Below are positions 1-26,504 of a stretch of DNA of 26,504 nt, piece by piece (the stretch's first letter is position 1; every line of letters begins with the position of its first letter). The notes beneath the pieces were generated by a model. That model was not told where the DNA came from and ran no database searches. It saw nothing but the letters and a program-made list of their open reading frames with translations. The stretch comes from a virus (lineage: Duplodnaviria > Caudoviricetes): positions 1 to 26,504 of IMG/VR virus record IMGVR_UViG_3300039258_000198. One strand, given 5' to 3'. The position numbers were made by a program, and so were the translations under genes.

Positions 1-888
1 GTGACTGAAGAGCCGCATCCAGCAGAGGGATACCCACACAAAGAAGCGGAGTCAGCCTTTCCAGCCTATTGGGGCGAACTGATGTGGGCTATGAGCAGAT
101 TCCAAGAGTCTGGGTATCTTGAAGGTAGGCCAAGTGTGTCAACACCGTCTCCGGCTCCCGGCTCTCCCGCCCTGTTCTATCCTGAACTGACGAAACGCTT
201 CGTAGAACTCATAATGCCGAAACTAGAGATAAAGCAGATTCTTCAAGACTTCTTCATCAGAGTAGGGGCAACAGCCACCATTCCTAAACAGCAAGGGGCA
301 GGGGCTAATGCGCTGATAGGTCGAACTGCCGATGGAAACGGAGTTATGATGGACTTCAAACCTTACGACCTTATCACCATCACACCCTACAAGATTGGAA
401 TGAGAGTCCGGCTTGCTAGAGAGATGCTCGAAGACGGCATCTACACCATCGTAGAAGACCAGTTCAGGAGAGCCGCAACACACACTGCCAACGCCATAGA
501 CAACGACATTGCAAAGGTCTTTGAAGCGGCCAGCAAGAAGAGTTTCAGTTGGCTTCCACACAGGTATCCCCATCTCGATAATGTCATCAAGAACTTGGAT
601 GATGTAGGCAAATACAACGTCCTTATGAACGACAAGAAATACTCGTATGGAGTCAAGATGTCGGGAATCAAGGCTCTGAGAAGCCCGATGATTAATCCGA
701 AAGCGGCCTATGTCGTTCAGACAGCCTTTGACGGATGTTATGCTCCTGTAGGTTACTTCGTCACCAAGCGTCCAATCAGTATAGATGTCTGGCCACAGCC
801 ACAGTTCGACTCGCTCGATGTTGTCATCACTGCTCGATATGCGCCCGTCATCACCTACCCAGAGGCCATAACGCGGTGCAGAGTTTGA
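1..888 (+). CDS. HK97-fold capsid protein paralog (minor/alternative capsid protein)
   Basis: Long near-identical blocks shared with 12043..12978 (ALFYP.L.KR.VEL.MP.L..K..LQDFFI.VG.TATIPKQ.GA; TPYK.GMRVR..RE..ED; TKRPIS.DVWPQP.FDS.D.VITARYAPVITYPE). True start may be ATG 82 or 91 (AMSRFQ resembles AMTREQ). Confidence 0.85.
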   Translation: MTEEPHPAEGYPHKEAESAFPAYWGELMWAMSRFQESGYLEGRPSVSTPSPAPGSPALFYPELTKRFVELIMPKLEIKQILQDFFIRVGATATIPKQQGAGANALIGRTADGNGVMMDFKPYDLITITPYKIGMRVRLAREMLEDGIYTIVEDQFRRAATHTANAIDNDIAKVFEAASKKSFSWLPHRYPHLDNVIKNLDDVGKYNVLMNDKKYSYGVKMSGIKALRSPMINPKAAYVVQTAFDGCYAPVGYFVTKRPISIDVWPQPQFDSLDVVITARYAPVITYPEAITRCRV

Positions 889-1046
889 TTTGGATTGTGG
901 CGATAGGTTCCTTCTTCGCTCTAGAGGGCGGAGCCAACATCATCTATTGGGCTAGGTATGGCAACGGTGTCAAGGACAACAACTACTGGCAGATAGGAAG
1001 AGCACTACGGATGGCTCTTGGTCTTGCTCTGGTTGTTTTCGGCTGA
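885..1046 (+). CDS. small membrane protein, 53 aa, two hydrophobic segments
   Basis: TTG start overlaps the TGA of the upstream gene; MIWIVAIGSFFALEGGANIIYW...ALRMALGLALVVFG. This is the 3' part of ORF 735..1046. Confidence 0.6.
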   Translation: MIWIVAIGSFFALEGGANIIYWARYGNGVKDNNYWQIGRALRMALGLALVVFG

Positions 1047-1110
1047 CTTTATAGACCTTTAGTAACGACAACACTTATAACGCCTACCCACCATAGAGTG
1101 CCTACAAACT

Positions 1111-1224
1111 ATGAGTTTCTTTGTTGCATCAGCAGAAGAGTGTCCTGAATGTCACGAACTCGCTCTTGTTCACTACAATGGTTGCGTCACCTGCTACGGA
1201 TGCGGGTATGGACGGTGTGGGTAA
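1111..1224 (+). CDS. 37-aa zinc-ribbon protein resembling the class II ribonucleotide reductase C-terminal ribbon
   Basis: Translated by hand: MSFFVASAEECPECHELALVHYNGCVTCYGCGYGRCG; TTATAA upstream at 1075-1080. Confidence 0.7.
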   Translation: MSFFVASAEECPECHELALVHYNGCVTCYGCGYGRCG

Positions 1225-1263
1225 ACAGAATCCTTATAAGCCAAACTTGTATAGGTTCTGTCT

Positions 1264-1650
1264 ATGGCACAAGAGGTATTCAAGGATGAACAGGGCCGGG
1301 GAACGGTCACGTTGATTGATGAAGAGGGAATCAATCCTGAACCCAAATTCCATCCGGCGGCAATCCAGCCTATGAACTTCGTGCCGGAAGACCCCATAGC
1401 AATCTTCGAGAAGCGGATTGAGCAGATAAAGAAGATGATTGAGGAAAAGAAGATAGACTTGGCCATCAACAACACCAAGGCTCTTCAGACGGCTATAGCC
1501 ATGCTCATAACAATGGCCAGCACAAAGCACGACCAACCTCTTCTAGAGAAACTTCAAACAGTCGGAACCAAGGTGAATGAGTTGGCCACCACTCTTGCGC
1601 CTCTAGCCACCCCTATCATCCCTTCTGTGAAACCCAAGGGACAGCCTTAA
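1264..1650 (+). CDS. hypothetical protein, helical/coiled-coil
   Basis: 128-aa ORF with CCTTATAAG about 25 nt upstream; heptad-like central region. Confidence 0.75.
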   Translation: MAQEVFKDEQGRGTVTLIDEEGINPEPKFHPAAIQPMNFVPEDPIAIFEKRIEQIKKMIEEKKIDLAINNTKALQTAIAMLITMASTKHDQPLLEKLQTVGTKVNELATTLAPLATPIIPSVKPKGQP

Positions 1651-1653
1651 ATA
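1647..1653 (+). promoter_or_regulatory. archaeal TATA box
   Basis: TTAAATA, ATG 26 nt downstream (1679); contains the TAA stop of the upstream gene. Confidence 0.75.
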
Positions 1654-1678
1654 GTTCCTCTTCCCTACTATCCTTGTC

Positions 1679-2257
1679 ATGCCTACCGATGAAGGAGTAA
1701 AGATTGTAGAGGATGGTTGGGAGACAGGAGTTGACAGTCCTTCCCACAATGTCCGGTATGTTATCGGCGGAAACCTTGCCGTGACTGGAACAATCTCTGG
1801 TGTTTCTACAGATGGAACCTATACCACTTACACAAAGGTTCATGATGTGGTGGTTGATGGCGCAGGTCTGACCAATAGTATCAATGTTACTGCCGCATCC
1901 ATTGACGAAACTAATGGGTGGGTAGCGTTCATTGAGGATGGAACGGGTAACGACAGATTGGTAACTTGCAAGTTTGATGGGACAAGTAAAGCAACACTGT
2001 ATTCTGGTGGTAGTCCTTACAATCTAGGTCTTGGGCCTAGTGTTCGCCAAAGTGCGGGTGGAACGATACAGGTCTGGGCCGATGGCAATGACAATTACTA
2101 TGTCTCTAGCAAGGGTGCTCTTGTTCACACGATTAACACTAGCGGCATAAATCCAAGTGCTGTTGGACTTGCTATCTCCATAACAGGGAAGTATATCTTC
2201 ATTGTCGGAGATAACAACTCTAAAGAGGCCCGATTCCAAATCTGGCAAGGCAGTTAG
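1679..2257 (+). CDS. beta-rich putative virion protein (partial beta-propeller-like)
   Basis: G/T/S/V-rich 192 aa with blade-like segments (IDETNGWVAF; LAISITGKYIFIVG). Confidence 0.55.
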   Translation: MPTDEGVKIVEDGWETGVDSPSHNVRYVIGGNLAVTGTISGVSTDGTYTTYTKVHDVVVDGAGLTNSINVTAASIDETNGWVAFIEDGTGNDRLVTCKFDGTSKATLYSGGSPYNLGLGPSVRQSAGGTIQVWADGNDNYYVSSKGALVHTINTSGINPSAVGLAISITGKYIFIVGDNNSKEARFQIWQGS

Positions 2258-2333
2258 AAACCCGAAACCCCATATTTTAGCCTTGTTTGCCCTATCCTGA
2301 ACCCTTAAATACCCTCAGAACTAAGGGTTGCCC

Positions 2334-2546
2334 ATGCCTTGGAAAGAGGTAAAAGAGATGAAGAAAGAGGGCATTTTAGGCCATTGGGAGACCGAAGAGG
2401 GGTCTATGATAACCATTACGAAGGGTATGGCCCATGTTGTGCATAAGGGAAGAGCACTTGCCATCCAGATGCCAGAGGGAACCTACCCAGAAGACCCTGC
2501 TGTAATGGCTAAGATGCTTGCGAAAAGACTGGACGCGGTTCAGTAA
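2334..2546 (+). CDS. hypothetical protein
   Basis: TTAAATA 2305-2311, ATG 23 nt later at 2334. Confidence 0.7.
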   Translation: MPWKEVKEMKKEGILGHWETEEGSMITITKGMAHVVHKGRALAIQMPEGTYPEDPAVMAKMLAKRLDAVQ

Positions 2547-2552
2547 CTACCC

Positions 2553-4058
2553 TTAAGGTGCTACTGTAGTCGTAGTCGTCTCCCAATTGTTCTCTTGTCC
2601 ACCTATCCCTATGATGGACTCTTTCTTCGATGTATCAGTCTGTATCAGAGAGGGAGACACGGTGAACGACTCTCCGGCATCTAGTGGTGCTGGCGAGAAG
2701 GCAGGACTTGTGGTTATCGTATTCGCAGTATTAGATGCGACTGTTCTGCTCTGTCCCATTGCTTGTCCACTGGTGTAGGTGAGAGTCTGCCCTGTTAGGG
2801 CATTCACGGTCAAACTCAGATTGGTATCATGAAGCACTGTTGACGTAGTGCCAGTCGTGGTCACTCCTGTAGTGCCACCGCTTCTGTCGTTGATTACCTT
2901 CTGGTAGGGTGTGCTTGCGCTGATTGTCGGCATCTCCCATTTGGCAACGCCCGTTTCTGTGCTAGTTGCAGGAGTCGTTACTCCGCCTTTGATTGTGATT
3001 CCTTGAACCTCTGCTCCGATGTCCTCAGTTACCCAAGGCGCATTGCTGGCATTGGCTTGGAGATAGGCATCAACGCATCCGACTAGAATCCAAGCACCTG
3101 AAGTGCCGAGTGTGGTGGTAGCCGACCCTGTTATTGCATAGTCAACTTGTGGGGTTGTGACTATCGCACATTCAGTGCAAAGGTAGTAATCTGTTGCGTC
3201 ATAGGCATCTATTCCTTTCATTCCTGTTCCCACTGTTACTGCGTTTGAAGGTGCTAACATCATCGCTCCGAATAGGAGTGCTGGCGCGTTGCGGTTGGAA
3301 ACCTTTGCTGAGAAGGTCTCGACATCAGCATTGATTCCAGTAACCACATAGGGTGACGGCAGACCGCCATTGGAATCGAAGGATGCAGGAGTGGCAACAT
3401 CAAGTAGGCCGACTACTGAGATAGCACACTCTCCGCTTGGAACAGCAGAGAAGGTTGCAGTCACATTCTTATTGGTGATTGTGCCAGTGGCAACAGCCGT
3501 GAATATCTGAAGGTAGTATTGGTCGTAAGTTCTAGTGTATGTGCCGGGGAACGAACCACTAAGAATCCATGCCCCATTGGTTATGGGCTGGCCTCTTGGA
3601 ACCCAATTAAGACTCAGACCTGTAGTATCGGTGATGCTGGACACAGATATAGAGGTTGCTCCTGTGTCATGCCAAAAGACTGTAGCAACAACTAGGTCTC
3701 CGCTTGTGGCAGACAGACCCGTTGCTGTCACTGTTCCTGTCGAAAGAGATTTTGCATGAACCGCAGTCTGAGGATAGATTGAAGTAGTAGAAGTGAAACT
3801 TGCTGAAGCAGTATCAGGATTGTTTGATGTAACTGTGATGTTATGAGCACCTACAGCCGTCATCGGAATTGTGAGTGTTCCAGTGAAACTCCCGTCTGCG
3901 GCAACGATTTGTCCTATGAGAGTATTCGTAGCGCAAGCAACTGCGTTGTAGGTGACAGCGTTAATTACGGCACTCGCAGTGTAACCTGCGCCAGTAACAC
4001 GGACACCCTGCATACCAAGTGGGCCAGTAGTTGGAGAAAGCGCAATTGTCGCTACCAT
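2553..4058 (-). CDS. Ig-like multidomain virion surface/adhesion protein
   Basis: T/A/G/S-rich 501 aa; N-terminal Ig-like pattern (LSPTTG...V.VTG.GY...ADGSFTGTLTIP...G.H.ITVT); paralog of 6235..7008. Confidence 0.7.
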   Translation of the reverse strand: MVATIALSPTTGPLGMQGVRVTGAGYTASAVINAVTYNAVACATNTLIGQIVAADGSFTGTLTIPMTAVGAHNITVTSNNPDTASASFTSTTSIYPQTAVHAKSLSTGTVTATGLSATSGDLVVATVFWHDTGATSISVSSITDTTGLSLNWVPRGQPITNGAWILSGSFPGTYTRTYDQYYLQIFTAVATGTITNKNVTATFSAVPSGECAISVVGLLDVATPASFDSNGGLPSPYVVTGINADVETFSAKVSNRNAPALLFGAMMLAPSNAVTVGTGMKGIDAYDATDYYLCTECAIVTTPQVDYAITGSATTTLGTSGAWILVGCVDAYLQANASNAPWVTEDIGAEVQGITIKGGVTTPATSTETGVAKWEMPTISASTPYQKVINDRSGGTTGVTTTGTTSTVLHDTNLSLTVNALTGQTLTYTSGQAMGQSRTVASNTANTITTSPAFSPAPLDAGESFTVSPSLIQTDTSKKESIIGIGGQENNWETTTTTVAP

Positions 4059-4083
4059 TCTACTCTATTGTAGAACCTACCAC

Positions 4084-4091
4084 TATTTAAA
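4084..4091 (-). promoter_or_regulatory. archaeal TATA box
   Basis: TTTAAATA on the minus strand, 26 nt before ATG 4058. Confidence 0.75.
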
Positions 4092-4147
4092 GGTAGTTCC
4101 CATGAGTCCGACCACTCTTTATATAGATGGCCGTTCTTAATCTCTCC

Positions 4148-4522
4148 ATGCCACGCAGATTCAGACGCAGGTGGTTCCCACCCTCTTCTCCACAACAGAA
4201 CAAACTTCTGCATTATGTCCGGTTCCTCTATCCAACAGCCGCAAGAAATCATCGAGTTAGAATTGTAGGGATGCGGAAGAGTCGGTGGGTTGACATCGGG
4301 ATTGTCGAGAGAAAGATTGCGATAGAGTATCAAGGACAAGCCTATCATAATAGCCCAACTGCTAGAGCAAGAGATAAGATACGGACTAAGGAACTCGAAA
4401 CAATGGGATGGGTCGTCATTTTTGTGGATAAATACAACTGGAAGTGGTTCTTGGCTAATATGCGTGAGATAATAGAAAGAACCACAGTAGAAAGGAAATC
4501 TTTATATCCGTCATCCACCTAA
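4148..4522 (+). CDS. DUF559/Vsr-like PD-(D/E)XK endonuclease
   Basis: VDIG....KIAIEYQGQAYH......RD..R...L...GW.VI motif; TTTATATA 4118-4125 favours ATG 4148 over 4127. Confidence 0.8.
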   Translation: MPRRFRRRWFPPSSPQQNKLLHYVRFLYPTAARNHRVRIVGMRKSRWVDIGIVERKIAIEYQGQAYHNSPTARARDKIRTKELETMGWVVIFVDKYNWKWFLANMREIIERTTVERKSLYPSST

Positions 4523-4530
4523 ATGACGGT

Positions 4531-5001
4531 ATGCAATCTACTTGTAGAATTTGTAAAGTTGAATTAGTTGGAGATGCGTATCCTGCCTTCTTAAAGAGAC
4601 AGCGTAGAGGCATTTGTAGAGATTGTCGAAATAATGAACGGAATGAAGACTATCTCAATAACATAGAAGACCGTAGACGAGCAAACAGAAGACGAAACAG
4701 GAAATACATCATTCGTTTGAAACTGAAGGTTATTAGCCACTATTCCAATGGCACTATGGCTTGTGCCAATCCCTTTGAGAAACACAAAGAACCCTATACA
4801 GACATTAGAGCAAATTCGATTGACCACATCAAGGGTGGCGGAACTAAACATAGAAAGGGTTTGAATGGGAGCAGTTTCTATCGTTGGCTCATCAAACACA
4901 ACTATCCAGAAGGATACCAAGTGCTTTGTATGTCTTGTCAATACATCAAAAGATGGGAGAACTTTGAGTTTGCGAGTTATATACATGATGAACTGCTTTA
5001 A
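4531..5001 (+). CDS. HNH-type (His-Me finger) endonuclease with N-terminal CxxC...CxxC
   Basis: SIDHIKGGG...YPEGYQVLCMSCQ; paralog of 10584..10916; TTTATAT 4501-4507. Confidence 0.8.
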   Translation: MQSTCRICKVELVGDAYPAFLKRQRRGICRDCRNNERNEDYLNNIEDRRRANRRRNRKYIIRLKLKVISHYSNGTMACANPFEKHKEPYTDIRANSIDHIKGGGTKHRKGLNGSSFYRWLIKHNYPEGYQVLCMSCQYIKRWENFEFASYIHDELL

Positions 5002-5027
5002 ATAAGACTTGCCCTTATAAAGAAGGT

Positions 5028-5165
5028 GTGCTGACACTTGTATGTCACTGGTGTAGTGAGACCTTCAAGACCAAGAAAGTTCAGAGGATGTGTCCGACCT
5101 GCAAGTTGTTGAAAGCACAGTGCAAGTGGGACGAGTTAGAGAAGCGCAACTCTCGGAATCCTTAA
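5028..5165 (+). CDS. 45-aa zinc-finger protein
   Basis: GTG 24 nt after TTTAAATA (4997-5004): MLTLVCHWCSETFKTKKVQRMCPTCKLLKAQCKWDELEKRNSRNP. Confidence 0.7.
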   Translation: MLTLVCHWCSETFKTKKVQRMCPTCKLLKAQCKWDELEKRNSRNP

Positions 5166-5191
5166 ATACCCTCACTCCCTGCCTTGTGTCT

Positions 5192-5521
5192 ATGGAAGCA
5201 ATGTGCGTAACACCGTTTCCGTCTCCTTCTGAGAGATGGTTCCATTCACAAGAGTCTCTCAAAGTTGTGATGCTACCGTTGCACATTCAAAGAGCCGTCT
5301 TAGGGGCTTCGATACGGGCGAAGACCATCTTCGATGACAACGGGTGGGAATGGAATGGAGCAGTCCCAAGTCTGGGAGAGATTGTAGACCTCTACACTAA
5401 ACTCACAAGAGATGTGCTTGCATGGCCCGAAATTGGTAATGCAAGGTCTGGTCATCTGATTGTCGAAATGACTGATGAGATACTAGAGTTCAGTGTCGAA
5501 ATCGGTTACGTTGAGGTTTAG
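5192..5521 (+). CDS. hypothetical protein
   Basis: TTAAATA 5162-5168 places the start at ATG 5192, in frame with ORF 5090..5521. Confidence 0.65.
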   Translation: MEAMCVTPFPSPSERWFHSQESLKVVMLPLHIQRAVLGASIRAKTIFDDNGWEWNGAVPSLGEIVDLYTKLTRDVLAWPEIGNARSGHLIVEMTDEILEFSVEIGYVEV

Positions 5522-5991
5522 AGTAGATACCAGATGGCCTTATGGCCAAGTTCAATGGCCTTGAGTCCTGTCCAACACGCGCCACTCTTCACATGAAGTT
5601 CTCTCTTGTCTTTGCAGTGATAGCAATACGGCTTTCCGTCTCGTAGAAACTTTTCGCTTTCAGGAACGAAACCGGGCGGATAGTCTTTTACCACAATGAC
5701 AACAACCAAGTCGGCTTGAGCGATGTCCAAGTTCCGAGCCATGTAACCGTATCCCTTTCCCTGTTTAGGCCATGCTTGGATGACCGGAGCACGAATCCAC
5801 AACCCACCAGTGGTCGGATGCTGATAGAAACCTTCTTCAGTGAAGATGTCAACCCCGCCTCTTATAGAGTGACCCGAAGTGATGGTAGCATTGGGATAGG
5901 ACATGAGGACGCTCTGAATTATTGCTCTCGCCTTCGTCTCGGTCTCTAGGGTGAACTTGTCTGCTCCGGCTCCCACTATCCCTACTATCAC
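5518..5991 (-). CDS. SLOG-superfamily (YspA/DprA-like Rossmannoid) nucleotide-binding protein
   Basis: IVGIVGAG; SG....GGVD; ARNLDIA; KSGACWT...A...G motifs, with a CYHC...H insert. Confidence 0.7.
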   Translation of the reverse strand: MIVGIVGAGADKFTLETETKARAIIQSVLMSYPNATITSGHSIRGGVDIFTEEGFYQHPTTGGLWIRAPVIQAWPKQGKGYGYMARNLDIAQADLVVVIVVKDYPPGFVPESEKFLRDGKPYCYHCKDKRELHVKSGACWTGLKAIELGHKAIWYLL

Positions 5992-6011
5992 ACCACCCCT
6001 TGCACAGAACC

Positions 6012-6019
6012 TTTATTAA
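6012..6019. promoter_or_regulatory. probable bidirectional TATA box
   Basis: TTTATTAA (+) 23 nt before ATG 6042; TTAATAAA (-) 21 nt before GTG 5991. Confidence 0.55.
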
Positions 6020-6041
6020 GGATTCTCCTCTAGTCTAGGCT

Positions 6042-6206
6042 ATGGCAAAGTGTCCGAAGTGTAACGACCCAGACACCGAACTCGAAACCTATGAAGGGGT
6101 GCATGGGCCGGAGCAACTTTGTTCCAATTGTGGATGGACAAGCGAAGACAAGATAGCCTTCGAGACAATGAAGAATGTTCCGACTCTTATGAAGGAACAG
6201 GTTTAA
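6042..6206 (+). CDS. 54-aa zinc-ribbon protein
   Basis: MAKCPKCNDPDTELETYEGVHGPEQLCSNCGWTSEDKIAFETMKNVPTLMKEQV, translated by hand. Confidence 0.75.
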   Translation: MAKCPKCNDPDTELETYEGVHGPEQLCSNCGWTSEDKIAFETMKNVPTLMKEQV

Positions 6207-6209
6207 ATA
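6202..6209 (+). promoter_or_regulatory. archaeal TATA box
   Basis: TTTAAATA 26 nt before ATG 6235; contains the upstream TAA stop. Confidence 0.75.
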
Positions 6210-6234
6210 CTACCGAAACCATAGAAGAGGTAGA

Positions 6235-7008
6235 ATGACAGCCGCAATAACTCTGACTCCAACTTCTGGCGCAGGTAGTCTTACCGTCACTATGACCGGA
6301 ACAGGATTTACGGGTGGCGGTGCGGCCACAGTAACAGCACTTACCATCGGCGGTGTAGATGTCTTCTCGACAGTTCTGCCAACACCAGTGACGATTGCCA
6401 ATGATGGTAGTTGGACAGGAACCTTCGTAGTTCCGATGGCCACTCTGGGATATGGCACTAAGACTGTTCATGCTACAGACAGTGGTGCGGCCAACGCATC
6501 GGCTTCGTTCATCGTAACTCCGGTAGCAACGATAGAGAAAATTGCGGGTGGCGCAATGTCGCAACTCGGCCCCGGTGGGTCGGGATATTGGGCCTCTGCC
6601 AATAGCCCACAACTGACAGAGCAAGGGGCAGGAATCGAAGAGGTTGTAGATGTCTGGACTGGCAACCTAACAGGAGTGTCTTCAGCCGCAACTAACGCAG
6701 GAGCCGCAACGGTGACTGTTACTCCTTTGAAACTACCAGTGAACTACTTGGCGGGTGCTTACATCAAATTCCTTACTGGCCCTGCTATCGGACTGCAACT
6801 GGTCATCGCATCGAACACGGCAACGGTGATAACCTGCACTGGCACATTCGGAACTGCACCGACATCCACAGGTGGAGACACATTCATGATTGTGGGAGAC
6901 CAAAGGCTTGTCTACACAAACGTCCCGCCCTATGCTGTAGGCGAGATAAGGACAGGAACCATCGTCTACTCCAACGACAACCAACCACTCTGGGTAGTCT
7001 GGTCGTAG
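6235..7008 (+). CDS. Ig-like virion surface protein
   Basis: T/A/G-rich 257 aa; N- and C-terminal domains align by eye with 2553..4058. Confidence 0.7.
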   Translation: MTAAITLTPTSGAGSLTVTMTGTGFTGGGAATVTALTIGGVDVFSTVLPTPVTIANDGSWTGTFVVPMATLGYGTKTVHATDSGAANASASFIVTPVATIEKIAGGAMSQLGPGGSGYWASANSPQLTEQGAGIEEVVDVWTGNLTGVSSAATNAGAATVTVTPLKLPVNYLAGAYIKFLTGPAIGLQLVIASNTATVITCTGTFGTAPTSTGGDTFMIVGDQRLVYTNVPPYAVGEIRTGTIVYSNDNQPLWVVWS

Positions 7009-7022
7009 AGCGCAAACTAGGC

Positions 7023-7030
7023 TTTAAATA
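7023..7030 (+). promoter_or_regulatory. archaeal TATA box
   Basis: TTTAAATA 23 nt before ATG 7053. Confidence 0.75.
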
Positions 7031-7052
7031 GTTCCACGCCCTAGTCTATCTT

Positions 7053-7853
7053 ATGTCTGAGGATGGCACTCATGAGTTTGTAGGGCATCACGCCTTTGCT
7101 GATTTCTACGGGTGCAAAGGAGACCTAGACGACAAGGAGAAAATGGAAGAGGCCATCTCGCTTGCTATCGAAGCCGCAGATATGGATGAGGTCAAGACCG
7201 ATGTAGTCAACTTTGACCCACAAGGCACGACTGCTATCTCTATTATCACTCAGTCTTCAGTTACCATCCACACATGGCCGGAGTCTGATGGGATGCTAGT
7301 GGATGCCATCACTTGTGGCCCTCATGACCCTCACAAAATCATCGAGACACTTAAGGAGATTTACCAACCTGAGAAAGTCAACGAGTGGAGAGTGGACAGA
7401 GGCGAAGCAAGCAACGAAGTGAAGAGGCTAGAAGAAGACCGAGAGACAGACGTTGCGCCCGTCCCTATAAGATTTCCTGACGAGAAGACAAAGGTGACGG
7501 GAGAGAGCGTTGAGGTCAAGCCCTGCTCTCATGGTCACGGTGTCTTCGCTACCAAGGACTTCGGAGAGGGCGAGACGATTCAAAGTTTTCAGGCTCCCTT
7601 TGTAGAGGGAGACGAAGACCCTTCTGAGGAAGGGACGGCTCTCAGAGTCGGAGACCTGTGGTGGAACGGCCCAAAGGCTGGAACGGAGCAGGAGTGGGCC
7701 AACTTCCTTGACCACAGCGACACGCCCAACGCCAGTTTCTTCGACTTCGACTTGGAGAAAGGCACAGGAAATCTGGTAGCACTTCAAGACATCAAGGTGG
7801 GTGACGAAATCCTCATAGACTATGGGCAGTATGCCCCAGAGAACCTTAAATAG
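7053..7853 (+). CDS. fusion of pyruvoyl S-adenosylmethionine decarboxylase-like (SpeD/SpeH) domain and SET domain
   Basis: Residues ~10-117: GHH..ADFYGC, F.PQG.T, QSSVTIHTWPE, VDAITCG. Residues ~153-260: HGHGVFATKDF..GE.I, NFLDHSDTPNA, ALQDIKVGDEILIDYG. Confidence 0.88.
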   Translation: MSEDGTHEFVGHHAFADFYGCKGDLDDKEKMEEAISLAIEAADMDEVKTDVVNFDPQGTTAISIITQSSVTIHTWPESDGMLVDAITCGPHDPHKIIETLKEIYQPEKVNEWRVDRGEASNEVKRLEEDRETDVAPVPIRFPDEKTKVTGESVEVKPCSHGHGVFATKDFGEGETIQSFQAPFVEGDEDPSEEGTALRVGDLWWNGPKAGTEQEWANFLDHSDTPNASFFDFDLEKGTGNLVALQDIKVGDEILIDYGQYAPENLK

Positions 7854-7874
7854 TGCTAGACCTTATTAAAGGTC

Positions 7875-8219
7875 ATGCCAACGATGGAGTTGATTGTGCC
7901 TCTCACCTATGGCGATACCGGAGAGCCAGTTGACGCAGAAGCCTTCATGATTCTTGAAGAGAAACTGATGGACTATTTCGGCGGTTATACGTCACATTCC
8001 ATTGAGGGCGGATGGCGCAGTCCCACCGGGCAACGCCTTCGTGATGAGAGCGTTAGATATGTCGCCTCTTCCGACCAATACGACCCTGAGACTTTTGAAG
8101 TCTACGCACACGGAATTGCTGATGCTGTCAAAGACTATTGGAGACAGCAAGAGGTCTACTACAGGGTAGGCAAAGAAGAGGAAATTGAGAAGGACGAAGG
8201 CAATCTTTATATAGGCTAG
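7875..8219 (+). CDS. DUF3574-like/GlnB-like ferredoxin-fold protein
   Basis: L...FGGYT....EGGW.S..G....DES..Y and I...VK..W.Q.EV pattern; TTAAATA 7846-7852. Confidence 0.55.
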   Translation: MPTMELIVPLTYGDTGEPVDAEAFMILEEKLMDYFGGYTSHSIEGGWRSPTGQRLRDESVRYVASSDQYDPETFEVYAHGIADAVKDYWRQQEVYYRVGKEEEIEKDEGNLYIG

Positions 8220-8235
8220 AAACCATCCTATGCCT

Positions 8236-8529
8236 ATGGACATACGCGACCTAAAAAACGGTATGAAGAAGGTAGATGCCTCTGGGGTTGTGAAGGAACT
8301 CGGAGAGCCTAAGACTGTCAACCTGAGAGCAGGTGGGACAGCACAGGTGGCAGACGCGAAGATTCAGGATGCAACAGGAAGCATCACTCTGTCGCTTTGG
8401 AACGATGACATCAAGAGAGTCAAGAAAGACTCACTGGTGGCCGTCACCAACGGGTTCGTGAACGAATTTCAGAACGTCATCCGCCTCAACGTAGGGAAAT
8501 ACGGCAAACTCACTGTAGATGGCAGTTGA
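8236..8529 (+). CDS. ssb: single OB-fold single-stranded DNA-binding protein (TACK-type SSB)
   Basis: P.TVNLRAGG...VADA.I.D.TGSI.LSLW...NG.V.EF.....LNVGKYG; TTTATATA 8206-8213 favours ATG 8236. Confidence 0.88.
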   Translation: MDIRDLKNGMKKVDASGVVKELGEPKTVNLRAGGTAQVADAKIQDATGSITLSLWNDDIKRVKKDSLVAVTNGFVNEFQNVIRLNVGKYGKLTVDGS

Positions 8530-8696
8530 CCAAGTGCGTCTGTGGTTCTACTGATGTCACGAAGTTTGAGACCGAGACAGTGCTTCGTTACCAGTGTAAC
8601 AAGTGCAACGCCTTTTGGTATGAAGACAAGGCCATAATCCCTATAAGCGACAAGCCACCTACTCGGAAGGTGAGAAGCAATGGCCACCGCGACTGA
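8526..8696 (+). CDS. 56-aa zinc-ribbon protein (TFIIS/TFS C-ribbon-like)
   Basis: TTG overlaps the ssb stop: MTKCVCGSTDVTKFETETVLRYQCNKCNAFWYEDKAIIPISDKPPTRKVRSNGHRD. Confidence 0.65.
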   Translation: MTKCVCGSTDVTKFETETVLRYQCNKCNAFWYEDKAIIPISDKPPTRKVRSNGHRD

Positions 8697-8997
8697 GACC
8701 ATAGACTTACCCCTTGGAGACCTAGTTACCGCAAAGGAATGGGGCAACAAAGCCTTCGTTTACGCGCCTTCTGAGGACGAGTTCTACATAACCCAAGAGA
8801 AGCATAAGGCTCTTGAGTTCGCTTCACCCAAGAAGTTTGAGGCCAAAGCGACTACAGTGGACGGAAAGGTGAAGGTTGCTCTGCCAACCGAGTTTGCCAG
8901 AGCCTATATGTGGCAACGTGATGCTCAAATTGCCAAGATAATCTACGGAAACAAGTTGGCTATCGTGGTCTTTGCGGCTCCGAAGAAGCAACCTTAA
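8680..8997 (+). CDS. putative AbrB/SpoVT-like DNA-binding protein
   Basis: KVKVALPTEFARAYMWQRDAQI resembles the swapped-hairpin motif; GGTGA SD-like sequence upstream. Confidence 0.5.
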   Translation: MATATETIDLPLGDLVTAKEWGNKAFVYAPSEDEFYITQEKHKALEFASPKKFEAKATTVDGKVKVALPTEFARAYMWQRDAQIAKIIYGNKLAIVVFAAPKKQP

Positions 8998-9000
8998 ATA
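8994..9000 (+). promoter_or_regulatory. archaeal TATA box
   Basis: TTAAATA 27 nt before ATG 9027; contains the upstream TAA stop. Confidence 0.75.
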
Positions 9001-9026
9001 GTCGTGTTCGTATTATAAACACTGTA

Positions 9027-10556
9027 ATGGCTCCGATACCTTCAGACAGAAAAGGGCTTACCCTCAAGTATAGTTCTGGAATCGCACCCCTAGTTACAAC
9101 CAAACGATACGCCGAACTCATTGACAACTACAAGAAGAACGGGCCAAGTGCCTTTCCGCACATTCTAGACCTTGGCGGTATGGCTATTGACACTTCTCGC
9201 AACCGGAACAAGTGGCGTGTGCCTCTCGAAGACCTTCAAGCCATCGCTGACAAACTGAAGGGACTCCCTCTGATGAAAGACCACGACATAGACCACGTTG
9301 ATTCTATCATCGGAAAGGTCGAAGAGGCGTGGGTAGAACCGGATAAGGACGACCCGACAGCAGGAAAAGTCTTCTGGAAGGGCGAGTGTAGCGATGAAAG
9401 CCTCATTCAGAAGATACTTTTGGGCTATGTCAAGCACAACTCGATTCAGATTGCTGTGCCGAGAGCCTATTGCGATGACTGTATGTCCTCACAAGGCAAG
9501 AAAGAAGAGGAAGCGGCCATTGATGACCTAGACCTTCCCTGCCCAAGATGTGGCAGTTTGAATATGCTGATACGCGGCCCACTACCTTTGGAGCAGTCTC
9601 TTGTGGCAATCCCCGCCTATGAGCGTGCAGATGTGACCCCATTCGGGTTCAAAGCCAGCATGGACTTCGCTCTGAGGGCGCGTTACGAGCCTAAAGAAGC
9701 ACCAAAAGCAGTCCCGAAGGTGGCCAAAGTGGTGCGTTTAGACCTCACACCCCTGCTTTTTGAGGCCATGAATGCAGTCGGAATGGTCACTGCTGAAGTG
9801 GCTGAAATGGAACTTAGGATGGCAAAGATGGCCTTAGAGGGCTATCCAGAAGACCGAGTTGAGATTTATTACAGTCAAAAGGCCAAAGACCCGGCCTCAG
9901 ACAAGCCTATAGAGGACATGGGGATGACTCCCGAACAGAAAGCCCTTCTGCATTCTGTGGGGCAACCACAGGAGTTGGGTTCCGCGTGTCCAGACTGTGG
10001 ACAGGAGTTCGGAGAAGAGAGGCTTGCTCTTCTAGACCACATGGAGAAGGAGCATGGATACACGATTGGCGAGACTCTAGAGACCCCAGACCCCTTCGAC
10101 CAGTTCGATGTCTCCAAATGGGACGAAGGAAAAGGTGGCTCATTAGAGGACTTCCCCTTGGTCGAGAAAGGTGGAGAGAAGGATAAAAAGGAAGAGGGCA
10201 AATGCGTATGCGGTCATGTGAGAGGGTATCATCAAGAAGATGGCTGTCATGCACCTACGTCCTATTTTCCGGGCGCGGCTTGCTCATGCACAGTCTATGA
10301 AGAGGCAGGAAAAAAGGAAGAGGCATCTGAATATGTGGGTATGCCCTGTCCCGAATGTAAGATAGGTGAAATGGTTGATGATGGAAAGGGCGGGGCAAAT
10401 TGCCCCAATTGTGGCTGGCCCTCAGATAAGAAAGAAGAAGACAAGTGTATCTGGTGCAATCCAATAGGCTTGAATTTAAGAAGTATTGAGGCAACTCATG
10501 AAGATTGCACCTGTAAAGAGCCTTGTGACGAATCCTTCTGTATGGCGAAGGCTTAA
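9027..10556 (+). CDS. prohead (capsid maturation) protease with zinc-ribbon insert and C-terminal zinc-finger array
   Basis: G.AIDT..NRN.W; LKGLPLMKDHD.....IIGKV; VKHNSI; EQSLVAIPAY..A; lies upstream of scaffold and capsid genes. Confidence 0.8.
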   Translation: MAPIPSDRKGLTLKYSSGIAPLVTTKRYAELIDNYKKNGPSAFPHILDLGGMAIDTSRNRNKWRVPLEDLQAIADKLKGLPLMKDHDIDHVDSIIGKVEEAWVEPDKDDPTAGKVFWKGECSDESLIQKILLGYVKHNSIQIAVPRAYCDDCMSSQGKKEEEAAIDDLDLPCPRCGSLNMLIRGPLPLEQSLVAIPAYERADVTPFGFKASMDFALRARYEPKEAPKAVPKVAKVVRLDLTPLLFEAMNAVGMVTAEVAEMELRMAKMALEGYPEDRVEIYYSQKAKDPASDKPIEDMGMTPEQKALLHSVGQPQELGSACPDCGQEFGEERLALLDHMEKEHGYTIGETLETPDPFDQFDVSKWDEGKGGSLEDFPLVEKGGEKDKKEEGKCVCGHVRGYHQEDGCHAPTSYFPGAACSCTVYEEAGKKEEASEYVGMPCPECKIGEMVDDGKGGANCPNCGWPSDKKEEDKCIWCNPIGLNLRSIEATHEDCTCKEPCDESFCMAKA

Positions 10557-10559
10557 ATA
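10553..10559 (+). promoter_or_regulatory. archaeal TATA box
   Basis: TTAAATA 25 nt before ATG 10584; contains the protease stop codon. Confidence 0.75.
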
Positions 10560-10583
10560 CTTCTTTATCGTATAGAGTAAAGA

Positions 10584-10916
10584 ATGCCCACTAACAGAAA
10601 GGACTATATGCGAGACTACATGAGAGACTACAAGCAGAGAATCAAACTGAAGGTTCTCATTCACTATTCTGGCACAGACCCGCCTCAATGCGCCAATCCT
10701 TTTGGGGAGCATAAGGAACCCTATACGAACATCCTTGCACTTTCTGTTGACCATATTGATGGTGGTGGGACGCAACACAGAGAGAATCAGGGACATGGCA
10801 ACGTATTCTATCTCTGGTTGATAAAGAACAACTACCCAGAAGGATACCAATGTCTTTGTATGAACTGCCAGTTTATCAAACGAAAACGGAACAAAGAGGT
10901 TCCCCGACACCTTTAA
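10584..10916 (+). CDS. free-standing HNH-type endonuclease within the head module
   Basis: LSVDHIDGGG...YPEGYQCLCMNCQ; paralog of 4531..5001. Confidence 0.8.
   Translation: MPTNRKDYMRDYMRDYKQRIKLKVLIHYSGTDPPQCANPFGEHKEPYTNILALSVDHIDGGGTQHRENQGHGNVFYLWLIKNNYPEGYQCLCMNCQFIKRKRNKEVPRHL
10602..10637 (+). repeat. three imperfect 12-nt tandem repeats (DYMR/DYMR/DYKQ)
   Basis: GACTATATGCGA GACTACATGAGA GACTACAAGCAG. Confidence 0.8.
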
Positions 10917-10919
10917 ATA
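10912..10919 (+). promoter_or_regulatory. TATA box of the scaffold-cement-capsid operon
   Basis: TTTAAATA; no further consensus TATA seen before 11559 or 12043. Confidence 0.7.
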
Positions 10920-11023
10920 AGGGGTATACCATATATACTCCACTTATGACACCTTCTACTCTATATGGGTGTGTAGTTGGCCGATTGGTAAATGTAACGT
11001 CACCCCAGAAATCAAGAAACTAA

Positions 11024-11548
11024 ATGGCTACTGTCGCACCTTCTGGTGAAATAAGCGAAGGCAAAACTTTGTCTTATGACCAAGTTGTGAAGCAATTCGG
11101 TGCTCTCGAATCCAAACTTGATGGTCTGATGTCCATAATCAAAGAGGTCAATGTGAAACTGGAACAGCAAGACTCGCTTCGCAAGAGGCAAGCCCTACTG
11201 AGCCAGAGGATTGCTCTGAGACGGGCATCTAACCGCAAGGTTGAAGAGGACGAAGAGGCGAAGCGCAAGAAAGAGGAAGAGGAAGCCACAAAGCGGAAGA
11301 AACTGGAAGAACTGAAGTCTAGGCTTCAGGAAGTCCGGTCTAAGGTTGAGGAAGAGGCCAAGAAACGGAAAGAGGCCACTGCTTCTGCACCTGCCAACAC
11401 TGCCAATGGAAAGGGCAATGTCGGTGAGGTAAAAGAAGAGAACAGTGCTCTTGCCGCTATGGGTATCTCTACCGAAATCCCACCTGAGTTCAAGGAACTC
11501 ATGAGTGCTTCCGATAAGTTCAAGAGTCTGGGACTACTCTCAGGGTAG
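11024..11548 (+). CDS. capsid scaffolding protein
   Basis: E/K/R-rich coiled coil located between protease and capsid genes. Confidence 0.7.
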   Translation: MATVAPSGEISEGKTLSYDQVVKQFGALESKLDGLMSIIKEVNVKLEQQDSLRKRQALLSQRIALRRASNRKVEEDEEAKRKKEEEEATKRKKLEELKSRLQEVRSKVEEEAKKRKEATASAPANTANGKGNVGEVKEENSALAAMGISTEIPPEFKELMSASDKFKSLGLLSG

Positions 11549-11558
11549 GTAATAGACA

Positions 11559-12023
11559 ATGGCTTTCGGGCCACCTTATCTACACGGAAGTTCAATCCCC
11601 GGACTGCTTGAAGGCGCACCCTTCCACAACGACTCGTTCCTTCTCACCTTCAATAGTGAGGCGAATGCAAGCGGCACGAATGTATATGTAGGAGCAATAG
11701 TTACTCTGGCAACCGACAATGACTTTACCTGTGTCGTTCCCGTAGCAGGGGAAGGCGCAGAACTCAAGTTCATTCTTGGAGTCGCTCAGACATCTGGGCA
11801 ACTTCAGAGTGCAATTGATGTCATTTGTCGTGGTGAAGTGACTGTGATATGCGATACCACAGTTACGCCGGGGCAATTCCTTGACACATCAGACACCACT
11901 GGACACGATGGGATGGTTGCGGTTGCGGATACGGCAACTGGCCAACTAAACGCAAGGCTCATCGCCCTTCAGGGATGCACTGTGACAAGCACTCCTCAAT
12001 CCATTGTTGCCCTTCTGTTCTAG
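11559..12023 (+). CDS. capsid cement/decoration protein (DUF2190-like)
   Basis: ILGVAQ.......IDVICRGEVTV......TPGQFL.....DG.V pattern; immediately upstream of the capsid gene. Confidence 0.65.
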   Translation: MAFGPPYLHGSSIPGLLEGAPFHNDSFLLTFNSEANASGTNVYVGAIVTLATDNDFTCVVPVAGEGAELKFILGVAQTSGQLQSAIDVICRGEVTVICDTTVTPGQFLDTSDTTGHDGMVAVADTATGQLNARLIALQGCTVTSTPQSIVALLF

Positions 12024-12042
12024 ACACTACAAGTGAGTTAGA

Positions 12043-12978
12043 ATGGCAATGACAAGAGAGCAGTTCCCGATAGTTAACACTGGTGCTCTGTTCTATCCAG
12101 CACTGGCGAAGAGGATAGTAGAACTTACGATGCCCAATCTGGCATTGAAGCCTCTACTTCAGGACTTCTTCATCAAGGTTGGTTCAACAGCCACCATTCC
12201 GAAACAAAAGGGTGCTCGCGCCAACGCAGTTATAGGAAAGACTGCGGAAGGGGCCGAGATAATGGCCGACTTCACACCTTACGACTCGATTACCGTTACA
12301 CCTTACAAGGTGGGTATGAGAGTCCGAGTTACCAGAGAGTTGATTGAAGACCAGATAGTGAACATAGTAGAAGACCAGTTGAAACGAGCCGCGAGACGGG
12401 TGGTCATGACAATTGACCAAGACGTTGAGAAGGCTCTTAACGCAGGTGCTCAAACCACCTACGGTGTCACTGGAACTTCAGTGTTCATGGATGGAACGCC
12501 CGGAACATTCGCTAACACGATAGGAGTTAACGACATTACTAACGGTATCCAAGTTGTCCAGAACTTCATGCTGGAACCTGATACAATCGCCATGAATCCG
12601 ATGGCGAATCAGGACTTGGCTAGGATTCCGCAGTTTGCCGCGCTACTCTTCTTCGGACAGCCTGTATACGCACAGGGACAGGGAACAGTCGTTTCCGCCC
12701 CCGCGCTGTATGGACTGAAGCGCATAGTTACCCCGAACATCCCTCTGACTGATGGAACTGCCAACAGTGGTAGGGCTTACATCCTTGCCGCATCAGGTAG
12801 CAACTACTCAGCCGCATATGCCCCGTTGGGCTACTTTGCGACTAAGAGACCCATCAGTGTAGATGTTTGGCCGCAACCGACTTTCGACTCGATAGACACA
12901 GTGATTACTGCAAGATACGCGCCAGTCATCACATACCCAGAAAGTATTGTGAAGATGACGGACTTGCGGTCTGCATAG
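12043..12978 (+). CDS. major capsid protein, HK97 fold
   Basis: 311 aa; IPK...A....AEG.EI; ITVTPYKVG.RV.VTRELIED; PDTIAMNP; LYGLKRIVTPNIP; follows protease, scaffold and cement genes. Confidence 0.9.
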   Translation: MAMTREQFPIVNTGALFYPALAKRIVELTMPNLALKPLLQDFFIKVGSTATIPKQKGARANAVIGKTAEGAEIMADFTPYDSITVTPYKVGMRVRVTRELIEDQIVNIVEDQLKRAARRVVMTIDQDVEKALNAGAQTTYGVTGTSVFMDGTPGTFANTIGVNDITNGIQVVQNFMLEPDTIAMNPMANQDLARIPQFAALLFFGQPVYAQGQGTVVSAPALYGLKRIVTPNIPLTDGTANSGRAYILAASGSNYSAAYAPLGYFATKRPISVDVWPQPTFDSIDTVITARYAPVITYPESIVKMTDLRSA

Positions 12979-13036
12979 TGTCGTCACTAGAAGCCAACCA
13001 TACAACACACTCCCCTTCGGAGAGTTAACTGAAAGC

Positions 13037-13080
13037 AGGGCGTAGCCGCCTTTAGTGGGCTACCCCTTCCCTACGTTTTT
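13037..13080 (+). terminator. hairpin plus T-tract after the capsid gene
   Basis: AGGG(C)GTAGCC 13037-13047 pairs with GGCTACCCCT 13058-13067; TTTTT at 13076-13080. Confidence 0.6.
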
Positions 13081-13099
13081 AAACCCTCTAGCCCAAGGC

Positions 13100-13106
13100 T
13101 TAAATA
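13100..13106 (+). promoter_or_regulatory. archaeal TATA box
   Basis: TTAAATA 26 nt before ATG 13132. Confidence 0.75.
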
Positions 13107-13131
13107 CTACCACAACCATCTATACATTAGA

Positions 13132-13794
13132 ATGGCTACCTCAGTTCCGCCAGTCGTAAAGAGACCCACTCTTGTTCCGACACCCCAATCTTTGGGGTTC
13201 TCGAATCCTAGACGGTCTACGTTCACAATCACCCGTCTCAACGACCCAGACAAAGCGATTTACAACTGGAAGAAAGAAGGGCATTCTGCCACCGAAGCCG
13301 CATCGAAGTTCAGGCACAGACTAATCAAGGTAAGCACAACGAAGACTAACAGTCTGCTCAACGACTACAAGCCGCTTGGATGGGCTTTCATCACTGGTAT
13401 TGGCACGCCAACCACTCCTTTCAGTTTCGCTAACGCAAGACTTGGAGTCTCAGATGACCCGTCTTCGCCTTTCGACACAAGCGTAACTGTTCTGAATCCT
13501 GCTGGCGGAGCCACAGTAAAGTATATGCAATTGATAGACGCGACCTACCCACAGATTACGACTAATGCTACTACAGGAGATACAGCCACATGGGAAGCAT
13601 CCTTCCCGGCTGGCATTGCTGAGTTCGACTGGACGGCTTTCGGAGTTGACAATGATGCGGCTGATTTGGCTGGCTCTAGCACTGCCAGTTATGATGGCAT
13701 CAACATCCTTCTCATGAATAGGCTCGTCACAGATGAAGGGACGAAGGGTGCTGGCCAACTCTGGATACTCACGCAGAACATCACTCAATACTAA
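13132..13794 (+). CDS. virion fibre/collar-type beta-sandwich protein
   Basis: ATWEASF..G.AEFDW..FGV.N...LLMNRLV...GTK..GQ.W.LT..IT is a pattern I recognise from phage structural proteins. Confidence 0.65.
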   Translation: MATSVPPVVKRPTLVPTPQSLGFSNPRRSTFTITRLNDPDKAIYNWKKEGHSATEAASKFRHRLIKVSTTKTNSLLNDYKPLGWAFITGIGTPTTPFSFANARLGVSDDPSSPFDTSVTVLNPAGGATVKYMQLIDATYPQITTNATTGDTATWEASFPAGIAEFDWTAFGVDNDAADLAGSSTASYDGINILLMNRLVTDEGTKGAGQLWILTQNITQY

Positions 13795-13821
13795 GCGCAC
13801 CACCTATAGGTTGAGCAAGGC

Positions 13822-13828
13822 TTAAATA
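13822..13828 (+). promoter_or_regulatory. archaeal TATA box
   Basis: TTAAATA 28 nt before ATG 13856. Confidence 0.7.
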
Positions 13829-13855
13829 CTCCCGCTTCCTTCTAATACCTTAGAT

Positions 13856-14536
13856 ATGTCAGGAACAGGTGGTATGCACATCGGTTTGGACATCAAGGTT
13901 TTCGAGCCTTGCCCTATCCATCAGACCCCAGATAAGACTCAGAAAAAGACGATGGTTGTGAAGCAAGCCCGTTTTCCTTTCTTCCACATCGAGAAACGAA
14001 GGATAGTCCCTCAGTGCGATTGCCCCAAAGTGATGTCGGCTCACAATTTCATTGAGCACGACTTGAGCACCAAGAACTTCTGTGGTATACTCATGTCGTC
14101 CATGTTCAACACAGCAATCGTCACGGCTCAGATTTACGATACATCGAACACGACTCACACTATGGCGGCTGGAAAAGTTGGTAGTGCTATCCAAATAGTG
14201 GCTGGAAGCGGTGTGACTGCACCAAACGCAGGAACAGACCGCGTAGTTGAAACCCAACTTGCTGGCTCAGATGGCGCGATAACTCCAACCTACGTTGGAA
14301 CCGCATCGGCCAACGGAACTATCAATACGTCTACCTCAAGCACGACCACGTTCCTGATTGTAGGAACCATGACGAACAGCACTGGTGGGAACGAGACTTG
14401 GGGCAACATCGGCATCTACGGGACTTTCGACAGCAACATTTACCTGCTTGCCCACGACCAGACCAACGGTGCGTCTGGATATGTGGTCTCACCAAGCGGA
14501 ACTGTGGCTGTAACCTACACCATCACCTGCACTTAG
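13856..14536 (+). CDS. virion fibre/collar-type beta-sandwich protein, probable distant paralog of 13132..13794
   Basis: I..GSG.TAP...D..V; TW.NIGIY......LLAHD.......V..SGTVAVTYTIT C-terminal strand pattern. Confidence 0.6.
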   Translation: MSGTGGMHIGLDIKVFEPCPIHQTPDKTQKKTMVVKQARFPFFHIEKRRIVPQCDCPKVMSAHNFIEHDLSTKNFCGILMSSMFNTAIVTAQIYDTSNTTHTMAAGKVGSAIQIVAGSGVTAPNAGTDRVVETQLAGSDGAITPTYVGTASANGTINTSTSSTTTFLIVGTMTNSTGGNETWGNIGIYGTFDSNIYLLAHDQTNGASGYVVSPSGTVAVTYTITCT

Positions 14537-14588
14537 ACGCTCTAAGCGGGTCAACCTTATATAACTCAGAGGGACTATACTCCTCAGT

Positions 14589-17500
14589 ATGGTCGCTCCT
14601 AAGAACCACACTGGCGGAGTGCTGTCTACGGCTGGAAAGACCCTCAATCTACCCGCAATCAGCACTGCTACAGGTGATGGTATCGTTGTCTCCGTTCAAT
14701 ATCCTGTTTCGACTTATGCACCGGGCAGTCCACCTATATCAGATACTATAGGTAACACTTACCATTATGTTGAAAGCGCGGCAGACAGCGCAGGTGCGAC
14801 AGAAGTAGACCTCTATTGGACTATTTCTATCGGAACGAATGCGTCCAATGTGATTGCTATCAAATCTTCACTCAACACTAGGATGTGCGGTGAAGCGACA
14901 TGGTGGACTGGTGTGGCTTCGGTTGGAACGAATTGTAGCGCGAATGATAGCGGCTCGGCTACCAATACAGCAACAACTTCTCTTACCACTCAAGATAGCA
15001 ACAACTATCTAGTCGGCACAACTGTTGTAGATGCCAGCAGTCTAACTCTTTCTGCCAACACTGGAACACAGACCGATACCAAAGGCACGACTGGTGTTTC
15101 GGGTGACATGATATATAATACTGTCTCATCTCCCGGCTCTCTTACAATATCCTCAAAATGGACAGGAAGCCACTATTGGGGAATGTGCGGTATAGAACTG
15201 AGAAGCCAGAACTCTATCGCTGGCACAATAGGGGGCGCGGCATCCAAGACATCTTTCACTATGACCCATCAGACTGCAAAAGGGGCTGTTGGAAATACGA
15301 TTGCTGATACAGTTAAAATGACACATCAGACCACAACAGGTTCAATGGGTGGTGCGGCTAGTAACGCAGTTAAAACCAATCAAAAGGTAAGTGGTTCTAT
15401 TGGAACCAGTCTCCTTGGAGTGGCCACCCCTTCTGCTATCGTTACATATGTATACGGAGTCATTGGAAGTGCTTTGTCTAGTCTAGCAAACATTTCTAAA
15501 CAGGTTGTATCGGGTGCTTTGGGTGAAAGCGCGTCTGGTGCAATCGCAATGACTCATCAAGTTGTCTCTGGCTCCATGAATGAAGCGGCTAGTGGGGCAA
15601 CCAAAGTGACTCACCAAAAAACCATTGGTGCATTAGGAGACCAGATAAGTGGAGCACTGGCCATAACCCATCAAACGGCTGTGGGGTCTGTAGGAGAGTC
15701 TGGAAGTGGGGCAATCGTCACTCATGACAGTTTACTTGGAAACATTGGGAACGCGCTCTCTGGGGTATCGAACATACTCCATCAAGTGATAAATGCGGGA
15801 GTGGGCAGTAGCGGCTCTGGCCAAGTGACGACAGGAGATGTGGTCTCGGCTTCAATAGGCACTGCTGGCTCTGGTGGATTCAAGATAACCCATCAAACTG
15901 CGTCTGGATTGGCAGGAGATGAGGCAAGCGGAGCGATGGCCATAACCCATCAAACAACCAGTGGCACGATGGGAGACAATGCTTTTGGTGCATTGACCGT
16001 TACCCATCAGAAAACCTCTGGCTCTTTGGGCAATTCTTTAGCAGGGACGTTTGCGATACTGTCCCAACTTGTATCTGGTATGCTAGGAACCGAAGCAACT
16101 GAAACGCTAGTCACTAACGATGTAGTAAGTGGTTCGATGGGTGATGCGGCCTCTGGTGAGTTGCTTGTCACTCATCAAGAAGTAAGTGGGTCGGTAGGAA
16201 CCGATGCAAGTGGGACGTTTGCTGTCACTTTGCAGAACATAATAGGTTCGATAGGAAGTGCCATCTCTGGAATAGCCGTTCCTTCTGGTTTCATACGGGT
16301 ATTCGGATACATTGGAAGTGCTCTGTCTGGTCTGGTAACAACAAATGATGTGATAGAAGGAAGCATTGGAGAAGAGGCCAGTGGTGCGATTGAGATAACC
16401 TCTCAGACTGCATCTGGCTCAATAGGTGAAGCCTCATCTGGTGCTTTGTCTATCACTCATCAAGTTGTCTCTGGCTCACTTGGAGACGACCTCTCTGGTA
16501 TAGCGAATGTGATATACCAAGTCATGAGTGGCCTCTTAGGAATCTCTGCTACAGAGAAAGTGACCATTGGTGATGTTGTGAGTGGCTCTCTGGGCAATGA
16601 GGCTTCAGGAGTTACCGATGTAACGCACCAAGAAGTTAGCGGAAGCACTGGACTTGGTGGCTTTGGACAGGGTGTGACTCACGATATAATCAGGGTCGCT
16701 ATGGGCGCAGAAGGGGCTGGCGCGGTTATAACCGGAGATGTGGTCTCTGGGGAGTTAGGCGCAGAAGCGACAGAAGCCTCAGTCATCAGCCAAGTGGTAA
16801 GCGGCACTATGGGTGAGGATGTCATTGGCACATTGGTCGTCACTCACCAAGAGACCTCTGGAAGCATCGGAAGCCAAGTATGGAGCATTGTGAATAAGGG
16901 ACTCCAAGGAGTAATGGGAACCGCAATGTCTTTAGGCATCATTATATCCCAAGTCGTGCATGGAGATATTGGGAATGAGATTTCTGGAACTGTCGCAACT
17001 AACGAAGTGGTTTCAGGAACTATGGGTGCGGCAGAGACAGGTGCAATAACCATCACTCACCAAGAGACAAGTGGTTCTCTTGGAACCAATCTGTTGGGTG
17101 CAATCGAGATATTGAGCCAGTTTGTAAGCGGGGCAATCGGCGACTCGATTTCTGGTAAAAGCACTACGAACCAACAGACTTCTGGACAGATTGGGTCGGA
17201 AGAGTCTGGTGAAATTACTATCACCCACCAAGCGGCTTCAGGAGTTTTGGGAACGGCTGAGTCTGGTCAGACCGCGATAACCCATCAAGAGACAAGCGGT
17301 TCTATTGGGGTCGCATTGAACGCACTCCAAATGATAAGCCAAAGTGTGAGAGGAGCGATTGGAGACTCTATCATCGGCCAAGTTATAACACGGCAAAAGG
17401 TCAAGGGAGCGATAGGTGTGGCTGAAACAAGCCAAACTCTTGTGACTCACCAAGTTGTGGCTGGCTCTATTGGGACAGAAGCAACTGTGGTTGAGGTATT

Positions 17501-18179
17501 GCACGACCTTGTAAGCGGAGCAATTGGCACTTCAATTTTAGGCAAGGGCATCACGCGCCAAAGAGTCAAGGGGGCTATAGGCTTGGAAGAGACAGGGACG
17601 ATGACCATTCCCCACCAAGAAGTCTCCGGTCAACTTGGGACTTCTGCAAAGGCGAAGGAAACGACTTTCGACATAATAAACGGGGCTATCGGTGCGGTTA
17701 TTACTCGAATTGTAGAGACAGGGCAGGTGGTTGCAGGACATATAGGAACCTCTTCTACCGAATCGTTCACCATACCTCATCAAACTGCCAAAGGTTCCAT
17801 TGGAAACAGGATTCTGGGCGTGACTGAAGTGTTGCATGAGGCTGTAAGTGGGGCGATAGGAGTCGGAATGTCCGAGAAGACTACAACCCATCAGAAGGTC
17901 AAGGGAAGTATTGGTGGTGAGGCAACTAGCCAATTTGCTGTCACGCATCAAGTAGTCAAGGGAGAGATAGGCACTACGGAGACTGGTAGTCTTATTACGA
18001 CTCTCGTTGTGATATTTGGATACATGGGTGCTGGAATTGCTGGCCAGATAAGGTTTGAATGGCAGGAGTTCCTCAAACTCAAGATACTCTCTGAGGTCAA
18101 GAAGACGACCCTCAAGACCTTCAAGAAGGGTCTAAGACTGCGAGTAGTGCCAGAGGAAGAGGAAGACGTAAATACTTAG
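14589..18179 (+). CDS. long fibre protein: N-terminal beta domain plus about 50 tandem 18-19-aa repeats
   Basis: Repeat consensus THQ.VSG.IG...SG...; TTATATAA 14557-14564 upstream. Confidence 0.8.
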   Translation: MVAPKNHTGGVLSTAGKTLNLPAISTATGDGIVVSVQYPVSTYAPGSPPISDTIGNTYHYVESAADSAGATEVDLYWTISIGTNASNVIAIKSSLNTRMCGEATWWTGVASVGTNCSANDSGSATNTATTSLTTQDSNNYLVGTTVVDASSLTLSANTGTQTDTKGTTGVSGDMIYNTVSSPGSLTISSKWTGSHYWGMCGIELRSQNSIAGTIGGAASKTSFTMTHQTAKGAVGNTIADTVKMTHQTTTGSMGGAASNAVKTNQKVSGSIGTSLLGVATPSAIVTYVYGVIGSALSSLANISKQVVSGALGESASGAIAMTHQVVSGSMNEAASGATKVTHQKTIGALGDQISGALAITHQTAVGSVGESGSGAIVTHDSLLGNIGNALSGVSNILHQVINAGVGSSGSGQVTTGDVVSASIGTAGSGGFKITHQTASGLAGDEASGAMAITHQTTSGTMGDNAFGALTVTHQKTSGSLGNSLAGTFAILSQLVSGMLGTEATETLVTNDVVSGSMGDAASGELLVTHQEVSGSVGTDASGTFAVTLQNIIGSIGSAISGIAVPSGFIRVFGYIGSALSGLVTTNDVIEGSIGEEASGAIEITSQTASGSIGEASSGALSITHQVVSGSLGDDLSGIANVIYQVMSGLLGISATEKVTIGDVVSGSLGNEASGVTDVTHQEVSGSTGLGGFGQGVTHDIIRVAMGAEGAGAVITGDVVSGELGAEATEASVISQVVSGTMGEDVIGTLVVTHQETSGSIGSQVWSIVNKGLQGVMGTAMSLGIIISQVVHGDIGNEISGTVATNEVVSGTMGAAETGAITITHQETSGSLGTNLLGAIEILSQFVSGAIGDSISGKSTTNQQTSGQIGSEESGEITITHQAASGVLGTAESGQTAITHQETSGSIGVALNALQMISQSVRGAIGDSIIGQVITRQKVKGAIGVAETSQTLVTHQVVAGSIGTEATVVEVLHDLVSGAIGTSILGKGITRQRVKGAIGLEETGTMTIPHQEVSGQLGTSAKAKETTFDIINGAIGAVITRIVETGQVVAGHIGTSSTESFTIPHQTAKGSIGNRILGVTEVLHEAVSGAIGVGMSEKTTTHQKVKGSIGGEATSQFAVTHQVVKGEIGTTETGSLITTLVVIFGYMGAGIAGQIRFEWQEFLKLKILSEVKKTTLKTFKKGLRLRVVPEEEEDVNT
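15203..18058 (+). repeat. degenerate 54/57-nt coding tandem repeat (about 50 copies)
   Basis: About 51 units counted by hand in the translation, from SQNSIAGTIG to TLVVIFGYMG. Confidence 0.85.
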
Positions 18180-18197
18180 ATTGGCTTACTATGAATT

Positions 18198-18887
18198 GTG
18201 CCAGTCGTAATAAACCAGACGGGGCCAGATACCTATGAGACAGTGTGGATGTTCGTGATTCCATCTTCCACCGCCGGAATTTATGACCTCACTGTGTTAG
18301 CCGATTGGGGTTTCACTAACTATGCTTTTGCCTCTTACGAGTTCCCTGCTGGAACTTATACAACAGATGTCAATATGGGTGTTGATACAACTGCGATGAG
18401 TCTCACACTTGCGATGCCTAGTGGAGATGACTACTACATTTATGGGTATGCCAGTGGCAACAGTCAAATCGGTTCTACTACATTACCGCTTCCGCTAGAT
18501 GCTGATTCAGAACGTGACGGTGGGGCTACAGTTAGTCACGACTCTGCTTCTACAGAGACCATCACTGGCGATGATTGTCTAGTGATGGGTGGTATCGGAG
18601 TGACAAGAACAGACAGTGGATTCGTAGCACCTACGATAACAGCAGGGCATTTTGAAGGCCCAGATGTTCCTGCGGTTCCTGTTCCTTTCAGTTTCACTAT
18701 TCACAACACTGGCTCGTTTGTGATTGTGGCTCTGGCTGTGGGTTACTATGGGGCAACCTCAATAACCTTAAGTCCTGCCACAGTGCCAGAAGTGCGTAAG
18801 TTGACCGTCAAGATGAGAGACCACACATTCAAGCCCAAGACCCAAGACAAAGACGTTACGTTTCACATGGACAGCCAACCGACTTAG
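18198..18887 (+). CDS. beta-rich virion protein
   Basis: GTG 24 nt after GTAAATA (18168-18174); T/S/G/Y-rich with a basic C-terminal segment. Confidence 0.6.
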   Translation: MPVVINQTGPDTYETVWMFVIPSSTAGIYDLTVLADWGFTNYAFASYEFPAGTYTTDVNMGVDTTAMSLTLAMPSGDDYYIYGYASGNSQIGSTTLPLPLDADSERDGGATVSHDSASTETITGDDCLVMGGIGVTRTDSGFVAPTITAGHFEGPDVPAVPVPFSFTIHNTGSFVIVALAVGYYGATSITLSPATVPEVRKLTVKMRDHTFKPKTQDKDVTFHMDSQPT

Positions 18888-18925
18888 ACTTTAAATAGTC
18901 GGAAGTCCCTATTCAGACTGAGAGA

Positions 18926-19279
18926 ATGCCATCAGGATTGGTCGTCAAAGTGAACAACTTCGGGTTCGCCCTCACCTTCACCATACTCAATGCCGATGGA
19001 ACGCCTAGAGACCTAACTGGTGAAACGGCCACTCTATGGGTGTTTACTCAAGAGGAAGAGCCTACCATTTCGTTTAGCGGGACTTGCACTACTTCAGTAG
19101 ACCCTGTAACTGGTATCAGGTGCATCTGCACCTATATAGTAGCGCAGGGTGACTTCTCTATTACAGGAACCTTCGACGCAGAGGTTGAGATGACCACAGG
19201 GTTCGCTCCGATTTACACTTATCTAGAGGATACAGAGACCTTCAGCATCAACGTCATAGCCAGACATCCAGTGCCTTAG
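18926..19279 (+). CDS. BppU-N-like adaptor/baseplate Ig domain protein
   Basis: L.FTI.N.DG.P.DLTG.T......Y....GD....GTFDAEVE motif; TTTAAATA 18890-18897. Confidence 0.65.
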   Translation: MPSGLVVKVNNFGFALTFTILNADGTPRDLTGETATLWVFTQEEEPTISFSGTCTTSVDPVTGIRCICTYIVAQGDFSITGTFDAEVEMTTGFAPIYTYLEDTETFSINVIARHPVP

Positions 19280-19281
19280 AG

Positions 19282-19512
19282 ATGCCCTACAAGCCCTTCT
19301 TAGGATACCCTACTATGGCTCGGTGGATGTATACCTGCTTCATAGCGTCTCCACCTACATCTAGGGATGAGATTATGGCCACCCTAATGAAAGAGAGAGG
19401 GATGGATAAAGACACTGCCGCCAGCGTCTACAGGAACTACTGGCTCAGATTTGTGGCTTATCGGCAGAGGTTGGCTTCTTTACAGGATAGAGAGAGTTTA
19501 GATAGTCTCTAA
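19282..19512 (+). CDS. hypothetical protein
   Basis: Starts 2 nt after the upstream stop; helical; 3' end overlaps the convergent ORF 19445..19696 by 68 nt. Confidence 0.5.
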   Translation: MPYKPFLGYPTMARWMYTCFIASPPTSRDEIMATLMKERGMDKDTAASVYRNYWLRFVAYRQRLASLQDRESLDSL

Positions 19513-19696
19513 CCGCGACAGCGAACTCGAAGTCTGCACAGATGATTTGAATGGCCCTTATCTGGTCTTGAGTCAGGACTGCATCATTGGCTTGGATGGT
19601 GCTGACGAAGGCTTTGGCCACCCTTTCCTTGAGAGAGGGAATGCCCCGTTCCTCATCGGTTGGGATGTGGTCTACGCCACTTTCTCCTCTGCTCAT
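19445..19696 (-). CDS. hypothetical protein
   Basis: ATGA overlap with the upstream minus-strand gene. Confidence 0.6.
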   Translation of the reverse strand: MSRGESGVDHIPTDEERGIPSLKERVAKAFVSTIQANDAVLTQDQIRAIQIICADFEFAVAVRDYLNSLYPVKKPTSADKPQI

Positions 19697-20118
19697 GATG
19701 TGACATCCACCATGAATCTGAGAGCCATTGCCGCCACCTGTTTGGCCTCTGCCCTCAACCTCTCCTTAGTCCTTTGAGGATGTTGCTTGAAGACCTCATC
19801 CTTCAGTTCGTCCAACTTCTCTAATATGACAGCATAGCCCTCATGTGCGCTGTGGAACGCCCCGAACCTTTGGGTGGCTTCCTTGTATTCATCCACAATC
19901 TCTTTGACAGAGAGAGTGAGAGGAGACATCTGATGACCATTGTATTTGTCGCCTACCTTCAGGGACTCTTTCCTCAACTCCACAGGTTCTATAACTGTAA
20001 AATAGAATCCAAAGGGGTCTCCTGCGACACAAATTGGACAGAGTGGCTTTTCTGTATTGAGATGCTCAAAAGCAAGCGCATTGTTCTCTCTCATCCTATG
20101 GGATATTCTTTGGCTCAT
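19693..20118 (-). CDS. MazG-like all-alpha NTP pyrophosphohydrolase with N-terminal CxxC region
   Basis: F.S.HEGYAVILEKLDELKDEV...EAKQVAAMALRF; start set at ATG 20118 from the ATGA overlap. Confidence 0.65.
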   Translation of the reverse strand: MSQRISHRMRENNALAFEHLNTEKPLCPICVAGDPFGFYFTVIEPVELRKESLKVGDKYNGHQMSPLTLSVKEIVDEYKEATQRFGAFHSAHEGYAVILEKLDELKDEVFKQHPQRTKERLRAEAKQVAAMALRFMVDVTS

Positions 20119-20453
20119 GAAGGCTTCACCGTCTTCCTCTCGGCTAGAAGTTGGTCTGTTATTTTCTTGCATTCTTCCCAATTGTAGGAGTTGATTGTGA
20201 AGTGTTGCTTCCTCTTCCATTCCTTCTGATGGGTGTCCTTGTTCTCCTTCTCTTGCCAGAGATACCACTTCACCTGTATCTTGTGGTAGGTCTCGACAAG
20301 CAGGATGGCACTCCACCAACCACCGTTCTTAGAGAGAGTGATACCCTTCAAGACCTTAATCTCGGAGTCCTCAAAGGCAGGGAACTTCTCAGGTGTGGCA
20401 GTAGGCAGAGTTACAGCACTTGTCTGAGATGCGAGTGGTGTTGTTGAACTCAT
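20115..20453 (-). CDS. putative PC4/Whirly-like ssDNA-binding protein
   Basis: Four aromatic beta strands followed by a helix (WWSAILLVE...VKWYLW...WKRKQHFTINSYNWEECKKI). Confidence 0.45.
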   Translation of the reverse strand: MSSTTPLASQTSAVTLPTATPEKFPAFEDSEIKVLKGITLSKNGGWWSAILLVETYHKIQVKWYLWQEKENKDTHQKEWKRKQHFTINSYNWEECKKITDQLLAERKTVKPS

Positions 20454-20683
20454 TACTCTTTCACTTTTTGGTAGTCCTTGCCTATCAGTTTGAAGAACGC
20501 CTCAAGTTGCTCTGGCGCGTTGTAGTGGTCGCACTTCATCTCGTCTCCATCGTCTTCAGCGATGTCATGCAAGGCGCAAAGATAGCCGTATCTCCACTCA
20601 GGCGGTTCTCCTCTGTATCTCTCAGCCACTCCTAGAATCTTCTTCCGTATCTGCTCTTTCGTGACCTTAATAGGTGTGCTCAT
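20453..20683 (-). CDS. hypothetical protein
   Basis: Coupled to neighbours by ATGA and TAATG overlaps. Confidence 0.7.
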   Translation of the reverse strand: MSTPIKVTKEQIRKKILGVAERYRGEPPEWRYGYLCALHDIAEDDGDEMKCDHYNAPEQLEAFFKLIGKDYQKVKE

Positions 20684-20883
20684 CTTGCTCTCGCCTTTTC
20701 TGCCTCTCTCTTTGCTTGGTCTTCCTTGTAGGTCTTCAGGGCTAGAGTGAAGAACTCAATGGCCTCTAAATAGGTTCTTTCTGCATCCCCTACCCAATAC
20801 ACTTCACCATTCACAGGAGAAGTAACTACTCCATTGTCTTCCAACACGAAGTAATGGTTCAGAATCAGTAATGCGGGTCTCAT
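20680..20883 (-). CDS. hypothetical protein
   Basis: ATGA overlaps at both ends. Confidence 0.7.
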   Translation of the reverse strand: MRPALLILNHYFVLEDNGVVTSPVNGEVYWVGDAERTYLEAIEFFTLALKTYKEDQAKREAEKARAR

Positions 20884-21143
20884 CTTTGCTCACTCTTGAT
20901 TGGCATCTTCACGACTGCTGGCAATTTCAAGGGATAGCCTTCCTTGTCGAGTGCCTCTACTATCTTTCTCACGTTGCCAGTGCGAACCTGATGCTCGTCT
21001 GAAAACTTTTGGATGTCCACGACATCTCCTGCTTTGTATTCGGCCTTGAGTGCCGCTTTCACCTTCTCTTCAAAATCGGCTCTCGTCTGCGCTGTGATAG
21101 GGACAGTAATCTTTCGTTCAGGACTTGGTAGTTCTGTGCTCAT
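20880..21143 (-). CDS. putative helix-turn-helix DNA-binding protein
   Basis: GDVVDIQKFSDEHQVRTGNVRKIVEALDKEGY resembles a winged HTH; start ATG 21143 from the ATGA overlap. Confidence 0.55.
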   Translation of the reverse strand: MSTELPSPERKITVPITAQTRADFEEKVKAALKAEYKAGDVVDIQKFSDEHQVRTGNVRKIVEALDKEGYPLKLPAVVKMPIKSEQR

Positions 21144-21394
21144 GCAGACCCCTTGCTCTTGAGGGTATTTGAAGATTTCGGTTCCTCTTCCCACATCTCT
21201 ATCTCAGCAATAAGGTCGCCTTTGGTCGTGTCGAGCGTCTGCTTCTTCCCAATCATCGTCCCGTCACTGCTCTTCTCATAATAAGAGATTCGCGCTTGGA
21301 TTCTGAAGGCCGGGACAGCCTTTGTAGAAGAGACATCGAGAATACCACTCTCTGCTATATGCAGATGGAACTTCTTATCAACATTCGTGCTCAT
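21140..21394 (-). CDS. hypothetical protein, first gene of the minus-strand operon
   Basis: TTATAAA (minus, 21424-21418) lies 24 nt before ATG 21394. Confidence 0.65.
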   Translation of the reverse strand: MSTNVDKKFHLHIAESGILDVSSTKAVPAFRIQARISYYEKSSDGTMIGKKQTLDTTKGDLIAEIEMWEEEPKSSNTLKSKGSA

Positions 21395-21430
21395 ACCCCA
21401 CTCTTGCAACCCTACCCTTTATAAGCATTC

Positions 21431-21862
21431 TCATGTTCTGCGGTGCTCCATCTCCCATTCAATCCTATCCAAGACCTTTTGAGGAGTGAAAAGCACTTGG
21501 TCATTAGTGAACCGAAGCACATCCCTATAGCAATACTTCTTCAATCTATAACTTCTCACATTGTCATAGTCTCGTTGTCTGTCTTCCTGATGCTGTCTTC
21601 CGTCTACCTCTATGATTAGAGAATAGCGGGGCAGGTCGAAGTCTACCACATAAAAACGTGGAAACCCCTCTGGAAAGAAGAAGGACTTCTGAAATGAAAA
21701 GTGAACCTTGATGAAGTTGAGGATGGCTTTCATGACCCCTTCGGCGGGTGTCTCAGCCCTTGCGAGTTTGGCTTCAGTTTTCTGTGGTAAGTCACCTAGT
21801 CTTTTACGTTTCCATCTCCGCTTACGATTTGCTGACCGTATAGCCTCTAATCTGAAGTCCAT
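21431..21862 (-). CDS. DUF559/Vsr-like endonuclease
   Basis: T.AE; YVVDF......LIIEVDG.QH.....YD..R..L......VLRFTN.QV; start uncertain (21862 or 21889). Confidence 0.85.
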   Translation of the reverse strand: MDFRLEAIRSANRKRRWKRKRLGDLPQKTEAKLARAETPAEGVMKAILNFIKVHFSFQKSFFFPEGFPRFYVVDFDLPRYSLIIEVDGRQHQEDRQRDYDNVRSYRLKKYCYRDVLRFTNDQVLFTPQKVLDRIEWEMEHRRT

Positions 21863-21959
21863 GTTGAGTTGGAGAATAGAAAACAACACATCTTAATAAG
21901 GGTTCTTAATAGCGGCCCGACCAAGAACGCTTAAATAGGCTCTCACGAATGAGTTGGAC

Positions 21960-22184
21960 ATGGGAAATGAAAGAGACGTAGAAAAGGAACTACTTGAGTT
22001 CGCAAACAGTCTACGGCATGACATGAGCGAGAAGGACGTTGTGGCACTGTTCGACTCGCTTCAGAGAGACCACCTTTTGGTCGAATCCAAACTGATGCTT
22101 ACGAAGACCATCTTCCACAAGGTTCTGGACGATGCTTTCGAGAAGGAAGAGCAACCGAAGGCGGCAGTTCCAATGTTTGGGTAG
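21960..22184 (+). CDS. hypothetical helical protein
   Basis: TTAAATA 21931-21937, ATG 23 nt later. Confidence 0.7.
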   Translation: MGNERDVEKELLEFANSLRHDMSEKDVVALFDSLQRDHLLVESKLMLTKTIFHKVLDDAFEKEEQPKAAVPMFG

Positions 22185-22189
22185 TCGTT

Positions 22190-22351
22190 ATGCGGTGTCC
22201 GTGTGGGACTGAGGTAGACCCAAAGAAACTGCTAGTGGGTCAGACCTACATTGCTTTCAAAGACAAAGAGGAAGGGCTGACAGAAGAGGTCTTCTGCACT
22301 ATGGGATGCTTCGAGAGGGCGCGTGGTGGCTTCATGAATCGGAACGATTAG
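22190..22351 (+). CDS. 53-aa treble-clef (TRASH/MYM-like) zinc-finger protein
   Basis: MRCPCGTEVDPKKLLVGQTYIAFKDKEEGLTEEVFCTMGCFERARGGFMNRND. Confidence 0.7.
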   Translation: MRCPCGTEVDPKKLLVGQTYIAFKDKEEGLTEEVFCTMGCFERARGGFMNRND

Positions 22352-22404
22352 TTATCAAGACAAATGTAACAATCATAACAGGAATAACAGAATGTCTTGA
22401 TAAC
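22351..22404. repeat. perfect 12-bp inverted repeat enclosing three TAACA direct repeats
   Basis: GTTATCAAGACA 22351-22362 / TGTCTTGATAAC 22393-22404; TAACA at 22367, 22376 and 22385. Confidence 0.9.
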
Positions 22405-22863
22405 CTAGTTGCCAGAACCTCTCGTCCAGACATCATCATTCTCGAAGTCTAGGCCCATATAGTTCTCTGCGTAGACCGTCATTCTACACCCGTTCACCAT
22501 AGCGTCAATGTAACCATGTCCAGCAGGGTTGTTGCTTTCGGTGCTTGGGTAGGTCATCTTCATAGCGTAGACATCGCCACCATAGACCGCAAGCACGAAA
22601 GAGCCATAGGACTGATGGCTTGCACCGTCTAGAACCTCTACATTTATGCTGTTAGGGTAGGGTATCGGTGGGAATGTCCATGTTGCAATCAAGGGACTCC
22701 ATGTGCCAGTCGGAGCCTGAGACACGCCCAATGGCTGTCCTTGAAGCGTCTGATAGACGTAGACGAAGGGATAGTCTGACCGTATCTCGATGGTCTTGTT
22801 GGTAGGGTCATTAGTGGTGCTGATACGCCAGAATGCTGGCTTCCCTTGAGAGTTACGGAGCAT
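22405..22863 (-). CDS. hypothetical beta-rich protein
   Basis: TTTAAATA (minus, 22893-22886) 23 nt before the ATG. Confidence 0.7.
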   Translation of the reverse strand: MLRNSQGKPAFWRISTTNDPTNKTIEIRSDYPFVYVYQTLQGQPLGVSQAPTGTWSPLIATWTFPPIPYPNSINVEVLDGASHQSYGSFVLAVYGGDVYAMKMTYPSTESNNPAGHGYIDAMVNGCRMTVYAENYMGLDFENDDVWTRGSGN

Positions 22864-22888
22864 AATCTATCTTAGGATGAAGTTCTAT

Positions 22889-23212
22889 TTAAAGCCTTAA
22901 ATAGTCTTGCAGTTTCAACTTGTATCTTTCATACCATCCTATAGAGGCGTTACAATGCTGACAGATTATCCCTCTTATCTTCATTGTATTATGGTCGTGG
23001 TCTATCGCATAGCCACCCTTTCGTCTCACTAGAACTTTTCCACAGACCTTGCATAGCCCCTTTTGGCTCTGCCATAACTTCTCAAAGTCTTCAAGAGATA
23101 GGCCATACTTCTTTTTGAGTTGGGTTTTGAAGTTGTATACCTTGACAAGTTCGAGATTTGCTCTCTGCCATCTTTTCGTATACTCATTCCTATGCGCTTT
23201 CGACCAAGGCAT
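22889..23212 (-). CDS. endonuclease VII-family nuclease
   Basis: KKYGLS.EDF..L...Q.G.C..C...IDHDH.T.KIRGIIC..CN..IG; TTTAAATA (minus, 23242-23235). Confidence 0.9.
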   Translation of the reverse strand: MPWSKAHRNEYTKRWQRANLELVKVYNFKTQLKKKYGLSLEDFEKLWQSQKGLCKVCGKVLVRRKGGYAIDHDHNTMKIRGIICQHCNASIGWYERYKLKLQDYLRL

Positions 23213-23290
23213 AGGTTCTCTCTGGTTGTCCCATTATTTAAAGACTTTCTTTGAAAACCTTTAAATAGCATCAATCCTACAATGTAACCT

Positions 23291-23596
23291 ATGCAAGTGA
23301 CTTTCGCCTACGCGGGACAGCCCCAAGTCTCTCTCATAGTGGACATTCCCAAACTCAAAGGAGAGGTTCTCCCACCCAAAATCATCTGGCAAGCCCGAAG
23401 AGACCTTCAGGTTATTATGTCTCACATCTCAGAGGAAGCCAAGACCAGTCCAGAGTCCTACGCTACCCAACTCTTCAAGACCGTCAAGAGCGAGTATCAG
23501 ACCCTAGTTCTGCTTGCTATGGTCTTCACTATCGAGCATGAGAATGAGGGCCAGACCGTCCTAACCTACACGCCAAAAGAGATTAAGTTAGCGTAA
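23291..23596 (+). CDS. hypothetical protein
   Basis: TTTAAATA 23260-23267, ATG 24 nt later. Confidence 0.7.
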   Translation: MQVTFAYAGQPQVSLIVDIPKLKGEVLPPKIIWQARRDLQVIMSHISEEAKTSPESYATQLFKTVKSEYQTLVLLAMVFTIEHENEGQTVLTYTPKEIKLA

Positions 23597-23628
23597 TCTT
23601 TATATGTCTTGCCAACCACTGATAGGGT

Positions 23629-24699
23629 ATGGGTAATCTTCATCCGAAACTGATAGAGAAACTGAAAGAGATTCGCGCTACCTACCCGAATGTCAATGGG
23701 TATAGCGAAGACCTGAAGGACGAAATCGCTGGCGGCAAAAAGACGGGTCGCAAGGCGATAAGGGTCTATGTCGAAAAGAAGATTCCCACTTCTCAACTGG
23801 CCATATTTCAGACCATCCCAGACGAGATAGAATGGATGATAGACATGGGCGACGGAAAGTTTAAGATGACCACGCCCGTTGACATCGTGGAGATTGGCCA
23901 CCAGAAGATAAGGTCGGCTCCACCCTTTCAAGACCCAACGAAGGCGTTCCGGCCACTCATAGGTGGAATCAGCGTAGGTCACTACGAGATTACGGCTGGC
24001 ACGATAGACTACTTCGTGAAGGACGCATCAGGTCACATCGGCATCCTGAGTAACAACCACGTTTTGGCCAATGAGAACAACGCGAGTATAGGAGACCCCA
24101 TCCTTCAGCCGGGAGCATATGACGGCGGCACTCTACTGACCAGTCAAGTGGCCAAACTCACCAACTTCATTCCCATCCAGTATGACAACGCACAGCCAAG
24201 CAATTGCCCCAATGCGACATTCATCTCTGGTGTTTACAACGGGCTGGCCAAGGAACTCAAGAGAAAGACACGACTACATCCCATAGTTCACCAACTCGCA
24301 AGCAATCTGGTAGACTGTGCTTGGGCCACTCTCAATGACCAGACCAACTTCAAACCAGAAGAGAACGGGCTGTTCTCTCCGGCAGGGATAAGTGCGGCCA
24401 TAGATGGAGACATTGTGACCAAGACAGGGCGCACTACAGGAGTCACTTCTGGGCAGGTGATAGACATCGCTGGAACCATCACTGTCAGCTATAGCGGTTC
24501 CAATGAGGCAACCTTCGTGGAACAGGTCATCACTCAGGACACGACTACTCCATTCAGTGCTGGCGGAGACTCTGGCTCCCTAATCATGAGACAAAGTGAC
24601 CAGATGGCCGTTGCCCTACTGTTCGCTGGCGGTGGCAACACAACCATTGGGAACCACATCTCAGACGTTCTCACGGCTCTCGACATAACCTTCGTGTAA
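23629..24699 (+). CDS. trypsin-like serine protease (Nal1-like architecture)
   Basis: N-terminal I.VYVEKK.P pro-region; RPL.GGISVGH; triad LSNNHVLA, VDCA, GGDSGS; no signal peptide. Confidence 0.88.
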   Translation: MGNLHPKLIEKLKEIRATYPNVNGYSEDLKDEIAGGKKTGRKAIRVYVEKKIPTSQLAIFQTIPDEIEWMIDMGDGKFKMTTPVDIVEIGHQKIRSAPPFQDPTKAFRPLIGGISVGHYEITAGTIDYFVKDASGHIGILSNNHVLANENNASIGDPILQPGAYDGGTLLTSQVAKLTNFIPIQYDNAQPSNCPNATFISGVYNGLAKELKRKTRLHPIVHQLASNLVDCAWATLNDQTNFKPEENGLFSPAGISAAIDGDIVTKTGRTTGVTSGQVIDIAGTITVSYSGSNEATFVEQVITQDTTTPFSAGGDSGSLIMRQSDQMAVALLFAGGGNTTIGNHISDVLTALDITFV

Positions 24700-24716
24700 T
24701 ATAGTAATCTAGAACC

Positions 24717-24724
24717 TTTAAATA
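24717..24724 (+). promoter_or_regulatory. TATA box with no downstream protein gene
   Basis: GAACCTTTAAATAG consensus, 23 nt before the first G of the structured RNA. Confidence 0.75.
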
Positions 24725-24746
24725 GGCTATTATACTAAGGGATGTC

Positions 24747-24880
24747 GGGATTGCAGGGGCTTAGTTAGCGAGACCCCGCACCGCATTACGGTCTTAAAGG
24801 GCCGTAGGAGACTCAGTTGATAATGGGTTGACGCTTCCCAAAAGGGCGTAACAGGGAGTGTGCGAACCCTGACAATCCCA
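24747..24880 (+). ncRNA. 134-nt tRNA-like structured RNA of unknown class
   Basis: 7-bp closing stem GGGATTG/CAATCCC plus an unpaired A, enclosing five hairpins; own TATA box; no ORF of meaningful length. Confidence 0.7.
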
Positions 24881-24915
24881 GAATCCTTATAAAGCAGGGT
24901 CGGGATACCTAACTC

Positions 24916-25557
24916 ATGAGTAGTGAGCGCATTCTAGTTCTCATGGCTGGCGGTTACGCGGCTGACCAAATCCAGAAGCATCTTTTGGTTGACAGCAACG
25001 GAAATCACCTCTTTGAGAGGACAATCCATGCTGTTCCAGCCGATACGGTCTGGATAATCCACAACCGAATCAATCAGGGTTGGTGGAACAAGTGGTATAA
25101 TGACAATGCTCACAGCACGTTTAGCGATAAGACCATCACACTCTTTCTGGATACCAAGGGAAGCAAGGGACAGTCAAACAATCCCTCTCTCTGGATGACT
25201 AGCGGCATCCCTGCTATAACCGTCAACACCAAGTTCAAAGAGGTCGTCTTCGGCGCGATTGACTCCTATTTCGACAACTACAACTTCATGGACGAGTTCA
25301 TCTCCAAGGAACACGCCTATGTTTCAGCAGACACCTACATAGGGAAGGACATCTACACCGACTTGATGAAGACCACCACCAAGGAACTCCTGAAGAACGG
25401 ACAGTTGCGATATGGGAGCATGAGCCAAGTTCTCTTTCAGATGATTCAGAAAGGAACAAAGTTCGATGTCATCAAGACGAAGGGCAAGTTCTTCGATTGC
25501 GGAACTTCTGGCGGTCTGGAAGCGGCAAAGGGATTTGCGACTGTCGAGCCTTTATAA
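24916..25557 (+). CDS. divergent sugar-phosphate nucleotidyltransferase-like (GT-A fold) protein
   Basis: ILVLMAGG...KHLL; FFDCGT..GL..A; TTATAAA 24887-24893. Confidence 0.6.
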   Translation: MSSERILVLMAGGYAADQIQKHLLVDSNGNHLFERTIHAVPADTVWIIHNRINQGWWNKWYNDNAHSTFSDKTITLFLDTKGSKGQSNNPSLWMTSGIPAITVNTKFKEVVFGAIDSYFDNYNFMDEFISKEHAYVSADTYIGKDIYTDLMKTTTKELLKNGQLRYGSMSQVLFQMIQKGTKFDVIKTKGKFFDCGTSGGLEAAKGFATVEPL

Positions 25558-25660
25558 TCCTTTATCAACGACAAGGCTTAAGTAGACTGTTCGCGTATCT
25601 ACAACCAATGGACGCGAAATTTAACGAATCCTTAAATACCATCATGAGGGTGGGTATGCT

Positions 25661-26323
25661 ATGAAAGGTAAGAAACCACTGATTAGTCCCGCGCTGTGGA
25701 AGTGCGAACACGCGCACACTGGCGAAGGACATCCGAACTGCTGGCGAAGGTTCCAAGAGGAATACATGAGCAAAGACCTGAGACTAGGCTATCTAGATAT
25801 TGAAGCCAACGGTCTACAGGGAGACTTCAACATCATGTATTCATGGGCAATCAAGCCGCGAGATAGTTCTCCTAAAGAAATTCTCTGGGACTGTATGCAG
25901 GTTCCAGACGAACCACTTGCTGAGACTTTCGACAAGAGAACGACTCAGGCTTGTATAGACACCATGAGAAAGTTTGATGTTCTCTATACTTACTACGGAA
26001 CTGGCTTCGATATGCCTATGATTAGGACGAGAGCCTTGGATTGGGGTCTTGAGTTCCCTGCCTATGGAGAGATTCAGCACGTTGACCTCTACTATCTGGT
26101 CAAGAGCAAACTACAGTTGCACTCCAACAGACTAGCCTCTGTAGCGTCTTTACTCCATGTGGAAGAGAAGTCACCCCTAGAACCGACCATCTGGAAGACC
26201 GCAATGGTCAACCCTCATTCGATGAGTTACATCGTTCAGCACAACAAACAGGATGTTGTCGTTCTTGAGGAAGTCCACAAGAAACTAGAGACCTTCATGA
26301 AAGGAAACAGGAAGTCTCTTTAG
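25661..26323 (+). CDS. stand-alone DEDD 3'-5' exonuclease (RNase H-like, YprB/PolB-exo type)
   Basis: YLDIEA; TYYG.GFD.P.I..R; H.DLY; HN..DV; TTAAATA 25632-25638. Confidence 0.85.
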   Translation: MKGKKPLISPALWKCEHAHTGEGHPNCWRRFQEEYMSKDLRLGYLDIEANGLQGDFNIMYSWAIKPRDSSPKEILWDCMQVPDEPLAETFDKRTTQACIDTMRKFDVLYTYYGTGFDMPMIRTRALDWGLEFPAYGEIQHVDLYYLVKSKLQLHSNRLASVASLLHVEEKSPLEPTIWKTAMVNPHSMSYIVQHNKQDVVVLEEVHKKLETFMKGNRKSL

Positions 26324-26333
26324 GTGGAAAGAA

Positions 26334-26504
26334 ATGAGCGAAAATACAGGTCTTTCTGACCCAAGAAAGCATATTGGTCATTTGATTGCACCTACTCAGG
26401 AGTGGTTCGTTCTCAACACTGGATTGGGACAATATGCGATAATCAGATGTGCAAGTGATGGAGAGTTCTTTTCTGTCTCTGATAAGAGATACAAACCTTG
26501 CTAG
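26334..26504 (+). CDS. 56-aa hypothetical protein
   Basis: MSENTGLSDPRKHIGHLIAPTQEWFVLNTGLGQYAIIRCASDGEFFSVSDKRYKPC; GGTGG SD-like sequence upstream. Confidence 0.6.
   Translation: MSENTGLSDPRKHIGHLIAPTQEWFVLNTGLGQYAIIRCASDGEFFSVSDKRYKPC

Follow-up and report, generated by a model that had tools for sequence, protein, structure and literature searches.

A second capsid gene and the head operon

The window, by which we mean the whole 26,504-nucleotide stretch of viral DNA analysed, begins with an intact gene (1..888, plus strand; GTG start, 295 aa) for a paralogue of the virus's own HK97-fold major capsid protein (MCP), a type found in 12 clusters. The MCP itself (12043..12978, plus strand; 311 aa) was assigned to the HK97 type by matches to PF25209 and PF05065 above cut-off and by its structure model. 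Pairwise alignment of the two proteins gave 42% identity (E 4e-77), rising to 62% across MCP 15-133 and 77% across MCP 258-305, and the flank similarity noted in an earlier, sequence-only reading of this DNA is therefore real. The MCP gene lies 11.2 kb from the paralogue, in agreement with the separation of about 11 kb from the capsid genes given in that reading, and the prohead-protease gene (9027) lies 8.1 kb away. The first base of the contig is also the first base of the paralogue's GTG. The same GTG is found in near-identical longer contigs (99.7%), where it overlaps the stop codon of a small zinc-finger ORF on its 5' side. In G001, the complete record closest to the window (105,335 bases, with direct terminal repeats and a 99% identical MCP), an ATG stands at this position. 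Because the longer contigs share the GTG and G001 has an ATG there, we consider the start to be real.

Two parts of the paralogue are conserved with the MCP. Positions 169..516 (plus strand) encode the N-arm helix, E-loop, P-domain strand, and spine helix, and positions 739..885 (plus strand) encode the C-terminal P-domain strands and the last strand, where 15 of 16 conserved MCP positions are kept. No Pfam family matched the paralogue at E 0.01, it falls below any curated capsid-family cut-off, and its best PHROG match, phrog_1650 (head protein), is weak (E 1.3e-4). A sequence search with the MCP profile against solved structures gave one weak match, to phage G gp27 (E 0.003). Structure models of the paralogue and the MCP are weak (mean pLDDT 63 and 61; pTM 0.55 and 0.57, respectively); that of the paralogue contains an E-loop, a P-domain with spine helix, and an A-domain sheet. 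Foldseek returned 240 matches to this model at E <= 0.001, and among the matches listed all were HK97 capsids or encapsulins. Structure comparison (VIA) gave a best Z of 11.1 (rmsd 3.6, 193 aligned), encapsulins being at the top of both fold comparisons, and ESM Atlas matches were to generic capsid clusters. The observation of a second capsid gene is confirmed: the gene is real, intact, and under selection.

The head operon begins with a prohead protease-like gene (9027..10556, plus strand; phrog_4523, E 1.5e-5), which has a head-type TATA box 34 bases upstream. Downstream is the gene for a putative scaffold protein of 174 aa (11024..11548, plus strand), for which there was no Pfam or PHROG match and whose identity was called from its position, from a charged helical make-up judged by eye, and from some relatives, such as L028, in which it is fused to the protease. 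Its C-terminal 30 residues (11456..11545, plus strand) are conserved. A gene for a decoration or minor capsid protein (11559..12023, plus strand; PF23982, E 9e-5, below the curated cut-off) and the MCP gene follow. Elsewhere in the window are genes for an S-adenosylmethionine decarboxylase fused to a SET domain (7053-7853, plus strand), with both domains above the Pfam cut-off and a counterpart in the fragment G005, and for a trypsin-like peptidase of the Nal1 type (23629-24699, plus strand; PF25819; phrog_20754, E 5e-52), which is present in G001 and had no match in the complete relatives G002 and G003.

The neighbours of the paralogue are the zinc-finger ORF and a 128-aa ORF. The zinc-finger ORF on the 5' side (L003:5672-6004, L004:8811-9053, L005:9762-10007) contains a Tyr/Pro-rich 18-base repeat whose copy number varies between close relatives. 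The 128-aa ORF directly 3' (window 1264-1650, plus strand) encodes a conserved helical protein of no known family, which has two copies in G005 and is also found in G003, where the paralogue is missing.

The N-terminal tag and the predicted A-domain

The approximately 56 N-terminal residues of the paralogue, which the sequence-only reading did not discuss, are its most informative feature. Residues 16-42 (46..126, plus strand) make up a tag, consisting of a helix and a short hook, that replaces the MCP N-arm (MCP 1-14) and is homologous to the last 27 or so residues of the putative scaffold, within the conserved C-terminus that is its source. The tag helix spans residues 22-36 (pLDDT about 80) and is followed by a Pro/Ser-rich linker (residues 43-56; 127..168, plus strand) with a pLDDT under 50, the length of which ranges across the paralogue family from a few to about 40 residues.

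An HMM was built solely from 15 scaffold tails and searched against 189 proteins. The window's scaffold ranked first, followed by 10 paralogue entries (E 3e-7 to 0.5), all above every other protein. No MCP among the 189 scored above 0 bits, and two entries without the N-terminus, P0007 and P0005, did not match. In a shuffle test, eight of nine paralogue N-termini scored above every one of 1000 shuffles; for the ninth, P0048, four shuffles reached its score. The reverse HMM was run over 15,310 frames of 118 loci and at E < 0.1 recovered only paralogues and frame-terminal scaffold tails. We considered adjacency of the scaffold and MCP genes in some relatives as a source of the fusion, and rejected it on finding the decoration gene between them in 21 of the 21 loci listed.

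The scaffold motif also occurs at the C-terminus of a zinc-ribbon family (P0087-P0089). Its member in G001 is a 91-aa protein encoded far from the head genes (C1:5557-5832, L119), and the tail also ends both homologues of this protein. The zinc-ribbon protein was found in one of five records searched, the one that also carries the paralogue. The DNA pattern of the tag was present at 13 loci in viral contigs, 12 being scaffolds (including that of L015) and one a zinc-ribbon protein, and a homologue search of 1.84 billion representatives gave 77 matches, among them no new tagged paralogue. Because the G001 zinc-ribbon protein and its two homologues also end in it, the tail appears to be portable, and this second carrier is a candidate tagged internal protein or assembly regulator. 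In the literature searched we found no earlier description of such a tag fused to a capsid protein, and no such gene is described in the available text of a paper on Bathyarchaeia viruses (PMC10541130).

The second departure from the MCP is in the centre of the protein. The segment bounded by the ID.D..K and YAP.GYF anchors is 128 residues long in the MCP (12433-12816, plus strand), with 4 K/R and 6 D/E, and 74 residues long in the paralogue (517..738, plus strand), with 11 K/R and 6 D/E. The same segment measured 71-78 residues, with 10-12 K/R, in all nine paralogues measured, and the paralogue centre has a family-specific motif, K-x-x-x-W-x-P-x-R-Y-P. The shorter and more basic centre of the sequence-only reading is borne out by these numbers; the proposal that the centre had been replaced is not, since three strand motifs still align in order between paralogue and MCP. 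C-terminal to the spine helix, the MCP model shows, in order, a hairpin (138-155), one helix (162-174), one strand (179-184), and a pair of helices (186-204); a loop of low confidence (203-219) and two further strands come next. The paralogue model keeps a short first helix and the strands and has no counterpart of the hairpin, of the two subsequent helices, or of the loop. By element order in the HK97 fold, we take the relevant parts of the MCP model to be a5, a6, and the A-loop, so that the paralogue would lack the hairpin, helix a6, the next helix, and the A-loop. This naming fits the description of 80alpha (PMC5644958). The divergent segment thus corresponds, as the sequence-only reading supposed, to the predicted A-domain, the mapping being by secondary-structure order on models of mean pLDDT 61-63, and according to these models the centre appears to be trimmed rather than replaced.

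We also asked which conserved MCP positions, defined as those that are the same in at least 90% of 70 MCPs, are kept by the window paralogue. It keeps 48 of 60 in MCP 15-135 and 259-298 combined and 2 of 3 in the last strand, compared with 4 of 22 in MCP 136-258 and 0 of 3 in the N-arm. Capsomers of 80alpha are held by the E-loops together with a5, a6, and the A-loop, and are joined to each other via P-domain loops (PMC5644958). From these contact roles and from the positions that the paralogue keeps, we predict that its peripheral contacts are retained and the central capsomer ring is lost.

Distribution, descent, and expression

G001 also encodes a portal-like protein (PF04860, below cut-off), a terminase (PF05876), a family B polymerase, and a protease. 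The portal-like, terminase, and head genes are far apart rather than clustered, at 14.8 kb, 45 kb, and 76-79 kb. A 236-aa protein (G001, L122:526-1233, minus strand) matches ribosomal protein S2 over 53 residues (E 4e-13) and is conserved in G002 and G003. Nine cellular-genome loci contain an MCP relative (30-43% identity), eight of them titled Bathyarchaeia or Bathyarchaeota. The hosts are probably sediment archaea, and the MCP relatives point to Bathyarchaeia. No CRISPR spacer matching the virus was present in 401 Bathyarchaeia-class genomes; a 28-base match considered as a spacer was rejected, as it lies within an SSB-like gene where there is no array of repeats. Weak DNA matches occurred in 7 of the 401, five to the SSB gene, one to the AdoMetDC-SET gene, and one to the MCP gene. 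At 1e-20, nine of the 401 matched the paralogue over its N-terminal half only, as ordinary MCPs do, and no paralogue was found in this set, most of whose genomes are incomplete or distant. In six provirus MCP genes of the class (L115, L145, L146, L147, L150, and L153), a stretch of 26-68 bases forming a 3-4-3 bulge-helix-bulge interrupts the gene at one site, and removal at the archaeal splicing-endonuclease positions gives a single MCP frame of 299-305 aa in all six. These interruptions are candidate introns in viral capsid mRNA; the literature searched gave only the cbf5 precedent.

Paralogue-type sequences form 12 clusters at 90%, of which 8 are full length, 3 are N-terminally short, and 1 is internally deleted. 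The full-length clusters are 41-76% identical and share the same indels and new invariant residues. In the deleted one, P0048 (174 aa), the spine-helix region follows immediately on half of the tag, and this entry may be a decaying copy or a misassembly. P0100 (259 aa) is an HK97-like protein related to the MCP group that has a short centre and no scaffold tag, and may represent independent trimming. Trees were made from 167 shared columns with nine paralogues, by FastTree with 79 rows and by IQ-TREE with 23 of these. The paralogues formed one clade, placed among the close MCP group, with a UFBoot support of 98 (23 rows) and a FastTree support of 0.98 (79 rows). The mean depth of the clade was 0.69, compared with 0.15 for 20 neighbouring MCPs; long-branch attraction is possible, and the shared indels agree with the clade. 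The paralogue thus originated from the MCP as an in-lineage duplicate.

Pairwise dN/dS, by simple counting and with some dS values near saturation, was 0.18-0.35 in 9 of 10 pairs among five paralogue copies and 0.08 in the tenth. Six MCP pairs gave 0.045-0.10, so that the paralogue values are 3-5 times those of the MCP, consistent with selection that is purifying but relaxed. These data bear on whether the gene is a decaying relic of a duplication that joined the scaffold end to the MCP. Such a relic could be missing from two of three complete relatives, as the paralogue is, and could leave forms such as the large internal deletion of P0048 and the three N-terminally short clusters, for which contig ends may account. 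Decay is largely refuted, and we give it hardly any weight, because the paralogues form one well-supported clade under purifying selection, with 8 of 12 clusters full length and sharing indels and invariant residues; the doubt expressed on this point in the sequence-only reading is settled in favour of a maintained gene. Between the window and G001, the MCP is 99% identical, the scaffold 100%, and the paralogue 64%. The low dS of the scaffold-MCP block of this pair suggests a recent exchange, so that one MCP coexists with quite different paralogues.

Promoters were scanned for TATA boxes 26-38 bases before the ATG. In the window and in L001-L061 and L119-L136, two TATA contexts could be distinguished: head and presumed virion genes have YTTAAATA approximately 33 bases before the ATG and no AAT(C/G), and in many genes that are small or belong to DNA metabolism AAT(C/G) is present and the distance is approximately 30 bases. 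All 11 distinct protease promoters are YTTAAATA, none with AAT(C/G) directly upstream, and AAT(C/G) was absent from all 45 distinct promoters found for eight genes presumed to encode virion proteins, most of these genes assigned by position alone. The three distinct promoters that serve the paralogue, taken from L003, L004, G001, and G005 (the window does not contain this promoter), each have AAT(C/G) before a TTATA-type box. The same combination was found in both promoters of the exonuclease gene and both of a 213-aa gene. AAT(C/G) was present in 42 of 128 background promoters, 3 of 7 for SSB, 0 of 3 for AdoMetDC-SET, 0 of 6 for the REase, and none for the peptidase. The classes were noticed post hoc and homologous promoters are not independent, and we take the pattern as a hint that regulation of the paralogue is separate from that of the head operon.

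The paralogue is present in one of three complete relatives of approximately 105 kb: G001 has it, and G002 (a provirus) and G003 (with terminal repeats) do not, as determined both by an HMM search that tolerated stops and from the syntenic spot, which in G003 is occupied by other genes. The fragment G005 has both MCP and paralogue, as in G001; 27 further records, mostly fragments or small distant proviruses, yielded no paralogue. Because two of the three complete relatives are without the gene, the paralogue is dispensable, as judged from these three records. An obligatory vertex subunit of the T4 gp24 kind, one form of the vertex-specific subunit entertained in the sequence-only reading, is not supported, given this absence and the lack of distinguishing MCP residues: sorting four MCPs by presence of the paralogue gave 6 columns, compared with 3-11 for other splits, a comparison of low power.

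The main rival to the reading that we prefer is an optional structural subunit at pentamers or the pore, with the MCP filling the vertices where the gene is absent. The retained HK97 fold with its E-loop and P-domain is what such a subunit would need, the gene is on the same strand as the head genes, gp23 A-domain changes can bypass gp24, and there are precedents in gp24 (PMC9958956) and Ccm (PMC8569155). The smaller A-domain would suit five-fold crowding or widen the hole, and the tethered helix would confer independence from the scaffold. An integral part of the shell is harder to reconcile with the loss of the N-arm, a promoter unlike that of the head operon, 64% identical paralogues alongside nearly identical MCPs, the failure of MCP residues to follow presence of the gene (6 columns against 3-11 in four MCPs), and the two complete relatives that lack it. 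We consider this alternative a real but doubtful one.

The patchy distribution, fast evolution, and non-head promoter would also suit a decoy. Bacterial defence systems can sense capsid proteins, and a host sensor of the capsid protein or of a capsid-scaffold complex might be bound, without being triggered, by a single chain that combines the body of the MCP with the tail of the scaffold. This we regard as unlikely, since no sensor was identified, positive selection was not seen except in short stretches of poor alignment, and the literature searched contained no capsid decoy of this kind.

A modifier of capsid size, acting in the manner of Ccm or CpmB, was another suggestion of the sequence-only reading, and the combination of a Ccm-like body with a CpmB-like scaffold mimic would be in keeping with it. 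The genome that has the paralogue (105,335) and those that do not (105,748 in G003 and 106,907 in G002) differ by less than 2% in length, taken here as a proxy for capsid size, and the gene is encoded by a full virus with its own portal and terminase. Size modification is thus very improbable, and of the functions suggested in that reading the more plausible are an optional vertex or pore subunit and a dominant-negative decoy.

Proposed role and relation to known systems

The terminal helix-and-hook of the 80alpha scaffold binds the N-arm helix and the A/P cleft of the capsid protein, and CpmB competes with the same motif (PMC5644958). By analogy, the tail of this virus's scaffold would act like the 80alpha helix-and-hook. 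Our preferred reading, which we hold with a probability of roughly 0.45, is that the paralogue is an accessory protein mimicking the scaffold-bound MCP, one that probably enters shells as they form and either modulates or poisons their assembly. Mimicry is proposed because the paralogue combines a copy of the scaffold-tail helix with loss of the predicted A-domain ring contacts, and accessory behaviour because the gene is absent from G002 and G003, has a dN/dS 3-5 times that of the MCP, and is 64% identical between viruses whose MCPs are 99% identical. The tag helix would bind the scaffold site of a capsid protein, either its own (in cis) or a neighbour's, and the retained E-loop and P-domain would permit entry into the lattice. 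Without a6, the A-loop, and the N-arm, the subunit could neither close a capsomer normally nor be cross-linked by the body of the scaffold, and a small number entering nascent procapsids would slow or misdirect assembly. The non-head promoter may keep the paralogue apart from the virus's own MCP in time or dose, and because of this separation the target could be a co-infecting relative or the timing of the virus's own assembly. For a poison so close to the virus's own MCP some self-protection would be needed, and none was found. Both T4 gp24 and Ccm, which are solved co-encoded HK97 paralogues, occupy pentamers as ordered subunits, and this speaks for a structural role.

A bolder form of the mimic reading, speculative and somewhat unlikely in our estimation, would make the last 27 or so residues of the scaffold a portable capsid address tag, and the paralogue a single-chain mimic built with it and stripped of the helices that close a capsomer, acting either as a poison of relatives' procapsids made before the head genes or as a sponge for a host sensor.

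The paralogue resembles T4 gp24 in being an HK97-fold duplicate of the virus's own MCP with differences centred on the A-domain (PMC9958956). Unlike gp24, which is essential and fills 11 vertices (PMC9958956), it is missing from two of three complete relatives, is predicted to lack a6 and the A-loop, and starts with a copy of the scaffold tail. With Ccm of SaPIbov5 it shares the character of an accessory capsid homologue bearing an N-terminal extension of scaffolding type (PMC8569155). Ccm enters the shell of another capsid protein and changes its assembly; it is satellite-encoded, 24% identical to the helper CP, carries a full delta domain, and shrinks the capsid (PMC8569155). The paralogue differs in belonging to a full virus, in its 62-77% identity to the MCP in the shared parts, in having a tail of only about 27 residues, and in leaving genome size unchanged. 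The Ccm trait of a satellite without head genes of its own is absent here, as G001 has an MCP, a protease, a portal-like gene, and a terminase. The Ccm structure 7rwz ranked sixth against the paralogue model (Z 8.8), tied with other HK97 folds.

Like CpmB of SaPI1, the paralogue is, by sequence, a second protein that reuses the terminal helix-and-hook of the scaffold (PMC5644958), the likeness to CpmB and 80alpha being drawn from the type of motif. CpmB, a small dimer that serves as an alternative scaffold, carries the motif at its C-terminus (PMC5644958), as do the zinc-ribbon carriers; in the paralogue, unlike CpmB, it is N-terminal, about 250 residues from the end, and fused to a capsid body. 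The tag also recalls the T4 capsid-targeting sequence of IPII and IPIII, a short portable tag for routing to the prohead (PMC9958956), a comparison most apt for the zinc-ribbon carriers. In T4 the tag is N-terminal and, as far as that source describes it, not shared with the core scaffold (PMC9958956); that of the paralogue is the scaffold's own C-terminus. Ekchuahviridae are likewise archaeal head-tailed viruses with two HK97 MCP genes, with a separate protease for each MCP and a second MCP that seems to have come by horizontal transfer (PMC9894754); the paralogue, in contrast, appears to be a trimmed in-lineage duplicate without its own protease.

Natural deletion of the A-domain ring contacts, maintained under selection, would allow a test of their part in the choice between pentamer and hexamer and in shell closure, and the zinc-ribbon tail suggests that an archaeal capsid may have a short cargo tag that can be moved between proteins. 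The second HK97 capsid proteins known so far fall into essential vertex subunits (gp24) and satellite weapons (Ccm), and by the tests made the paralogue is neither. By analogy, it would work most like Ccm and CpmB combined and would have arisen like gp24, while lacking a defining feature of each, and in one chain it would join two tricks that staphylococcal satellites use separately, the capsid homologue and the scaffold-tail mimic.
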